NCBI GenBank assembly: GCA_965206645.1
Contig: CBDBKE010000004.1
Coordinates: 256,001-320,000 of the forward strand
Length of the DNA stretch: 64,000 bases
Direction: 5' to 3'
Origin: Terriglobia bacterium
GTDB lineage: Bacteria; Acidobacteriota; Terriglobia; JAJPHL01; JAPKYU01
The stretch's first letter is position 1. Each line of letters begins with the position of its first letter. The translations under genes were made by a program, and so were the position numbers. This document shows, piece after piece, positions 1-64,000 of this stretch. Below the pieces are notes generated by a model that worked only from the letters and a program-made list of their open reading frames with translations, was not told where the DNA came from and made no database searches.

Positions 1-358
1 CGAGCGCCTCTTCCCAATCCACATCCTGCTTGCCACGCCGGGGAGCTTGGATGCGGTCGGGGTTATACAGCGCTTGAAGTTCAGCCTGGCCGCGCGCGCA
101 CAAACGGCCGGCGTTGATGGGGTGGGTGGCCAATCCTTCCAGCTTCACGGCGCGCCCGTCTACCAGGCGGACTTCCAGCCCGCAGGCGGCGCCGCAGCCG
201 CCGCATACGCTTTTCACCCACTTCTCTTCACCCAAAACCAGTTGGTCTTCTGGGACCAGCACGGGCATGGTCTCGCGCATGCCCTTGCCACAACTGGTCA
301 GCATCGTGCTGCCGGCGGTCAGCACGCTCGAAATCTTAATGAAGTTGCGTCTATCCAT
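1..358 (-). CDS. Molybdopterin oxidoreductase-family subunit (QrcB/ActB-like), N-terminal part; Tat lipoprotein; runs off the window edge
   Basis: Not in the ORF track. Manual translation gives MDRRNFIKISSVLTAGSTMLTSC... (twin-Arg motif plus lipobox), then CGGCGAAC-x27-C ([4Fe-4S] FS0 motif), GRAVKLEG..HP and LYNPDRI. Confidence 0.85.
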   Translation of the reverse strand, partial: MDRRNFIKISSVLTAGSTMLTSCGKGMRETMPVLVPEDQLVLGEEKWVKSVCGGCGAACGLEVRLVDGRAVKLEGLATHPINAGRLCARGQAELQALYNPDRIQAPRRGKQDVDWEEAL

Positions 359-430
359 GACTTGAAGTGACTCGAAGTCTTAAAATCCAAGGTCTAAGGT
401 CCGGAGCCATCATGACTCCGGACCGTGGAC

Positions 431-931
431 CTATTTGTGGCACGTTAGGCAGTCATTGGACGCCCCTCGATCCCGGTGGCAATCCATGCAGGTGGCCATA
501 GTGAATTCCTTTTCGGTGGCTGAGATCACTGTCGTGCCGGTGTCGCCGTGGCACTCAGCGCATTCGATCTCTGCCTTCACATGACGCGAGTGGTTGAAAT
601 AAACGAACTCAGGCACCTCGTAGAGGCGCACCCAGGGAATAAACTGCCGCGCTTTCTGGAATTGCGCGATCTTCTGCACTTCCGGGCTGTCGCTCTTGAT
701 TACCTGGTGACAACTCATGCACAGGTTGGCCGTGGGCAAGCCTGCCTTCTCAGACTGGCTGACCAGCCGGTGGCAGTCCGCGCATTTAATTTTCTGCTCC
801 AGGTGCAGGCTGTGGTCAAAGGTGACCGGCTGCTCGGGCGGGGCTGCGCGACGGCCCCACAAAAAAGCGGCCACCACGCATGCCAACATGACCAAGATGA
901 GGGCCAGCCAACCGGTACGCACGAGCTTCAT
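431..931 (-). CDS. Membrane-anchored pentaheme cytochrome c (QrcA/ActA-like, c3/c7 type)
   Basis: N-terminal TM helix and five CXXCH motifs (CADCH, CMSCH, CAECH, CMDCH, CLTCH), with QPVTFDH and VYFNHSRH motifs. The ATG at 931 overlaps the upstream TGA. Confidence 0.9.
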   Translation of the reverse strand: MKLVRTGWLALILVMLACVVAAFLWGRRAAPPEQPVTFDHSLHLEQKIKCADCHRLVSQSEKAGLPTANLCMSCHQVIKSDSPEVQKIAQFQKARQFIPWVRLYEVPEFVYFNHSRHVKAEIECAECHGDTGTTVISATEKEFTMATCMDCHRDRGASNDCLTCHK

Positions 932-2061
932 CAATTGCTTTGGAACTGGCGCAACAAGACCCGGATGGCCGGGTCTTCCTGCCCCAAACGCCAGCCGGCC
1001 ACGCCGGCCAGTTGATTGCGCCAGGCCAGAGCTAACTTTTCCGCGATGCTCCAACCGTCTTCTAGCCAGACCGTGTGCGGCCGGCCTTGGTTTAGGAAGC
1101 CGAACCAGTGCGCCCGGTGTGTCGGGTCCCAGCGCCAGTCCGCTTGGTGCTCCCGCTGCAGGGCCTGCGCCTTCTGATAGCTTCCGGAGGTGGCCCCGGC
1201 TGCGCTCCAGTTGCGATGATAAAAGGCGAGTCCCAAGAGTAACTTGCGCTGCGGAACCAGAGCCACGGTTTCACGTAGCACCGCCTCCACCCAGTGGTAA
1301 CTGGCGATCGGTCCCGGGCCACCAAGGCGGCTATGCTGGTCGTAAGCCATCAGCACGACGCGATCAGCCAGGCGTCCGGCCGCGCGGTAGTCAAAGGTCT
1401 TCCGGTGACGCGGCGAAGGAACTGGCAACGCTACTCCCAGGGATAGCCCAGCTCGGGAATGAGCTGCGCGCAGCTCGGCAAGGAACTCGGAAAACTGCTG
1501 TCGCTGAGCTGCGTTGGCCCACAGACTCTCGAAGTCTATCACGTATCCTCGGAAGTGATAGCGGCGCGCCCGCTCCAACAGTTCGCGGACCAGCCGCGCT
1601 CGCGCCTGGCGTGAGCGCAGCAGCTCGGCCGCCACTTCCGGCGAGAAGTCGCGGTTGATGACCAGAGGCGTCAGAGGAATCCGCGACTGACGGCAATGGT
1701 CCAGCAGCGGCGTCCAGGGTTCGCCGGAAAGGCTGCCGTCGGCATGAGCTGCGAACCACTGCGGGGAAACCGAGGTCGCACGGTCGCCGTACAGCCGAAG
1801 CGATGCCAGCCCGACTTCCTCGTTCAGCGCGAACAAGACAACTTCCTTGCCGGCGCTTGGGTTGGGGAGCGCCTTCCTCCCGTCCACTGCCGCTCCGCGC
1901 ACGGCACTTCGGGACAGCACAGCAGCCCTGTCCTCACATTGCCCGGTGGCCGGGTTGAGCGCCAGCCAGGCCGCCACGGCCACCAGCACTGCTCGGCCGG
2001 CCAGGCGGGCAACGCCGATAGCTTCACTGAGCTTCATATTCATCTTCAATCGCTGTTTCAT
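931..2061 (-). CDS. Secreted glycoside hydrolase family 18 protein (YdhD/SleL-like)
   Basis: FRGYVIDFE (GH18 DxE), LMAYDQH..GPGPIA, KLLLGLAFY and GVAGWRLGQED motifs, plus a signal-like hydrophobic stretch. Start (2061, 2043 or 2037) is uncertain. Confidence 0.8.
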   Translation of the reverse strand: MKQRLKMNMKLSEAIGVARLAGRAVLVAVAAWLALNPATGQCEDRAAVLSRSAVRGAAVDGRKALPNPSAGKEVVLFALNEEVGLASLRLYGDRATSVSPQWFAAHADGSLSGEPWTPLLDHCRQSRIPLTPLVINRDFSPEVAAELLRSRQARARLVRELLERARRYHFRGYVIDFESLWANAAQRQQFSEFLAELRAAHSRAGLSLGVALPVPSPRHRKTFDYRAAGRLADRVVLMAYDQHSRLGGPGPIASYHWVEAVLRETVALVPQRKLLLGLAFYHRNWSAAGATSGSYQKAQALQREHQADWRWDPTHRAHWFGFLNQGRPHTVWLEDGWSIAEKLALAWRNQLAGVAGWRLGQEDPAIRVLLRQFQSN

Positions 2062-3407
2062 TCCTCCCCAAGGCCCGGCCTCCTCAAGGACCGGCTGCGG
2101 AAGAAGAAGTAAGCGGGGACGCCCAGGCCTATCATCCCTAGGCCCACCAGTGAGCGCCACCACTCCTGCTGGCGCAGGATCATCACCACCAGGGCTGCGC
2201 TGACAACCACAAACAGCGCCGGGATCACCGGGTAACCCCAAGCGCGGTAGGGCCGCGGCCACTCCGGATGCTTGCGCCGCAATACGAAGAGTGAGCCGAC
2301 GCCCAGTCCGTAGAAGCACCAATTGGCAAAAATCGCGTAGGTGAACAACTGTTGGAAGGTTCCAGTCAAGCTGATCAGGGCTCCTATAATGGTTTGGACG
2401 ACCACGGCGACGTGAGGACTGTAGAAGCGCGGGTGCACGGCTGCCAACTGGCCGAACATCAACCCATCGCGCGCCATAGCGTAAGGCACGCGCGCGCCCG
2501 AGAGGATCGAGCCGTTGAGGGCGCCAAAGATGGAAATCAAGGCCGCCAGGGCAACGGCGTCGCCACCCCACCCGCCGAACAAGCGCCGCGCCACATCGCC
2601 GGCCACCCGATCCGAGGCGGCCACCTCGGCCGCGGGTAGGACATAGAAGTAGGCCAGGTTGGTCAGAAGATAGAGCAGTCCTACGGCCACGGTTCCCAGC
2701 AGCAGCGAGCGGGGAATGTTCTTTTGTGGGTCGGCCACTTCGCCCCCGGCCAGGTTCAGGTCATTCCACCCCTGGTAGGCCCACAGCGCGGCCACCAGAG
2801 CCAACACGAAACCGCTGACGGGCGCCTGAACGGGTATCGAGGTGCGTAGGTGACTCCATTGGGCGTCTCCCCACTCGGCTCCGAAGACCAATGCGGCCAG
2901 CACCAGGGCCAGCAGCAAGGCTACCTTCAGGACGGTAAAGAAGGTTTGTACAGCGCCACCGGCGCGGACGCCGAAGTAGTTTACGGCCCCGAGCACGGCA
3001 AGTACTACAACTGCAACTACTTTTAAATGAAGGGAAGGGAAGAGAATTGTCAAGTACAAGGCGAATGCTGTCGCCAGCGTCGCCATCGCCGCCGTTGTCA
3101 TCACCAGAAACTTCGTCCAGCCGTAGAGGAAGCCCCACATCCGGCCGTAGGCCTCCCGCAGATAGACGTAGTCGCCGCCCGAGTGCGGCAGCATCGCCCC
3201 CAGCTCGGCGTAGGCCAGCGCCCCGCTGAGCGAGAGCAGGCCGACAAAGATCCACACCAGGAAGACCGCTTCCGGCGTTCCCACGCCGCGCATCATCGAG
3301 CTGGAAACCAGGAAGATACCGCTGCCAACGATGTTGCCTACGACCAACGAAGCGGCACCCCAAACACCCAGGCCGCGTACCAGCTCGCTATTGGACTTAG
3401 GCAGCAT
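2058..3407 (-). CDS. APC-family amino acid permease
   Basis: GNIVGSGIF, YAELGAMLPHSGGDYVYL and EVADPQKNIPR motifs; ~12 TM segments. Confidence 0.92.
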   Translation of the reverse strand: MLPKSNSELVRGLGVWGAASLVVGNIVGSGIFLVSSSMMRGVGTPEAVFLVWIFVGLLSLSGALAYAELGAMLPHSGGDYVYLREAYGRMWGFLYGWTKFLVMTTAAMATLATAFALYLTILFPSLHLKVVAVVVLAVLGAVNYFGVRAGGAVQTFFTVLKVALLLALVLAALVFGAEWGDAQWSHLRTSIPVQAPVSGFVLALVAALWAYQGWNDLNLAGGEVADPQKNIPRSLLLGTVAVGLLYLLTNLAYFYVLPAAEVAASDRVAGDVARRLFGGWGGDAVALAALISIFGALNGSILSGARVPYAMARDGLMFGQLAAVHPRFYSPHVAVVVQTIIGALISLTGTFQQLFTYAIFANWCFYGLGVGSLFVLRRKHPEWPRPYRAWGYPVIPALFVVVSAALVVMILRQQEWWRSLVGLGMIGLGVPAYFFFRSRSLRRPGLGEE

Positions 3408-4869
3408 CGGTGCCTGTTGAAGGGCTTGCCAGGGCAGGAGTCCAAGGCAAGCTGGCCAGGTAGCCCACGGAAAAGGTGACGGTGGTTCCGATCAGCACGT
3501 ACCAAGTCCAGGCGATTGGGGTCCACTGCCACACGTAGATCATCACCGCCAGCCCGGCGACCATGCCTATGATGGAGCCGTTCTCGTTCGCGCGCCGCGT
3601 CAGCACGCCTAGCATGAAAGTGCCCAGCAGAGAGCCGAAGGCGACCGACGCAATGCTCAGTCCCATTTCGAATACCGAGGTGCGCCACTGGGCGGCGGCC
3701 ATGGCAATCCCAATCAGGATGACGCCCCACAGCAGCGTGGCCGCCCGCGAGGCTCTCAGGTAGTGCGCCTCGCTGCGGCCGGGCGCCAGGTGCGCCCGGT
3801 AGAAGTCCACCACCGAGGTAGAGGCCAGCGCGTTCAGCGCGGCGCTCAGGTTGGCCATGGCGGCCGCCAGAATGGCGGCCACCACCAGGCCGGCTAGCAC
3901 CGGCGGGAAATGTTCGGCGATGAAGATGGGGAAGATGGCGTCGGGGCGCGGGAAGGGCTGCGCCGGCGGAAAATGCTGGTAGTAGGCGAACAGCATGACC
4001 CCGATCACCAGGAACAGGGCGAACTGGAAGAAGATGACCACCCAGCTTGCGAACAAGGCCCGGCGGCTCTCCCGCTCGTCGCGAGCGGCCAGCAACCGCT
4101 GCACCATTAACTGATCGGTACCGTGGCTGGCCGTGGTCAGAAACATTCCGCCCAGGATGCCTGCCCAGAAGGTGTAGGTCTTGGTAACGGAGAAGGTGAA
4201 ATCAAAGACCCCCAACTTGTTGCCGTGCTCGCTGGCCAGCGCCACGACCTCGCTCCAGCCGCCGGGCACCAATTGGAGCAGCATCCAAAAGCTGAGCAGT
4301 GCGCCGGCAATGTAGATGCACATCTGGATGACTTCGGTCCAGATGACAGCGGTCAGGCCGCCTTCGAAGGTGTAGAACAGCGTCAGCGCCGTGATGAGTA
4401 ACACCGAGGCCAGCTCCCCTGTGCCGAGAACCACGCCCACCAGGATGGCGATAGCAAACACGCGCACTCCTTCGGCCACGCTCCGGATCACCAGGAAGGC
4501 GGCGGCGGTGACGAGCTTCAGCCGCGGGCCAAAGCGCCGCTCGATCAGCTGGTAAGCGGTGAACAGCTCCCCCTTAAAGTAGTGCGGCAACAGCAACGTG
4601 CTGATGACCACCCTCGCCAGCAGGTAGCCGAACACCACCTGGAGGAAGCCCAGGTTGCCGTAGTAGGCAATGCCCGGCGTGCCGATGATGGTCAGGATAC
4701 TGGTTTCGGCCGAAACGATGGAGAGCGCGATCGCCCACCAGGGGACAGTGCGGCCACCCAGGAAGTAGTCTTTCAGCGAATGCTGGGACTTGCGGAAGTG
4801 AGCGCCAAAGGCGGTGATGCCAAGCAGATAGACAACGATCACCGCCAAATCCACATAGCCCAGCCTCAC
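3397..4869 (-). CDS. Sodium:solute symporter (SSS family)
   Basis: DYFLGGR, SIVSAETS, GGLTAVIWT, DQLMVQR and AAAMANLSAALNALAS motifs; multi-TM. Confidence 0.92.
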   Translation of the reverse strand: MRLGYVDLAVIVVYLLGITAFGAHFRKSQHSLKDYFLGGRTVPWWAIALSIVSAETSILTIIGTPGIAYYGNLGFLQVVFGYLLARVVISTLLLPHYFKGELFTAYQLIERRFGPRLKLVTAAAFLVIRSVAEGVRVFAIAILVGVVLGTGELASVLLITALTLFYTFEGGLTAVIWTEVIQMCIYIAGALLSFWMLLQLVPGGWSEVVALASEHGNKLGVFDFTFSVTKTYTFWAGILGGMFLTTASHGTDQLMVQRLLAARDERESRRALFASWVVIFFQFALFLVIGVMLFAYYQHFPPAQPFPRPDAIFPIFIAEHFPPVLAGLVVAAILAAAMANLSAALNALASTSVVDFYRAHLAPGRSEAHYLRASRAATLLWGVILIGIAMAAAQWRTSVFEMGLSIASVAFGSLLGTFMLGVLTRRANENGSIIGMVAGLAVMIYVWQWTPIAWTWYVLIGTTVTFSVGYLASLPWTPALASPSTGTDAA

Positions 4870-4977
4870 GTACGCTCCTCACATGCAGAATCGGCCAAAG
4901 CAGAATCGACTACAAGCAAGATCGATGAGTGATGCTACCACGCTGCGTCGTAACAGCAGCAGGCGGCGTGCCACCTC

Positions 4978-5019
4978 GATTAACGTGGATTCACCTGGGA
5001 TTAACGTGGATCAACCTGT
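4978..5019. repeat. 21-bp imperfect direct repeat (GATTAACGTGGATyCACCTG-like) upstream of the SSS gene
   Basis: gattaacgtggattcacctgg followed by gattaacgtggatcaacctgt, read directly. Confidence 0.7.
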
Positions 5020-5179
5020 GAATCAACCGGGCCGGCGAGCGGGGCTGGCGAACCGGCATTAGGTGTTCCGGAACTGCTCGCCTCAGTTCGCGGTTGGCAG
5101 GCCATGCATTGTGGGCGTGCAGAAAACACGGCTTCCTCAGCCGAGCTGCAAGCGAGCCGAAAAGGCCTTCCTTCGAAGT

Positions 5180-6130
5180 TCACCGGGGGGCGGTTTGGGG
5201 TTTGCGTAGCCGGCGGAAAAAGGCGCGGGCGGCTTCGATGTCCCGGGCGATCTGAGCCTTGAGCTCTTCGGCGGAGGAGAACTTCAGCTCGTCGCGGAGC
5301 CGGTGCCAGAACACCACTTCCATCTGGCTGGCGCCGGGCGGCGGTGGCGCTTCCAGAAGAAAGCATTCTACGCGCAGTTGGTTGACGTCGAAGGTGGGGC
5401 TGTAGCCGACGTTGGTCACCGAGGTGGCGCGCTGTCCGGCGCAGATGCTTTCGGTGACGTAGATGCCGCATGCCGGTAGCAGATCGGAATAGGGCTCCAG
5501 GTTCAGCGTGGGGACGGCCTCCGTGCGACCGATGCCGCGCCCGGGCACGATCCGGCCCTGAACCGAGAAGCAGCGCCCCAGCAGGCGGTTGGCCAAACCC
5601 AGTTGCCCTTCCACAATGAGCTGGCGGAGGCGCGTACTGCTGACCGCCTGGCCCCGTAGGCGCACCGCCGGTACCATCTTCACCGCAAATCCCGACCGCC
5701 GCCCCAGGTCCATCAACGCGTGCACGTCACCGGCCTGCCGGTGCCCAAAGCGGAAATTTCCGCCGACAATGATTTCCCTCGCGGCCAGACGCTCCGTCAG
5801 AATCTGGCGCGCAAACTGTTCCGGGGTCAGTTGCGACAGTTCCCGGGTGAAGGGCAGTACCAGCACGCCGGCCAGGCCCGCTTGCTCCAGCAGGGCGAGT
5901 TTCATGGGCAGCGGAGTGACCAGGTGGGGCACGCGCTCGGGAGCCACAATATGGGTCGGGTGCGGATCGAAGGTGAGCAGCAACGGTGTGCCGCCAGCTT
6001 CAGTCGCCCGGCGGCAGACGATTTCCAGGATGCGCCGGTGCCCTAGATGGACCCCGTCGAAGTTGCCGATGGTGAAGACGGGATAGGACAGTCCCCCGGG
6101 AAACTCCGACAGGCTGCGCCACACCCTCAC
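5180..6130 (-). CDS. ribF: Bifunctional riboflavin kinase/FAD synthetase
   Basis: TIGNFDGVHLGH, FRFGH, VSSTRLR, PTLNL, NVGYSPTF and RLRDELKF motifs. Confidence 0.95.
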   Translation of the reverse strand: MRVWRSLSEFPGGLSYPVFTIGNFDGVHLGHRRILEIVCRRATEAGGTPLLLTFDPHPTHIVAPERVPHLVTPLPMKLALLEQAGLAGVLVLPFTRELSQLTPEQFARQILTERLAAREIIVGGNFRFGHRQAGDVHALMDLGRRSGFAVKMVPAVRLRGQAVSSTRLRQLIVEGQLGLANRLLGRCFSVQGRIVPGRGIGRTEAVPTLNLEPYSDLLPACGIYVTESICAGQRATSVTNVGYSPTFDVNQLRVECFLLEAPPPPGASQMEVVFWHRLRDELKFSSAEELKAQIARDIEAARAFFRRLRKPQTAPR

Positions 6131-6897
6131 AGCTCGACCTCTACCTGCAGGCCGTCGTAGCAGAGCTGGACGTGCTCCGGCAGGCTGGCGTTGGTCTCCT
6201 CATGGGCCAGGTCGTGGGCGATGTGGGTGAGGAAAGCGCGGCGCGGCGCGAGGCGAGCGACGTGCTCCAGCGCTTGCTCGACGGTGCAGTGCGTGGGGTG
6301 CGGAGCGTGGCGCAGCGCGTCCAGAAAAACCACGTCCAGGTTTTCCAGCAGCGCGTAGGAGCCCTCCGGGATCTGACCGTAGTCGGTCAGATAGGCGGCG
6401 CTGCCAAAGCGAAAGCCCAGAACCTCCATGAACCCGTGCAGCAGCGGCACCGGAATGAAGCTGGCGCCGAACAGCTCCAGCGGTCCGTCCAGCACGTGGG
6501 CCGCTACGTCCGGCACTCCCCCAAAGGGCGCGTTGCCGCTAAAGATGTAGTGGAAGGTCCGGCGGATGGACTCAATCGTCTTACGGCTGCCGTAAATGGG
6601 GACGGCACTCTTCTGGTGGAAATTGAAGGGGCGTACGTCGTCCAGCCCCAAGATGTGGTCCGCGTGGGGATGCGTGAACAGCACGGCATCAAGCCGCGAG
6701 AGGCCGGCGCGCAGGGCCTGGAAGCGGAAGTCGGGTGAGGTGTCAATGACCACGTTGCGCCCCCCGTATTGCACAAGCAGCGACGGACGGGTGCGTTTGT
6801 CGCGCGGATCCTTGGATAGGCAGACGCGGCAGCGGCAGCCAATGGTGGGCACCCCCAGGGAGGTTCCCGAGCCTAGCACTGTCAGTAGCCCAGTCAC
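6127..6897 (-). CDS. MBL-fold metallohydrolase (PhnP-like)
   Basis: LGSGTSLGVP..GCRCRVC and THPHADHILG (HxHxDH) motifs, plus HPTH and THIAH. Confidence 0.9.
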   Translation of the reverse strand: MTGLLTVLGSGTSLGVPTIGCRCRVCLSKDPRDKRTRPSLLVQYGGRNVVIDTSPDFRFQALRAGLSRLDAVLFTHPHADHILGLDDVRPFNFHQKSAVPIYGSRKTIESIRRTFHYIFSGNAPFGGVPDVAAHVLDGPLELFGASFIPVPLLHGFMEVLGFRFGSAAYLTDYGQIPEGSYALLENLDVVFLDALRHAPHPTHCTVEQALEHVARLAPRRAFLTHIAHDLAHEETNASLPEHVQLCYDGLQVEVEL

Positions 6898-7424
6898 GGC
6901 GCTTTCGAGTACTTACGGTTGAGTTCCATCCAGGCCATGCGTAGCTCGTAGATGCTGCTATCCAACAGGCGCTGCTCGCCCGGGGCCAAATTGCCACGGG
7001 TCTTATCCGCGAGCAGGGCCAGCATGTCAATCGTGTCGCGGGCCCCGAACAGGTCCGGCTCGAGCGGCTGGCTCGGGTCGGTGGTCAGCAGGCCCAGCTG
7101 CAGCATGGCCGTCTGAGTGAAGAAGACCACAATCTTGTCAAAGGAGGGACCAATGCCGGTTCCGACGGCTGCGTATTTCCGGGCAGCCTGCTCCGCTTCA
7201 ACTGAGGGGGCTGGGGCCGAGGGCGCCGGTGCTGAAAATACTGGTTCTAAGAGTGTGGGTGTTGAGGGTGTGGGCCCGGCTGGCTGCGCCGCCGGGCGCG
7301 AGAGCGGCAGTGGAGGCGTCGGCTCCGGACGAGGAGTATCCTCGGCTCCTTCGCGCAGGTCTCCTTCTGACGTGATTCTACGCCGGTCGGTGACCTGAAA
7401 TTCCGGCTCTTTCTCCTCGTCCAT
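6894..7424 (-). CDS. DUF1844 domain-containing protein
   Basis: FQVTDRRR N-terminus, Pro-rich linker, C-terminal ARDTIDMLALLADKTRGNL...YELRM. Start set at MDEEK. Confidence 0.8.
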   Translation of the reverse strand: MDEEKEPEFQVTDRRRITSEGDLREGAEDTPRPEPTPPLPLSRPAAQPAGPTPSTPTLLEPVFSAPAPSAPAPSVEAEQAARKYAAVGTGIGPSFDKIVVFFTQTAMLQLGLLTTDPSQPLEPDLFGARDTIDMLALLADKTRGNLAPGEQRLLDSSIYELRMAWMELNRKYSKAP

Positions 7425-7590
7425 CGGCCCCTGCACGCTTCCAGTGAATTCCCAGTTAAATTCCCAGTTAGATTCTAAGTCTAGCACAGCCGCGTTGCCG
7501 GGCTGTGGGAGCCGGCGACCGCTTGTGCGGCCGACTACGTTGTCCTGGGCGCGACCCTCTGTTAGTCTTGTTCGCTTGTCTTCACAACGT

Positions 7591-8409
7591 ATGCCGGGTG
7601 AGCGATTTGCCGAATTGGTGACGCTGATGGCGCGGCTGCGGGCGCCCGACGGGTGTCCCTGGGACCGCGCCCAAACCTTTGATTCCATCAAGCCCTACCT
7701 GCTGGAAGAGACCTACGAAGTGGTGGACGCCATTGACCGGCGCGACTTTGATGAACTCGCAGGCGAGCTGGGCGACCTACTGCTGCAGGTGGTTTTCTTT
7801 TCCCAGATGGCGTCCGAGCAGGGCCGCTTCACCATGGATGACGTAGTCCAGCGCATTCACACCAAGATGGTGCGCCGGCATCCGCACGTCTTTGGTGGCG
7901 CCGAGGCCCGGACTCCTGGCGACGTGCTTCGCCGCTGGGAGGAAATCAAGGCCGAGGAGCAGCGGGAGCAGGCCGAACGACACGGCGAGCCGCCGACGGG
8001 CGCGACGCTGCTGGACGGGGTGGCGCGCGCGATGCCGGCGCTGCTGGAAGCCTACCAGCTTAACTCCCGCGCCTCGTCTGTGGGTTTCGACTGGCGGCGC
8101 ATCGAAGAGCTGCTGGAGAAGGTCAGCGAAGAGCTAGGCGAACTGCGCCAGGCGCTGGCCGAGGCCGAGCCTGAGCACCGGCGTCAGCACTGCCAGGAAG
8201 AGGTGGGGGACCTGCTGTTCGTGGCCGTCAACGTGGCCCGCTTCCTGGGTCTGGAGCCAGAAACCGCCTTGCGCCGCGCCAATGACAAGTTTCGCCGGCG
8301 CTTTGGTTGGCTGGAGGGGCGCCTGGCCGAGCGGGGCAAGAAGCCGGCCGAGTCCACGCTCGAGGAGATGGACGAGTTGTGGCGGCGCTCCAAGAAGGAG
8401 CTGCGGTGA
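7591..8409 (+). CDS. mazG: Nucleoside triphosphate pyrophosphohydrolase MazG
   Basis: LRAPDGCPWDRAQT, EETYEVVDAI, ELGDLLLQVVF, RRHPHVF and EEVGDLLF motifs. Confidence 0.95.
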   Translation: MPGERFAELVTLMARLRAPDGCPWDRAQTFDSIKPYLLEETYEVVDAIDRRDFDELAGELGDLLLQVVFFSQMASEQGRFTMDDVVQRIHTKMVRRHPHVFGGAEARTPGDVLRRWEEIKAEEQREQAERHGEPPTGATLLDGVARAMPALLEAYQLNSRASSVGFDWRRIEELLEKVSEELGELRQALAEAEPEHRRQHCQEEVGDLLFVAVNVARFLGLEPETALRRANDKFRRRFGWLEGRLAERGKKPAESTLEEMDELWRRSKKELR

Positions 8410-9146
8410 GCCAAGGGGAACTCACTTGTCGCGCCTGCACCAGCGAGGACGACTTTCGCCAGTGCGTGCAGGTGCAGAAAGGCGTGTGGGGCTATGCCGA
8501 CCCTGAGGTGGTTCCGGCCCGCCTGTTCGTGGTGGCGCGGAAAATCGGCGGTCAGGTCTTCGGGGCGTTTGCGCCAGGCACGCGGATGGTGGGCTTCTTG
8601 GTGGCGCTGCCGGGGATCCGCGGGGGCCAATCCTATTTACATTCCCACATGCTGGGGGTCTTGCCCGAGTACCAGAACCGTGGGGTGGGCCGCCAGCTCA
8701 AGCTGATGCAGCGCGACGACGCGCTGGCACACGGCATTCGCTCGGTAGAGTGGACCTTCGATCCGCTGGAGCTGAAAAACGCCTTCATCAATCTGGAGCG
8801 CCTGGGGGTGGTGGTGAGTCGCTACGTTCCCAACTTGTACGGCGCGAGCTCCTCGGCGCTTCAGGCAGGCTTGCCGACGGACCGGCTGGTGGCCGAATGG
8901 TGGGTGGACACACCGCGCGTGGCCCGGGTGCTCGGCGGTGGGCCGGCCAGTTGCGGCCCGGCGCTTCGCTTGCATGTGCCGCCAGAGATTGGGGAAATCA
9001 AGCGTGCGGACCGGGAGCGGGCGCTTGAAATTCAGCAGCGCCTCCGGTGCGAGTTCGAGAAGGCCTTCGCCGAAGGATGGGTCGTGACCGGCTTTGACCG
9101 GAACGGCGCGTATTTGTTGCAAAAGGGGGAAACAATTTCCCTGTAG
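8406..9146 (+). CDS. GNAT acyltransferase of the type linked to OSBS/NSAR genes (putative amino-acid N-succinyltransferase)
   Basis: YLHSHMLGVLPEYQNRGVG, WTFDPL..NA..N and GLPTDRLVAEW motifs. The GTG overlaps the mazG stop. Confidence 0.8.
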   Translation: MSQGELTCRACTSEDDFRQCVQVQKGVWGYADPEVVPARLFVVARKIGGQVFGAFAPGTRMVGFLVALPGIRGGQSYLHSHMLGVLPEYQNRGVGRQLKLMQRDDALAHGIRSVEWTFDPLELKNAFINLERLGVVVSRYVPNLYGASSSALQAGLPTDRLVAEWWVDTPRVARVLGGGPASCGPALRLHVPPEIGEIKRADRERALEIQQRLRCEFEKAFAEGWVVTGFDRNGAYLLQKGETISL

Positions 9147-9223
9147 CGCAAAAGCTCATCCAGCTGGCAGCGCTCTTAGACTAGAAGGCAGTTCGCGGAA
9201 CAGAGGAATCGGAGGGCAGCATC

Positions 9224-12200
9224 ATGAGAGCGGGCACTCGGGCGGCGCTTTTTCTTATCCTGATTCTTATCCGGGTCGCCGGCCTAGCTCACGTCATCAC
9301 ATACTTAGCACCCGGCGCGTCCGCAGCCAATTCCAGTCAAGCGCAAATCCGCCCTGTCGATGACAGCATCTTTCCTGATGAGTATCCCCAATTCCTGAAA
9401 GAGGGTTATGTCCTTTTACGGGAAGCGGAACAACTAAGACAGCTCGGCGCGAATGAACGGGAAATGGCCCTTAGAAACCAACCCGAAAAACGGGGAAGTA
9501 TTCTTCGCGGGATGGTTGAGAAAGAAGAACTGAAAACCGAACCACTCTACACTTTCGTTCGAGCGCAGGTGGGTGAGACCGGTTTTGAAGCATTCCTGCA
9601 GCGTTATGGAATTGACCCCGGCAACCAAGACGATATTGAACTGGAGATCCTGGCACAGATTGACAGGATGCGCCGGAGGGAAAGCTACTACAGGTTTGTC
9701 CGGAAATTTAGCGACGCGACCGCTGGCCGCGCAGACAGAGTTGAGTTAGTCAAAGCAAGCATGGCTCCCCACGAACTGGAGTATGCGCTTCGACACTGCG
9801 AAGAGGAAGAGTTTGACACCCTCCGGGACACTATCGTGTCCAGAAACGGCTTTGGACCGCAGACGTCGCAGGATAGGGATTTGCTCCGTGCTCTTGAAGA
9901 AAAGCGCCGTGCAGCCTTAATCAACACGGACGAAGGCGCCGCAACCAAGTGGCGTGCCGTCATCGCGCAACTGGTCTCGCAGCCGGCGGGAAGAGCAGGT
10001 CGGCGCCTGCCATTCAGTAAACCGGAAATGTTTGCCATGATGCGCAACGCGGAGAGGACGCTCGAGCAGAGAAAGCGCCCATTTGTCGTTGTCACTGACC
10101 CTGCTGAGCTGGGCAATGAATCAGCCGCCGAGGCAGCTGAAATTATCCAGACGCTGGGTGTTGCATGTGAATCGCCTCAGACGCAGCCGCTCATTGCCTA
10201 TGCTTTCCTGGATCGTGACCTGGCTGGTGATTTGAAGAGATTGAATCGAGTCTATGGGGACATCCTTTCTAACGAAGATAGCACTCAAACCAAAGCTACA
10301 AAAACGTCCCTTCGTAAGAAAAAGGAACTTCTCGAGTCGCTCGAGAACGCCGCCTGTCAGCGCATCAAGACGGAGCTTGAAGCCTCGAGAAAGATGGTTT
10401 TGAAGCTGGTGCGAACCATACTAGCCGGTCGCGGCCAACCTTACCGGTTTCCCTTTATCCGGGGAGTCATTCTTTTCAAAGGCAATCAAGGTCACCTGGC
10501 ATATCGTTTCGTTGAAGACTTTCCCATGATTGTGGCTGGAGAGACGTACCCCTATCAGTGGAAACATGACAACGAGGTTAATATCGCCCTGCTTCTTGCC
10601 AATGTGGATCCATATGAGGCGGCCCAGGCAGTGCGGTTTATCATTTATCACGGTATGTGGAGGAGTGAAGAAGCAAAAAGCCTCGGCCTCTACGGGTGGC
10701 TGTCTCAGATCATTTTCGGGGATAGGCAAACGGGGAGATTACCCGAATTCAGGAACAAAATATATTACTACTTTCCAGATTTCCGATTCCGACCGACCGG
10801 AAAGATAGATTCGGAAAAAGAGCGTAATCGGACTAGCGAGATCATGCAACTGCCGTTTTTTGCTTGGACAGTGTGGCGTGTGTATGAGGAGTTGACGAAG
10901 ATTCATGAGCAGCACGGTGTGTCCTTTCTCAACGAGGTTTACCCTTATGTTCGGGCAAATACGGAGGCAATTCGCACGGGATTAGATCCCTATGACGAAG
11001 CGGTTCTTTCCGGACGAGACGCCTGGGTGAACGGCATGGACAACGCTTGGTACCATCTCATGGTGATGATGAGGCATCTTCCTGACCGCCTTATTCCTGA
11101 CTGGGCGATGGAGGTAGTGGAAAAGAATCGAGTGGACAATCGTGTTAATAAAAAGCCTGGGAACCCCGTGGATCCGAAACTCGCGAGAGGCCGACCCAGT
11201 AAGTACTACTACGCGTCGAAGATCGTGTTCTACAGCATTATCAAGGAACTGGAGCTGGAACCGGTGGCCGTTTACAACGCAAGCCCCTACAACGCCAAAG
11301 ATGTTGCACTCACGGCGGTGATGGCGCGCAGTCTAGAAGCACAAATCGCCATGGCAAAGGTACTGAGAAGCACGGATACGAACGTGCTCCGCGTAAGCGC
11401 GATGAGAGGGCGCAAGAATGAAATTGTGGGCACCTGGAATGACGAGATTGTCCGCTACCAGGCCTATTTGGATCGGGTGAAGAAGGCAATGAACGAGCAT
11501 CTCTGGGAGCCGCAGGATAAGACGTACTACAACCGTGATGTAACGCGAATGTTTCGAAGCGTCGTGGAACAGCAATTCTGCCGACCTGGTGTCAGGAAGC
11601 AAGGTCAAATTCTTTGTGAGCCTAGAATGAAATATTGGAATTGTGAAGTGGCCAACCAGGGAAGGGGACATTGCGCGCTAACCGAAGAGGCTCGCGAATC
11701 TGTAGAGCTTGATGAGCGGCTAGTTTCGGTTGGCCTCGATTCAAATGGGACGATCCAGTATGAATACAAATTTACCCCGCAGTATTGGACATGGGTCGCG
11801 GGTAAGCACGGCAGTGGGCGTTATCGGTTGAATGTGCGACCAGGAGATCCTTTCATAGTCGAACAATTTAGCCGCCCCAACAAGGACGAAGCGGGACACC
11901 TCTGGTATGAACCGAAGGGGGATTACTGGACGTGCCTGGAGGATCAAGAAGGAGCTAGGCACTGTGAGCTGAATGAGCGGGCTAAGAGGCTTATGGAAAA
12001 AGGCGCCCGCAGGATTGAAGAGGGTGACGTGCTTCGTTCGCCCGCCATTGCTGGCTTCTTCCCGATGTTCGGTCATATTCCCAGCGCAGAAAGAGCCTCT
12101 CAGCTAGCATTGCAATTGGTTAACCCGTGGATGTGGTGGCCAGTGAATGGGATTCCGATTCCCACCCAGCCCATGATGATACAGAACGCTGACGGTCAGT

Positions 12201-12529
12201 ATGTTTCAAATCGGGTCTACGATCCGGACAGATACTGGCTCGGACCAGCATGGATGGCGTCAACAAAACCTGTAATGGATGGATTTTACTCCTACGGTTA
12301 TCAAATGCCCTATCTGTACATTGTGCAGCGTGCCGTTGGAACGCTACAAGACGGGAGAGCAGTGGAACACTGGAATCCAGAAACTGGTGGGGTGAATACG
12401 TCCAATGTAAATTTTCCATGGGCGGCCTCCTGCATGGCTGGATCAATTTGGGGAGAGTTGACAAAAGAGGAACAGGTCGAATACTTGCGGCGATTCCACC
12501 CCGGCCAGTTTGCGCAAAGCGGATTTTGA
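9224..12529 (+). CDS. Large secreted or anchored protein with a C-terminal GH63/MGH1-like (alpha/alpha)6 glycoside hydrolase domain
   Basis: YPYQWKHD, TSEIMQLP, GMDNAW, YDPDRYWLGPAW and EHWNPETG resemble mannosyl/glucosylglycerate hydrolase motifs. N-terminal hydrophobic segment. Visibly lower GC than the flanks. Confidence 0.65.
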   Translation: MRAGTRAALFLILILIRVAGLAHVITYLAPGASAANSSQAQIRPVDDSIFPDEYPQFLKEGYVLLREAEQLRQLGANEREMALRNQPEKRGSILRGMVEKEELKTEPLYTFVRAQVGETGFEAFLQRYGIDPGNQDDIELEILAQIDRMRRRESYYRFVRKFSDATAGRADRVELVKASMAPHELEYALRHCEEEEFDTLRDTIVSRNGFGPQTSQDRDLLRALEEKRRAALINTDEGAATKWRAVIAQLVSQPAGRAGRRLPFSKPEMFAMMRNAERTLEQRKRPFVVVTDPAELGNESAAEAAEIIQTLGVACESPQTQPLIAYAFLDRDLAGDLKRLNRVYGDILSNEDSTQTKATKTSLRKKKELLESLENAACQRIKTELEASRKMVLKLVRTILAGRGQPYRFPFIRGVILFKGNQGHLAYRFVEDFPMIVAGETYPYQWKHDNEVNIALLLANVDPYEAAQAVRFIIYHGMWRSEEAKSLGLYGWLSQIIFGDRQTGRLPEFRNKIYYYFPDFRFRPTGKIDSEKERNRTSEIMQLPFFAWTVWRVYEELTKIHEQHGVSFLNEVYPYVRANTEAIRTGLDPYDEAVLSGRDAWVNGMDNAWYHLMVMMRHLPDRLIPDWAMEVVEKNRVDNRVNKKPGNPVDPKLARGRPSKYYYASKIVFYSIIKELELEPVAVYNASPYNAKDVALTAVMARSLEAQIAMAKVLRSTDTNVLRVSAMRGRKNEIVGTWNDEIVRYQAYLDRVKKAMNEHLWEPQDKTYYNRDVTRMFRSVVEQQFCRPGVRKQGQILCEPRMKYWNCEVANQGRGHCALTEEARESVELDERLVSVGLDSNGTIQYEYKFTPQYWTWVAGKHGSGRYRLNVRPGDPFIVEQFSRPNKDEAGHLWYEPKGDYWTCLEDQEGARHCELNERAKRLMEKGARRIEEGDVLRSPAIAGFFPMFGHIPSAERASQLALQLVNPWMWWPVNGIPIPTQPMMIQNADGQYVSNRVYDPDRYWLGPAWMASTKPVMDGFYSYGYQMPYLYIVQRAVGTLQDGRAVEHWNPETGGVNTSNVNFPWAASCMAGSIWGELTKEEQVEYLRRFHPGQFAQSGF

Positions 12530-12592
12530 ACACGATCTCCAATCTTACGGACAGCCACTGGGACATCTCCAAGCAGCGCAGAAACCCTCGTC

Positions 12593-13699
12593 ATGAAACT
12601 TGAAGGAATTGTGCTTCGCGAAATCCGCATGCCGCTGGTTTCCTTCTTTGAAACCAGCTTTGGGCGCACCACGGATCGGCGGATTGTGCTGGTCGAGGTG
12701 CAGGCCGCAGGCGGTTCGGGCTGGGGCGAAGTGACGGCGCCGAGGCATCCGCTGTACAACGAGGAGACCACCGAGACCGCTTGGCACATCCTGCGAGACT
12801 ATGTTGCGCCGTGCCTGCTCGGTCGCCCGCTGGGGTGCGCCGGGGAGATCAGCAGTTTGCTTGGACACATCCGCGGCCACAACATGGCCAAAGCAGGAGT
12901 GGAAGCGGCCGCTTGGGAGCTGGAGGCGCGCATGAACGGCCGGCCCTTGTGGCAGCACATCGGCGGCCGGCACCAGGAGATTCCGTGCGGGGTCTCCATC
13001 GGCATTCAGAATACAGTGGAGGAGTTGCTGGAGCGCATCCAGCGCGAACTGGATGCCGGCTACCAGCGCATCAAGATCAAGATCAAGCCGGGATGGGACG
13101 TGGATGTGGTGGCTCAGGTACGAGAGCGGTTTCCTGCCATTCGCTTGATGGTGGATGCCAATTCGGCGTATACGCTGGCCGACGCCGACCATCTAAAGCG
13201 GCTGGACGATTACTATCTGATGATGGTCGAGCAGCCTCTGGCCTACTACGACCTTCTGGACCACGCCCGGCTGCAACAGCGTTTGCAGACGCCGATCTGT
13301 CTGGACGAGTCCATCCGAAACCTCAGGCTGGCAGAGCAGGCCATCGAGCTGGGCGCGGCACGCATTGTGAACATCAAGCTGGGCCGGGTTGGCGGCTTTG
13401 CCGAGGCGCGCCGCATTCACGACGCAGCGCAGGCGGCCGGCGTGCCGGTCTGGTGCGGGGGCATGCTGGAGTCGGGTATCGGCCGCGCGCACAACATCGC
13501 CCTCTCGACTCTGGAGAACTTCGTGCTGCCAGGCGACGTCTCGGCCAGCCAGCGCTATTGGTCGCGCGACATCATCGTCCCGCCGGTGGAGGTGACCCCG
13601 CGCGGGACCATCCTGGCGAGGGAGGCTCCCGGGCTGGGCTTCGAGCTGGATTGGGACTACATCGAAGCGCTCACTGCCAGAAAAGAGGAACTTCGCTGA
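12593..13699 (+). CDS. menC: o-succinylbenzoate synthase / N-succinylamino acid racemase (enolase superfamily)
   Basis: FETSFG, GYQRIKIKIKPGWD, VDANSAY, EQPL, CLDESI, NIKLGRVGG, WCGGMLESGIGRA and PGDVSAS motifs. Confidence 0.9.
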   Translation: MKLEGIVLREIRMPLVSFFETSFGRTTDRRIVLVEVQAAGGSGWGEVTAPRHPLYNEETTETAWHILRDYVAPCLLGRPLGCAGEISSLLGHIRGHNMAKAGVEAAAWELEARMNGRPLWQHIGGRHQEIPCGVSIGIQNTVEELLERIQRELDAGYQRIKIKIKPGWDVDVVAQVRERFPAIRLMVDANSAYTLADADHLKRLDDYYLMMVEQPLAYYDLLDHARLQQRLQTPICLDESIRNLRLAEQAIELGAARIVNIKLGRVGGFAEARRIHDAAQAAGVPVWCGGMLESGIGRAHNIALSTLENFVLPGDVSASQRYWSRDIIVPPVEVTPRGTILAREAPGLGFELDWDYIEALTARKEELR

Positions 13700-14646
13700 A
13701 GCACCACGGGATTCTCCCCGCGCCCGAGGAAGTGCGGCCGGCGGTGCTGGAAGCGGAGCACCGCCCGCCACCAATTTCTCGCCTCCGCCTCTACCTACTT
13801 CTCGGCCTGATGGTCCTGCTATGGTCGGGCAACTTCGTCATCGGCAAGCTTGCCGTGCGCGAGTTTCCCATCCTGACTCTGGGTGGGTTGCGCATCATGC
13901 TGGCGGCCTTTTTCCTGGTGACCTACTTTGCCGCCCGGCGTGGCGTGGCTGGGTTCCAGGCACTACGCCGCGAATGGAAGCTGCTGGGCGTGCTGACTCT
14001 GTTTGGGATTGTCTTCAACCAGCTATTCTTCATAGCTGGGTTGAAGCACACCAGCGTAGCGCATTCCTCGCTGATTATTTGCTTCAGCCCGGTGTTCGTG
14101 CTGATCATCGCACGCCTCCACGGGCTGGAGAAGTTCACTGCGCTGAAGATCGCAGGGCTGGCCATCTCGATGGTCGGGGTGGCGGTGCTGGCTGGAGAGC
14201 AGCAGCCGGGGCGCGGGCCCACGCTGCTTGGTGACCTGTTAACCTTAACCGCTGGGCTGGCTTTCGCCTGCTACGTCGTACTCGGCAAGGAACTCACCCC
14301 CCGCTTTGACGCGCTTTCGCTGACCACCTTCATCTATTCACTGGGGACCTTGATTTTCCTTCCGATCACAGTCGGCAGCCTGATCGTCGGTGGTGTCCCA
14401 GCGGCCAGCAGCACGGCGTGGCTAGCGCTGGCGTACATGGCTGTCTGCGGTTCAGTGGTTTCCTACCTGATTTTTTACTACGCGCTACGCTTCATTTCCG
14501 CCACTCGCATGGCGGCCTTGGCCTATCTGCAACCGGTGGTTGCCATCCCGCTGGGGTTGGTTCTGCTTGAAGAACCGGTAACGGGTCATCTGTTGGTGGG
14601 CGCCGCCGTGGTTTTTCTTGGAGTTTACCTCATCGAAAGGGGCTAG
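13696..14646 (+). CDS. EamA/DMT-family transporter
   Basis: LLWSGNFVIGK, two EamA repeats, ~10 TM. Start uncertain (13696-13810). Confidence 0.85.
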   Translation: MKHHGILPAPEEVRPAVLEAEHRPPPISRLRLYLLLGLMVLLWSGNFVIGKLAVREFPILTLGGLRIMLAAFFLVTYFAARRGVAGFQALRREWKLLGVLTLFGIVFNQLFFIAGLKHTSVAHSSLIICFSPVFVLIIARLHGLEKFTALKIAGLAISMVGVAVLAGEQQPGRGPTLLGDLLTLTAGLAFACYVVLGKELTPRFDALSLTTFIYSLGTLIFLPITVGSLIVGGVPAASSTAWLALAYMAVCGSVVSYLIFYYALRFISATRMAALAYLQPVVAIPLGLVLLEEPVTGHLLVGAAVVFLGVYLIERG

Positions 14647-14814
14647 CCTGGAAGGTACAGAGGCTTGCCGGTAGGCGCGTCTTAGCGGTTACGGCCGGCT
14701 TCTTTCCCTGAAGCAGACGAGTTGATCTGTGGTAGCCTAAATTATCGAGTTGGCGCGGTCAGGGAACTGCAACAGAGTGGGTTTTTATCAATCTCAACCC
14801 CTGCAGGTGTGACC

Positions 14815-16167
14815 ATGTGGAGAATCACGAGGCCTGCCGTCCTGGCGGCGGTGCTGTTACTGTACGGTCTGCCTTTGTTCGGGCGGCCGGAATTTCTGCT
14901 GCGCTACGCTAGCGACCCGTTCTCGCGCCCGGAGCTGCGCGGTTCTTGTGGCACCTGCCACGTCAATCCGGAGGGCAGCGGGCCGCGCAATGCCTTTGGT
15001 CGGGCGTTCGACCGCAACGACCATCGGGTCACGCCGGCGTTTCGCCTGCAGTGGCCCGACCACTTCCTGCAGAATATTAGCGCTGAAGTTCCCGGTCCCC
15101 AAGAAGCACCCCTGAAAGCCACCTGGGCGGCCGGGAAGGACGAGGAGGTCCTGGTGGAAATCGGTGGCGAACAGTACCTGCTGAACCGCGCTGAAGGCAG
15201 CGTCAAGAAGGTGGATGCAGCCGAGGTGCAGGCTTTCCGCACGCCGCCGCCGGTGCCTCCGCGCGCCGCGGAGCCGGAGGAAGTCCTGGAACCCCAGCCT
15301 ACCTTGGAGTACTACCTGGTGAACCTGCCGACCAACCGGGTGCGACCGCCGCGCAGCCTTCACCTGCGCTTCTCTCACCGCTTCGATGATCCGACGTTCA
15401 AGGGGCCGGACCGCCTTGGCAACCTGTTCGGTTTCGACAGCTTCTCCATTTCCTCCTTTGGTATCGAGGTGGGTTTGCTGCGGCGCGTCTCGTTCGTCAC
15501 CTACCGCAGCCCCATTCCGCGCAGGCTCGGCGGTCCGACCATTGAGCTGGGTCCGGTCTTCCATCTGCTGCAACAAGGCCAGCGAGTCCCCGTGTCGTTC
15601 TCCTTCCGCGCCACCGTTGAGGGAGAGGACAACTTTAGCGAGCGCTTTACGACCAACCTGGTTCCAGTGATTTCGCGCTCCATCGGCAACGTGGCTGAGC
15701 TATTCGTGGTGCCCATCTTCAACCTCGGGGTGCCACGGCGCACGCTGAACTCGGTTTTGCCCCCCGGGAAATTCGGACCCGGCCTGATCCCCGGGGACCG
15801 CCGCGACCTGACCCCGGGAGAACTCCGCGATCACATGGTCTCGGTTGGCCTGGGCGCCAGCATCCGGATTTGCCCTCGCACGGCGCTGATTGTCGAGTGG
15901 CGCCCTCGGGTGGCCGGCTTCCGCAGGCTGGGCTCGCGCAACACGTTTGCCTTCGGCATTCAGCGCAGCACCAACCGGCACGTGTTCGGGCTCACCCTTT
16001 CCAACACCCAGTCCACCACCACCACCACCACCACCACCACCACCACCACCACCACCACCACCACCACCACCACCACCACCACCACCACCACCACCACCAC
16101 CCGCTCGCTCACCGACGGGCTGGACGATCTCCGGATTGGGTTCAACCTGTACCGAAGGTTATGGTAG
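14815..16167 (+). CDS. Exported protein with an N-terminal CXXCH and a C-terminal DUF5777-like beta-barrel; contains a poly-Thr tract
   Basis: Signal peptide; SCGTCHVNPEGSGPRNAFG; LVNLPT...FSHRF...LFGFDS; RHVFGLTLSNTQ; aromatic C-terminus GFNLYRRLW. Confidence 0.7.
   Translation: MWRITRPAVLAAVLLLYGLPLFGRPEFLLRYASDPFSRPELRGSCGTCHVNPEGSGPRNAFGRAFDRNDHRVTPAFRLQWPDHFLQNISAEVPGPQEAPLKATWAAGKDEEVLVEIGGEQYLLNRAEGSVKKVDAAEVQAFRTPPPVPPRAAEPEEVLEPQPTLEYYLVNLPTNRVRPPRSLHLRFSHRFDDPTFKGPDRLGNLFGFDSFSISSFGIEVGLLRRVSFVTYRSPIPRRLGGPTIELGPVFHLLQQGQRVPVSFSFRATVEGEDNFSERFTTNLVPVISRSIGNVAELFVVPIFNLGVPRRTLNSVLPPGKFGPGLIPGDRRDLTPGELRDHMVSVGLGASIRICPRTALIVEWRPRVAGFRRLGSRNTFAFGIQRSTNRHVFGLTLSNTQSTTTTTTTTTTTTTTTTTTTTTTTTTTTTTRSLTDGLDDLRIGFNLYRRLW
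16015..16101 (+). repeat. Perfect (ACC)29 trinucleotide microsatellite, in frame (Thr29)
   Basis: Counted directly: 87 nt of uninterrupted ACC. Confidence 0.97.
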
Positions 16168-16177
16168 TCGAGCGTTC

Positions 16178-16270
16178 CTAGCGGGCACCGGTCCCGAGGT
16201 TGGGGGGCCCGCTCAGGCTTACTAGAAAAAGCAGCAACACCAGGAGCGCGAGGATGAGGACCAATACCAT
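16178..16270 (-). CDS. Putative 30-aa single-TM small protein (MVLVLILALLVLLLFLVSLSGPPNLGTGAR)
   Basis: ATG with AGGTG 5 nt upstream; strongly hydrophobic N-terminal 17 aa; fills an intergenic gap; below the ORF-track cutoff. Confidence 0.35.
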   Translation of the reverse strand: MVLVLILALLVLLLFLVSLSGPPNLGTGAR

Positions 16271-16516
16271 GAAGACACCTATGCCAGGAAGCTATGGTTC
16301 GGGGGCGAACCATAGACCCGGCTATTACGTGTAGAGTTGAGCAATTGGCTGGCCAAGATGTGCGTCCCGCTTTTTCAAGGCGTTAGCAATCCTGGTGGAT
16401 TTCTCCGCTAGGCTCCTTTGACACACCAGGAAACGAAATTCCCCATCTGATTCAAGGTTGTGGAAAAGATGTAACTATCTCGACCGATTCGGGTTATTAT
16501 TTTCTGAAAGTTGGCT

Positions 16517-17314
16517 ATGAGGAGACTTATTCTGTCCTTGATGGCCCTGTCCTTGATGATGTTGTTGCTGGCTGTTCCCGTGTGGGCGCAGGAGGCAGCT
16601 TCACTGACCCAGCAGGAGCCGAAGCCGACCACCTATACGGTGGCGACCGGCACACGCATTCCCTTGCTGCTGATCAACAGCATCAGCACGCGCAACGCCC
16701 AAGAGGGCGATCGGGTGTACCTGGAGACAGGCTTCCCCATTGTGGTGGATCGGAAGATTGTCATCCCTCCGGGCAGCTATGTGCTCGGGACCGTTACCCA
16801 GGTGAAACGACCCGGACGAGTGAAGGGGCGCGGAGAGCTCTACGTCCGCTTTGACACCCTGACACTGCCCAATGGCGTGACCCGGGATTTTCGCGGACGG
16901 GTGGGTTCGGTCGAGGCGGGTATCGGCGAGACGCTGGAGAAGAAGGAAGGCAAGATCGAAAGCGAATCCTCCAAGGGGGCCGACGCGGGCACGATCGCCA
17001 GCACAACTGCGACAGGAGCCAGCATTGGTGCCATCACCGGTTCGGCCACCGGACGCCCCGGTCTGGGCACCGGTATCGGGGCCGCCGCCGGAGCGGCAGC
17101 CGGGCTGGTTGCGGTGCTGCTGACCCGCGGCCGCGAGGTACTGCTGCTGCGGGGCACCCAACTGGATATGGTGCTGGACCGTGAGCTGGTATTTACCGAG
17201 AAAGAAGTGAGCTTTGAGGGACCCCAGTTTCGGAGTAGCGTTCCGGCAGCTTCAGCGCCCGCCAACAGACAGGAACGCTCCCGCGGCCTCCCGCTCCCCT
17301 TTCCCCGCTTCTGA
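16517..17314 (+). CDS. Exported TrbI/VirB10-like beta-domain protein with a glycine zipper
   Basis: Signal peptide (VWAQ); VATGTRIPLLLINSIST, IPPGSYVLGTVTQVKRPGRVKGRGEL; GAxIGA/GAAAG zipper. Confidence 0.7.
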   Translation: MRRLILSLMALSLMMLLLAVPVWAQEAASLTQQEPKPTTYTVATGTRIPLLLINSISTRNAQEGDRVYLETGFPIVVDRKIVIPPGSYVLGTVTQVKRPGRVKGRGELYVRFDTLTLPNGVTRDFRGRVGSVEAGIGETLEKKEGKIESESSKGADAGTIASTTATGASIGAITGSATGRPGLGTGIGAAAGAAAGLVAVLLTRGREVLLLRGTQLDMVLDRELVFTEKEVSFEGPQFRSSVPAASAPANRQERSRGLPLPFPRF

Positions 17315-17472
17315 CCGCAGCCTTCGTGGCACGGGTCCGCAAGCTCATCAGGACATCCGGCGGGTCTTCTCTATGTAACTGGTCTGTGTAACTGAATCTT
17401 CTGCAGCTCAATCGCAGAATCCAAAAGCGAAGGGCAGAATCGCCCGGTCGGGTTTCCCCGACGGGAGCGTGC

Positions 17473-17481
17473 TGTTATACT
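17473..17481 (+). promoter_or_regulatory. Extended -10 promoter element (TGnTATACT)
   Basis: TGTTATACT lies ~16 nt upstream of an AGGAGG ribosome-binding site. Confidence 0.5.
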
Positions 17482-17507
17482 AGGTAACTGAACCAGAGGA
17501 GGTTTGG

Positions 17508-17651
17508 TTGCTGTCGCTTAGTTGCCCTGCGTTGTCTCTGAGTTTTCTGTTTCTGGACGGCCTGACCCTGGTGTGCCTGGTGGGGACTATCCTGTTGTTC
17601 GGTGTATTCGGGTTTCTGTTCATCGTGGAGAGAAAGATGAACAAGCAATAA
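17508..17651 (+). CDS. Putative 47-aa small membrane protein (MLSLSCPALSLSFLFLDGLTLVCLVGTILLFGVFGFLFIVERKMNKQ)
   Basis: Perfect AGGAGG at 17497-17502, TTG start, TM helix followed by a basic tail. Directly upstream of the PCYCGC gene. Confidence 0.55.
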   Translation: MLSLSCPALSLSFLFLDGLTLVCLVGTILLFGVFGFLFIVERKMNKQ

Positions 17652-17677
17652 CCGGCGCGTTTCAGGAGAACTTGACT

Positions 17678-18169
17678 TTGGCACAGAAGAAAGCTCGTTC
17701 CGCCCCTGGCGCCTCACGGCGGTGGATCACTTCGGCTGTGGCGGCTGTGGCACTGCTGGTGGGTGCTGGGAGCTACCTGGCCGTTCGATCCTTGCGGCCG
17801 CCTGCGGCGCCTGCGCCCGCCAAGCCGCAGGCTAAGGCACAGAGCAGTCTGGGCGCGAAGGTGATTCTGCCGGCCGTTCCCCGACGGCCCCGCCCCGTGG
17901 CGCTGCCGCCCGAGCAATTCGCCGACCCGATGATCCGCAAGTCCTACGAAGTGGCCCGCAACAATCCGCAATTGCTGGAGCGGATGCCCTGTTACTGCGG
18001 CTGCTATATCAGTCCCGGACACGGCAATAACCTGGATTGCTTTGTGGACAGGCACGGTGAGACTTGAATACTGTGTCGCGTGATTGCGCTGGAAGCGCAA
18101 CAACTGCAGAACCAGGGGATGCCGATCCCCCAGATCAAGAAAACCATAGACGAGAAGTACGCGCGCTAG
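17678..18169 (+). CDS. PCYCGC/CYCXC-motif membrane-anchored protein, probable selenoprotein (TGA 18065-18067 = Sec)
   Basis: MPCYCGC..GHGNNLDCF..HGET-U-ILC-RVIALEAQQLQNQGMPIPQIKKTIDEKYAR. Readthrough restores the family's CxxC and its IDEKY C-terminus. AGGAG plus TTG start. Confidence 0.8.
18084..18100 (+). promoter_or_regulatory. Bacterial SECIS-like hairpin
   Basis: TTGCGCT-GGA-AGCGCAA is a perfect 7-bp stem with a G-first loop, 23 nt downstream of the in-frame UGA. Confidence 0.65.
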
Positions 18170-18215
18170 GGGCCGGACTGGCGCAAACGGCCATGCCTCC
18201 GCCCGGCTTGCGGGT

Positions 18216-19043
18216 TCAAGCCCGGCCGCCCAGCGTCCCAGACGAGCTGGGTTCCCAATAAAATTCGCCACGGCAGACAATTTCCGCAGGGCCCGTCAGG
18301 CAGACGTCCGCTTCAGGTTCCCAGCGCACTTCCAGGTCGCCACCTTCGGTCAAAACCGTCACTGGCGAGCGGGCGCGCCCGGCGTGGATAGCAGCCACTG
18401 CGGCGGCTGCCGCGCCGGTGCCCGAAGATAGCGTGTGGCCGGCGCCGCGTTCCCAGAAGCGCGCTTCCACACGGTGCGCCTCGATCACGCGTACGAACTC
18501 CACGTTGGCGCCATCGGGCAACTGCGGATGACGTTCCAGCGCGCGGCCGCGCGCCTCCCAGTCGAAGCCGAAGCGCTCCACAAACGCCACACAGTGAGGA
18601 TTCCCGAGTCCCACGGCCAGCGTCTCCTCCGGACCAGGGGAAACGCTGGTTCCCCCGAGACGCATTTCAAAGCGGAACCGATTGCCGTCGCGGTCCAGTA
18701 ACCGCAGTTCTTTGGGCCCCGCTCCGGTGCGGATGCGGAGCCGCACCGGGTCGGCGGCCCGTCCCTCGGCCACCAGAACGGCGGCCACGCAACGCGTGCC
18801 GTTACCCGACAATTCGGCGGGGCTGCCGTCGCAGTTATAGAGGTGGATTTCGGCCGCAGCATCCCCCGAGGCACCCGACAGCAAATAGAGTCCGTCGGCG
18901 CCCACGCCGCAATGGCGGTCGCAGATACGGCGCACAAAGCCATCCAGCGGCGCCAGCCGGTGGGGATCTTCACTCACGATCAGGAAATCGTTGCCGCAGC
19001 CGTGTGCCTTTATGAAAGAAACTTGAACCATAGGGTGCCGCAT
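18216..19043 (-). CDS. dapF: Diaminopimelate epimerase, Ser/Ser active-site variant
   Basis: KAHGCGNDF, GVGADG, LSGNGTRC, GNPHCV, ANVEFV and WERGAGHTLSSGTG motifs. Confidence 0.88.
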   Translation of the reverse strand: MRHPMVQVSFIKAHGCGNDFLIVSEDPHRLAPLDGFVRRICDRHCGVGADGLYLLSGASGDAAAEIHLYNCDGSPAELSGNGTRCVAAVLVAEGRAADPVRLRIRTGAGPKELRLLDRDGNRFRFEMRLGGTSVSPGPEETLAVGLGNPHCVAFVERFGFDWEARGRALERHPQLPDGANVEFVRVIEAHRVEARFWERGAGHTLSSGTGAAAAAVAAIHAGRARSPVTVLTEGGDLEVRWEPEADVCLTGPAEIVCRGEFYWEPSSSGTLGGRA

Positions 19044-19057
19044 GAGGCGGGGCCGGG

Positions 19058-19960
19058 TCAGTCGAACGCGGTTAACTCCCGAAACTCGCGGTAGCGACGG
19101 TCAATCTCCGGACGCGTCAGTCTACGCAGGCGCTCCACGCCGAACTGTTCGACTGTAAAGCCGCCTAGCACCGATCCGTAGATCATGGCGCGCCGCAGCG
19201 CGGCTTCGTCCAGGGCGCCGGCCTCGGCCAGCGCCCCCAGGAAGCCGCCGGCGAAACTGTCGCCGGCACCGGTCGGGTCGCGCACCTGCTCCAGCGGGAA
19301 TCCCGGCGCAAGGAAGACGTGCCCGTCATGGAACATCACTGCGCCGTATTCTCCCCGCTTTGCCACCAACGTGCGAGGGCCCAGCGCCTGAATGCGCCGC
19401 GCCGCTACCGACAGGTTGTATTCCCCCGAAAGCTGACGCACCTCGCTGTCGTTGATCAGCAACACGTCCAGGCCCGCCAGCGTCCGGCGCAGTTGCTCCG
19501 GCTTGCGCTCAATCCAGAAATTCATCGTGTCGCCGGCCACCAGCTTCGGCGCCGACATTTGCGACTGCACGCTCTGTTGCAGTTCCGGGTCAATGTTGCC
19601 CAGAAACAGAAACTCGCTCTGGCGGTAGGCGGCGGGCAACTCCGGCTGGAATTCCGCAAAGACGTTCAACTGGGTTTCCAGCGTGCGGCGTTCATTGAGA
19701 TCGGCACTATACTCGCCGGACCAGAAAAAAGTTTTGCCGGGCCGACGCTCCAGACCGTCGATTGAGATGTTGCGGTCGCCGAAGACGGCCAGGTCAGCGT
19801 CGGTAAAATCCTCGCCCACCACCGCTACCAGCCGCACCGGGGTGAAGAAACTGGCGGCCAGGGCAAAATAGGTGGCCGAGCCGCCTAGCATGCGGTCTGC
19901 GCGTCCAAACGGAGTCTGGACGGCGTCAAAGGCGACCGAGCCGACAACCAGCGTAGCCAT
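19058..19960 (-). CDS. PfkB-family carbohydrate kinase
   Basis: VVGSVAFD, LGGSATY, DTMNFWI, KRGEYGA and DPTGAGDSFAGG motifs. Confidence 0.92.
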   Translation of the reverse strand: MATLVVGSVAFDAVQTPFGRADRMLGGSATYFALAASFFTPVRLVAVVGEDFTDADLAVFGDRNISIDGLERRPGKTFFWSGEYSADLNERRTLETQLNVFAEFQPELPAAYRQSEFLFLGNIDPELQQSVQSQMSAPKLVAGDTMNFWIERKPEQLRRTLAGLDVLLINDSEVRQLSGEYNLSVAARRIQALGPRTLVAKRGEYGAVMFHDGHVFLAPGFPLEQVRDPTGAGDSFAGGFLGALAEAGALDEAALRRAMIYGSVLGGFTVEQFGVERLRRLTRPEIDRRYREFRELTAFD

Positions 19961-20067
19961 AGGTATCGTGAGCCATCGTGGCCGTAGAAAGAAGCGCGGG
20001 GGATGAGAATGGATTCCCGCGCGAGCACCTGCCGTCCGGCCTCTCGGCCTGGATTTCGGCCTGGATT

Positions 20068-20319
20068 TCAGCCGGGATTGACCGGAGGAGGTTTGGGAGC
20101 CGGTGGCGGAAGTGCCCGCGCCTTCACTTCCGACTGGAAACCGGCCCGCTTGTGGTTGCCGTCGCAAAACGGTTTGTTCTCGGAATGCCCGCAGCGGCAC
20201 AAGGAGAGCACGGTGCGCCCGGCAATGTCGAACGCGTTGCCTTGCGCATCGTGGATCGTGAATTGCCCTTCGACCCGCAGCGGGCCGTTGTTGTTTGCGG
20301 TAATTTTGGTTTCAGCCAT
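20068..20319 (-). CDS. CDGSH iron-sulfur domain protein
   Basis: NGPLRVEG and LCRCGHSENKPFCDGNH motifs. Confidence 0.92.
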   Translation of the reverse strand: MAETKITANNNGPLRVEGQFTIHDAQGNAFDIAGRTVLSLCRCGHSENKPFCDGNHKRAGFQSEVKARALPPPAPKPPPVNPG

Positions 20320-20397
20320 TCCTTCTCCCGGGGTTTTTTGGAGGCATCATCATACCCCGTCGGCGCGTTTTCGGCCACTATCGGCGCTTCGTTCCGA

Positions 20398-21498
20398 TCA
20401 GATACTTTGACGGCTGCTTTGGTCCGTTGGGAATCCCACGAACTGGGGTTCGGGAGCCAGAAGGATGCCAAACCGGTCGCCGACGCCTTGCTGAATCTCG
20501 CGCATCAGGGCCAACACCTCACCAGCCGAAGCGCCACCGAGGTTGACCAAAGCCAGGGTGTGCTTACTGGAGAGGCCAACCCGGCCGCTCCGGTAGCCTT
20601 TGGAGAAGCCCGCGCGCTCGATCAGCCAGGCTGCCGGCACTTTTACACGGCCGGCGCCGTTACGGACCGGGTAGCGCGGGACCGGGGCCGGGGCGCGGGC
20701 CGAGATCTCCGCATATTGCTGCTCGCTAACGATGGGGTTCTTGAAGAACGAGCCCGCGCTGCGGCAGTCGGGTTCGCCCGAGACCAGCAGCATTGCCTTG
20801 CTGGCTCGAATGGCGCGGACCGCCTCGCGCACCTCGCGCAAGCCAGGATTACCGCCACCACCGGCAAAGTAGTTCTGCACCTCGGGATACTTCAAGCTCG
20901 GCTGGCCGTCGCGGAGCAGAGCATAGGTGACCGACAGCACGATGTAGCGTTCACGCGCCGTGCTCAAGAAGATGCTGTGCCGATAGGAGAAGCCGCACTC
21001 GGCGTTGTTGAGTGAGTTGTTGAGTGAGAAGATGCGCCGGCTGAGCCGATCGCACACCCGAACCGCCACGATCGTCTCCGAGACCTCCTGGCCGTAGGCG
21101 CCCACGTTCTGGATGGGGGTTCCGCCGACAGAGCCGGGAATTCCGCTCAGGCATTCCACGCCGCCCAGTCCGCGCTCGACCGAGGAAGCTACAAGGCCGT
21201 CCCAATCGTCTCCAGCTCCCACCGTCATGACCACTTTGTCGCCCTGGGTGTGTTCGGAGACGCCGCGGACACCCATGCGCAAAACCAGGCCGGGAAAGCC
21301 TTCGTCGGCTACCAGGATGTTACTACCCCCGCCCAGGATGAACGACGGCAGGCCGCGCTGCTCGGCAAAGTCCAGTGCAGCCACGGCAGTTTGCTCGTCG
21401 CGCGCCTCCATGAAAAAACGCGCCGGCCCGCCGATGCCCAGCGTGGTCAGCGGCGCCAGGGAGACATTCTCGCGGATCTGGAGGCGGCTGCTCTGCAC
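20398..21498 (-). CDS. murB: UDP-N-acetylenolpyruvoylglucosamine reductase
   Basis: TTLGIGGPA, LGGGSN, GIPGSVGGTPIQNVGAYG, SAGSFFKNP and KHTLALVN motifs. Confidence 0.95.
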   Translation of the reverse strand: MQSSRLQIRENVSLAPLTTLGIGGPARFFMEARDEQTAVAALDFAEQRGLPSFILGGGSNILVADEGFPGLVLRMGVRGVSEHTQGDKVVMTVGAGDDWDGLVASSVERGLGGVECLSGIPGSVGGTPIQNVGAYGQEVSETIVAVRVCDRLSRRIFSLNNSLNNAECGFSYRHSIFLSTARERYIVLSVTYALLRDGQPSLKYPEVQNYFAGGGGNPGLREVREAVRAIRASKAMLLVSGEPDCRSAGSFFKNPIVSEQQYAEISARAPAPVPRYPVRNGAGRVKVPAAWLIERAGFSKGYRSGRVGLSSKHTLALVNLGGASAGEVLALMREIQQGVGDRFGILLAPEPQFVGFPTDQSSRQSI

Positions 21499-21825
21499 TC
21501 AGATCATGATATCTGAAGACCGAGCTACCAACAGGGTGCTGAAAAACTGATTTGTGGACCGCTTGCTTACGCGCGCGGCTCGGTAACCGCCGGTGAATCA
21601 GCCGAGCTGATTCAAAGCCGCGACCGTTAGCGAGCGGTTCCCCGGGTTTTTCAGCACCCTGCCAGAGGCGTTGGACAACCGCGCCAGGGGCGACGAACCA
21701 GGGACGAGAAAAGGGATACCTCTTGAGGGAAGCGAATGGTTCGCTGGCTTGGGTGCTATGAGGAGCGGATTCCTCGCAGTCTGGGACCTCGGCCACGGCC
21801 TGCGCTACGGGGGCAGTGCTGTCAG

Positions 21826-22704
21826 CTATTTCCGGCGCGCTGCCGGTGGGCGGGCCGGTGGGTGGGAAGGTTTGGCGGTCTCGGCGGAGTGAAGCAGGTC
21901 GCGCAGCAGGTCCGCGCAGCCAGCCTGAAAGTTCGCCAGTGCGGCTTGCGACGCTTGCTGCAAGGCACGGTCGCCTTCGACCCGCAACTGTTCCAGGCGG
22001 GTCGTCAGCTGACGGCCCTGTTTCTCCAGGCGCTCCTGGAACCTTTGCAGTTGCGTTTCCGCCTCCTCGTCCAGGTACTTGGCGTGTTGCACGCCGGTCT
22101 GGTCCACCGCTTCGCGCAGCCGCTTCAGGTTTTCGTCCACCGTTTCTTCGGCCCGGTGGGCCAGGTCTTCCAACAAGCTGCGGAAAGTGGTCTGGATCGT
22201 GCTCCGGGCGAGTTGTTGCAACTGCCGACCTGCGGTATCCATAGCGCCCTGCAGTTCGCGGGTAAACCGCTCGCGAAGCGTGTCAATTTCCTGAGTGCAG
22301 TGGCGCAAGTGATCGTCGGCATGGGCTCGCAGCAGGACCAGTTCTTCGGTCACTCCGGCCAGGGCGGTGGTGGCGTCGATGCTTTCCGGGGACGACGTCG
22401 CCGCCGTTCCGGCCGGAAACCGGAGTCCCCAGAAATTCTCCACGGGGACCAGGAACTGGAAGTTCCACTCCGTGCCCTCGTTGCCAGTCTCCATCGCCTT
22501 CACAATCTCGACTTCGGCTTCCTCATCGGGCCGTGCCAGCAGGCGCAATTGAAGGTGGCTGCCCTTTTCCAGCAGGTGTTGGGTGAGCAGCCGACCGCCT
22601 CGTTTCTCGACGGCTGTCGTGCGTGTGCGTTCTTCGAAAGGCTTGCCGGCTGCGTCCACACCGGAACAGAGAACGGTGAGCTTTAGCGCCAATGCAGCGC
22701 TCAT
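21826..22704 (-). CDS. Hypothetical protein: PilZ-like N-terminal domain plus a coiled-coil
   Basis: GVDAAGKPFEERTRT...NFWG resembles acidobacterial PilZ-like domains; helical Q/E/L-rich C-terminal half. Confidence 0.55.
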   Translation of the reverse strand: MSAALALKLTVLCSGVDAAGKPFEERTRTTAVEKRGGRLLTQHLLEKGSHLQLRLLARPDEEAEVEIVKAMETGNEGTEWNFQFLVPVENFWGLRFPAGTAATSSPESIDATTALAGVTEELVLLRAHADDHLRHCTQEIDTLRERFTRELQGAMDTAGRQLQQLARSTIQTTFRSLLEDLAHRAEETVDENLKRLREAVDQTGVQHAKYLDEEAETQLQRFQERLEKQGRQLTTRLEQLRVEGDRALQQASQAALANFQAGCADLLRDLLHSAETAKPSHPPARPPAARRK

Positions 22705-22896
22705 AGGCTCCTCCCGCCGGGATTATACAACGGCCGGAGCAGGCGGCCGTGGGCAAAAACTTGAAGCCCAAAAAAGCGCTTCCGGCCCAGGTGCTTTTTG
22801 AGTAACATGGGGGTCCACGACCGACCCGTTTGCTTGAGAAAAGACCATTTCCGATGTTCCCATTGAGCTGGACGCAGCCCTCAGAGGAGAGCCCTT

Positions 22897-23541
22897 ATGA
22901 GTAAAAAGAAACGAAAAACACCGCCTCCCGGCCGGAAAGGATTTTCGCGCCGCGACTTCCTGAGAGGCGCGAGTGTGGCTGTTCCGACCGGGTTGTTGGT
23001 GAGCGAAGTCGGCCCGGCGGAAGCGGCCGGGCATGAGGCGGCGGTGTTGGGCCCGGGCAAGGTGCCGTTCAGCCTGCGCATCAACGGCAAGGTTCAAAAG
23101 GTGGAACTGGAGCCGCGGGTGACGCTGCTGGACGCATTGCGCAATCACCTGGACCTCACCGGGGCCAAGAAGGTGTGCGACCGGGGAACTTGTGGCGCCT
23201 GTACGGTCGTGGTTGACGGCGCCCCTGTTTATGCCTGCAGCCTGCTCGCCGTCGAAGCCCGGGGCAAGGCTATCACCACAGTGGAAGCCCTCGGTGAGGG
23301 CGACCAACTGGACCCCGTCCAGGCGGCCTTCGTCAAGCACGACGCACAGCAGTGCGGCTTCTGCACTCCCGGCTTCGTCGTGGCCTGCAAAGCTTTCCTG
23401 GACAAACACCCCGACCCCACCCGCAAGCAGGTCCGTCAGGGCTTGGGCGGCAACCTGTGCCGTTGCGGTACTTACGTGGGTATCGAAGAGGCGGTCCTAG
23501 AGGCCGCCAAGGCCCAGAGAGGAGGGAGCGCCAATGCCTGA
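22897..23541 (+). CDS. Xanthine dehydrogenase-family 2x[2Fe-2S] subunit with Tat motif (PaoA/YagT-like)
   Basis: SRRDFLRG; CDRGTCGACT...C; QCGFCTPG; NLCRCG. Confidence 0.92.
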   Translation: MSKKKRKTPPPGRKGFSRRDFLRGASVAVPTGLLVSEVGPAEAAGHEAAVLGPGKVPFSLRINGKVQKVELEPRVTLLDALRNHLDLTGAKKVCDRGTCGACTVVVDGAPVYACSLLAVEARGKAITTVEALGEGDQLDPVQAAFVKHDAQQCGFCTPGFVVACKAFLDKHPDPTRKQVRQGLGGNLCRCGTYVGIEEAVLEAAKAQRGGSANA

Positions 23542-25669
23542 GTATTCTTGGCCCAAAGCGGGGAAGCGTAGCCACATCGGTGGACGATACGACCGGTTGG
23601 ACGGACCGGTGAAGGTGACCGGCGAGGCGAAATACACCTACGACATCAACCGGCCGGGCATGCTTTTCGCGCGCGCCCTCCGTTGCCCTTACGCGCATGC
23701 CCGCCTCCTCAGCATTGACACCAGCGCTGCCGAGCGCATGCCGGGGGTCAAGGCGGTCCGAGTGCTGAAGAAGCCGGGCGATGCGATTCAGTGGGAGATG
23801 GAAGACGTGGCTGTGGTCGCAGCTGAGAGCGAAGAGCTCGCTGAGGACGCAGTCCGCAAGATTGCCGTCAAGTTCGAGAAGCTGCCGCACATGGTAAAGG
23901 CATCCAACCTGGCGGAGGTTGGCGACCGGGCTAAGCCGGAGGATGAGCAGACTACCGGCGAGCCGGATCAGGGCTTCCAGGAAGCCGAAGTCATCTCAGA
24001 AGGCGAATACGGCATCGAGGTGATCGCGCACTCCTGCATGGAGTCTCACGGCACGGTGGCCGAATGGGAGGGCGACCAACTCACGGCCTGGGTTTCCACC
24101 CAGAATGTCTCTGGAGTGGCTACCCAATTTGCCCAGCCTCTGAACATCCCTAACACTAATGTGCGCATCCTCTGCGACTACATGGGCGGCGGCTTCGGCA
24201 GCAAGTTTGCCGCGGATGTGTGGGGCGTCGAAGCGGCCCGGCTGGCCAAGGCGACCGGGCGCCCGGTCAAGTTCATGCTGGACCGCGGCCCCGAATTGCA
24301 ACTGGCCGGAGCCCGTCCCTCGGCCTTTGCCAAGATCAAGGTAGGGGCTAAGAAGGATGGGACGCTGGTCGCCTGGCAGAGTGAAGCCTGGGGCACCGGG
24401 GGCTTGGCCGGGCGGGGGGGACCGCCACTGCCTTACATCTTCACCAAGATTCCCAACATCCGCCGGCGCTACACTCCCGTTTCCACCAACACTGGCGCCG
24501 CGCGCGCATGGCGCGCTCCCAACCACCCTCAGGCCGCGGCGCTCACCATGGGCGCGCTGGATGACCTCGCGGCCAAGCTGAACATGGACCCGCTGGGGCT
24601 TTTCTTGAAAAACCTTCACCTGACCGGCGGCGGGCGGGCCGACGACTACAAGGCGGAGTTACTGAAGTGCGCTGAGATGATTGACTGGATGAAGAACGTC
24701 CACCCTCGCGGAGACAAGACGCCTGGGCCAATCAAGCGCGGCCAGGGCCTGTCCATGCACACCTGGGGCGGCCGCGCCCACAACAGCCAGTGCGACGTGA
24801 GAATTCATCCGGATGGCTCAGTGAAGGTAAACCTAGGCAGTCAGGACCTGGGGACGGGCACCCGCACGGTGATCGCCCAGGTGGCGGCGGAGACCTTCGG
24901 GTTGCCAGTGAATGCCGTCCAGGTGAACATCGGCGACAATCGCTACCCGCAGTCGGGGGCTTCTGGTGGCAGCACCACCGTGGGCGGCGTCAGCGCCTCG
25001 ACGCGGCGCGGCGCCACCGATGCGCTCGAGCAGCTGTTTGCTAAGGTGGCCCCGGCGCTGGGCGCCCCGGCCGAGGAGCTGGAAGCCGTGGGCGGCAAGA
25101 TCCAGGTGAAGGGCAACGCAGCTAAGAGTCTCACCTGGAAGCAGGCCTGCGGCAAGATCGGATCCACCTCCATCGCAACTCGCGGACAGAACCCCGGTCC
25201 CGGCAAGTTAACGGACAGCGGAGTTGGCGGCGTGCAGATGGCCGACGTCTCGGTGGATATCGAAACCGGCGTGGTCACGCTCAATAAGCTCGTCGCCGCG
25301 CAGGACTGCGGGCTCATCGTAAACCTGAAGCTGGCCGAGAGCCAGGTGATGGGCGCCTTGATACAGGGCGTCTGCTACGCCCTGTATGAAGAGCGGATCG
25401 TCGATCGGGTCACCGGGCGGCTGTTAAACCCGGATTTGGAGTATTACAAGCTGGCTGGGCTCGGCGATATCGGCACGTTCCAGGTCCACATGATGACCGG
25501 CAAGGGGTATGACGAGCGCGGCATCATCGGGTTGGGCGAGCCGCCGGTGATTTCACCGGGAGCGGCCATCTCCAACGCGGTTGCCAACGCCATTGGCGTG
25601 CGCGTCCCGCACCTGCCGTTGACTCCGGATCGGGTGCTTGCGGCACTGGAGAAAGGGAGGGTAGGCTGA
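23534..25669 (+). CDS. Xanthine dehydrogenase-family molybdopterin-binding subunit (PaoC/YagR-like)
   Basis: KVTGEAKYTYD, MGGGFGSK, AWRAPNH, GSQDLGTG, SGGSTT and GLGEPP motifs. Confidence 0.93.
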   Translation: MPEYSWPKAGKRSHIGGRYDRLDGPVKVTGEAKYTYDINRPGMLFARALRCPYAHARLLSIDTSAAERMPGVKAVRVLKKPGDAIQWEMEDVAVVAAESEELAEDAVRKIAVKFEKLPHMVKASNLAEVGDRAKPEDEQTTGEPDQGFQEAEVISEGEYGIEVIAHSCMESHGTVAEWEGDQLTAWVSTQNVSGVATQFAQPLNIPNTNVRILCDYMGGGFGSKFAADVWGVEAARLAKATGRPVKFMLDRGPELQLAGARPSAFAKIKVGAKKDGTLVAWQSEAWGTGGLAGRGGPPLPYIFTKIPNIRRRYTPVSTNTGAARAWRAPNHPQAAALTMGALDDLAAKLNMDPLGLFLKNLHLTGGGRADDYKAELLKCAEMIDWMKNVHPRGDKTPGPIKRGQGLSMHTWGGRAHNSQCDVRIHPDGSVKVNLGSQDLGTGTRTVIAQVAAETFGLPVNAVQVNIGDNRYPQSGASGGSTTVGGVSASTRRGATDALEQLFAKVAPALGAPAEELEAVGGKIQVKGNAAKSLTWKQACGKIGSTSIATRGQNPGPGKLTDSGVGGVQMADVSVDIETGVVTLNKLVAAQDCGLIVNLKLAESQVMGALIQGVCYALYEERIVDRVTGRLLNPDLEYYKLAGLGDIGTFQVHMMTGKGYDERGIIGLGEPPVISPGAAISNAVANAIGVRVPHLPLTPDRVLAALEKGRVG

Positions 25670-26646
25670 TGCAGGTCTTCGAGTATGCCACCCCAACAAC
25701 CAAAGAGCAGGCCGTCCAGGCCCTGGGATCAAGCTGGGGAGAAACGGAAGTCCTGGCTGGAGGGACCGACCTGGTCAGCCTGATGAAGGAATACTTGTCC
25801 AGCCCCAAACGCGTGGTGGACATCAAGGGCATCCGGGAACTGAGGGGCATCGCGCCGAAAGGGGGCGGCCTGCGCATCGGCGCACTGGTTACTTTGCAGG
25901 AGTTGGCAGACGCCACCGCGGTCCGTGAGCAGTACCCGGCGCTGGTGCAAGCCGCAATGGGGGTAGCCAGTCCGCAGATTCGCGCGCGGGGAACCGTGGG
26001 CGGCGAGTTGTGCCAACGCCCCCGCTGCTGGTACTACCGGGCCGGGTTTGGCCTGCTGGCCGAGCACGACGGCAAGCCGCTGGTGCCCGAGGGTGAAAAT
26101 CGCTACCACGCCATCTTCGGAGTAGGGCCGGCCTACTTCGTGAACCCGTCCAGCATGGCGCCGGCGCTGATTGCACTGAGGGCTAGGCTGCGACTTTTTG
26201 GGCCACGGGGCGCGCGAGAAGTGGCGCTAGCGGATTTCTTTGTGATTCCCAACTCCAGCAATGAGCGCGAGAACGTTCTGAAACCGAACGAAATCGTGGC
26301 CGAAATCCTGGTGCCTCCCTCTGGCGGCTTCAACGCCACCTACGAAGTGCGGCAGAGGACGGCGCTCGATTGGCCGCTGGTGGCCGCCGCGGTGGAACTC
26401 GACCTCAGGGGCAAGACGGTCCGCGACGTTCGCGTCGTGCTGGGGCACGTGGCGCCAATTCCCTGGCGCTCGCGGGAGGCCGGGGAGGCGCTGCTGAAAG
26501 GCATCCAGATTAGCGAGGAGACAGCTATGGCTGCGGGCCTGGCGGCTGTCCGTAAGGCCCAGCCGCTCAGCGGGAACGCCTACAAGGTGCAACTGGCCCG
26601 CACGGCGGTAAAGCGCGCGAGCCTGCTGGCCGCGCAAGGAGCGTAA
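25669..26646 (+). CDS. Xanthine dehydrogenase-family FAD-binding subunit (PaoB/YagS-like)
   Basis: LAGGTDL, ASPQIRARGTVGG, QRPRCWYYR, VAPIPWR and NAYKV motifs. Confidence 0.92.
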   Translation: MQVFEYATPTTKEQAVQALGSSWGETEVLAGGTDLVSLMKEYLSSPKRVVDIKGIRELRGIAPKGGGLRIGALVTLQELADATAVREQYPALVQAAMGVASPQIRARGTVGGELCQRPRCWYYRAGFGLLAEHDGKPLVPEGENRYHAIFGVGPAYFVNPSSMAPALIALRARLRLFGPRGAREVALADFFVIPNSSNERENVLKPNEIVAEILVPPSGGFNATYEVRQRTALDWPLVAAAVELDLRGKTVRDVRVVLGHVAPIPWRSREAGEALLKGIQISEETAMAAGLAAVRKAQPLSGNAYKVQLARTAVKRASLLAAQGA

Positions 26647-26648
26647 CC

Positions 26649-26876
26649 ATGGCCGAATCACTGAACCCCGGATCACTGAACATTGTGGGGCACGAGCGGT
26701 GTCGCTTCCTGACCTCCAAAGAAATGCTGCTGGATGTCGAGCGCGACCCGTCTGAGCTGGCATCTGACTCCGGCCCGTTCTGGTGCGCACTCACACAGAC
26801 CTGCCTGGGACCGGACGGGCAACTGGCCGATGATCGGGGATGCAGCCACGGCCGGTCCTGTTACGACGGGGTTTGA
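26649..26876 (+). CDS. Small Cys-rich hypothetical protein (75 aa)
   Basis: ATG 2 nt after the FAD-subunit stop; CRFLTSK...FWCALTQTCLGPDG...C..GRSCY. Confidence 0.7.
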   Translation: MAESLNPGSLNIVGHERCRFLTSKEMLLDVERDPSELASDSGPFWCALTQTCLGPDGQLADDRGCSHGRSCYDGV

Positions 26877-26981
26877 TCCAGCAGTCGTGATACGACCAGC
26901 AGTGCTTGTGATACAATAGCGGGGTCTCTTTGTTCGGCGTGACATAGGCAAAGGGTTCTGATTTCCCAAGGAGGGTAGCGC

Positions 26982-27668
26982 ATGCGCAAGTCAGTTCTGG
27001 CAGCGGCTTTGGTGGTGCTGGTAGCAACCACCGGGGCAGTCGCCGCGCAGATCTCGGGCAACTACCTCGAGGCTCGGACCGCCAGTGTGTACGTGGGAGC
27101 CTGTTTCGCCAACTCCGAAGTCGGCCTAATCGGCAACGAGGCGGTATTGGGGTGGCAGGTTACCAACGGGGGCTGGAACGACGTTCCATTGACTGGCCTG
27201 GCCGTGGTCGGCGTCGTCCGTGCCAGCCACACCCTGGGGGACCCTCACCACAGCGCGCTTCCGGCCTCTTCCATTGTCATTGTGGACGAGCGGGCCACTA
27301 AGGAGCAGGAAGAGGCGCTGGTGGGCTTCGCCCGTTCCCAGGTTCCGGAGCTTTTCGAGAGCGTCCTGCACGTCGAGAGGGCAGCGATTGAATTCGAGGT
27401 CGGCGAGGCGCGGAGCGGAAGCGGTCACGAGTCCCACGGGAGGACGGCCAAGCTCGTGGTCGGTGACCTGGCGCGTATCGTGACTCGGGCTCTCCGGCAC
27501 GAGGATGCCTCCTGCGCCAATCCCGAGGTGTACTATCCGCCGTTGGCCCAAGTGAATGAGGCTGTGCCAGCTTTCGCGACCACGCATGAATTCAAGGGCA
27601 ACGGCCTCGGGACGGTTTGGAGCGTGCCGAACCGGCCCAGCGCCTTTGTGGCGACGTTTGCGCGGTAG
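26982..27668 (+). CDS. Exported DUF1326-like protein
   Basis: AGGAGG RBS, signal peptide, GNYLEARTASVYVGACFANSE, IVDERA and YYPPL motifs. Confidence 0.7.
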   Translation: MRKSVLAAALVVLVATTGAVAAQISGNYLEARTASVYVGACFANSEVGLIGNEAVLGWQVTNGGWNDVPLTGLAVVGVVRASHTLGDPHHSALPASSIVIVDERATKEQEEALVGFARSQVPELFESVLHVERAAIEFEVGEARSGSGHESHGRTAKLVVGDLARIVTRALRHEDASCANPEVYYPPLAQVNEAVPAFATTHEFKGNGLGTVWSVPNRPSAFVATFAR

Positions 27669-27810
27669 TTCCGGCACGCGATAGTTCTGGCGCGCGGTAG
27701 TTCGGGCCTACGGCCAAGCGGACTTGAGTAGCAAGAACGGGGAGGGGCTATGTGCGTCGTGGCTTCTCCCCTTTCGTTTTACAGGAATGTTTGCAGGAAT
27801 GAGGGACCGC

Positions 27811-28467
27811 ATGCCGATTCGATTCGCATCCTTACTGATGCTAGCAGTCTGTCTGGCCACGGTTCCCGCCGTGGCCGACTATAAGTTGGAGAAGGGAGCG
27901 GCCGCTCCGGAGGAAGTTCCGGCGGCGCTGAAGGAGCTGGTGGAAGCGCCGGGCCTCCGAGTCGTGAAAGCTGCGGGTGCACCCTACGCCGAATTGTGGC
28001 TGCACAAGGCCCTGGCCGGGGCAGCCAAACCTTCCGAGGGCGACGTCCTCTACACCGGACTTGCTGAGGGAGCGTTTCTAGGGGTGTGGCGCTTTGTCGC
28101 CAAGGGTTCTGATTTTCGCGGCCAGTCCATGAACCCCGGTCTCTACACCATGCGCTACGCTCGAATGCCGGCCGATGGGAATCATATGGGCGCCGCGCAG
28201 TACCGGGACTTCATCTTACTGGTCCCCCTCGCCGCAGACTCCAACCCCGCCGCTCAACTGCCGTTCGCTGAGCTTGTGGCCTTGAGCCGCAAAGCCTCCG
28301 GGACCGGCCATCCGGCGGTTTTCCCGCTGGCCTCTCCCGAAAGCGTGACCGAACCGACCCTGACGAAAGACTACGAGGAAAATTGGATCCTGAAGATCAG
28401 GGTCTCCACCAAATGCGGCGAGCCGATGCCGTTCGCGATCGGCGTGTTTGGCCGCGCCGAGCAGTAA
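27811..28467 (+). CDS. Exported hypothetical protein
   Basis: Signal peptide (AVA-DY); DFRGQ..PGLYTMRY..P.DGNHMG...RDF.LL and SGTGHP motifs typical of acidobacterial/planctomycete hypotheticals. Confidence 0.7.
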   Translation: MPIRFASLLMLAVCLATVPAVADYKLEKGAAAPEEVPAALKELVEAPGLRVVKAAGAPYAELWLHKALAGAAKPSEGDVLYTGLAEGAFLGVWRFVAKGSDFRGQSMNPGLYTMRYARMPADGNHMGAAQYRDFILLVPLAADSNPAAQLPFAELVALSRKASGTGHPAVFPLASPESVTEPTLTKDYEENWILKIRVSTKCGEPMPFAIGVFGRAEQ

Positions 28468-28578
28468 GACCTTCCAGCCCCTCCAGAGGCTCGACCCGGA
28501 CGGACCAGAAGCCGGCGCGGCACTGTGGTGCGTGGCAATTCTGACCAGCGAGCTATTCTTCGGCTACAATTATTAGAG

Positions 28579-30435
28579 ATGGCATTAGATTTGGGCACGA
28601 AAGCGGTTTTCTATCCTGGGTGCGCGGCTTTTTGTTTGCTGCTGGTAACTCCGCCGGGCGCCGCGCGGGCCGACATTTCGCCGGAGCGCTATCTGGAGCA
28701 CGTCAAGGTGCTGGCCGGTGAGGAGATGAAGGGTCGTGGCAACGACCGGCCGGAACTGCAACTGGCCGCCAAATACGTGGCCAAGCAATTCCGCGCCTGC
28801 GGCCTTCAGCCGCTCAACGGCAGCTACTTTCAGAAATTCCGGGCGACCACGGGTACCAGCGTCGGTCGCAATAATCGCCTGACGGCCCGGTTCCCGGACA
28901 GCACCAAGTCCTACAAGAGTGGCAAGGACTTCGTGTCATTAGGAATCAGCGATCCTGGCACGGTCTCCGGTCAGGTTGTGTTTGCCGGCTACGGGATCAC
29001 CGCCGCCGAGTACAACTACGACGATTACGCGCACCTGGACGTGAAGGGCAAGATCGTGCTGGTTCTTCGCCACGAGCCGCAAGAGCGGGACGACAAGAGC
29101 GTGTTCATGGGCCGCGAGTTCACCAGCCACGCAGGCATCGTGCAAAAGACCATCAACGCGCGGCTGCACGGAGCGGCGGCGCTGCTCCTGGTGAACGACC
29201 CCAACCAGCACCCTGGCGATAAGGATCCGCTGCTGAAAGTAGGCGCGCTGATGGGGCCTGAGCACCTGGGTCTGCTGGCCATTCAGGTGAAACGTAAGGT
29301 TGCCGATGCGCTGCTCGCGACGGTCCGCAGGAGTCTGAAAGCTGCACAGGAAGCCCTTGACCACGATCTGTCCAACCTTTCCGTAGCCCTTCCTGTCCGG
29401 GTCCAATTGAAGGTGGACGTAACCCGGCTCACGCGGGAGCTGGAAAACGTCGTCGGCATCCTGCCCGGCAATGACCCGGCGCTGGCCAGCGAAGCCGTGG
29501 TGATCGGCGCGCATTATGATCATCTCGGCCTGGGCCGGCGCAGCTCGCTGGCCCGTCGGAAGGTCGGGAAAATCCACTACGGAGCTGACGACAATGCCTC
29601 CGGAACGGCTGGCCTGTTGGAGCTGGCCTGCGACCTGGCTGGCCGGGCTGAGCAGCAGCCTGGGAAACTGAAGCGCAGTATCGTGTTCCTGGCCTTCGCC
29701 GCGGAGGAGCTGGGCCTGCTTGGCTCCGGCCATTATGCCCGCAATCCGCTGGTCGCCATGGAGAAGACGATCGCCATGATCAATCTGGACATGATCGGCC
29801 GCCCGAGAGACCGCATGGTTTATGTGGGCGGTGTGGGGACGTCCCGGGAGTTCCGCGCACTGGTGGAAAAAGAGAACGAGGCTGTTGCGCTAAAGCTGAA
29901 GTATTCGCTGGGGGGATACGGCGCCAGCGATCACTCCTCGTTCACGGCGCGCCAGGTGCCGGTGCTGTTCTTTTTTTCCGGCTTGCACTCGGACTACCAC
30001 AAGCCCAGCGATACCTGGGAAAAGATCAATGCCCCTGATGCGGCCGACGTGCTCCGACTGGTCCGGCGGGTGGTGTTTCGGCTGAACACCCATCCCCGGC
30101 GCCCGCTCTTTGTCCGGGTGGCTGCGCCTGGCATTGCCGCCAGTTCCGCACCCAGAGGCGGCGGCTACGGGCCTTATTTCGGAAGCATTCCGGACTTCGC
30201 CGAAGTCGAAAACGGCGTGCGCTTCGCCGACATCAAAGATGGCAGTCCCGCTGCCAGCGCCGGACTCCAGGCGGGTGACATCCTGGTGGAGTTTGATGGC
30301 AAGGCCGTGAAGAACCTTTACGACTTCACCTACCTGCTCCGCGCTCACCAGCCGGGTGATGAAGTGGGGATCGTGGTGATACGGAAGCAGCAGAGGATCA
30401 CTGCCAGGGTCACTCTCGGCCATCGTCCAGGCTAG
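28579..30435 (+). CDS. M28-family peptidase with PA and C-terminal PDZ domains
   Basis: VFAGYGI, IGAHYDHLG, GADDNASG, AEELGLLGS, NLDMIG, SDH, HSDYHKPSD; PDZ GSPAASAGLQAGD. Start uncertain. Confidence 0.92.
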   Translation: MALDLGTKAVFYPGCAAFCLLLVTPPGAARADISPERYLEHVKVLAGEEMKGRGNDRPELQLAAKYVAKQFRACGLQPLNGSYFQKFRATTGTSVGRNNRLTARFPDSTKSYKSGKDFVSLGISDPGTVSGQVVFAGYGITAAEYNYDDYAHLDVKGKIVLVLRHEPQERDDKSVFMGREFTSHAGIVQKTINARLHGAAALLLVNDPNQHPGDKDPLLKVGALMGPEHLGLLAIQVKRKVADALLATVRRSLKAAQEALDHDLSNLSVALPVRVQLKVDVTRLTRELENVVGILPGNDPALASEAVVIGAHYDHLGLGRRSSLARRKVGKIHYGADDNASGTAGLLELACDLAGRAEQQPGKLKRSIVFLAFAAEELGLLGSGHYARNPLVAMEKTIAMINLDMIGRPRDRMVYVGGVGTSREFRALVEKENEAVALKLKYSLGGYGASDHSSFTARQVPVLFFFSGLHSDYHKPSDTWEKINAPDAADVLRLVRRVVFRLNTHPRRPLFVRVAAPGIAASSAPRGGGYGPYFGSIPDFAEVENGVRFADIKDGSPAASAGLQAGDILVEFDGKAVKNLYDFTYLLRAHQPGDEVGIVVIRKQQRITARVTLGHRPG

Positions 30436-30497
30436 CTGGGGCACGAGCTAGCCGTCGTCCGAACTAGCCATCGTCCGAACTAGAAAGTGACAAGGCT

Positions 30498-31211
30498 GTG
30501 CCAGAATTACCCATCTCCCGTGTGGCCATCGGGTTTCGTCCAAAGTTCCTGGACTTCCACCGCGGCATCCGAGTAGGGAACCTGGAATCGCATGAGCGGA
30601 TCACCCGGATCCTGAAGCTGGCTCTGGAGAGCCGCTATCAGCAGCCTTTTGTCACCGACCGCTGGGGCCGCGGCGTCTTCTGGCAGTGGATCTGTTTCCT
30701 GCTCCGCGCCAACCGTCTGGCCAAACCGGAATCGAATCACATCAATTTCGGCTGCTCCAAGTTTTTCCTCATGGTGGATACCGAAGAGCGACAATTCAAA
30801 TGCGGGATGCAGGTCGAGCGTGGATACCTGAGAGCGCCACGCGGCTTTCTCCAGGCCCGGCTACGCCCGGATTGGGACTGGTACCGGCTGCTTCGGGGAT
30901 TATCGCCGCGCAGCCCGCTGGAGCGGGAACTGCGCCGGTTGGTCGAGCGCGAAGGCTTCTGGCTCCACGCCGGAAGCTGGGACCAGCCCCAGCGCTACGG
31001 TCAGAGAAATTTTCCCGGGGCCGCCCGGCTACGGCGCGCCTTGCAGAGCGCCCCGGCGAGCGACTGGTGCGGCTTCCAGCTTTACTACCGCATGGAAGAG
31101 CCCGAGGTGCAAAGCTCCACGGGGCTGGACCTTGTGGAGGCAATGCTGGCGATCTACCAGGAAGTCACCCCTGTAATGAATCTCTGCATGCAGGTACGCA
31201 TGCAGAGTTAA
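30498..31211 (+). CDS. Hypothetical protein (aromatic/Arg-rich)
   Basis: 237-aa ORF with coding-like codon usage between co-oriented genes; no motif recognised. Confidence 0.65.
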   Translation: MPELPISRVAIGFRPKFLDFHRGIRVGNLESHERITRILKLALESRYQQPFVTDRWGRGVFWQWICFLLRANRLAKPESNHINFGCSKFFLMVDTEERQFKCGMQVERGYLRAPRGFLQARLRPDWDWYRLLRGLSPRSPLERELRRLVEREGFWLHAGSWDQPQRYGQRNFPGAARLRRALQSAPASDWCGFQLYYRMEEPEVQSSTGLDLVEAMLAIYQEVTPVMNLCMQVRMQS

Positions 31212-31349
31212 GAATCCCGCATTGGAAGTTTGCGATCATCCGGCTGCACCCCTCGTGTTGCGGCGGGGAGGCGGATTCCTCGCTGCGCTCGGAATGGCGG
31301 AGAAGCGACTTTTGCATCATTTTGCCAGGAGGCTTATATACTCTCTGCC

Positions 31350-32669
31350 ATGAATCGCCGATGCCTCCTGTGGTGGAGTTTTCTGCTCCTTGTAGCGGTT
31401 TCCGTGCGGGCTGAGGATTGGCCGGAATGGCGGGGGAAGGGCCGGCTCGGTGTGTGGACGGAAACCGGTGTTCTGGAAACCTTCTCTGAAAAGGGACTGC
31501 AGATTAAGTGGCGGACGCCAATCAAGGGAGGCTACAGCGGTCCGGCCGTGGCGGGAGGTCGGGTGTTTGTCCTGGATTTCTCTCCCACGGAAGTGAACAA
31601 AGGGATCGAGCGCCTCCTCTGTCTAGATGAAAAAACAGGCCGCATTCTTTGGACACGGGAGTGGGAGACTGACTACACGGGCCTCATGGGAACGTATGCC
31701 ATCGGGCCGCGGACCACGCCGACGGTGGATGGCGATCGCGTGTACGCCTTGGGCACCACCGGCATTCTCCTCTGCCTCAGCGTCAAGAACGGCGCGATCC
31801 TGTGGAAGAAAGATTTTGTGAACGACTACGGGACCGAGGTGCCGGTCTGGGGAATGACCGGCGCGCCGGTGGTGGACGGGGCGCGACTCATCGCGCTGGT
31901 GGGGGGCAAGCCGGATGCCAAGGTGGTGGCGTTCGACAAAATGACTGGGGAGGAAATCTGGCGGTCCCTTCCTTCGAGCAGCGAGCCGGGGTATTGCCCG
32001 CCGGTCCTCATCCAGGCTGGCGGCGCGCGGCAACTGCTGATCTGGCATCCTCAGGCGCTCGCCTCCCTGGACCCGGCAACCGGCAAGGTTTACTGGGAGC
32101 AACCCTTCAAGGTTCGCTCCAGTCTCACAGTCGCAACTCCGGTTCGGAGCGGGTCGCGCCTGCTGGTCTCTTCGTTTTACAACGGCAGCATGATGCTGGA
32201 ACTCAATCCGGCCAAACCTCGCGGCCGCCTGATCTGGAAAGGCAAAAGCGACAGCGAGATCAAAACCGACGGTCTGCACGCGCTCATTTCGACTCCGGTC
32301 GTAGCCGGGGACTACATCTACGGTATCTGCAGTTACGGCCAATTTCGTTGCTTGAACGCCAAAACCGGTGAGCGCATTTGGGAAACCCTTGCGGTGACGA
32401 AAGAACGAGCCAGATGGGCTGCAGGGTTTATCGTTCGCCACGGGGATCGCTACTTCATTAACAACGACCGCGGTGAGTTGATCATTGCAAAGTTGTCGCC
32501 CGCAGGGTATCGGGAAATCAGTCGCACCAAGCTGATTCAGCCGACGTCCCGCGTCAGCAGGCGTCGCGAACTTGGCGCGGTGAACTGGTCGCATCCCGCT
32601 TACGCGAACAAGCACATCTTCGCACGTAACGACAAAGAAATCCTCTGCGCTTCGCTGGAGAAGAAGTAG
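31350..32669 (+). CDS. PQQ-binding-like beta-propeller repeat protein
   Basis: Signal peptide, EDWPEWRG, GYSGPAVAGGRVF, repeated LDxxTGxxxW and WSHPAYAN motifs. Confidence 0.9.
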   Translation: MNRRCLLWWSFLLLVAVSVRAEDWPEWRGKGRLGVWTETGVLETFSEKGLQIKWRTPIKGGYSGPAVAGGRVFVLDFSPTEVNKGIERLLCLDEKTGRILWTREWETDYTGLMGTYAIGPRTTPTVDGDRVYALGTTGILLCLSVKNGAILWKKDFVNDYGTEVPVWGMTGAPVVDGARLIALVGGKPDAKVVAFDKMTGEEIWRSLPSSSEPGYCPPVLIQAGGARQLLIWHPQALASLDPATGKVYWEQPFKVRSSLTVATPVRSGSRLLVSSFYNGSMMLELNPAKPRGRLIWKGKSDSEIKTDGLHALISTPVVAGDYIYGICSYGQFRCLNAKTGERIWETLAVTKERARWAAGFIVRHGDRYFINNDRGELIIAKLSPAGYREISRTKLIQPTSRVSRRRELGAVNWSHPAYANKHIFARNDKEILCASLEKK

Positions 32670-32722
32670 GGGCCGCTCCCTCACGATCGCGGCTCGTCGG
32701 GCGCGGGTGGCTCAATGAAATT

Positions 32723-33464
32723 GGGTCCCGAGTGACCTCTCGGGCAAGCTCTCCTCTTCCGTCTCGACTACGATCCCCCGAACGTCCGTTCCCGGTTCTC
32801 CCGGGATAGGCGACTGAAGCTCCGCGTGCGCTCTTCCCCGATTCCGCTCGTCGTCGACGCTCGATCTTCCTGCCTTGCGACAGAAAGGCACCGAAACCAG
32901 GGTTGCCGCGTACGGTATCCCCGACCCTTACTCGGCTGAAACCTTGCGACCCCAGCCTTTCACAGCCGGATATTCTCCTGTCGATCCTTCCCGAAAAACC
33001 TCTTCAGCTCCCCGGGTTGGCGTCCAAGGGTCCTCCGGTCCGACCCTCCTCCCGACCTTTCGATCGGGATTTAGGCCCCCAGTGGTTTCCCTGGCTATCC
33101 CTGCCCCGCGCCTTGCAGCGGGGTTCGGTGACCGAGCTATCCCTGCAGTTCCAACCCGGCGCCTTGCGGCCCCGAGCCAGCCTGCGCTTCCTGCTCAGTT
33201 CTTCGACGGCGGAGCCTTTCAGCTAACGCCACCGCGCTTCCAGTTCCTCCCTGGGTTTTTCCAGTCGGGTCACCCTTGCGGGCGCTCTGACTGGCCGTCC
33301 GGGATTTCCCCTGGGTTCCTGCCGGCCCGCAATTACTTGCGAGCCAGTCGTCCACAGGTTCCCTTCAGGTCCTTCTGATCCCAACCTTGCGACTGAGATC
33401 AGTTGTTCGGGATCCGCAATCTTCAGCAGAATGCTTAGCCTGCCTTCCAGATCTCTCGGAACCC
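32723..33464 (-). ncRNA. Candidate large (~742 nt) highly structured non-coding RNA of unknown class
   Basis: 5' GGGUUCCGAG pairs with 3' CUCGGGACCC, and a nested GGCAGGCU/AGCUUGCC helix follows. GNRA-capped G-U-rich hairpins at 33375-33402, 33322-33347, 33261-33294, 33050-33069, 32934-32957 and 32866-32887, among others. Promoter directly upstream; no credible ORF. Confidence 0.75.
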
Positions 33465-33471
33465 GGGCGTC

Positions 33472-33500
33472 TTTTTACTCTTCGCGCAAGAACGAGTCAA
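33472..33500 (-). promoter_or_regulatory. Sigma70-type promoter for the candidate ncRNA
   Basis: TTGACT (33500-33495), 17-nt spacer, TAAAAA (33477-33472). A/T-rich UP-like tract at ~33501-33524. Predicted +1 near G33464, the first base of the closing helix. Confidence 0.7.
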
Positions 33501-33748
33501 GAATTTTATTCTCTTTCTTTTCAACACGTAAGAAATCCGCAGGCTTCTTCGTGCAGCAATGCAATCACGGCTTTGGCAAGCTCTGCCCGGAGCGGCAGAG
33601 TCGCCCGGTCCAACCTGATGAAACCCGCGCCAGTCATGGCTCTTGCGCTCTGCACCGTCGTGCAGCAGAACGAGCTAGAACAGAAGATTCCCAGGATGTT
33701 CAGCTATGCCTAGACTGGACCTGACAGTGAGTTAAGAAATGCGTCGGG

Positions 33749-34780
33749 CTAGCGAAGTTCTTCCATGATCTCGTCCAGCACCTCTTTGTTTGGCCGGACG
33801 CTGTCTTCGGGCAGAGAGGCGAGTGGTGCGTCCACCATGTTCAGTAAATCCAGAAAATTCTTTTGGCGGGTTTCCAGATAGAGCAAACCCGTGAAGATGT
33901 GCCCTGTCTGCTGCGATTCCAGCAGGGCCCCGAGCGCGCCAGACTTGCTGGTGGGATCGTAGTCGTGGCCGAGCTTCTTCAGCACCACTCGCGAGCCGTC
34001 GTGCATCTCGACCTCCGTCGTTTGGCCGGGCTCATAATCCACGTCGATCTCTTTATAGGTTGGAATGAAGTCAATCTCGTGCAGCGGCTCCTCGTGCTGC
34101 TTCATGTAGGAGTAGCTCTTGGTTGAACCCTTGTGGTCGTTGAAGGCGACACACGGGGAAATGATGTCCAGCAGGATGGCGCCGCGGTGGGAGGTGGCCG
34201 CCTTCAACAGGGCCAGCAGTTGCTTCTTGTCGCCGGAGAACGAACGGGCCACGAAAGTGGCACCTAACTGAATCGCCAGGGCGCAGCAGTCAATCGTCGG
34301 CAGGTCGTTGACGGCCCCGCTCTTCAGCTTCGACCCTGTGTCGGCGGTGGCCGAGAACTGGCCTTTAGTGAGCCCGTACACGCCGTTGTTCTCGATGACG
34401 TAGATGATGGGCAGGTTGCGGCGCATGAGGTGGACAAACTGTCCGATGCCGATCGAGGCGGTGTCGCCGTCACCGCTGACCCCGATTTGAACCAGGTTGC
34501 GATTGGCCATCGCCGCTCCGGTCGCCACAGAGGGCATCCGGCCATGGACGCTATTGAAGCCGTGCGAGCCTTGCAGAAAGTAGGCGGGCGTTTTACTGGA
34601 GCAGCCGATCCCGCTGAACTTGGTTACCTGGTAGGGGTCGACCCCCAGGTCGTAGAAGGCGTCGATGATGCGCTCGGAGATGGCGTTGTGGCCGCAGCCG
34701 GCGCACAGTGTGGTCTTGCTGCCGCGGTAGACGGCCAGCTCCAACCCGACTCGGTTCAGTTTCTGAGGCGTGGCGCTCAT
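33749..34780 (-). CDS. korB: 2-oxoacid:ferredoxin oxidoreductase beta subunit
   Basis: LCAGCGH, SGIGCSSK, HGR, SGDGD..SIG, NNGVYGLTKGQFS and SPCV motifs. Confidence 0.92.
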   Translation of the reverse strand: MSATPQKLNRVGLELAVYRGSKTTLCAGCGHNAISERIIDAFYDLGVDPYQVTKFSGIGCSSKTPAYFLQGSHGFNSVHGRMPSVATGAAMANRNLVQIGVSGDGDTASIGIGQFVHLMRRNLPIIYVIENNGVYGLTKGQFSATADTGSKLKSGAVNDLPTIDCCALAIQLGATFVARSFSGDKKQLLALLKAATSHRGAILLDIISPCVAFNDHKGSTKSYSYMKQHEEPLHEIDFIPTYKEIDVDYEPGQTTEVEMHDGSRVVLKKLGHDYDPTSKSGALGALLESQQTGHIFTGLLYLETRQKNFLDLLNMVDAPLASLPEDSVRPNKEVLDEIMEELR

Positions 34781-36645
34781 CTTGCCGCTGCTTTCTGCTC
34801 GGCGGGGATTCCTTCCTGGGCGAGGATGCCGTCGGTCACGCTGCGGGCATCCACCGGGAGGCCGTTGTAGTGGCGAATGCTGCGCAGCCTCTCCACGTTG
34901 CCCAAGGCCAGGTCAAGCCGAAGCAGGTCGTACATCTGGCCGTCGCGGTTCTGTTCCACCACGTAAACGCGCCGGTGGCTGTGAACGAACTCCTTGACTG
35001 CGTCGGTAAACGGGTAGCCCCGCAGGCGCAGGTAATCGGTTTCCATGCCATGCTCAGCGCGAAGCTGGTCGCGTGTTTCGACGATGGCCCAGTGGGTGGT
35101 GCCAAAGGCGATGATGCCCACCTCCGCACCATGCTCGTCCGCCTCCGCAGCTGGCACCATCTGGCGCGCGGTTTCGAACTTGCGGGCCAGCCGGTCCATG
35201 TTGTCCTTATAGTCAGCGGAGCGCTCGGTGTACTCGGCATTCTCGTTGTGGCCGCTGCCTCGAGCAAACCAGGCGGCGCGGGGATGACGCGTACCAGGCA
35301 GTGTGCGGTACGGTATGGCGTCGCCATCCACGTCCTTGTAGCGCCCCCATTGCTTCACTCTGTCCAAGTCTTCTGCTGAGAGGACCTTGCCCCGCCGCAG
35401 GGACTTGGCGGGATAGGGAAACGGGTCCGACATCCAATTGTTCATCCCCAGGTCCAGATCACTCATGATGAACACCGGCGTCTGCAGCTCGTCGGCCAGA
35501 TTGAATGCCTCCTGGGCCATGGCAAAGACTTCGTCGACCGAGCACGGAAACAGCATCACGTGTTTGGTGTCGCCATGGGAGAGGAACGCAGTAGACAGAA
35601 TGTCGCCTTGCATGGTGCGGGTGGGCAGGCCGGTGGAAGGCCCGACGCGCTGGATGTCAAAGATCACCGCTGGCAATTCCACGTAGTAGCCTAGACCGAC
35701 GAATTCCGACATCAGTGAGATTCCGGGACCGGAAGTGGAGGTCATGGAGCGAGCCCCGGCCCAGCTGGCTCCTAGAACCATGCCGATGGCGGCAAGTTCA
35801 TCTTCCGCCTGAACGATGGCGAAGGTGGCCTTGCCAGTTTCCGGGTCGGTGCGGTAGCGCTCCATGTACTGCCCCAGGGCCTCGCATAGCGACGAGGAAG
35901 GCGTAATGGGGTACCAGGTGACTACCGTGACGCCGGCAAACATACAGCCGAGCGCCGCCGCGGAGTTCCCATCAATGATGATCTTGCCCCGGGTGGCGTT
36001 CATTGACTCGACCCAGTAGGGGTCGCGCTTGGGAAGGTTCTGTTCGGCGTAGCTGTGGCCGACCTTCGCGGCGTTCCAGTTGAGCTCGGCGGCCTTGGCC
36101 TTCTTCTTGAACTGCTTGCGGAGTGCCTTCTCGACCTGGTCTATGTCAATGCCCAGCAGGCGCGCGACCACCCCGTCGTAGATCATGTTCCGGACCAGCC
36201 TGCGGAGCTTGGCGTCGGGGCAGCAGGTAGCCACCAGCTTGCCAAAGGGGACTGGGTAAAACACCAAGTCGTCGCGTAGCTGGTTCAGGTTCAGCGGTTC
36301 GTCGTAGACGACGGCGGCGCCTGGCGCCAAGCCTTGAACGTCTTCTCTGGCTGTTTCCTGGTTCATTGCCACCAGGAAATCAATTTCCTTCTTGCGTGCG
36401 ACGTATCCATGTTTGTTGGCGCGGATGGTGTACCAGGTGGGAAGCCCAGCGATATTGGAGGGAAACAGATTCTTGCCGGAAACGGGCACGCCCATCTGGA
36501 AAATGGCGCGCAGCAGGACCATATTGGCCGTCTGGCTGCCGGAACCGTTCACGGTGGCGACCTGAATACTCAGGTCGTTAATGATGCGGTCCTGCTGAAG
36601 TTGCTGAAAGTCGGCTTCGCGTGGGACGGTCGCCGTGGTGGACAT
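34777..36645 (-). CDS. korA: 2-oxoacid:acceptor oxidoreductase alpha subunit
   Basis: NGSGSQ, WYPITPSS, QAEDELAA, TSGPGISLM, QRVGPSTGLPT and VVEQNRDGQ motifs. Confidence 0.93.
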   Translation of the reverse strand: MSTTATVPREADFQQLQQDRIINDLSIQVATVNGSGSQTANMVLLRAIFQMGVPVSGKNLFPSNIAGLPTWYTIRANKHGYVARKKEIDFLVAMNQETAREDVQGLAPGAAVVYDEPLNLNQLRDDLVFYPVPFGKLVATCCPDAKLRRLVRNMIYDGVVARLLGIDIDQVEKALRKQFKKKAKAAELNWNAAKVGHSYAEQNLPKRDPYWVESMNATRGKIIIDGNSAAALGCMFAGVTVVTWYPITPSSSLCEALGQYMERYRTDPETGKATFAIVQAEDELAAIGMVLGASWAGARSMTSTSGPGISLMSEFVGLGYYVELPAVIFDIQRVGPSTGLPTRTMQGDILSTAFLSHGDTKHVMLFPCSVDEVFAMAQEAFNLADELQTPVFIMSDLDLGMNNWMSDPFPYPAKSLRRGKVLSAEDLDRVKQWGRYKDVDGDAIPYRTLPGTRHPRAAWFARGSGHNENAEYTERSADYKDNMDRLARKFETARQMVPAAEADEHGAEVGIIAFGTTHWAIVETRDQLRAEHGMETDYLRLRGYPFTDAVKEFVHSHRRVYVVEQNRDGQMYDLLRLDLALGNVERLRSIRHYNGLPVDARSVTDGILAQEGIPAEQKAAAR

Positions 36646-36753
36646 GCCTTCTCCCGGAGTGAGTGCCGGCTCCAAAACCTTTATTATAGCAAGATTGAGG
36701 GGCGGCGATGCTACTGAAGGAAAATCTCAGATAACTGAAATGGACACACGTGC

Positions 36754-37740
36754 TCAGGCCAGCAGCCGGCGGGCGTCTTCAATGGTGGCGCGCAGGGTGT
36801 CGGCCGGGTCGCGGAAGGTAGCCCCCAATGCCTGGCTCGCTTTGCTGTTGTCCAGGTACCAGAAATGCGAGGCCATCTCCACTTCAGCCTGCGTTACCGG
36901 GAAGTACCTCGGAGCCAACGCGCGCATGACGGGGTTCAGGCGGGCCACCCAGCTGGAGACGTTCGCTGAGACTCTTGTCCGAGGCGCCTTCACTCCGGAA
37001 AGGACTTCCAGGCGGTAGAAAAATTCGGCAAAGGTCCAGTTGGGTCCTCCAAGGAAATACCGTTCGCCGGCATGACCTTTCTCCATCGCTGCCCCCAGGG
37101 CCGCTGCTGCGTCGCGCACGTCCAAGAAATTCAACCCTCCTGGCGGCACGGCGAAAACCTTCTGGCGCAGGAACAGGATCACTTCCCGGATGGATCGGCC
37201 CTTCTGGTCGCCGGGCCCCAGCAGCAGGCTGGGATTGACGACCACCACAGGCAGTCCGCGTGCGCGGTGATACGACAGGGCCAGTTTCTCTTCGAAGATC
37301 TTGCTTAAATAGTAAGGCCAGCGTCCCACCACGTCATTGGCAAACGGCTCGTCCTCCCGGTGGACGTCCGGCGAGCGGCTGACGGCAATCGTTCCGGAAG
37401 AGGAGACGAGAACTATCTTTTCGACACCAAACTCCAAGGCGGCCTCGCACAGGTTGCGCGTCCCCTCCACGTGCGTGCGGTAGAGCAGGGGCGCCTGGCT
37501 GGGCTCGCGGGACACAAGACCGGCCAGGTGATAGACGCGCGAGACGTCGCGCATCGCCTTGCGGACCGCAGCGCGATCGCAGACGTCTCCCTGCACCACC
37601 TCTGCGTCCGTCTGGGTTTCGCTCCAGCGCCCGCTGCGAGTCAGCAGGCGCAAGCCCGCGCTCGAGCCGGACTCGCGTATCCAGCGCAGCAGGTGAGTGC
37701 CCAGAAAACCGGTGGCACCGGTAATCAGGATCTTGCTCAA
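36754..37740 (-). CDS. NAD-dependent epimerase/dehydratase (DFR/HpnA-like SDR; ElbE-like position)
   Basis: ITGATGFLG, YHLAG, YYLSK (YxxxK) and NPSLLLGPGD motifs. Confidence 0.9.
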   Translation of the reverse strand: MSKILITGATGFLGTHLLRWIRESGSSAGLRLLTRSGRWSETQTDAEVVQGDVCDRAAVRKAMRDVSRVYHLAGLVSREPSQAPLLYRTHVEGTRNLCEAALEFGVEKIVLVSSSGTIAVSRSPDVHREDEPFANDVVGRWPYYLSKIFEEKLALSYHRARGLPVVVVNPSLLLGPGDQKGRSIREVILFLRQKVFAVPPGGLNFLDVRDAAAALGAAMEKGHAGERYFLGGPNWTFAEFFYRLEVLSGVKAPRTRVSANVSSWVARLNPVMRALAPRYFPVTQAEVEMASHFWYLDNSKASQALGATFRDPADTLRATIEDARRLLA

Positions 37741-38534
37741 GCCTGCCCGCCCTCGCGCAGTTGTTCCACGGCCTGCTGGATTCGTTCCGTCACTCGCAAG
37801 GTGGCCGCGTTGAACTTCATTCCCCGCCCAAGGGTCTCCGCCGCCAGTTGTTCATAGCTGAGGACGGTGCCAATGCGAGCCTCCAGTCGTCGCGATCGCA
37901 ACAGCGTCTTGCCTTTGGGAAGTGCCTTGTAGGTGCCGTGGAGGTATATGGGCAGCACATCCACCTGGTTTCTCAGGCAGAGAGCAGCGGCTGTACGCTT
38001 GAACCGGCCCATACGTCCATCCGGGCTTCGCGTCCCTTCCGGGAACACCAATAGGTTGTTTCCGGCAGCCAGGCAGGCATCGCCGTAAGGCAGAGCCCGG
38101 TGGAGCGGAATCTCCCGGTCCATGGGCAGAAGCTTGGTGCATTTCTGGCAGTAGGTGCGTTTCAGCTTGTTGTTGAAGAAGTAGTCGCTAGCAGCCAGCA
38201 CGTACAACTTTTTCCTTTGCCGGCCCAAAATGTGGGCTACCAACCCGTAATCGAGGTGGCTCGCGTGGTTGCTGACGACTAGGAAGTTGCTGTTCTGCGG
38301 AATCTGCTCCCGGCCCTCCACGCGCACGTGGAACGCCAGGCCGAACACGAGCTCTTCGGCCAGATCCACGGTCCAGTGGGTAAGAGCCGCCAGGGACCGG
38401 AGTAGCGGATAGGTATCTTCCAGATGGTTGGAGAGAGAACTTACCGTACCGGTTCCTAGCTGGCCGAAGCGGTTTGTTTGGCTCTGCCGGCGCGCGGCGC
38501 CTTCATGCTCCGCACGAACTCGGGCCGGATCCAT
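37737..38534 (-). CDS. Lysophospholipid (PlsC-type) acyltransferase
   Basis: NHASHLD (HX4D) and VFPEGTRS motifs. Start uncertain because it overlaps the upstream FAR gene. Confidence 0.85.
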   Translation of the reverse strand: MDPARVRAEHEGAARRQSQTNRFGQLGTGTVSSLSNHLEDTYPLLRSLAALTHWTVDLAEELVFGLAFHVRVEGREQIPQNSNFLVVSNHASHLDYGLVAHILGRQRKKLYVLAASDYFFNNKLKRTYCQKCTKLLPMDREIPLHRALPYGDACLAAGNNLLVFPEGTRSPDGRMGRFKRTAAALCLRNQVDVLPIYLHGTYKALPKGKTLLRSRRLEARIGTVLSYEQLAAETLGRGMKFNAATLRVTERIQQAVEQLREGGQA

Positions 38535-40063
38535 TTCTCAATGCCTTTGGTGTGTTTGTGTACCCAGTAATCTGCCCAGTCAATATTCTCCGGGTCCCAG
38601 GTCAACCGCTGGCGATCCGCCTCGGTTAGCTGGGCATAGGTATCGCGGATATTGCGCGATTCGAAAATGAACCGGCAGCGCACCATGAAGGGCAGGTACT
38701 GGTCCAGAGTTTGTTCCCGCAAGGCAATCTCCCGCGAGAGCATGCGCAGGCGCCGGTTTAATTCCTGCAGGCGCTCCTTGCCCGGCAGGCGGCGGCGCTG
38801 GGAAAGGCCCGATAGGCGGGAAACGGCGCGCTTGCTCAGGCTGAGCAGCTTCCGCTTCAGGCCGCGCTGCACCTTCAGTTCTTGTTCGGTGACCGCTCGG
38901 GTCTCGATGTAGGCCCGGGCCATGTTCAGGATCTTGCTGCCCTCGCTTTTCCTGCGGTTGATCTTGCGAGCATACATGCCCAGAAAATTCACCAGCCGAC
39001 GGTAGAGGACCGGGTTCACGTCGGCGCTCCCGAGCTGGTAGACCTGATGGTGCCGGTTGCACAGAATGGCGGCGCTGGCGATCAGCATCCCTGCCGCGAC
39101 CAAATCCACCGGCACGATTTCCAGCGGGTCCTCCTTCCGCACCGGCCAGCTTTTCACCCCCGCCGCCGCCATCAGGATCAGCGGCGCCGTGGTGCGGAAT
39201 CCCTCAGTCCAGCCGGGGACGGGGAAGCGAATCGCGGTGCCCACAATGGCCGGCCGCACGATGGTATAGACCAGGTCCTGTTCTCGCGCCAGAAACTGTT
39301 CGCCAAGGCTCTTCATGTAGGTGTAAGTATTGATCCAACCCCAGTGCTGGGCCCTCGCCATCCCCAGTCGCACCAGTTCCTTGCGGAGCTCCATCGGATC
39401 GTTCTGGTAGTTCTGGCGCGCCGCCTCGATTGCTTGTTCGCAGTATTTCAGCTCCTTGATGCAATCGAAGCGATCATCGGCCGGGCCGTTGCGTCGGGGA
39501 TAAAATCCCGGGACGGTGCTGTCCTCCGGTACCCTGCCGTCGTAGGCGCCCACGACATAGCAGGTGGAGATGTGCACCAGGCGGGCACCCAGGGCGCGGC
39601 ACAGCTGGCTCGCGTTCTTCGTGCCGTACAGGTTAGTGGCCAGGGACTCATCCAGAGGTGGAGAAAAATCAACCAGACCGGAGGAGTTGATGACGACGCC
39701 TGCCGCGCCCTTCAATTCGTCGATCTGGTTCCGGGAAAGCCCGCAGAGGGGCTCGCTGACGTCGCCTTCGAGCACCTGAATCTTGCGCTGCACAAAATCC
39801 AAACCCAGCTTTTCGACGATGGGCGTCAGAGCTGGCGAGTGGGCTGTTTCACCATAAAAGCGCTGCTCGGCGGAGCGGCCGGGCTTGGCCCGGCACAGCA
39901 CGTACAGTTTCTTCAAGTCGGGGTAGCGGTCCAGCAGCAGCGCCACCGTTGCCTTCCCCATGAAGCCGGTGGCGCCGATCAGCAGGATGCCGTTTTGGCG
40001 GAAGATGGCATCGGCGTCAATGGGGACGTCGGTTGGATGCATCTTGCTCGCAATCGCGGACAC
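38456..40063 (-). CDS. Fatty acyl-CoA reductase (FAR / male-sterility type)
   Basis: IGATGFMGK, HISTCYV, WGWINTYTYMKSLGE, IVRPAIV, IVPVDLVA; C-terminal DPENIDWADYW. Confidence 0.88.
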   Translation of the reverse strand: MSAIASKMHPTDVPIDADAIFRQNGILLIGATGFMGKATVALLLDRYPDLKKLYVLCRAKPGRSAEQRFYGETAHSPALTPIVEKLGLDFVQRKIQVLEGDVSEPLCGLSRNQIDELKGAAGVVINSSGLVDFSPPLDESLATNLYGTKNASQLCRALGARLVHISTCYVVGAYDGRVPEDSTVPGFYPRRNGPADDRFDCIKELKYCEQAIEAARQNYQNDPMELRKELVRLGMARAQHWGWINTYTYMKSLGEQFLAREQDLVYTIVRPAIVGTAIRFPVPGWTEGFRTTAPLILMAAAGVKSWPVRKEDPLEIVPVDLVAAGMLIASAAILCNRHHQVYQLGSADVNPVLYRRLVNFLGMYARKINRRKSEGSKILNMARAYIETRAVTEQELKVQRGLKRKLLSLSKRAVSRLSGLSQRRRLPGKERLQELNRRLRMLSREIALREQTLDQYLPFMVRCRFIFESRNIRDTYAQLTEADRQRLTWDPENIDWADYWVHKHTKGIEKWIRPEFVRSMKAPRAGRAKQTASAS

Positions 40064-40087
40064 AGTCTCCTCTAGTACCGTCCCAAC

Positions 40088-41785
40088 TTAGGTGGCCGGC
40101 GCCTCTTCCAGCACATCGGTCATTACGATTGGCGCCATATGCAGCATCGTCACCGTGGGCCGCCGCCCCAGGTGGGACTCGGCCATGGCCAGCGCCTCCT
40201 CCATGGTGCGCGCATTCGACCAGCCCAGAATCGGCGCCACGTGGTCATTCTCGGCGCCCACCACGATGGTCTTGCCCAAATGGGCCCGTCCGTTTTCTCC
40301 CCAATACCACATGTAGAAGGGGTGGACGCCGTGGTAGGCGTAGCCCTCCCTGTACATGGCAATATACCGGGGATCACGGGCAAATTCCTCCTCATATTTT
40401 TCCTGCAAGACGAACGAATCCCGTGTCTCGGTCAGCAGGCGGTGGAAGAACTCGATGTAGGAGGGGTGGAATGCCGGGTCAAACTCGTCGTAGAGCGGGT
40501 GGGTGATGATCATCACCCCACCCTTCTTCACCAGAGGGCGGTGCCGGTAAAAGTTGAAGAAGTACCCGTTGGCCATCACCTGCACCAGGATCGGGTTCAT
40601 GATGGAGTTGACATTGTAGGGAGAGACGAACGGGATGCCAGTGATCACCACGTCCGACTGGCCCTGGACAGCCACGTTGTACTGCTCGTAGCACTTACTC
40701 AGGACCTTCCTGTGCGTGGCCTCGGTTTCCCCGGCGAAAACGGAGGTCATTTCGTAGGGCGAGGGGATGCCGGAAAATAGTTTGCGTTTCCACGATCGGG
40801 GCAGCACGGCCAGCGTCTTCTGCAGGGCCCGGAATTTGAGGCGCTCCGACCCGGTGAACTCGTCCTCGTTCTTGGTGAGAAAGCTTAGTGGTTCGGCGAA
40901 CATCCGGTTGTTGACGGTGGTCTCTATGTGAAAGACCTTCAGGTGGCGGTCAATGACCCGGCCGATCCGACTGCAGGAGGCGGCCAGGGCGGAGCGGTCC
41001 GGGTCCATGTAGGAATCCGAGTCCAGGATTGCCTGCGGGGTGTGGTGGGCCTGCAAGGTGGGGTAGTCGCACAAGCCGGTCCCCACCGACTTGTGACCGC
41101 CGTCCATCGAGACCAGGTTGATATTCACGTAGATCAGCAGGTCGGACTCGGCCGCTCGCCGGTTGACCCGCACCCGCTCGCCGTGTTCGGTGGTCCCCAG
41201 CTCGACCATCCCTTCCCGATCCTCGCCATCGTGGTTGTAATAACGATCGGGGTGGAAGGCGTTGAAGATTCTTTTCCCCACGCAGCGCTTCATCTCGGCC
41301 GGCGTCATGCGCCGGTGGAAGGAGTTGGCGATCACAATGTGTACATCGTCCACGCCGCGCTCGCCCAGCAGCCGCAGCAGTACGGTCAGCACTGACTGCC
41401 GGATGTCGGGCTTGCGCATAGGAGGCAATGGCAGCGAGATATCGTCGATGGCGATCGTCACCTTCATGCCAGCACGCAGCAGCGCCGGCAGCGGCTCCAT
41501 GTTCTCCGGATGGCGGATGGCATACTCGATGGCCGCCTCGCGGTTGGGCACCGGGGTCATGGGCGGTTTGGGGTAGACGACGCGCGTGCCGGCCGGCAGC
41601 TTCGCCTCCACCAGGTCTTCGCCCGACCAAAGGATGCGCGGGGCGGAGTTTTCCTCCAGATAAACAACGCAGTTGGAGCTGAACTTCTCGGTGTTGGTGG
41701 ACGCCCAACGAGGTTTCAACGCGTCCCGGAGCCCGCGGCCCAATTGGACCGGCGTCCCGGTGGTGGAATTTTGCGCCTCGCCCAT
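40088..41785 (-). CDS. LarA/DUF2088 (lactate racemase-like) domain protein
   Basis: IAIDDISLPLPPM, ANSFHRRMT, YNHDGED, DGGHKS and YHGVHPFYMW motifs. Confidence 0.82.
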   Translation of the reverse strand: MGEAQNSTTGTPVQLGRGLRDALKPRWASTNTEKFSSNCVVYLEENSAPRILWSGEDLVEAKLPAGTRVVYPKPPMTPVPNREAAIEYAIRHPENMEPLPALLRAGMKVTIAIDDISLPLPPMRKPDIRQSVLTVLLRLLGERGVDDVHIVIANSFHRRMTPAEMKRCVGKRIFNAFHPDRYYNHDGEDREGMVELGTTEHGERVRVNRRAAESDLLIYVNINLVSMDGGHKSVGTGLCDYPTLQAHHTPQAILDSDSYMDPDRSALAASCSRIGRVIDRHLKVFHIETTVNNRMFAEPLSFLTKNEDEFTGSERLKFRALQKTLAVLPRSWKRKLFSGIPSPYEMTSVFAGETEATHRKVLSKCYEQYNVAVQGQSDVVITGIPFVSPYNVNSIMNPILVQVMANGYFFNFYRHRPLVKKGGVMIITHPLYDEFDPAFHPSYIEFFHRLLTETRDSFVLQEKYEEEFARDPRYIAMYREGYAYHGVHPFYMWYWGENGRAHLGKTIVVGAENDHVAPILGWSNARTMEEALAMAESHLGRRPTVTMLHMAPIVMTDVLEEAPAT

Positions 41786-41786
41786 A

Positions 41787-42458
41787 CTAGCCCAGGTAGA
41801 CGATCGGCCAGCCGCTTCCCTGTGCCACCTTCTTCAAGCGCCGATCGGGATTGGTGGCAATTGGCTCCCCCACAGCTTTCAGCATGGGCAGGTCGGAATA
41901 GCTGTCCGAATAGGCCCGCGATTGGCTCAGGTCAATCTCTTGTTTCTGGCAGTAGTCCTCGATGGCGGCAACCTTCGCTTCCTCGGCAATCAGTGGCGGT
42001 ATCACGCGGCCAGTGGCGACCTGGTCTGCGTATTCCAGCCGGTTGCAGATCAAATCGTCAAAGCCCAGTTCCGCAGCCACTGGCTGGGCGGTAAAATCCA
42101 GCGTGCCCGTCACCAAGACGTTGCGGTAGCCGGACGCTCGATTCCCGCTCACCAGGTCGTAGGCGCGGGGATAGATGGACGGCTTGGTCACGGTTTCAAA
42201 AAGATCGTCCGACAGCCCGATCAGCCGGTCGCGCTCGATGCCCTTGTAGCGTCTGAAATGGTAAACGTTAAACGCCCGCCGGGAGTAGAGGTCAATCAGC
42301 AGCAGCAGGGGCACGCTCGCCAGTACCTTGGTAAACTTGTAGAGCGACTTGAAGATCGATCGGTGGTTGCGCGCATAGTAGGCGTAGGCGTGCACGAGGG
42401 TGGAATGGACCAGCGTTCCGTCCAGGTCAATGAAAGCTGCTTTTCGGGTTCCGTCCAT
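41787..42458 (-). CDS. HAD-IB family hydrolase (phosphoserine phosphatase-like)
   Basis: AAFIDLDGTL, LVTG, K, AYSDSYSDLPML and NPD motifs. Confidence 0.9.
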   Translation of the reverse strand: MDGTRKAAFIDLDGTLVHSTLVHAYAYYARNHRSIFKSLYKFTKVLASVPLLLLIDLYSRRAFNVYHFRRYKGIERDRLIGLSDDLFETVTKPSIYPRAYDLVSGNRASGYRNVLVTGTLDFTAQPVAAELGFDDLICNRLEYADQVATGRVIPPLIAEEAKVAAIEDYCQKQEIDLSQSRAYSDSYSDLPMLKAVGEPIATNPDRRLKKVAQGSGWPIVYLG

Positions 42459-42815
42459 TGCTACCTACCATTGCTACCTGGACGACGAGCACCGACCCTG
42501 ACAGGTAGGGGCGACAAACTTCCCCCGCAGAGCAGCAGAAGTCGGGATACGGCTCATCCTGTCTTGGATTGAGCCACTTAGGAGCTTGCTTCGCCCGCTG
42601 GCCTCCTCCTAGGCCATGCAGCCCCAACTGCAAAAAACTCGTCGCGGGGCGTTTTCGTACTGCAACTCTTCGTTTGCAATCTGGCCCGCGACAGGAGTTT
42701 AGCAACTCTACAAAGCTCTACTTCACAAGTCAAGGATTCCGAACGCGCAGTGGCAGGCTTGGTACCTGCTGCACGGCGAACACGTAACCTGGTGCTGGCG
42801 GACTGAATCCGCGCG

Positions 42816-43214
42816 CTAACTCATCGAGGTGAAGTACTGAGGTTCAATCTTGTAGAGTACGCGCACCTCGCCCGGCTGCCTGAAGGGGTACTTGTCTTTG
42901 TCCAGATACTTCTTGGCCATGCGGTCAATGTGCGCGTCCGCCCCTTCCTCGGTGACTTCCGCCACGCGCCCACGAATTTCCAGGTAGCGGTAGGGGTTGT
43001 CCAAGTCCACCAGGGCCAGCGAGACGCGCGGGTCGCGTCTCATGTTGCGGTCCTTTTGGCGCCCCTTGGCGGAGTTGACGAGGACGTGCTGGCCGTCGAA
43101 ATCGCACCAGACCGGCGTTACCTGCGGCCGGCCGTCCGGCATCAAAGTCGCCAGACTGGCGAAGATCCGTTTGCTGAACAGGTCCTTGTAGCTTTCGGGA
43201 ATGGCTGCGGGCAT
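42816..43214 (-). CDS. PPOX-class F420-dependent oxidoreductase
   Basis: LATLMPDGRPQVTPVW, GRQKDRNMRRDPRVSL and YRYLEIRG motifs. Confidence 0.9.
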   Translation of the reverse strand: MPAAIPESYKDLFSKRIFASLATLMPDGRPQVTPVWCDFDGQHVLVNSAKGRQKDRNMRRDPRVSLALVDLDNPYRYLEIRGRVAEVTEEGADAHIDRMAKKYLDKDKYPFRQPGEVRVLYKIEPQYFTSMS

Positions 43215-43339
43215 CGAAAACACCTCCTTTGCAGGCACGCATTCTAGCACCGGTCAGGGCTCCATCCCGTCGCGCAGGTACATGGGCGTGGAGCGACCAT
43301 CAGGTTCAAGTGCCCGGGTTCGAGTACCTATGCCGCCGC

Positions 43340-44884
43340 CTACCGGGGGCGATGCCCCAGCGCTACCAGAAAGATCGCGCTCTTGCCCCGCGCGTGCAGC
43401 GAGAAAAACGCGGTTACGTCGTCGTCGAAGAAGGTCAGGCCGGTGGCGCCCAGCCGCTGAGCGTAGGTCGCCAGATACAGCTTGCCGCCGATGATGCCCG
43501 CCTCCAGTTGCACGGCGCGATAGCCGCGGTTGCCGTAGCGCTCCAGAATCGGCTCCAGATCGGCCAGGAAGAATACCGCTGCGCTGCAATCGGCCGGCAA
43601 CTCCTGCTCCAGGCCCAGGTATCCGGCAACGTCGCGGAAGTCTCCCTCTTTCAGGCATTCGAGGGCGCGCTCAGTTCGGCGGAAAAAATACGCTCCGGGT
43701 TCCAGCCCCTCGACCGCGTGCGCGATCACGTAGAGGTCATTCCACTGAGTGCTCGGGGGTTGAAGAAAATCGGCCGGGACCCCGCGCGTGGCGCGGTCCA
43801 GGATCGTCGAGAGCTGGGCAAAGGTGATGGGCTCGCGCGCGAACATACGGCTGGAGCCACGGCGCAGGATCACCTCCTCGACGGTGTCGGGCGGCATTTC
43901 CTCATCCGATAACGGACGTAATGGAACCAGTCTGTCAATGGGAGCAGGCTTCCCGGCCTGTCCACTTCCAGCGGCGGACGACCCGTTGCGCCAGGCACTT
44001 ACTTCCTCAGCGGAAACAAGCGACGAAGCCTCATTCATTTCCCGCACGGCCGGGTAATCCACCTCATGGTGCGACAGGGGGGCGGTTTCGAGCTCCAGCG
44101 GCGGTATCTCTGTGGGCGCCGGCGGCGCGGGCGTCGCCGTGCGCCCCAGCGTCACCATGGAAAAAGCCACCTCGCGGTGTGTCTCCAGCCCCAGCAGGTG
44201 GTTCACTTCCGAGTCCACGAAGCCCATCACCACCGTTGCCGGCAGCCCCAGCGCCGCCGCTTCGGCCAGCAGGTTAGCCAACATGGTGCCGTTGTCCCAG
44301 CCGAAGTGGCGGTAAGTCCGCGCCTGGTACTTCCAGGCGTTGCGCCAGTAGGTGCCTGCCGAAACCACAACCGCCGGCGCTTGCGCCAACGCCGGCTCGC
44401 CAGCGGTGGCCTGCACTAGCACGTTGCGCCAGTCGCCCGTCCGCAGCCGCCGCAGGGCCATGTCTGCCGGGCTGAAGTGGTAGAGCCCGGCGTCGAGGCC
44501 CGGCAGGTCGCCGCAAGCCACGTACAGCTCGAATTCGTAGAGCGCGCCGGTGCAAGCCGCTGCGCGGAACAGAATTTCGCCGCCCGTATAGCGGCGGCGT
44601 TTCGTGATCCCGGCAGCGAAGTAGAGCACCTGCGTCAGTGCGGCTAAATCCGGAATGGCCTCGTCAGTTGCTTTGCCTTCGCGGCTAGCCATTGCCGCCA
44701 GTGCCGGCACACCAGACTGGCGCATCTCGTGCGGCAGCTTGATCGGCTCTAGCGTGCGATAAATCTTGAAGGGCAGGGGTTGATTCCGCCAGTCCAGAAA
44801 GTGCGCACTCCTCCGCACGCTCTCAAGGGAATGCTTGGTGCCGTTGTGATACGCCCAGGCTTGTTCGGTGTCGCGATTTGCCAC
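43340..44884 (-). CDS. SagB/ThcOx-family dehydrogenase (tandem nitroreductase-like domains)
   Basis: YHNGTKH, RAAACTGALY, WKYQARTYRH..WDNG, RRGSSR and RGYRAVQLEAG motifs. GTG start with GAGGAG RBS. Confidence 0.85.
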   Translation of the reverse strand: MANRDTEQAWAYHNGTKHSLESVRRSAHFLDWRNQPLPFKIYRTLEPIKLPHEMRQSGVPALAAMASREGKATDEAIPDLAALTQVLYFAAGITKRRRYTGGEILFRAAACTGALYEFELYVACGDLPGLDAGLYHFSPADMALRRLRTGDWRNVLVQATAGEPALAQAPAVVVSAGTYWRNAWKYQARTYRHFGWDNGTMLANLLAEAAALGLPATVVMGFVDSEVNHLLGLETHREVAFSMVTLGRTATPAPPAPTEIPPLELETAPLSHHEVDYPAVREMNEASSLVSAEEVSAWRNGSSAAGSGQAGKPAPIDRLVPLRPLSDEEMPPDTVEEVILRRGSSRMFAREPITFAQLSTILDRATRGVPADFLQPPSTQWNDLYVIAHAVEGLEPGAYFFRRTERALECLKEGDFRDVAGYLGLEQELPADCSAAVFFLADLEPILERYGNRGYRAVQLEAGIIGGKLYLATYAQRLGATGLTFFDDDVTAFFSLHARGKSAIFLVALGHRPR

Positions 44885-45087
44885 GCTCTCCTCGACCGGG
44901 AGCATATCAAAAGCCAAGCCACCCAGCACAAAACCACAAAGCCGCAAAAACAATGCTGCAAAGGAACACTAAGGACAAGCCGCCCCGTCTCCATGACCTT
45001 TGTGTGTTCTTTCCCTGCAAGCGGAGTATCATTCTGGCAAGAGCTGAATCGTTTAGCATGCGTCTTGCGGGCAGAGGGTTCAGCAAG

Positions 45088-46308
45088 ATGAGAGCAAGAA
45101 CTGCATCGCTGCTGCTGGGAATACTCTTACACGCCTCATACGGTGTGACCTCACACAGTGAGACTGGAGACGCGCCCTGGGAGAAGTACATGAAAGCCGG
45201 CGCGGAAGCCTACCAGAACGGAAAGTACGCCGAGGCTGAGAAACAGTTTGTGTCAGCTCTGAAGGAAGCCGAAGAGTTCGAAGAGCAGGACCCTCGGTTG
45301 GCGACCAACCTCAACAACCTGGCGGCGCTCTACGCTGCCCAGAGCAGGTATGTGGAGGCCGAGCCGCTTTACCGCCGCGCGTTGGCTATCCGGGAGGAGA
45401 CACTGGGACCGGAGCATTCCGAGGTAGCGGCTACCCTCAGCAACCTGGCGGTGCTTTACAGTGCCCGTGGCCAGTACACCGAAGCCGAGCCGCTCTACCG
45501 GAGGGCTCTGGCGATCTGGGAGAAAGCCCTGGGTCCGGAGAACCCCAAGGTGGCCCAAACCCTCGACAAGCTGGCAGGGCTCTTCGACGTTCAGGGTAAG
45601 TACGCCGTGGCTGAGCCCTTCCACCGGCGCGCGGTGGCGATCCGGAAAAAGGCGCTGGGGCCGGAGCATCCCGATCTGGCCGCCAGCCTCAGCAACCTGG
45701 CGTCGCTCTACCACGAGCGGGGCAAGTACGCAGAGGCCGAGCCGCTCTTCCGACGGGCGCGAGCGATTGCGGAGAAGGCCCCTGGGTCTGAGCACCTCGT
45801 GGGTGCCAGCCTCCACGGTTTGGCAGATTTCTACCGCGCGCAGGGCAACTACACGAAGGCCGTGCTGTTCTACCGGCGCGCGTTGACAATGCGGGAGAAG
45901 GCCCTGGGGCCGGACCACCCCGACCTGGCTGCCAGCCTCAACAACCTGGCGGGGATTTACCGTGTCCAGGCCAAGTACGCTGAGGCCGAGGCGCTGTACC
46001 GGCGTGCGCTGGCGATTGCCGAGAAAGCCGCGGGACCGGACCATCCCGCTGTGGCCGCCAGTCTCAACAACCTGGCGTTGCTCTACGACGACCGAGCGAA
46101 ATACGCAGAAGCGGACCCGCTCTATCAGCGAGCGCTGGCCATCCGGGAGAAGGCTCTGGGACCAGAGCATCCCGACGTGGCCCAGACCCTGGAGAATTAC
46201 GCCGTGCTGCTGCGGAAAATAGATCGCGGCGCCGAAGCGGCCAAACTGGAGGCTCGCGCCCAGGCCATCCGCACCAAACATGGCCAAAGCGATAGGAGTC
46301 GAAGATGA
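45088..46308 (+). CDS. Exported tetratricopeptide repeat protein (42-aa kinesin-light-chain-type TPRs)
   Basis: Repeated LNNLAxLYxxQGKYAEAEPLYxRALAIxEKALGPEHP units; signal-like N-terminus. Confidence 0.9.
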   Translation: MRARTASLLLGILLHASYGVTSHSETGDAPWEKYMKAGAEAYQNGKYAEAEKQFVSALKEAEEFEEQDPRLATNLNNLAALYAAQSRYVEAEPLYRRALAIREETLGPEHSEVAATLSNLAVLYSARGQYTEAEPLYRRALAIWEKALGPENPKVAQTLDKLAGLFDVQGKYAVAEPFHRRAVAIRKKALGPEHPDLAASLSNLASLYHERGKYAEAEPLFRRARAIAEKAPGSEHLVGASLHGLADFYRAQGNYTKAVLFYRRALTMREKALGPDHPDLAASLNNLAGIYRVQAKYAEAEALYRRALAIAEKAAGPDHPAVAASLNNLALLYDDRAKYAEADPLYQRALAIREKALGPEHPDVAQTLENYAVLLRKIDRGAEAAKLEARAQAIRTKHGQSDRSRR

Positions 46309-47864
46309 TTAAGAGAAGCGCGGGTCTTGCTTTTATCCTTTCGCTCCTCCTGCCCGGTCTTGGTCACTTCTATTGCCGCAAAGTTAGACGAGGGCTGTGG
46401 CTTCTGCTGCTGTGTGCCCTGCCGCTTTTATTTGTCCTCTTACTGCTGGCGTCGGGTGGTGGCTCGTTGCAAGTGACCACTAACTTCATATTCTTTCCGG
46501 CCTTGTACGTGTTCGCTTTCCTCGACGCTTATTTCACCGTGCGGGAGAACAACGCCGGATTCGACTGGCCTTCCTACGGCAACCCGCGCGTTGCTGCTGT
46601 ACTGAATCTAGTAACCCGAGGTTTCGGCTACTTCTACGTCGGGCAGACGAAAAAGGGGTTGATGATCTTCGTAGGCTTAGGGGCACTAAGCGCCTGGCTG
46701 CTGATCATGGGACCGAGCCAGTCGATTCATTTGTGGCTGGCAGTCGCAATCGAGGCCCTAGGTGCTGGAATGGCAGTTGATGCGTATCGGATCGCAAAGA
46801 GGGGGCTTCAGGAAGAGCCGTTTGAGCAACTTGGGCTGGCGAGCCGTCCGCCAATACGAGCGGCCGCTATCGCGCCCTCGCGTCTCACTGCGGCTATTCC
46901 GGTTGGCTTCGCTTGCCTGTTTGGGGCTGTGTACGTTGGCGTCGCAGCAGGGCTTCTAACGGTTGGCGAGCGAGGTTCCACGTCGTGGGAGAGGCTGAAC
47001 CAGTTATGTGAGAGTGAGCTTGAAGCAGGGCGGTACACCGAGGCTGAAAAGCACTGCTCCACCGCACTCACCGAAGCCGAAGATTTTGGCCCGGCTGACC
47101 CGCGCCTGGCCACGAGCCTCAACTACCTGGCGGAGCTATACCGCGCCCAGGGCAAGTATGCCGAGGCCGAGCCGCTCTACCAGCGGGCGCTGGCGATTTG
47201 GGAGAAGGCGCTGGGGCCGGAGCATCCGATCGTAGCAACGAGCCTCAACAACCTGGCGTTGCTGTACCGCGACCAGGGCAAGTATGCGGAGGCTGAACCG
47301 CTTTTGCAGCGGGCACTGGCGATTTACGAGGAGGTGTTGGGGCCTGAGCACCCCAACGTGGCCGCGGGCCTCAACAACCTGGCGCAGTTATACGACGCCC
47401 AGGGCAAGTACGCCGAGGCCGAGCCACGCTACAAACGGGCGCTGAAGATTGTGGGGAATGTCCTGGGTCCGGAGCACCCCAATGTGGCCGCCACCCTCGA
47501 CAACTTGGCGGAGCTATACCGTGCCCAGGGCAAGTATGCGGAGGCCGAGGCACTCTACCAGCGGGCGCTGGCAATCTTGGAGAAGTCCCTGGGGGCTGAA
47601 AATCCGCAGGTGGCTACCGGCCTGAACAACCTGGCCTTGCTCTATGACACCCAGGGGAAGTACGCGGAAGCCGAGGCGCTCCACCGGCGGGCGCGGGCGA
47701 TTGACGAAAAGGTGCTCGGGCCAGAGCACCCTGGCGTCGCCACGGACCTGGAGAATTATGCCGCGCTGCTACGGAAGACGAATCGGGATGCCGGGGCGGC
47801 AAAAATGGAAGCCCGCGCTCAGGCCATCCGCGCCCAGCACGCCCGTAAGAACCCCGCGAAGTGA
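46305..47864 (+). CDS. Membrane protein (duplicated LPGLGHFY-type TM module) fused to TPR repeats
   Basis: LSLLLPGLGHFY and NLVTRGFGYFY TM repeats, followed by 42-aa TPR units. Confidence 0.85.
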   Translation: MIKRSAGLAFILSLLLPGLGHFYCRKVRRGLWLLLLCALPLLFVLLLLASGGGSLQVTTNFIFFPALYVFAFLDAYFTVRENNAGFDWPSYGNPRVAAVLNLVTRGFGYFYVGQTKKGLMIFVGLGALSAWLLIMGPSQSIHLWLAVAIEALGAGMAVDAYRIAKRGLQEEPFEQLGLASRPPIRAAAIAPSRLTAAIPVGFACLFGAVYVGVAAGLLTVGERGSTSWERLNQLCESELEAGRYTEAEKHCSTALTEAEDFGPADPRLATSLNYLAELYRAQGKYAEAEPLYQRALAIWEKALGPEHPIVATSLNNLALLYRDQGKYAEAEPLLQRALAIYEEVLGPEHPNVAAGLNNLAQLYDAQGKYAEAEPRYKRALKIVGNVLGPEHPNVAATLDNLAELYRAQGKYAEAEALYQRALAILEKSLGAENPQVATGLNNLALLYDTQGKYAEAEALHRRARAIDEKVLGPEHPGVATDLENYAALLRKTNRDAGAAKMEARAQAIRAQHARKNPAK

Positions 47865-47922
47865 ACCCGAAATCCGCGCTCCGAAATTTCCCGCGGTGGC
47901 ATAGAATTGGCTTTCTGTTGCC

Positions 47923-48615
47923 ATGTCACACAGCGTTGCCATTTTGGGTGGAACCGGGGCAGAGGGGTTCGGTCTGGCCTTGCGTTGGGCGCAGGCCGGC
48001 GTGCCGGTGCGGATCGGCTCGCGAGATGCGGAGAAGGCGAATGCAGCTGCCGCCCGGGTGCGACAGGCAGTGCCGGAAGCGCAGGCGCAGGGTCAGGTAG
48101 AGGGCTTGCTGAACCCGGAGGCGGCCGCACAGGCCAATGTGGTGGTGCTGACGGTTCCCCTGGCAGCCCAAATTCCCATTGTGAAATCGGTCCGCGAGCA
48201 CCTGCGTCCCGGGACGATTTTCGTGGACGCCACGGTGCTGTCGGGCGCGGCCTTGGGCGACCGCATCGCGCACGTGGTCACACCGTGGGCCGGATCGGCC
48301 GCCCAGCAAGCAGCCGCCTATCTGCCCGCGCAGGTGCTCGTCGTCTCGGCGTTCCACTGCTTGAGCGCAGTGGCGCTGGCCGACCTTTCGCACCTGGTGG
48401 ATTCGGACGTGCTGGTCTGCGGCGACAGCGTGGAGGCGAAGGCGGTGGTAAAAGAGCTTGTGGAGAAAATCGCGGGAGCGCGTGCCATTGATGCCGGGCC
48501 CCTGGAAAACTCGCGCTTTGCCGAGAACGTGGCTGCGCTGCTGATCTCTCTGAACCTGCGCCATAAGGTGAAACATTCCGGGGTGCGCATCACTGGCATT
48601 CAGCCAGGGAAGTGA
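47923..48615 (+). CDS. npdG: F420-dependent NADP oxidoreductase
   Basis: ILGGTGAEGFGLALRWA, IGSR, SAFH, DVLVCGD and DAGPLENS motifs. Confidence 0.9.
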   Translation: MSHSVAILGGTGAEGFGLALRWAQAGVPVRIGSRDAEKANAAAARVRQAVPEAQAQGQVEGLLNPEAAAQANVVVLTVPLAAQIPIVKSVREHLRPGTIFVDATVLSGAALGDRIAHVVTPWAGSAAQQAAAYLPAQVLVVSAFHCLSAVALADLSHLVDSDVLVCGDSVEAKAVVKELVEKIAGARAIDAGPLENSRFAENVAALLISLNLRHKVKHSGVRITGIQPGK

Positions 48616-48622
48616 GGGCGAG

Positions 48623-49645
48623 ATGGCCGGTGAGATCGTAGCGCTGGCCGGGGGCGTGGGGGCTGCACGCTTCCTGCAAGGGCTGGCGGCTGTTGTACCA
48701 CCCGAGCGGTTGGTCATAATCGGGAACACGGGCGACGACCTGGAACTCCATGGGCTGCAGGTTTCGCCTGACCTCGATACGGTCGCCTACACGCTGGCCG
48801 GCATGGCCGACGAAACGCGCGGCTGGGGAGTAGCCGGCGACACCTTCGTCTGCCTCAACGCGCTGGAACGCTACACGCAGGATACCTGGTTCCACTTGGG
48901 TGACCGCGACCTGGCGACGCACCTGTTCCGCACCAGCCTGCTGCGTCGCGGCCTGCCGTTGTCGGAAGTGACGCACCAAATCTGCCGGGCGCTGGGCGTC
49001 AGCGCGCGTAGGCTGCTGCCGATGACCGACGACTGCCTGCGGACCCGGGTCCAGACCGACGCGGGTTTGCTCGATTTCCAGGTGTATTTTGTCGAGCGCC
49101 AGGCACGGGATAATGTGCACGGCATCGTGTTTGAGGGCGCCGAGCGTGCTCGGCCAGCGCCTGGCGTGCTCGAGTCCATCCGCGCCGCGGCGGCGGTGAT
49201 TGTGTGCCCCAGCAATCCGCTAATCAGCATTGGCCCCATCCTGGCCGTGCCGGGAATCCGTCAGGCGCTTCGCCAAACCAAAGCCTGCGTAGCAGCCATC
49301 TCGCCCATCGTGGGCGGTCGGGCCGTAAAGGGACCGGCCGCCCGCATGATGAGTGGCCTGGGCCTTACAGCCTCGGCTCGCCAGGTCGCCGAGCTTTACC
49401 GCGACTTTACGGGCGTGTTTATTCTGGACCGCGCTGACGAGGAGCAGTCGGCCGACATCGAAACGCTGGGAATGAAGGCTGTGGTGACCGACACCATCAT
49501 GAAAGGATTGCAGGAGCGGGTAGCGCTGGCGAAAGTGACGCTGGAGGCGCTGAGCCTTGCAGATTTCGGATTTGAGGTCTCGGAGGGACGCAAGGAAGTA
49601 GCCCCAGCCCTTCGAACCTTCGGCGCACCGGGAGAAAGGACATGA
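48623..49645 (+). CDS. cofD: 2-phospho-L-lactate transferase CofD/FbiA
   Basis: LAGGVGAARFL, NTGDD, PDLDTV, WFHLGDRD, LPMTDD, PSNPLISIGPI and KGPA motifs. Confidence 0.93.
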   Translation: MAGEIVALAGGVGAARFLQGLAAVVPPERLVIIGNTGDDLELHGLQVSPDLDTVAYTLAGMADETRGWGVAGDTFVCLNALERYTQDTWFHLGDRDLATHLFRTSLLRRGLPLSEVTHQICRALGVSARRLLPMTDDCLRTRVQTDAGLLDFQVYFVERQARDNVHGIVFEGAERARPAPGVLESIRAAAAVIVCPSNPLISIGPILAVPGIRQALRQTKACVAAISPIVGGRAVKGPAARMMSGLGLTASARQVAELYRDFTGVFILDRADEEQSADIETLGMKAVVTDTIMKGLQERVALAKVTLEALSLADFGFEVSEGRKEVAPALRTFGAPGERT

Positions 49646-50316
49646 CCTTTGCGCTGCTTCCGGTCAAGTCCCCAGCGCAGGCCAAGCAGCGCCTTGCCAC
49701 GGTTTTCTCCCCGGAGGAGCGCGAGCAACTGGCCCGCGTCATGTTCGACGAGGTGCTCCCGGTGCTGCTGGCTGCCCGTGGTCTGGACCGGATCGTTGTG
49801 GCGTCCAGTGACGCTGAAATCCTGCGACGCGCCGCTGCTGCCGGTGCCTCGACCCTGGCCGAGACGCGCCAAAACGGCCATAGCAGTTCAGCCGATTGGG
49901 CTGCGCGGAAGTGCATCGAGTGGGGCGCCACCACCCTGCTGCTGGTTCCTGCTGATGTGCCGCTGTTGAGGTCAGCAGAGATGGAATCGCTGCTAGAAGT
50001 AGCGCTGGCGATGCCCGTCCCGCGCGTGGTGATTGTTCCCTCAGCCGATGGCACGGGCACCAACGCCATGGTTCGCACGCCGCCGGACATCATTGAAAGC
50101 CGCTTCGGTCCCGACAGCTTTGACGCTCACATGGTACAGGCGCGCGCACGCCAGGCAGCGGTTGCTGTGGTGCGGCCCGAAGGCTTGGTCTTTGACCTGG
50201 ACACTCCGGAGGATGTGGCGCGCTTTCTGGGGCGCACACCTTCGGGCGCCACCGCGGAGCTGTTGCGGCGCATGAGTGTGCGGGACCGGCTCCGGGCAGT
50301 AGATAGCATGCGGTAA
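49642..50316 (+). CDS. cofC: 2-phospho-L-lactate/PEP guanylyltransferase CofC/FbiD
   Basis: LPVK...AKQRLA, PADVPL, DGTGTNA, FGPDSF..H and DLDTPED motifs. Confidence 0.92.
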   Translation: MTFALLPVKSPAQAKQRLATVFSPEEREQLARVMFDEVLPVLLAARGLDRIVVASSDAEILRRAAAAGASTLAETRQNGHSSSADWAARKCIEWGATTLLLVPADVPLLRSAEMESLLEVALAMPVPRVVIVPSADGTGTNAMVRTPPDIIESRFGPDSFDAHMVQARARQAAVAVVRPEGLVFDLDTPEDVARFLGRTPSGATAELLRRMSVRDRLRAVDSMR

Positions 50317-50352
50317 CCAGCAGGCAGCGCTACAAGCTACAGGCCACAAGCC

Positions 50353-51138
50353 GTGAAAGCCAATGAACAAATCCGCATCGTCGCGTTGGAGAGCCTGCCC
50401 GAGATCTCGCCAGGTGACGACCTGGCTCGCCTGATCGCCGAAGCCGTCGAGCGGGAAGGGCAGTCGCTGGCCGAGGGCTGCGCGGTGGTAGTAGCGCAAA
50501 AGGTCGTCTCCAAGGCCGAGGGCCGACTGGCGAACTTGCGGGGAATCCAGCCGTCACCGGTGGCCGAGGTCTACGCTCGAGAACATGGGCGAGAACATGA
50601 GAAGGATCCCCGCTTCATTGAAGTGATTCTTCAGCAGGCGCGGCGTGTGGTGAAGATGGACCGGGGCGTGTTGATAGTGGAAACGCACCAGGGGCTGGTC
50701 TGCGCCAACGGTGGCGTGGATGTATCGAATGTGGCGCCGGATTCGGGCGGTGGCGAATGGGTGACGTTGCTGCCCTGTGACCCGGATGCTTCAGCTGAGC
50801 GGCTCAGGCAACGGCTGCGGGAGCTGGCCGGGTACGATTGCGCTGTGGTGATCAGCGACACCTTTGGGCGCCCGTGGCGCGAGGGGTTGGTGAACGTGGC
50901 CATCGGCGCCGCCGGCTTCCGGCCGCTGGCCGATTGTCGCGGGCAACCCGACCGGCACGCGCGCGCTCTGCACAGTACCGTCGTTGCCGTAGCTGACGAG
51001 TTGGCCGCCGCCGCCGGGTTGGTAATGGGCAAAGCTGCTGGAACCCCAGTCGTGCTGGTCTATGGTGCGGCGCTGGAGCGCGGCCAGGGCTCGGCGCGCG
51101 AGCTCATTCGGCCGCCCGAGCGCGACCTGTTCCGCTAG
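50353..51138 (+). CDS. cofE: F420-0:gamma-glutamyl ligase CofE (short form, no nitroreductase domain)
   Basis: LPEISPGDDL, QKVVSKAEGR, CANGGVDVSN, DPDASA, SDTFGRPWREG, ADELA and DLFR motifs. Confidence 0.93.
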   Translation: MKANEQIRIVALESLPEISPGDDLARLIAEAVEREGQSLAEGCAVVVAQKVVSKAEGRLANLRGIQPSPVAEVYAREHGREHEKDPRFIEVILQQARRVVKMDRGVLIVETHQGLVCANGGVDVSNVAPDSGGGEWVTLLPCDPDASAERLRQRLRELAGYDCAVVISDTFGRPWREGLVNVAIGAAGFRPLADCRGQPDRHARALHSTVVAVADELAAAAGLVMGKAAGTPVVLVYGAALERGQGSARELIRPPERDLFR

Positions 51139-51430
51139 AAAGCCAAGCTCGCGCGAGAACTCGCTTCCATGGCACTTCGTCTGATTGAGGTCGTCCTTCC
51201 GAAAAGGCACGAACAGGGAAGTGCTCATCCGTTGGTCCCGATAAGATGGCGGGGTGAAGAGAGCTGCGGGTTGACTAACCTTCATTTAGACGTATTTAAA
51301 CGCTGATGTCGGCGAAGTGTTGACAGCCCCTTTTGACCCGTCCTGACCCCCAGTGGCGTATAGTGGAGGCCGCTGGGGGCGGACAGAGGGAAGCGACTTC
51401 TCCCACTGCCTCGGCGCGAGTGGCCAGCCA

Positions 51431-51742
51431 GTGACCTACCCCACGCAGAGAAGTGAGCCTCGCTTTGAGTTGGGAGCGCGCGTACTGATTGCTCTGAACC
51501 GGGGCGCAACTTGGCAGCAGCATCACGGCTTCACGGTCAACATCAGTGAGCACGGGCTGCTGGTGACCTTGGGCGAGGCGCCGCAGGTGAGCGAGCGGGT
51601 GAGGGTGAAATTGCCGGCCCCGAGCGACTCCTGGACCGAAGCGGTAGTGCGCCACGTGATCCACGGCCGCGCCAACTTCCTGGTGGGCATGCAGCTGGAT
51701 GAGAAACACGGCTCCTGGCCGCTGCCGAGGCCGGCTGACTAA
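51431..51742 (+). CDS. PilZ domain-containing protein
   Basis: QRSEPR (RxxxR) and NISEHG (D/NxSxxG) c-di-GMP-binding motifs. Confidence 0.75.
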   Translation: MTYPTQRSEPRFELGARVLIALNRGATWQQHHGFTVNISEHGLLVTLGEAPQVSERVRVKLPAPSDSWTEAVVRHVIHGRANFLVGMQLDEKHGSWPLPRPAD

Positions 51743-51912
51743 CTCGTCCTCGGTGGTGCTTCGCGGTCCCCACTGACCACGATCCCAACCTACACAATCC
51801 CAACCTATTGTAGCGCGAGGAGGTCAGGTGGTTGCAGGAGCGGCGCAGACGATGATAAACAGCTGTAGCCGAGCGCGGATGACTGATTGCTGAAAGCAAG
51901 GGAGGGTGGTTG

Positions 51913-52506
51913 ATGCCGGTTAAGTCCGACCGCTGGATTGACAAGATGTGCCGGGAGCACCGCATGATTGAGCCCTACCTTCCGGAACTGGTGCGGCAGG
52001 CAAACGGGCGTCGCACGATCAGCGCCGGAACCAGCAGCTACGGCTACGACATCCGCTTGTCGGCGGAACACGGCTTCAAGATTTTTTCGCCCATCCACGC
52101 GGGTATCGTCGACCCGAAGCGCTTCGACGACCGCACGCTGGTGGATGCCCCCCTGTACCGGGACGACGATGGCTCACAGTACTTCCTGATGCCGCCGCAC
52201 AGCTATGGCCTGGGGCTGACTCTGGAATACTTCCGCATCCCGCGCAACGTGCTGGGCCTGTGCCATGGTAAGAGCACCTATGCTCGCTGCGGCCTCATTG
52301 TAAACACCACGCCACTGGAGCCGGAGTGGACCGGCCATTTGGTGCTGGAGTTCTCCAACTCCAGTTCCACCTCGGTCCGTGTGTATGGCGAAGAGGGAAT
52401 CGCCCAGGTGATCTTCCTGGAAGCCGATGAGCTGTGTGGTACCAGCTACGCCGACCGGGCCGGTAAGTACCAGGATCAGCGCCGCATCACCTCTGCAAAG
52501 TTATAG
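51913..52506 (+). CDS. dcd: dCTP deaminase
   Basis: KSDRWI, ISAGTSSYGYDIR, GKSTYARCG, TPLEPEW.G, LEFSN and SYADRAGKYQ motifs. Confidence 0.95.
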   Translation: MPVKSDRWIDKMCREHRMIEPYLPELVRQANGRRTISAGTSSYGYDIRLSAEHGFKIFSPIHAGIVDPKRFDDRTLVDAPLYRDDDGSQYFLMPPHSYGLGLTLEYFRIPRNVLGLCHGKSTYARCGLIVNTTPLEPEWTGHLVLEFSNSSSTSVRVYGEEGIAQVIFLEADELCGTSYADRAGKYQDQRRITSAKL

Positions 52507-52900
52507 CCTGCGGAAGCATGAGATTGGCCGGAACCGTTAATCTGGGCTATCCGCGTTGAATGCAGCCTGGAGTAGGTTGTGCCAGAAAGCCTAGGTTGTG
52601 CCAAAAGCCGCTGATGCCTCCCTCCGGGGCTGAGGTGCTTAACAGCCATTAACTTATTGGTTTCACATCAGTTAGTTGCTTTCCCCAAATGAAGGCAAGG
52701 ATATCCTAAGTATCCCGGCTGGCGCGGTTTGAACCTAAGTGGTTACCCGGACAGGGGTGGACAATTGAAACCGCAGTGTGTAACCTGCCACAGCAGGTGA
52801 GCGTCTTAGCTGCCTAGTGATTCCACTAGAAAGGAATCGCTAGGCCGGACGCAGCGAATTAGTGCTTGCTGCACAATGGTTTACGAAGGGCTGAATCGGT

Positions 52901-52916
52901 TGGCATGCGGTTTGCA
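52901..52916 (+). promoter_or_regulatory. Sigma54 (-24/-12) promoter upstream of the dksA/traR gene
   Basis: TGGCATGCGGTTTGCA has GG-N10-GC spacing matching TGGCAC-N5-TTGCW. Confidence 0.7.
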
Positions 52917-52972
52917 TCTAAATTTGCGGTTGACAGGTAATGAGGTCAAGGGCTGAAGGAAGAAGATTTGCG

Positions 52973-53341
52973 ATGCCTAAGAATTTGGTGAAAACGAAAA
53001 GGTTAAGCCACTACCGTGAGTTGCTGAAGGAGAAGGCCCGCCAGGTGCGCCGGAGCATGAGTACGCCTGTGGCGGCCGAGTTTGTCACCCGACGCGAGGA
53101 ACCCAACGACACGGCCGACCTTGCCACGCAGAGCCACGACGAGTGGATCTTCCTGAATCAGAATGCCCGGTACGCCGACCTGATGCGCGAGGTGCAAGAG
53201 GCTCTGGAACGGATAGAGAAGGGCACCTACAAGCGGTGTGCTGCCTGTGGACAGCCCATCCCTCCCAAACGCCTCGAGGCGGTGCCGTGGGCCAAGTATT
53301 GTGTCCCCTGCCAGGAGAACCAGGGGGCCAGGAACAATTAG
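52973..53341 (+). CDS. TraR/DksA-family transcriptional regulator
   Basis: DTADLA coiled-coil tip, ALERIEKGTY, CAAC..IPPKRLEAVPWA..CVPC zinc finger. Confidence 0.92.
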   Translation: MPKNLVKTKRLSHYRELLKEKARQVRRSMSTPVAAEFVTRREEPNDTADLATQSHDEWIFLNQNARYADLMREVQEALERIEKGTYKRCAACGQPIPPKRLEAVPWAKYCVPCQENQGARNN

Positions 53342-53375
53342 CTCGTGAGACAGGCGTCCGCGCCTGTCCGGCTTC

Positions 53376-53411
53376 AGCGCGTAGCGCCCTTCGGGGCGTT
53401 TCGCGCTTTTT
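53376..53411 (+). terminator. Intrinsic terminator after the dksA/traR gene
   Basis: AGCGCG-TAGCGCCC-TTCG-GGGCGTTT-CGCGCT hairpin with a UUCG loop, followed by a T tract. Confidence 0.75.
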
Positions 53412-53501
53412 GGTTTCGGAGCCCATATCTAGACTCCCCGTCAGCACCAGTAAACGGCCCGCGACGGCGAGGCCAGCCCAGACCATGCTACCCTGTTGGG
53501 C

Positions 53502-53810
53502 ATGCCAGACGTAAAGTTGGACGTGAAGCTGAATGACCTGCGGCGCTATGTCATCCTGAATCGCACCCCCGTTACCTACCTGGACCAGAGCGGACGGAAA
53601 GCGCACGTGAACCGCAAGGGAATCGTCGAAATTCCCGGCATAGCCGGCGCTCCACCGTACAACGTTGAAGATGTACTGGCTGCTGCCCAGGAGTTCGTCC
53701 TGGAACCGGAGGCCCCCGACGCCCAGGTCCGGCGGCTCAACCGCCAGCAGATCCTCGAGTTACTGGCCAGCGCCGCTCCCGGTCCAGCTTCCAAAGACAA
53801 AGAAGAATGA
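53502..53810 (+). CDS. Hypothetical protein (~102 aa)
   Basis: Compact ORF with coding-like codon usage; no motif recognised. Confidence 0.6.
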   Translation: MPDVKLDVKLNDLRRYVILNRTPVTYLDQSGRKAHVNRKGIVEIPGIAGAPPYNVEDVLAAAQEFVLEPEAPDAQVRRLNRQQILELLASAAPGPASKDKEE

Positions 53811-53867
53811 GGTCGCGCCACACATAGCCGGCGAGTCGCGGAGAAACGTAGATTGCCCGGGAGCAGG

Positions 53868-55550
53868 CTAAGCGGGACCGTGATAGCGGATGATGAGCAG
53901 GGTGAGGTCGTCGGCCAAGTAGGTGCCCCGGGTGAACTCCTCGACGGCTCCCAGGATTGCGGCCTGCAAGTCTTCCACCGAGGCAGTGGCGTGGCGTGAC
54001 ACGACATCCTGGAGCCTTTCGAGATCGAACATTTCGTGCTGGAGGTTCATCGCTTCATTCACGCCGTCGGTGTACAGCACCAGGGTGTCGCCTGGGGCTA
54101 ACGCGCCGGAAGACGTACGAAATTCTGCCGTTGAGAACAACCCCACCGGGAGACATTCAGAGGGAAAGGCGAACTCCGCACAGCCGTCATGAATCCGCAG
54201 TGGCGGCAGATGGCCCGCGTTGATGTACTCGAGTTGCCCACTGCGATCCAAAATGCCAAAAAACAGCGTGGCGTAGCGCTCCACTTGGGAGTGGGCGCAG
54301 ATGAAGCGGTTAACGTGATTGAAGACGTTGTCCGGCTGCTGCCCCAGGGTCATGGCAGAGAGCGTGCCCTGCAGCATCGAGGTCACCAGGGCGGCTCCCA
54401 GGCCCTTGCCACTAACGTCCGCGATGACGAAGCCCGTGCGGTCCCGGCTCAGTTCCAGCAGGTCAAAGTAGTCGCCGCCGACCGCAAGGCAGGATTGGTT
54501 GATGCCGGTGGCCTCGAATTGGGGGAAGGTCTGGAAGTCTTTCGGGAGCAACGCCTGTTGGATCTCACGGGCGATGTCCAGTTCCTGTAACAGGCGTCGC
54601 TGCTCCTGCTCCTTCCGCAGCAACCGGGCGTTGTCGAGCACGCCGGCGACTTCCCGTGAGAGCGCTTCCAAAATCTGCCGGTCCAGGCGGGAGAAGGCGG
54701 CCGGAAGGCGACTGTCCAGGTAGAGCACGGCCAGCAGGTCGCCGGACCCACCCACGAAGGTGGCTTCCGTGGACCGCACGCGTGACAGCGAGGTCAGGGG
54801 GATGGCGATGACCGACTGCAGGTTTAGCCGCTCGACGCTGTGGGCCTCGCGTAGAGCGGCTTTCGCCTGCGACATGTCTTCCTCGATGACGCTGCGGTGC
54901 TGTTTGACCGCCTGTGCGATGGCCGTCTGGCTGGCGTCGAAACCTTTCGCCGGCAAGCTTCGCCGGCCGGCTTTCCGGGCCAACATCGGGTGCAGGCTGT
55001 CCTTTGCGCGAGCCTCCAGCAGCAAGCCGCGGTCGGCGTTGGTGATGGCGATGGCGCGGTCAATCATCGCACCCAGCACCTCTTCCAGGCTCAGCGGGGA
55101 TTGCAGCAGAGCCGTGGCTTCCAACAACAGGCTCAACTGGCGCAGGTCCCGCGCCCCGGGGTCCATGGTCGCGGCCCGCTCCAGCCGCGTCAGCAATTCC
55201 GGGACTGCTTCCTGGAACTGGCCAGCGCGGAAGATCAGTTTTGGGGAGTCGCCGCCGCCGCAGGTGATTTCGTCGCGGTCGCGCAGTTCCCGGACCTGGA
55301 TTTTCTCTCCGTTGACAAACAAGCCGTGGCGCTGCCCGCGGTCTTCCAGGCGAAATACGCCGTCGGCATAGACCAGCAGGGCGGAGTGGCGAGAAATGCG
55401 CTTGTCGACCAGCTGTAAGTCGTTGCCGGCCTCGGCTCCGCGCCCAATGGGAAACGGCGAGTGCGTCACGCGCACCAGGCGGGCCGGGCCGACAGCGTCG
55501 ACCACTTCCAGCATCACTTCTGGGATGGCAGGACGTTCGGGGGTCTGCAT
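53868..55550 (-). CDS. FHA-GAF-PP2C (SpoIIE/RsbU-type) phosphatase
   Basis: FHA IGRG..ISRHSA; GAF domain; AREIQQALLP, VGGDYFD, ADVSGKG, NAGH, YTDGVNE and DDLT motifs. Confidence 0.92.
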   Translation of the reverse strand: MQTPERPAIPEVMLEVVDAVGPARLVRVTHSPFPIGRGAEAGNDLQLVDKRISRHSALLVYADGVFRLEDRGQRHGLFVNGEKIQVRELRDRDEITCGGGDSPKLIFRAGQFQEAVPELLTRLERAATMDPGARDLRQLSLLLEATALLQSPLSLEEVLGAMIDRAIAITNADRGLLLEARAKDSLHPMLARKAGRRSLPAKGFDASQTAIAQAVKQHRSVIEEDMSQAKAALREAHSVERLNLQSVIAIPLTSLSRVRSTEATFVGGSGDLLAVLYLDSRLPAAFSRLDRQILEALSREVAGVLDNARLLRKEQEQRRLLQELDIAREIQQALLPKDFQTFPQFEATGINQSCLAVGGDYFDLLELSRDRTGFVIADVSGKGLGAALVTSMLQGTLSAMTLGQQPDNVFNHVNRFICAHSQVERYATLFFGILDRSGQLEYINAGHLPPLRIHDGCAEFAFPSECLPVGLFSTAEFRTSSGALAPGDTLVLYTDGVNEAMNLQHEMFDLERLQDVVSRHATASVEDLQAAILGAVEEFTRGTYLADDLTLLIIRYHGPA

Positions 55551-55683
55551 GGCCTTTCCTGAATCTTACCATGCCCGGGAGGGCCCGGCAGGGGACGCCT
55601 GTTCCGGTGAGCAAATCGGCTCTCAGGCCTGGGAACTGTGTCGGAGCGCAGCTTCCGTAAGCCTCTTCCACAGGAGACCGCGC

Positions 55684-56040
55684 CTAGCGGAAGCTTTCTA
55701 GGGCAGGACCTTCTTGTTCGAAAGCTTCTAGAAGTTTCGTCAGGTGGAGCTGTTCCAGCAAGCGGGCGATCAGTCGCGGAGCGCAGCACAGTTTCACTTG
55801 GGCATTGCGCCGGGCCGCTGACGTCTTGACCGCCACCAACATCCCGATGCCGGTGCTGTCTAGCTGGCGGACTTGGGCCAGATTCAGCAGAATCTTGCTG
55901 CTTCCTGCTTCCAGCAATCCCTCAACTTCCCTCCGGATGAGCTGGCTCTCAGGGCCCGCCACTAGGCTGCCTGCCAGTTCCAACACCAGCACCTCTTCCT
56001 TTTGCCGTCGATCAAAACTCAACCTACCCGTATCGCCCAT
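55684..56040 (-). CDS. STAS-domain anti-sigma factor antagonist
   Basis: LELAGSL and LLNLAQVRQLDSTGIGML (DSxG phospho-Ser motif). Confidence 0.88.
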   Translation of the reverse strand: MGDTGRLSFDRRQKEEVLVLELAGSLVAGPESQLIRREVEGLLEAGSSKILLNLAQVRQLDSTGIGMLVAVKTSAARRNAQVKLCCAPRLIARLLEQLHLTKLLEAFEQEGPALESFR

Positions 56041-56259
56041 CGTTTTGGCCCTTTCCGTGCTGCGTCGCATGCCCACCCAGGGAATATCCAGCTCCACACT
56101 CCAGCCCACCCATCTCAGCGGCTTGCGCGAGAGGTAGATGTTTTCGACCAACACGGCCAGCAGCGAAAGGTGAGATATTTACCTCTTTTTGCTCCCTGGA
56201 GTCAACGCGGCGTTCCATGGAAGAGCGCGGGAGGAGAACTTTGACTGGCGTAGCGAGGA

Positions 56260-56425
56260 ACTGGTGGCCCAGGCGGAAGGTGTCGGCGGAACATCACCTG
56301 GGAGAACTAACTCGCAAGTCGGCTTCATCATTACGAACATGGCTACGAACATGGTTACGAACATGACCCTGCCGAGTCGGTCGGCCGTGCGATTCTACAA
56401 CAAGAGAGGGACAGCAGAGCAGTCA
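56260..56425 (+). pseudogene. IS1380-family transposase remnant
   Basis: EHHLGEL / VGFIITNM...TLPSRSAVRFYNKRGTAEQ matches the IS1380 DDE segment. It is frameshifted, carries a 12-bp triplication (56332-56367) and is truncated on both sides. Confidence 0.75.
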
Positions 56426-56525
56426 GGGAACCGGGTCGGGATGTACCCGATGCGGGTCCTGGCGACAAGAATTGTATCGACAGTGCGAAGGGCGTATATT
56501 CATGCTGGAATAAAGTTGCAATCGA

Positions 56526-59500
56526 ATGGCTGGCGCACTAAGAACAGGCGAACGGCTTTCCACAGCGATCTTGATCGCGGCTGTTGCCATCTCCGTCGGG
56601 ATTCAAAACTCTGGGCGGCACGTCCGGGCGCAAGGGACACCGGATTCTGCTTCGCCTAGCCTGGGTTCTGCTTCGTCCAGCAAGGTCGACTTCGCCAGGG
56701 AGATTCTGCCCATATTCGAAAAGTCTTGTTATTCCTGCCACGGGCCGAAGCAGCAAATGCACGGACTTCGGCTGGACTCGAAAAAGCTGGCCCTCGCTGG
56801 AGGGCATTCGGGAAAGGTGATCTATCCCTACAAAGCAACGGAAAGCCCGCTCTACCGGCGTGTGGCGGGAATTGGCGACGAGCCTCGGATGCCCATGGGT
56901 GGTGAGCCTCTCGCCCAACAGCAGATTGCGCTCATCCGAGCCTGGATCGATCAGGGAGCTAACTGGCCGGAGAGCGTGGGCCCGGAAGTGGCGGAGATCG
57001 AGAAACACTGGGCCTATGTCCCGCCGAAGCGGCCCCCGCTGCCAAAGGTCAGTCGTCGGGACTGGGCCGCCAACTCCATTGATTCCTTCGTCCTGGCGCG
57101 CCTTGAAAAAGAGGGCTTGGCCCCCTCTGCGGTGGCGGACCCGGTAACGCTGCTGCGCCGGCTGAGTCTTGATCTCATTGGTCTGCCGCCTACGATCGAG
57201 GAGGTCGACGCCTTTCTAAAGGACACGAGCGAGAACGCATACCAGATACAGGTCGAGCGGCTCTTATCGTCGCCTCACTACGGCGAACGTTGGGGGCAGC
57301 ACTGGCTGGATGCGGCCCGGTATGCCGACTCAAACGGCTACGAGAAAGACCTGCAACGCCAAGTCTGGTTCTACCGGGACTGGGTGATCGAGGCCTTCAA
57401 TCGCGATCTTCCCTACAACCAGTTCATCATCGAGCAGTTGGCGGGAGATTTACTCCCGAGCGCGACGCAGGACCAGATTGTGGCGACGGGGTTTCTGCGC
57501 AATTCGATGATTAACGAGGAAGGCGGCGTGGACCCGGAGCAGTTCCGGATGGAAGCCATGTACGATCGCATGGATGCCATCGGCAAAAGCATCCTGGGCA
57601 TCACCATCCAATGCGCGCAGTGCCACGATCACAAATACGACCCGCTCACCCAGGAAGAGTATTACCGGATGTTCGCGTTTCTGAACAACTCCCACGAGGC
57701 GAAAATCACGGTGTACAACACGGAGGAGCAAATGAAGCGGGCGGAACTTCTCCGGCAGATCCGTGAAATTGAAGCCGACCTCCAGCACCGGCGTCCGGAC
57801 TGGCAGCAGCAGATGGCGAAATGGGAACAGGAGGTGAAGGACGATCAAACGAAGTGGATCGTCCTCAGGCCGGAAGTCGAAGACATCTCTACCGGCGGGC
57901 AAAAATATCTGCCGCTCAAGGACGGCTCCCTTCTCGCTCAGGGCTATGCTCCCACCAAGCACCGCGTGAAGATGGCCGTGAAGACCGACGTCCAAGACAT
58001 CGCAGCATTTCGGCTGGAACTGCTTAATGATCCCGACCTGCCACTTGGCGGACCGGGGCGCTCTATCAAGGGAACCGCCGCACTGACCGAGTTCGAGGTG
58101 GAGGTTGCTCCGGCCAACGCGCCCGACAAGGTTACCAAGGTCAAAATGGCCAAAGCGACCGCGGACATCGCGCTGCCTGAAGCGCCTTTGGAGTCGATCT
58201 TCTTTGACAAGAAAAACAAGGGTCGCATCACCGGTCCGATCCAGTTTGCCATCGACAATTGCGACGACACGGCCTGGGGCATCGATGCGGGCCCCGGACT
58301 CCGCAATCAACCGCGCAAGGCCGTTTTTACGGTCGAAACGCCTATTGCGAATCCCGCGGGGACAATCCTTACCTTTTATTTGAATCAGAAACACGGCGGC
58401 GGGAACCCCAACTACAACCAGAACCACAATCTCGGCCGGATCCGGCTTTCGATGACCACCGCAGCCGGAGCGGTTGCTGATCCGCTGCCGAAAAGCGTGC
58501 GCGACATCCTTTCTATCCCGCGTGATCAACGCACACCCTCGCAGAACGAGACCGGTTTTCGTTACTGGCGCACGACCGTGCCCGAGTGGGAGGAGAAAAA
58601 TGCGAGGATCGCGGCGTTGTGGCGACAGCATCCCGAAGGCTCTACGCAACTGGTGCTCCAAGCCCGTAAGGACGCACGCAAAACGCACGTACTGACGCGC
58701 GGCGATTTTCTCAAACCAGGCAAGCCGGTCGGTCCGGGCGTGCCGTCCTTCCTCCAGGCAATGCCGGAAGGGGCACCGCTGACACGAGGGGGCTTCGCCA
58801 AGTGGTTGGTGGACCGCAACTCGCCGACCACAGCCCGAGCCCTGGTTAACCGCATCTGGCAGACCTATTTCGGCGTTGGGTTGGTCAGCACCAGCGAGGA
58901 CCTGGGACGGCAAAGTGAGACCCCCTCTCATCCGGAGCTGCTGGACTGGCTGGCAGTCGAGTTCATGGAGCGCGGCTGGAGCTTGAAGGCGATGCACCGG
59001 CTCATTGTGACTTCGGCGACGTACCGGCAGTCGTCCCGGGCAGCGCCGGACCTCTATGCGCGCGATCCTTATAATCGCCTGCTGGCTCGCGGACCGCGGT
59101 TCCGGGTGGAAGCCGAGATTGTGCGCGACATTGCCTTAGCCGCCAGCGGTCTGCTGAACTCCAAGATCGGCGGGCCCAGTGTCTATCCGCCTGCCCCTGA
59201 GTTTCTCTTTGTCCCGCCGGCGAGCTTCTCCCCGAAGAGTTGGCCTGAAGCAAAAGGGGAAGACCGGTACCGCCGCGCCTTCTACACGTTCCGCTACCGC
59301 TCCGTTCTCTATCCGGTGCTGCAGACCTTTGACGCGCCAAACGGGGACAGCTCCTGCGTTCGCCGCGCCCGTTCCAATACGCCGCTGCAGGCGCTGACAA
59401 CTCTGAACGAGCCGCTGTTCGTGGAGTCTGCTCGCGCGCTGGCGTTGCGAACGCTCCGTGAGGGTGGCGAGACGGATCCCGAGCGCCTGACCTACGCCTT

Positions 59501-59735
59501 CCGCCGCTGCCTGGCCAGAAAACCGAACCAACAGGAAGCCGCTGAGCTGCTCTCTCTGCTGAACAAGCAAACCGAGCGTCTTTCCGATGGATGGTTAAGC
59601 GCGTGGGATTTGGCGGGTTACGACTCGACGCAGCGGCCGCAGCTCCCGAAGAACGCTACTCCCGGCCAGCTCGCCGCATGGACGGCCATCTGTCGTGTCT
59701 TGTTGAATCTGGATGAAACCATCACCAAAGAATGA
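56526..59735 (+). CDS. Planctomycete cytochrome c / PSD1 (DUF1549-DUF1553) protein
   Basis: [64 protein letters not shown] and TPLQAL motifs. Confidence 0.93.
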
Positions 59736-59748
59736 GAGCCTTCTAGCC

Positions 59749-61197
59749 ATGAACTGCCAGGATCGTGTTTATCGAAACCGAGACCCCAGGTTAGTTAGTC
59801 GGCGCTGGTTCTTTGAACAGTGCAGCGTCGGGCTGGGTGCAGTGGCCCTCGGGCAGTTGTTAGGAATTTCCGGCTTTGCAGCGCCAGCCAGCCTGGCGGC
59901 GACCCATCCGCTGGCACCGAAAAAGCCGCATTACGCGCCCAAGGCCAAGAACATCATCTTTCTCTTCATGGCCGGAGCGCCGAGCCACCTGGAGCTTTTT
60001 GACTACAAACCCCAATTGGCCAAGTTCGACGGAACGCTGCCGCCTCCGGAGCTGCTTGAAGGCTACCGGGCCGCTTTCATAAACCCAAGCTCCAGGTTGC
60101 TCGGGCCTAAATTCAAGTTTGCCAAATATGGCCAATCCGGTGCGGAACTCTCTGAGTTGCTGCCTCATCTGACCAAGGTCGTCGATGACATTGCCATCGT
60201 GAAATCGGTGGTGACCGACGCGTTCAATCACGCACCCGGTCAACTCCTAATGAATACCGGATCGCAGCAGTTCGGACGGCCCAGCATGGGTGCATGGGTC
60301 ACCTATGGGTTAGGCAGTGAATCGAAGGACTTGCCGGCCTTTGTCGTGTTTAGCTCCGGCAAGAACGGACCGAGCTGCGGCAATTCCTGTTGGGGTAGCG
60401 GCTTTCTTCCCACTGTTTATCAAGGCGTCCCGTTCCGCGGCAGCGGCGACCCGGTTCTCTATCTTTCGAATCCCGAGGGCGTGGACCAGGAGCTGCAGGA
60501 GGACTCCGTCCATGCGATCCGCCGCCTCAACCAGATGCGCCTGGACCTGACGGGCGATCCGGAAATCGCCACGCGGATCAACTCCTTCGAAATGGCGTTC
60601 CGCATGCAAAGTAGCGCGCCAGAGTTGATGGACATTTCCCGGGAACCCAAGCACGTCCTCGACAGCTATGGTGCAGAACCAGGCCGGCCTTCGTTCGCCA
60701 ACAACTGCCTGCTGGCCCGGCGCCTCGTAGAACGCGGCGTCCGTTTCGTCCAGCTATATCACGAGGCGTGGGACCAGCACAGTAATCTGGTGAAGGACAT
60801 CAAGCAGAACTGTAAAGACACCGATCAGGCCTGCGCTGCCCTGATTCAAGACCTCAAGCAGCGTGGCATGCTCCAGGATACGCTTGTCATCTGGGGCGGC
60901 GAGTTTGGCCGCACGCCCATGGTACAGCAAGGTCCTGAAGCGGACGGCCGCGACCACCACCCAAACGCGTTCACCATGTGGCTGGCTGGCGGCGGCATCA
61001 AGCCAGGCATGACGCTGGGTGAAAGCGACGAGCTCGGATTCAACGTGGTGAAGGACAAGGTTCATGTGCATGACCTTCACGCGACGATCCTGCATCTTCT
61101 GGGATTCGATCACACCAAAATAACGTATCGTTTCCAAGGACGCGATTTCCGTCTGACAGATGTCCACGGGAACATTGTGAAGGACATTCTCGCTTAG
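59749..61197 (+). CDS. DUF1501 domain protein (Tat-like motif)
   Basis: [52 protein letters not shown] and GRDHH motifs. Confidence 0.93.
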
Positions 61198-61273
61198 CCG
61201 CACTATGGTGAGTTTTGCCGACCCCAGGTCTGGATGTACGCATGCGTGCGGATTCGCTTATAATTGACCAAGT

Positions 61274-61867
61274 ATGCGCATGCGCTTTGTCCTTTTGCTG
61301 TTGTTGGCCATGCTGGCTATGCCGTTGGGTAGCGCCGTCGCAGCGGGCCCGGCCGAGGAGCCGAAGAAGAAGGAAGCTGCCGCACAGGACAGCGCCAAAC
61401 TGGAGCGCTTCCTGCGACGCCAGAACGCATGGCCGGCCTCGTTTCAGGTGAAAGTTGGGCCATTCAAACCGTCACCGGCAGCGGGTGTGTTGGAGACCAC
61501 GGTGGAAGTTTCTCACCCCGGCGGCAAACGGAAGTTCTCATATCTGATCTCGGCCGACGGCGAGTACCTGGTCCAAGGCTCTCTGTCGTCGCTCAACGAA
61601 GACCCGTTCGAAGCCACTCGGGCTAAGATCGCTCTGGAGGATGCGCCAAGCCTTGGTTCTCCCCTAGCGCAGGTGACAGTGGTCGAATACAGCGACTTTC
61701 AATGCAGCTACTGCCGAGCCTCGGCTTCGATCCTGAAAGACCAACTGCTGAAGAAATTCCCCAGCCAGGTGCGCCTGGTCTTCAAGGACTTTCCTCTGCA
61801 GAAGATACATCCCTGGGCGGTGCCGGCGGCGGCGCTGGGCCGTTGTGTTCACAAAAGCGATGCGTGA
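61274..61867 (+). pseudogene. DsbA/thioredoxin-family protein, 3'-truncated by an IS3 element
   Basis: Signal peptide, EYSDFQCSYC and FKDFPL..IHPWA. The stop codon is the TGA of the IS end at 61865; the C-terminal GTP region is missing. Confidence 0.85.
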
Positions 61868-61903
61868 CCAGACCGATTTTTTGTACCAAACCGTAGTGAG
61901 AGT

Positions 61904-62790
61904 TCACATCGAAGCCTGGGGCTGTGAAACTGGTTTCAGTGGCAGGGGAGGGCTATAGGCCCCCGGCGCCGGGGGCCTATAGCCGAGCGCCGAGTGCGGC
62001 CGCACCGTGTTGTATTGCACCCTCCACTGTTCAATCACCACCTGTGCCTCCTTCAACGAGTAGAAGATCTCTCCATTCAGGCATTCGTCCCGCAGCTTCC
62101 CATTGAAACTCTCGCAGTACCCGTTCTCCCAGGGACTGCCCGGTTCGATGTACAGTGTGCCCGGTTCCGGTCCCTAGATTTGCCAACCACTGGCGCAGTT
62201 GTTTGGCGATGAACTCGGGACCATTGTCGGATCGAATCTGTTCCGGTATCCCTCGCCACAACATCACGTCCGACAACGCCTCAATGATTTGTTGGCTGCC
62301 CATCCTCCGCTCCACCCGGATCGCCAGGCATTCCCGCGTGTACTCATCCAGCAAGGTCAGCAGCCGCAGCGTTCTCCCCTCGTGCGTTCTGGCACTCATG
62401 AAGTCGTAGCTCCACACGTGGTTCGGTCGCTCCGGCCTCAGTTGTACACAGGAACCGTCGTTCAGCCACAGCCGTCCTCGCGGCCTTTGTTTTTGCGGCA
62501 CTTTCAGCCCTTCCCGCCGCCAAATCCGCTGCACCCGGTCCTTGCCCACTTCCCAGCCCGCACTCCGCAGCAACGCTGTGATCCTCCGGTAGCCATATCG
62601 CCCGTACTTCGCTCCCAGGGCAATGATCGCTCGGGTCAGAGCATCCTCGTCCACCCGATGAATCGGCTCGTATCGTTGTGTCCCTCGCCATTGCCCCAGC
62701 AGCCGGCAGGCATGCCGTTCCGACAACCCGTGTTGCTCCCACGCACGCTCCACCGCACAACGCCGCCGCTCAGGGCTCAGAAGTTTCCCT
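61904..62790 (-). pseudogene. IS3 transposase OrfB (rve/DDE), broken by a ~7-nt insertion near 62160
   Basis: YGYRRI, WSYDF, DEYTRECL and SDNGPEF in one frame; [28 protein letters not shown]...RPHSALGY in another. G-GGA-AAC slippery site at the orfA/orfB junction (~62785-62791). Confidence 0.85.
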
Positions 62791-63055
62791 GTGCCACATC
62801 CCGCAGCACCTGCTTCTCCAGAGAAAGCTCCGCTACCAACCGCTTCAGCCGCGTGTTTTCCTTCTCCAACTCCTTCAGCCGTTTTGCCTGCACCACCTTC
62901 AGCCCGCCGTATTCCTTCCGCCACCGGTAGTAGGTTTGGGTGTGGATTCCAGCTTCTTTGCAGGCTTGGGGCGCAGTCTTCCCGTTCCCCATCTGCACTT
63001 CTATCTGCCGTAGCACCGCTACAATCTGCTCCGGCTTGTAACTCCTTGTCGGCAT
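62777..63055 (-). CDS. IS3 transposase OrfA (HTH)
   Basis: YKPEQIVAVLRQ, TYYRWRKEYGG and LKELEKENTRLKRLVAEL motifs. Confidence 0.92.
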   Translation of the reverse strand: MPTRSYKPEQIVAVLRQIEVQMGNGKTAPQACKEAGIHTQTYYRWRKEYGGLKVVQAKRLKELEKENTRLKRLVAELSLEKQVLRDVAQGNF

Positions 63056-63123
63056 GACCTCACTTCCTCCTCAAGTGGATTCTCTCTCTTTCCACTTGGT
63101 ACAAAAAGTGCCGGTCAGGTCAA

Positions 63124-63372
63124 GGCGACAGTGACTCTAAACCATTTGCGAGAAATGGAATTCCCTCGATTGACTTTCACTCTGTCACCCAAGACACGCT
63201 ACCGATCCTGCACAGCCGGCGCGACAACCTGTCGGCGATCGTCCTGGAGGACCACTACAATACATATTACCTTCTGGCTGCCTATCTCGCGTTCTTGGAT
63301 CTTGCCTGGAACACCAGCGTGACGAGTGGGGCAGACGCCGCACCCTCGGACGTACCGGGAAGCTCCCCTTAG
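63124..63372 (+). pseudogene. C-terminal fragment of an M28-family peptidase
   Basis: Manual translation GDSDSKPFARNGIPSIDFHSVTQDTLPILHSRRD...YYLLAAYLAFLD begins at the IS end with no start codon. Confidence 0.6.
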
Positions 63373-63599
63373 ATTGATCCCGGAACGCTGGCGGGATTAC
63401 TTCAGCGTAACCAACCTCGCAGTCCTGGGGTAGGTGCTTGCTGCGCTCGCTGCATCCTCTATGGTGTGTGTGAGGCTGCTTCTGGACTACACTACCTACC
63501 AGGCACGGAGCGACCTAATCACCGAGAGAACAAGGGAGTCTCCCAAGACGACGGCTTCCATTCGCCCTGCAGGTGTGCCGTGCGAAAGGAGCGAAAAGA

Positions 63600-64000
63600 A
63601 TGGATCGTCCTGGCATCCACATTGTGGCAGTGGCAGGTAGCGTACGGCCCAGGAATTTCACATCGAAGGCGCTGGCTCTGGTCCTGGATGAGATCCGGCG
63701 GCATCAAGAAGTTACCTTGAACGTGGTTGATCTGACATCCACGGAGCTGCTTGCCCCGGGGAAAGGTTAATCGGCAGACGGCAAGAAGATTCAAAAGCTG
63801 GTATCAGACGCCACGGGACTCGTCCTTGCTACGCCCGAATACCACGGCAGTTACAGCAGCGCGATCAAGCTGTTCATTGAGAATCTTGGATTCCCCTCCA
63901 CCATGGCAGGTAAGCCGGTGGGGTTGCTAGGCGTAGCCGCGGGCCAAATTGGGGCCATCAAGGCTCTGGAGCACCTTCGCAGCGTGTGCTCGCACATCGG
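63600..64000 (+). pseudogene. NADPH-dependent FMN reductase with an internal TAA (63768-63770); runs off the window edge
   Basis: VAGSVR...then, in frame after the TAA, ATPEYHGSYSSAIK, GKPVGLLG and ALEHLR. Confidence 0.8.

Follow-up and report, generated by a model that had tools for sequence, protein, structure and literature searches.

A gene for a structured non-coding RNA was found on the minus strand of the 64-kb window (the whole stretch of Terriglobia DNA that was analysed), and all main elements named for it in the initial annotation were found in the sequence at the positions assigned to them there. The gene and its associated features were as follows:

33501 to 33520, minus strand: A-rich tract upstream of the -35 element, possibly acting like an UP element; A-rich in all upstream regions listed
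33495 to 33500, minus strand: -35 element TTGACT; TTGAC equidistant in 24 of 24 distinct homologue upstream regions
33472 to 33477, minus strand: -10-like hexamer TAAAAA, at a spacer of 17 nt from the -35 element and 7 nt ahead of GGG
32723 to 33464, minus strand: RNA gene of 742 nt, from GGGUUCCGAG to CUCGGGACCC, delimited by the fold, full-length homologues, and a covarying consensus
33449 to 33464, minus strand: 5' strand of closing helix P1, GGGUUCCGAG-A-GAUCU, partner 32723 to 32738; minimum-free-energy (MFE) fold and homologues
33437 to 33444, minus strand: 5' strand of helix P2, GGCAGGCU, partner 32743 to 32750; MFE fold and homologues
32743 to 32750, minus strand: 3' strand of helix P2, AGCUUGCC; helix 2 of the alignment
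32723 to 32738, minus strand: 3' strand of closing helix P1, AGGUC-A-CUCGGGACCC; MFE fold and homologues
33076 to 33199, minus strand: most conserved core, AAGAAGCGCAGGC ... GGAACUGC.GGGA ... CACCGAACC ... GCCAGGGAAACC; alignment A3, the basis of covariance model R1
32875 to 33390, minus strand: span with nine GNRA-capped hairpins, from the MFE fold and the covariation-based consensus
GNRA loops within this span, minus strand: 33390-33387 GCAA, 33336-33333 GUAA, 33279-33276 GCAA, 33220-33217 GAAA, 33167-33164 GCAA, 33116-33113 GCAA, 33061-33058 GAAA, 32947-32944 GCAA, and 32878-32875 GCAA
32712 to 32722, minus strand: U-rich tract directly 3' of the closing helix, a possible termination signal
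32875 to 33378, plus strand: spurious 167-codon open reading frame (ORF) antisense to the RNA; no Pfam family, no codon periodicity

The RNA would be transcribed from its own sigma-70-type promoter (TTGAC, 17 nt, and a TA-rich hexamer). The promoter proposed at the outset (TTGACT-17-TAAAAA, with +1 near 33464) was borne out: its elements were present, TTGAC-17-TA was kept at a fixed distance in 24/24 homologue upstream regions, all of which carried TAAAAN, TATAAC, or TATTCT at the -10 position, and GGGUUCC formed the RNA 5' start at 33464. No promoter was reported at the RNA locus by a simple sigma-70 scanner, because the final T was absent from the -10 hexamer; the promoter was therefore called from positional conservation in homologues, not from a consensus match. 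It accompanied the RNA in homologues, also ahead of each copy in tandem pairs. The 3' end would lie at the U-rich tract just past the helix joining both ends of the molecule; complete homologues ended in GGAACCC or GGGACCC followed by U-rich sequence, and a local scan of the RNA's strand found no hairpin terminator after the RNA.

The minus strand folded at -359.4 kcal/mol (z = -8.43; 0 of 20 shuffles as good) versus -269.4 kcal/mol (z = -1.70) for the plus strand, a strand asymmetry that agreed with the one claimed initially. The two helices said to close the molecule across its ends were both in the MFE fold and both kept in homologues (95.5% paired for P1, helix 1 of the alignment, and 84.1% for P2). 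The 15 pairs of P1 comprised 10 invariant pairs, 4 with one-sided changes and pairing kept, and 1 with a two-sided change; such near-invariance is compatible with pairing but hardly proves it by covariation. P2 displayed two-sided changes in four of its seven pairs.

The consensus structure, built from 29 distinct sequences, had 227 pairs in 35 helices, 94.0% of them canonical (86.4% in shuffles, 0/500 of which reached 94.0%, and 33.8-46.8% with partners slid). Changes on both sides occurred in 98 pairs versus 57.3 in shuffles and 25-34 with partners slid, so that covariation among homologues was strong, but no more than about five or six lineages in the alignment were clearly separate, and cell counts therefore overstate independent events. 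Model R1 scored 141 bits at this locus and 88-140 bits in homologues, and a compensatory change (GCAG/CUGC to GCGG/CCGC) was seen within the core in one copy of genome G007. A search of the unpaired columns for covarying antiparallel stacks of at least 4 yielded a single weak candidate, and no pseudoknot or tetraloop receptor was identified. Model R1 also gave matches within the RNA's own 5' region (11.9 bits here, 23.1 and 12.8 bits in G007); these self-matches were too weak for a claim of internal duplication.

Of the 13 hairpins in the MFE fold, 7 were capped by GNRA tetraloops, whereas 60 dinucleotide shuffles averaged 0.72 and never exceeded 2; the covariation-based consensus added two GNRA hairpins (GCAA at 33116-33113 and GAAA at 33220-33217). 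The earlier count of about ten such hairpins was thereby corrected to nine. Several loops kept GNRA while N and R varied in homologues, as with GCAA, GUGA, GAAA, GCGA, and GUAA at alignment columns 474-477. The molecule forms a deeply nested fold of about 35 helices, in which the 5' and 3' ends make a long terminal stalk enclosing two multi-branched domains, with hairpins mostly GNRA-capped and linkers conserved and purine-rich.

There is next to no probability that the plus-strand ORF is real and that the region instead codes for its 167-aa protein. Antisense frames of 87-200 codons were open in all homologues, but antisense stop codons are rare because this strand is pyrimidine-rich, and the predicted product was a low-complexity string rich in P/R/S/F without a Pfam family. 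Substitutions were spread flatly over the three codon positions (59:60:63 in four close relatives), and in 19 of 28 homologues the ORF segment differed in length by a number of bases not divisible by three, with the frame lost; the conserved coding signal that would have contradicted a non-coding RNA was accordingly not found in 32875-33378.

Transcription was supported by public RNA libraries. Seven runs recorded as metatranscriptomic RNA-seq contained 36-63% of the sampled words of the RNA, and contigs of three RNA-seq studies plus one run guessed to be RNA covered the stretch from 32727 to 33465, including a 701-nt contig of run X4 over 32765-33465 with zero differences. Contigs give neither strand, ends, nor level, and the transcript ends are therefore those marked by promoter position, closing helix, and contig ends only. 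In four runs, word depth was zero or near-zero (maximum 1.9) in the bins outside 32710-33519, while summed word depths in the RNA bins reached ~8.2e5 (X14), 1.2e4 (X17), 233 (X19), and 31 (X4); this contrast is a weak hint only of a discrete, abundant transcript, because contigs give no local depth, their holders were chosen by query, and an uncovered part proves nothing. In three of 14 scanned metagenome contigs, the family member ran straight into 23S rRNA, RNase P RNA, or eukaryotic 18S rRNA, and such chimeras are expected in assemblies from abundant RNAs.

Homologues of 735-810 nt occurred in 8 of the 11 species genomes of its own Terriglobia order, all eight matched by model R1, and on 26 metagenome contigs. 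A ninth genome of the order (G005) held fragments of the RNA at two contig ends, and the two genomes without a match were 71% and 77% complete. The hosts form a single group of acidobacteria, uncultured and living in soil and sediment. Outside the order, model R1 matched 0/140 genomes of the class sample, blastn against 50 genomes from the class's ten remaining families gave no match, and in the phylum sample a further 150 genomes yielded weak R1 matches only (best 24.7 bits, E 0.027 per genome); the seven weak loci were regarded as noise, because the full-length nhmmer profile found nothing above 3.5 bits there. A pattern scan of genome contigs returned six records only, all metagenome-assembled genomes of the same order, and the same kind of scan returned 0 matches in viral contigs. 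As far as searched, the family does not extend beyond a single order of uncultured Terriglobia (Acidobacteriota); since the searches were samples and exact-pattern scans, this means not found in those searched rather than absent. The family is a narrow one, its order comprising 11 species genomes.

Within the order, the RNA behaves as a core gene, often in two tandem copies. It was single-copy in this genome, while tandem pairs were found in others, among them G007 and G008, the paired copies being 88-97% identical and their spacers containing no conserved partner gene or small ORF. Homologues carried 0-3 inserted GCAA-hairpin modules, and those of the second family of the order had a hairpin whose loop region contained an invariant AUCGAU palindrome. 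The flanking genes were shared within this genus and unlike between genera: (i) 2-oxoacid:ferredoxin oxidoreductase and PQQ propeller here; (ii) DUF507 and aldehyde dehydrogenase in G008; (iii) PEP-CTERM and CreD in G007; and (iv) TPR-thioredoxin and hemerythrin in G004. The position of the RNA 285 nt downstream of the oxidoreductase beta-subunit gene, on the same strand, in this genus would fit a cis-acting or processed piece of a neighbouring mRNA (the 3' UTR of the oxidoreductase operon), and an RNA of a mobile element would be a related explanation. Both were judged extremely unlikely, in view of the unrelated neighbours in three other genera, the promoter that moves with the RNA and precedes each tandem copy, the single copy in this genome, and the lack of any transposase, integrase, or repeat in the flanks examined.

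Only a few bacterial non-coding RNAs are known that exceed ~500 nt and have conserved complex folds: rRNAs, RNase P, group I/II introns, OLE, ROOL, GOLLD, and a handful more. Membership in a known Rfam family, which would have removed novelty, was not observed: the 4227 models of Rfam 15 gave 0 matches at gathering score in the 64-kb window, and sensitive mode over 32400-33800 gave four matches of 11-18 bits against gathering scores of 32-70 (the best 18.1 bits versus 50), considered noise only. A full-text literature search, with subscription journals and supplementary files outside its scope, found no paper describing the RNA.

RNase P RNA and group II introns are multi-domain RNAs whose GNRA-capped hairpins serve tertiary docking, and the Terriglobia RNA has a similar multi-domain build with GNRA-capped hairpins, as in RNase P RNA or an ORF-less group II intron. 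The landmarks of RNase P, tmRNA, and group II introns were absent, as initially noted: Rfam gave no match, and bacterial type A RNase P RNA (RF00010) was a separate gene elsewhere in the genome (G000:C4:880648-881039, 299.7 bits). The group II features GUGYG at the 5' end, domain V, and an intron-encoded protein were not present; instead, the RNA began with GGGUUCC behind a promoter, sensitive mode up to E 10 gave no domain V/VI match, and no reverse transcriptase was encoded among the neighbouring ORFs. A highly diverged member of OLE, ROOL, GOLLD, raiA, RNase P, or ORF-less group II introns, missed by covariance models, is a very unlikely identity for this RNA. Its size is like that of GOLLD and ORF-less group II introns, and a weak group-II-D1D4-3 match of 94 nt was obtained (15.5 bits, E 2.3), but this match was below half of the gathering score of 32, and neither viral contigs nor, in the flanks examined, tRNA islands or phage genes were matched. 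The host phylum is also unlike those given for OLE, ROOL, and GOLLD in PMC12286853 and further abstracts.

OLE (ornate, large, extremophilic) usually lies in an operon with its own partner genes. Like the Terriglobia RNA, it is a large stand-alone bacterial non-coding RNA that combines many conserved helices with conserved unpaired nucleotides and whose neighbours do not reveal its function, but the Terriglobia RNA has its own promoter, variable neighbours, and hosts of another phylum. The OLE covariance model gave no match at gathering score or in sensitive mode, and no OLE partner genes (OapA and others) were found in the flanks here and in three other genera, which encoded unrelated enzymes and membrane proteins. 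OLE measures about 600 nt and belongs to Bacillota; it is an RNP component and forms dimers (PMC12054373, PMC9723947, and PMC12286853). ROOL (~580-660 nt) and GOLLD (>800 nt) are phage or prophage associated, often beside tRNA islands, form RNA-only nanocages, and have no known protein partner or function; in one strain, the level of ROOL was reported to equal that of 16S rRNA (PMC12286853). They are similar to the Terriglobia RNA in size range and ornate multi-helix folds, but the latter is chromosomal and syntenic within its genus, and it had no ROOL or GOLLD model match. The raiA motif RNA, likewise a structured orphan RNA with its own transcription unit, is an abundant RNA of about 200 nt from Bacillota and Actinomycetota (PMC11706538 and PMC12968392); it is more than three times smaller than the Terriglobia RNA and comes from other phyla, and no Rfam match linked the two. 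Judged by these comparisons, the Terriglobia RNA is of the scale of OLE, ROOL, and GOLLD but would be a member of none.

Sponge RNAs are simple hairpin arrays. Many GGA/GGGA motifs in single-stranded linkers, together with the RNA-library presence and an own strong-looking promoter, would fit a protein-sequestering sponge of the CsrB/RsmZ or 6S kind, with a global regulator titrated via GGA purine linkers. This is quite unlikely for the Terriglobia RNA: no CsrA gene (PF02599) was matched in the 97.9%-complete genome, there was no 6S match, the hairpin loops were GNRA and not GGA, and long-range nested helices with covariation were present, unlike in simple hairpin arrays.

Group I/II introns and RNase P are large, tetraloop-rich, and multi-domain, and the Terriglobia RNA has a comparable size and build; moreover, long unpaired stretches were invariant in 29 sequences (e.g., AAGAAGCGCAGGC, CACCGAACC, and GGAAACC). 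A catalytic role as a new large ribozyme, with the conserved unpaired purine-rich segments as its active site, could be drawn from these properties, but it was considered unlikely, as no substrate, cleavage site, or processing junction was evident, the ends matched a promoter and a U-tract rather than exon-like flanks, and no likeness to a known ribozyme model was detected. The large orphan RNAs of similar size (OLE, ROOL, and GOLLD) have also so far not been proved catalytic, according to PMC12286853.

The locus, with its demonstrated gene, fold, conservation, and RNA-library presence, very probably represents an independent gene for a stable, trans-acting, non-coding RNA of ~740 nt, belonging to an undescribed family and having a putative architectural role. 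The stand-alone structured RNA of possibly new class put forward in the initial annotation was thus supported, and none of the contrary results named there (a known family, a silent or non-covarying locus, or a coding signal) occurred. Rather than regulating a neighbouring gene, the RNA would be architectural: docking of its tetraloops into receptors in helices or internal loops would yield a compact scaffold particle, which would either recruit proteins encoded elsewhere or consist of RNA only.

A bolder proposal, tentative and rather improbable, is that the RNA is the protomer of a natural RNA-only or RNA-dominated higher-order assembly; OLE, ROOL, and GOLLD would then be joined by a fourth ornate RNA particle, the first known from Acidobacteriota. 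The nine or so GNRA loops and the 0-3 GCAA-hairpin modules would then make inter- or intramolecular contacts, the diverged tandem genes could render the particle hetero-oligomeric, and a kissing-loop contact could be made through the AUCGAU hairpin of the order's second family, as a candidate.

Each of the large bacterial RNAs listed above has taught something new, the latest example being the RNA-only assemblies of ROOL, GOLLD, and OLE (PMC12286853). The new family brings a well-supported 35-helix fold, clear transcription signals, RNA-seq presence in several studies, and a defined host clade. Its members (735-810 nt) are short enough to be transcribed in vitro and studied by cryo-EM, and the role of the RNA is therefore directly testable despite the uncultured hosts. 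For the order itself, the RNA is a core gene that is currently missed by genome annotation.

The 742-nt RNA (32723-33464, minus strand) and its surroundings displayed the following features:

33749-36675, minus strand, two-gene 2-oxoacid:ferredoxin oxidoreductase operon just upstream of the RNA, on the same strand
34777-36675, minus strand, oxidoreductase alpha/gamma fusion gene of this operon
33749-34780, minus strand, oxidoreductase TPP-binding beta gene of this operon
upstream of the -35 element, minus strand, A-rich tract at the sequence start of the region
33500-33495, minus strand, -35 element TTGACT
33477-33472, minus strand, -10-like element TAAAAA, 17 nt after TTGACT
from 33464, minus strand, RNA 5' end GGGUUCCGAGAGAUCU, seven bases past TAAAAA
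33444-33437 and 32750-32743, minus strand, nested helix GGCAGGCU/AGCUUGCC
32738-32723, minus strand, RNA 3' end AGGUCACUCGGGACCC, complementary to the 5' end and followed by AAUUUCAUU
31230-32669, plus strand, PQQ/BamB-like beta-propeller gene converging on the RNA 3' end

The promoter TTGACT-17-TAAAAA proposed by the initial annotation was found in place, and its spacing was conserved: all 24 distinct upstream regions of homologues had TTGAC 17 nt ahead of a TA-rich hexamer (variants TAAAAN, TATAAC, and TATTCT), with an A-rich tract recurring upstream of TTGAC and 6-8 nt from the hexamer end to GGGUUCC. A simple consensus promoter scanner reported none in the window because the hexamer lacked the final T, and thus the promoter call rests on conservation among homologues. 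The closing 5'/3' complementarity and the nested helix were likewise read in the minus-strand sequence as proposed. All complete members had a U-rich tract after the RNA, with no separate terminator hairpin found there; the closing helix and U-tract would together end transcription or mark the mature end.

The minus-strand RNA folded at -359.4 kcal/mol (z -8.43 against 20 dinucleotide shuffles averaging -301.1, none folding as well), while the plus strand reached -269.4 kcal/mol (z -1.70), in agreement with the claimed strand specificity of the structure. GNRA tetraloops capped 7 of the 13 hairpins in the minimum-free-energy fold (60 shuffles: mean 0.72, maximum 2), and the comparative structure contained two further ones; the abundance of GNRA hairpins therefore stood, while the initial count of about ten did not. 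Fold energy, strand asymmetry, and GNRA counts relative to shuffles thus made the observation real and far beyond chance.

The comparative analysis was applied to A4, an alignment of 29 distinct members comprising all near-full-length nhmmer matches after removal of duplicates, in which chimeric or truncated ends were cut back to the segment that had matched, leaving 11-12 rows without the terminal helix. The consensus (RNAalifold plus terminal helices added by hand) had 227 pairs in 35 helices. The covariation sought for the family was present: (i) canonical pairs filled 94.0% of 6203 cells, compared to 86.4% in column shuffles (0/500 attaining 94.0%) and 33.8-46.8% when 3' partners were slid by 1-3 columns; and (ii) both-sided changes occurred at 98 pairs (shuffles 57.3, slid 25-34) with a covariation score of 0.274 (shuffles 0.146, slid 0.045-0.077), figures that overstate independent events because the sequences are related and represent about five or six lineages, yet the slid controls retained this relatedness and lay far below the observed values.

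The terminal stalk consisted of six successive helices pairing the 5' 60 nt with the 3' 65 nt, and it enclosed, in order, a hairpin, a large domain that contains the conserved core (closing helices 8, 9, and 11), a second domain (helices 27-33), and a final hairpin. Compensatory changes were found in helices 2-9. In the outermost helix, 10 of 15 pairs never varied and four varied one-sidedly while still paired, which is compatible with pairing; sequence-specific recognition may also account for this near-invariance. Several loops remained GNRA despite varying middle bases (GCAA, GUGA, GAAA, GCGA, and GUAA at one position), and no convincing pseudoknot was found. R1, the covariance model of the core (33076-33199, built on the most conserved 125 positions), also had weak matches in the RNA's 5' third, scoring 11.9 bits in the scanned part of the window (32600-33600) and, in the related genome G007, 23.1 and 12.8 bits; these hint that the RNA is perhaps built of repeated hairpin-linker modules.

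Two segments varied among members. One arm (A4 columns 195-285) contained a natural expansion segment, the hairpin module GGAAGCCC-GCAA-GGGUGGAAGGCGA (about 25 nt), in 0, 1, 2, or 3 copies depending on the member (two in contig L019:2260-3078, three in L053 and L032, and no extra copy at window 33270-33290). At A4 columns 332-345 (window equivalent about 33205-33235), the source genus had a GAAA-capped hairpin; in the order's second family and in most members from metagenomes (e.g., L008:1152-1940), the hairpin loop region instead displayed an AUCGAU palindrome with a covarying stem around it, and this loop could form a kissing dimer.

The RNA was single-copy in the source genome, and blastn found it in 8 of 61 related genomes including that one: three congeneric genomes (97, 96, and 88% identity), two further members of the family, and two from the order's second family; it was found in none of 50 genomes representing the ten remaining families of the class. 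Within the order, R1 matched 8 of 11 species genomes; among the three without a match, G005 had blastn fragments at two contig ends, and the other two were 71% and 77% complete. It matched none of 140 class genomes outside the order, and elsewhere in the phylum (150 genomes) its matches were noise (best 24.7 bits). Exact-pattern scans yielded six records across one genome for each of 185,579 species, all titled as Terriglobia or uncultured Acidobacteriota MAGs, 26 metagenome contigs, and none among viral contigs. The seventeen members with both ends were 735-810 nt long, and the source lineage shared only 57-60% identity with second-family lineages.

Flanking genes were the same within the genus and unrelated between genera, and thus no neighbouring gene was linked to the RNA; as initially claimed, the ORFs nearby included no reverse transcriptase, transposase, or nuclease. 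Tandem pairs separated by 280-370 nt, each copy with its own promoter, were found in G004, G007 (87.6% identity between copies), G008 (96.6%), and metagenome contigs L029, L031, and L050. Pyrimidine repeats of the TTCCCAT(C)TTT type followed straight after the first copy's 3' end, with G008 having four consecutive ones. The compared spacers (L008:1936-2312, L031:212-540, and L050:759-1082) shared a conserved stretch GCATTTTGCTC.ACATTAGTGCAGCAAAATA with an inverted repeat about 60-100 nt ahead of the second copy's -35 element, which may be a regulator site.

Coding signal was sought in the antisense 167-codon plus-strand ORF (32875-33378), and the noncoding call held: substitutions per codon position were 59:60:63 in its segment among four close relatives, 19 of 28 homologues had segment length changes not divisible by three, and Pfam gave no family. 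Long open frames are expected on the plus strand because it is pyrimidine-rich. Rfam 15 (4227 models) gave no match at gathering score in the 64-kb window, consistent with the proposed novelty, and a permissive search of 32400-33800 gave four matches of 11-18 bits (E 2-7). A group II D1-D4 model matched partially at 15.5 bits (threshold 32); a group II intron was rejected, the RNA starting with GGGUUCC directly behind the promoter without a group II 5' splice site. RNase P RNA was correctly set aside, the genome's own copy lying elsewhere (G000:C4:880648-881039, 299.7 bits).

Among the runs listed, twenty from 12 studies contained the stretch or part of it, and seven were recorded as metatranscriptomic RNA-seq (containing 36-63% of the sampled words). 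Contigs of four runs were mapped on 31900-34300: a run guessed to be RNA had one 701-nt contig identical to 32765-33465, and three RNA-seq runs from three studies had pieces of 90-100% likeness within 32727-33450 (2030 contigs in one run). The anticipated transcript was thus covered by contigs from three RNA-seq studies, although assembled contigs cannot give its strand, ends, or level; the flanks lacked contig cover, a weak hint of a discrete abundant transcript.

When 14 metagenome contigs were compared with Rfam, three had a family member fused directly to another RNA (bacterial 23S rRNA, RNase P RNA, or eukaryotic 18S rRNA). Another contig started with a tRNA-like anticodon arm read by eye, with no tRNA or Rfam match to that sequence. 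We infer that these contigs are chimeras from assemblies of abundant RNAs. In metagenome contig L041:2-400, a complete RNase P RNA (230 bits) directly abutted the cut-off 3' end of a family member; this contig is a chimera assembled from RNA, or else the two RNA genes are neighbours. In metagenome contig L052:1-1174, two members (89% identical) followed each other in head-to-tail order with neither spacer nor promoter between them; the first ended ...GGAACCC, and the second began about 33 positions into the RNA. Two RNAs were probably merged during assembly here, and the contig may instead reflect a processed, permuted, or concatenated RNA form.

Taken together, this was a core gene of its clade with a strong-looking promoter of its own and variable neighbours; the RNA had a deeply nested fold with many GNRA loops and invariant purine-rich linkers, and it was present in RNA libraries. 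Such a combination matches the stable RNAs, architectural or catalytic, and not the regulators. A CsrB-like sponge is improbable, as no CsrA was found in the genome and the hairpins do not end in GGA loops, and a ribozyme is likewise improbable. The favoured functional reading, held at about even confidence, is a compact scaffold RNA acting as an RNP or RNA-only particle. No description of the RNA was found in the main text of the open-access articles searched. OLE, ROOL, GOLLD, and raiA were nearest in scale and style, but the RNA matched none of their models and its phylum differed from theirs; moreover, OLE partner genes and the phage or tRNA-island context of ROOL and GOLLD were absent nearby. 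The suggested new class comparable with OLE, GOLLD, and ROOL was placed among the large ornate orphan ncRNAs, a kind already known, in which it forms a new family.
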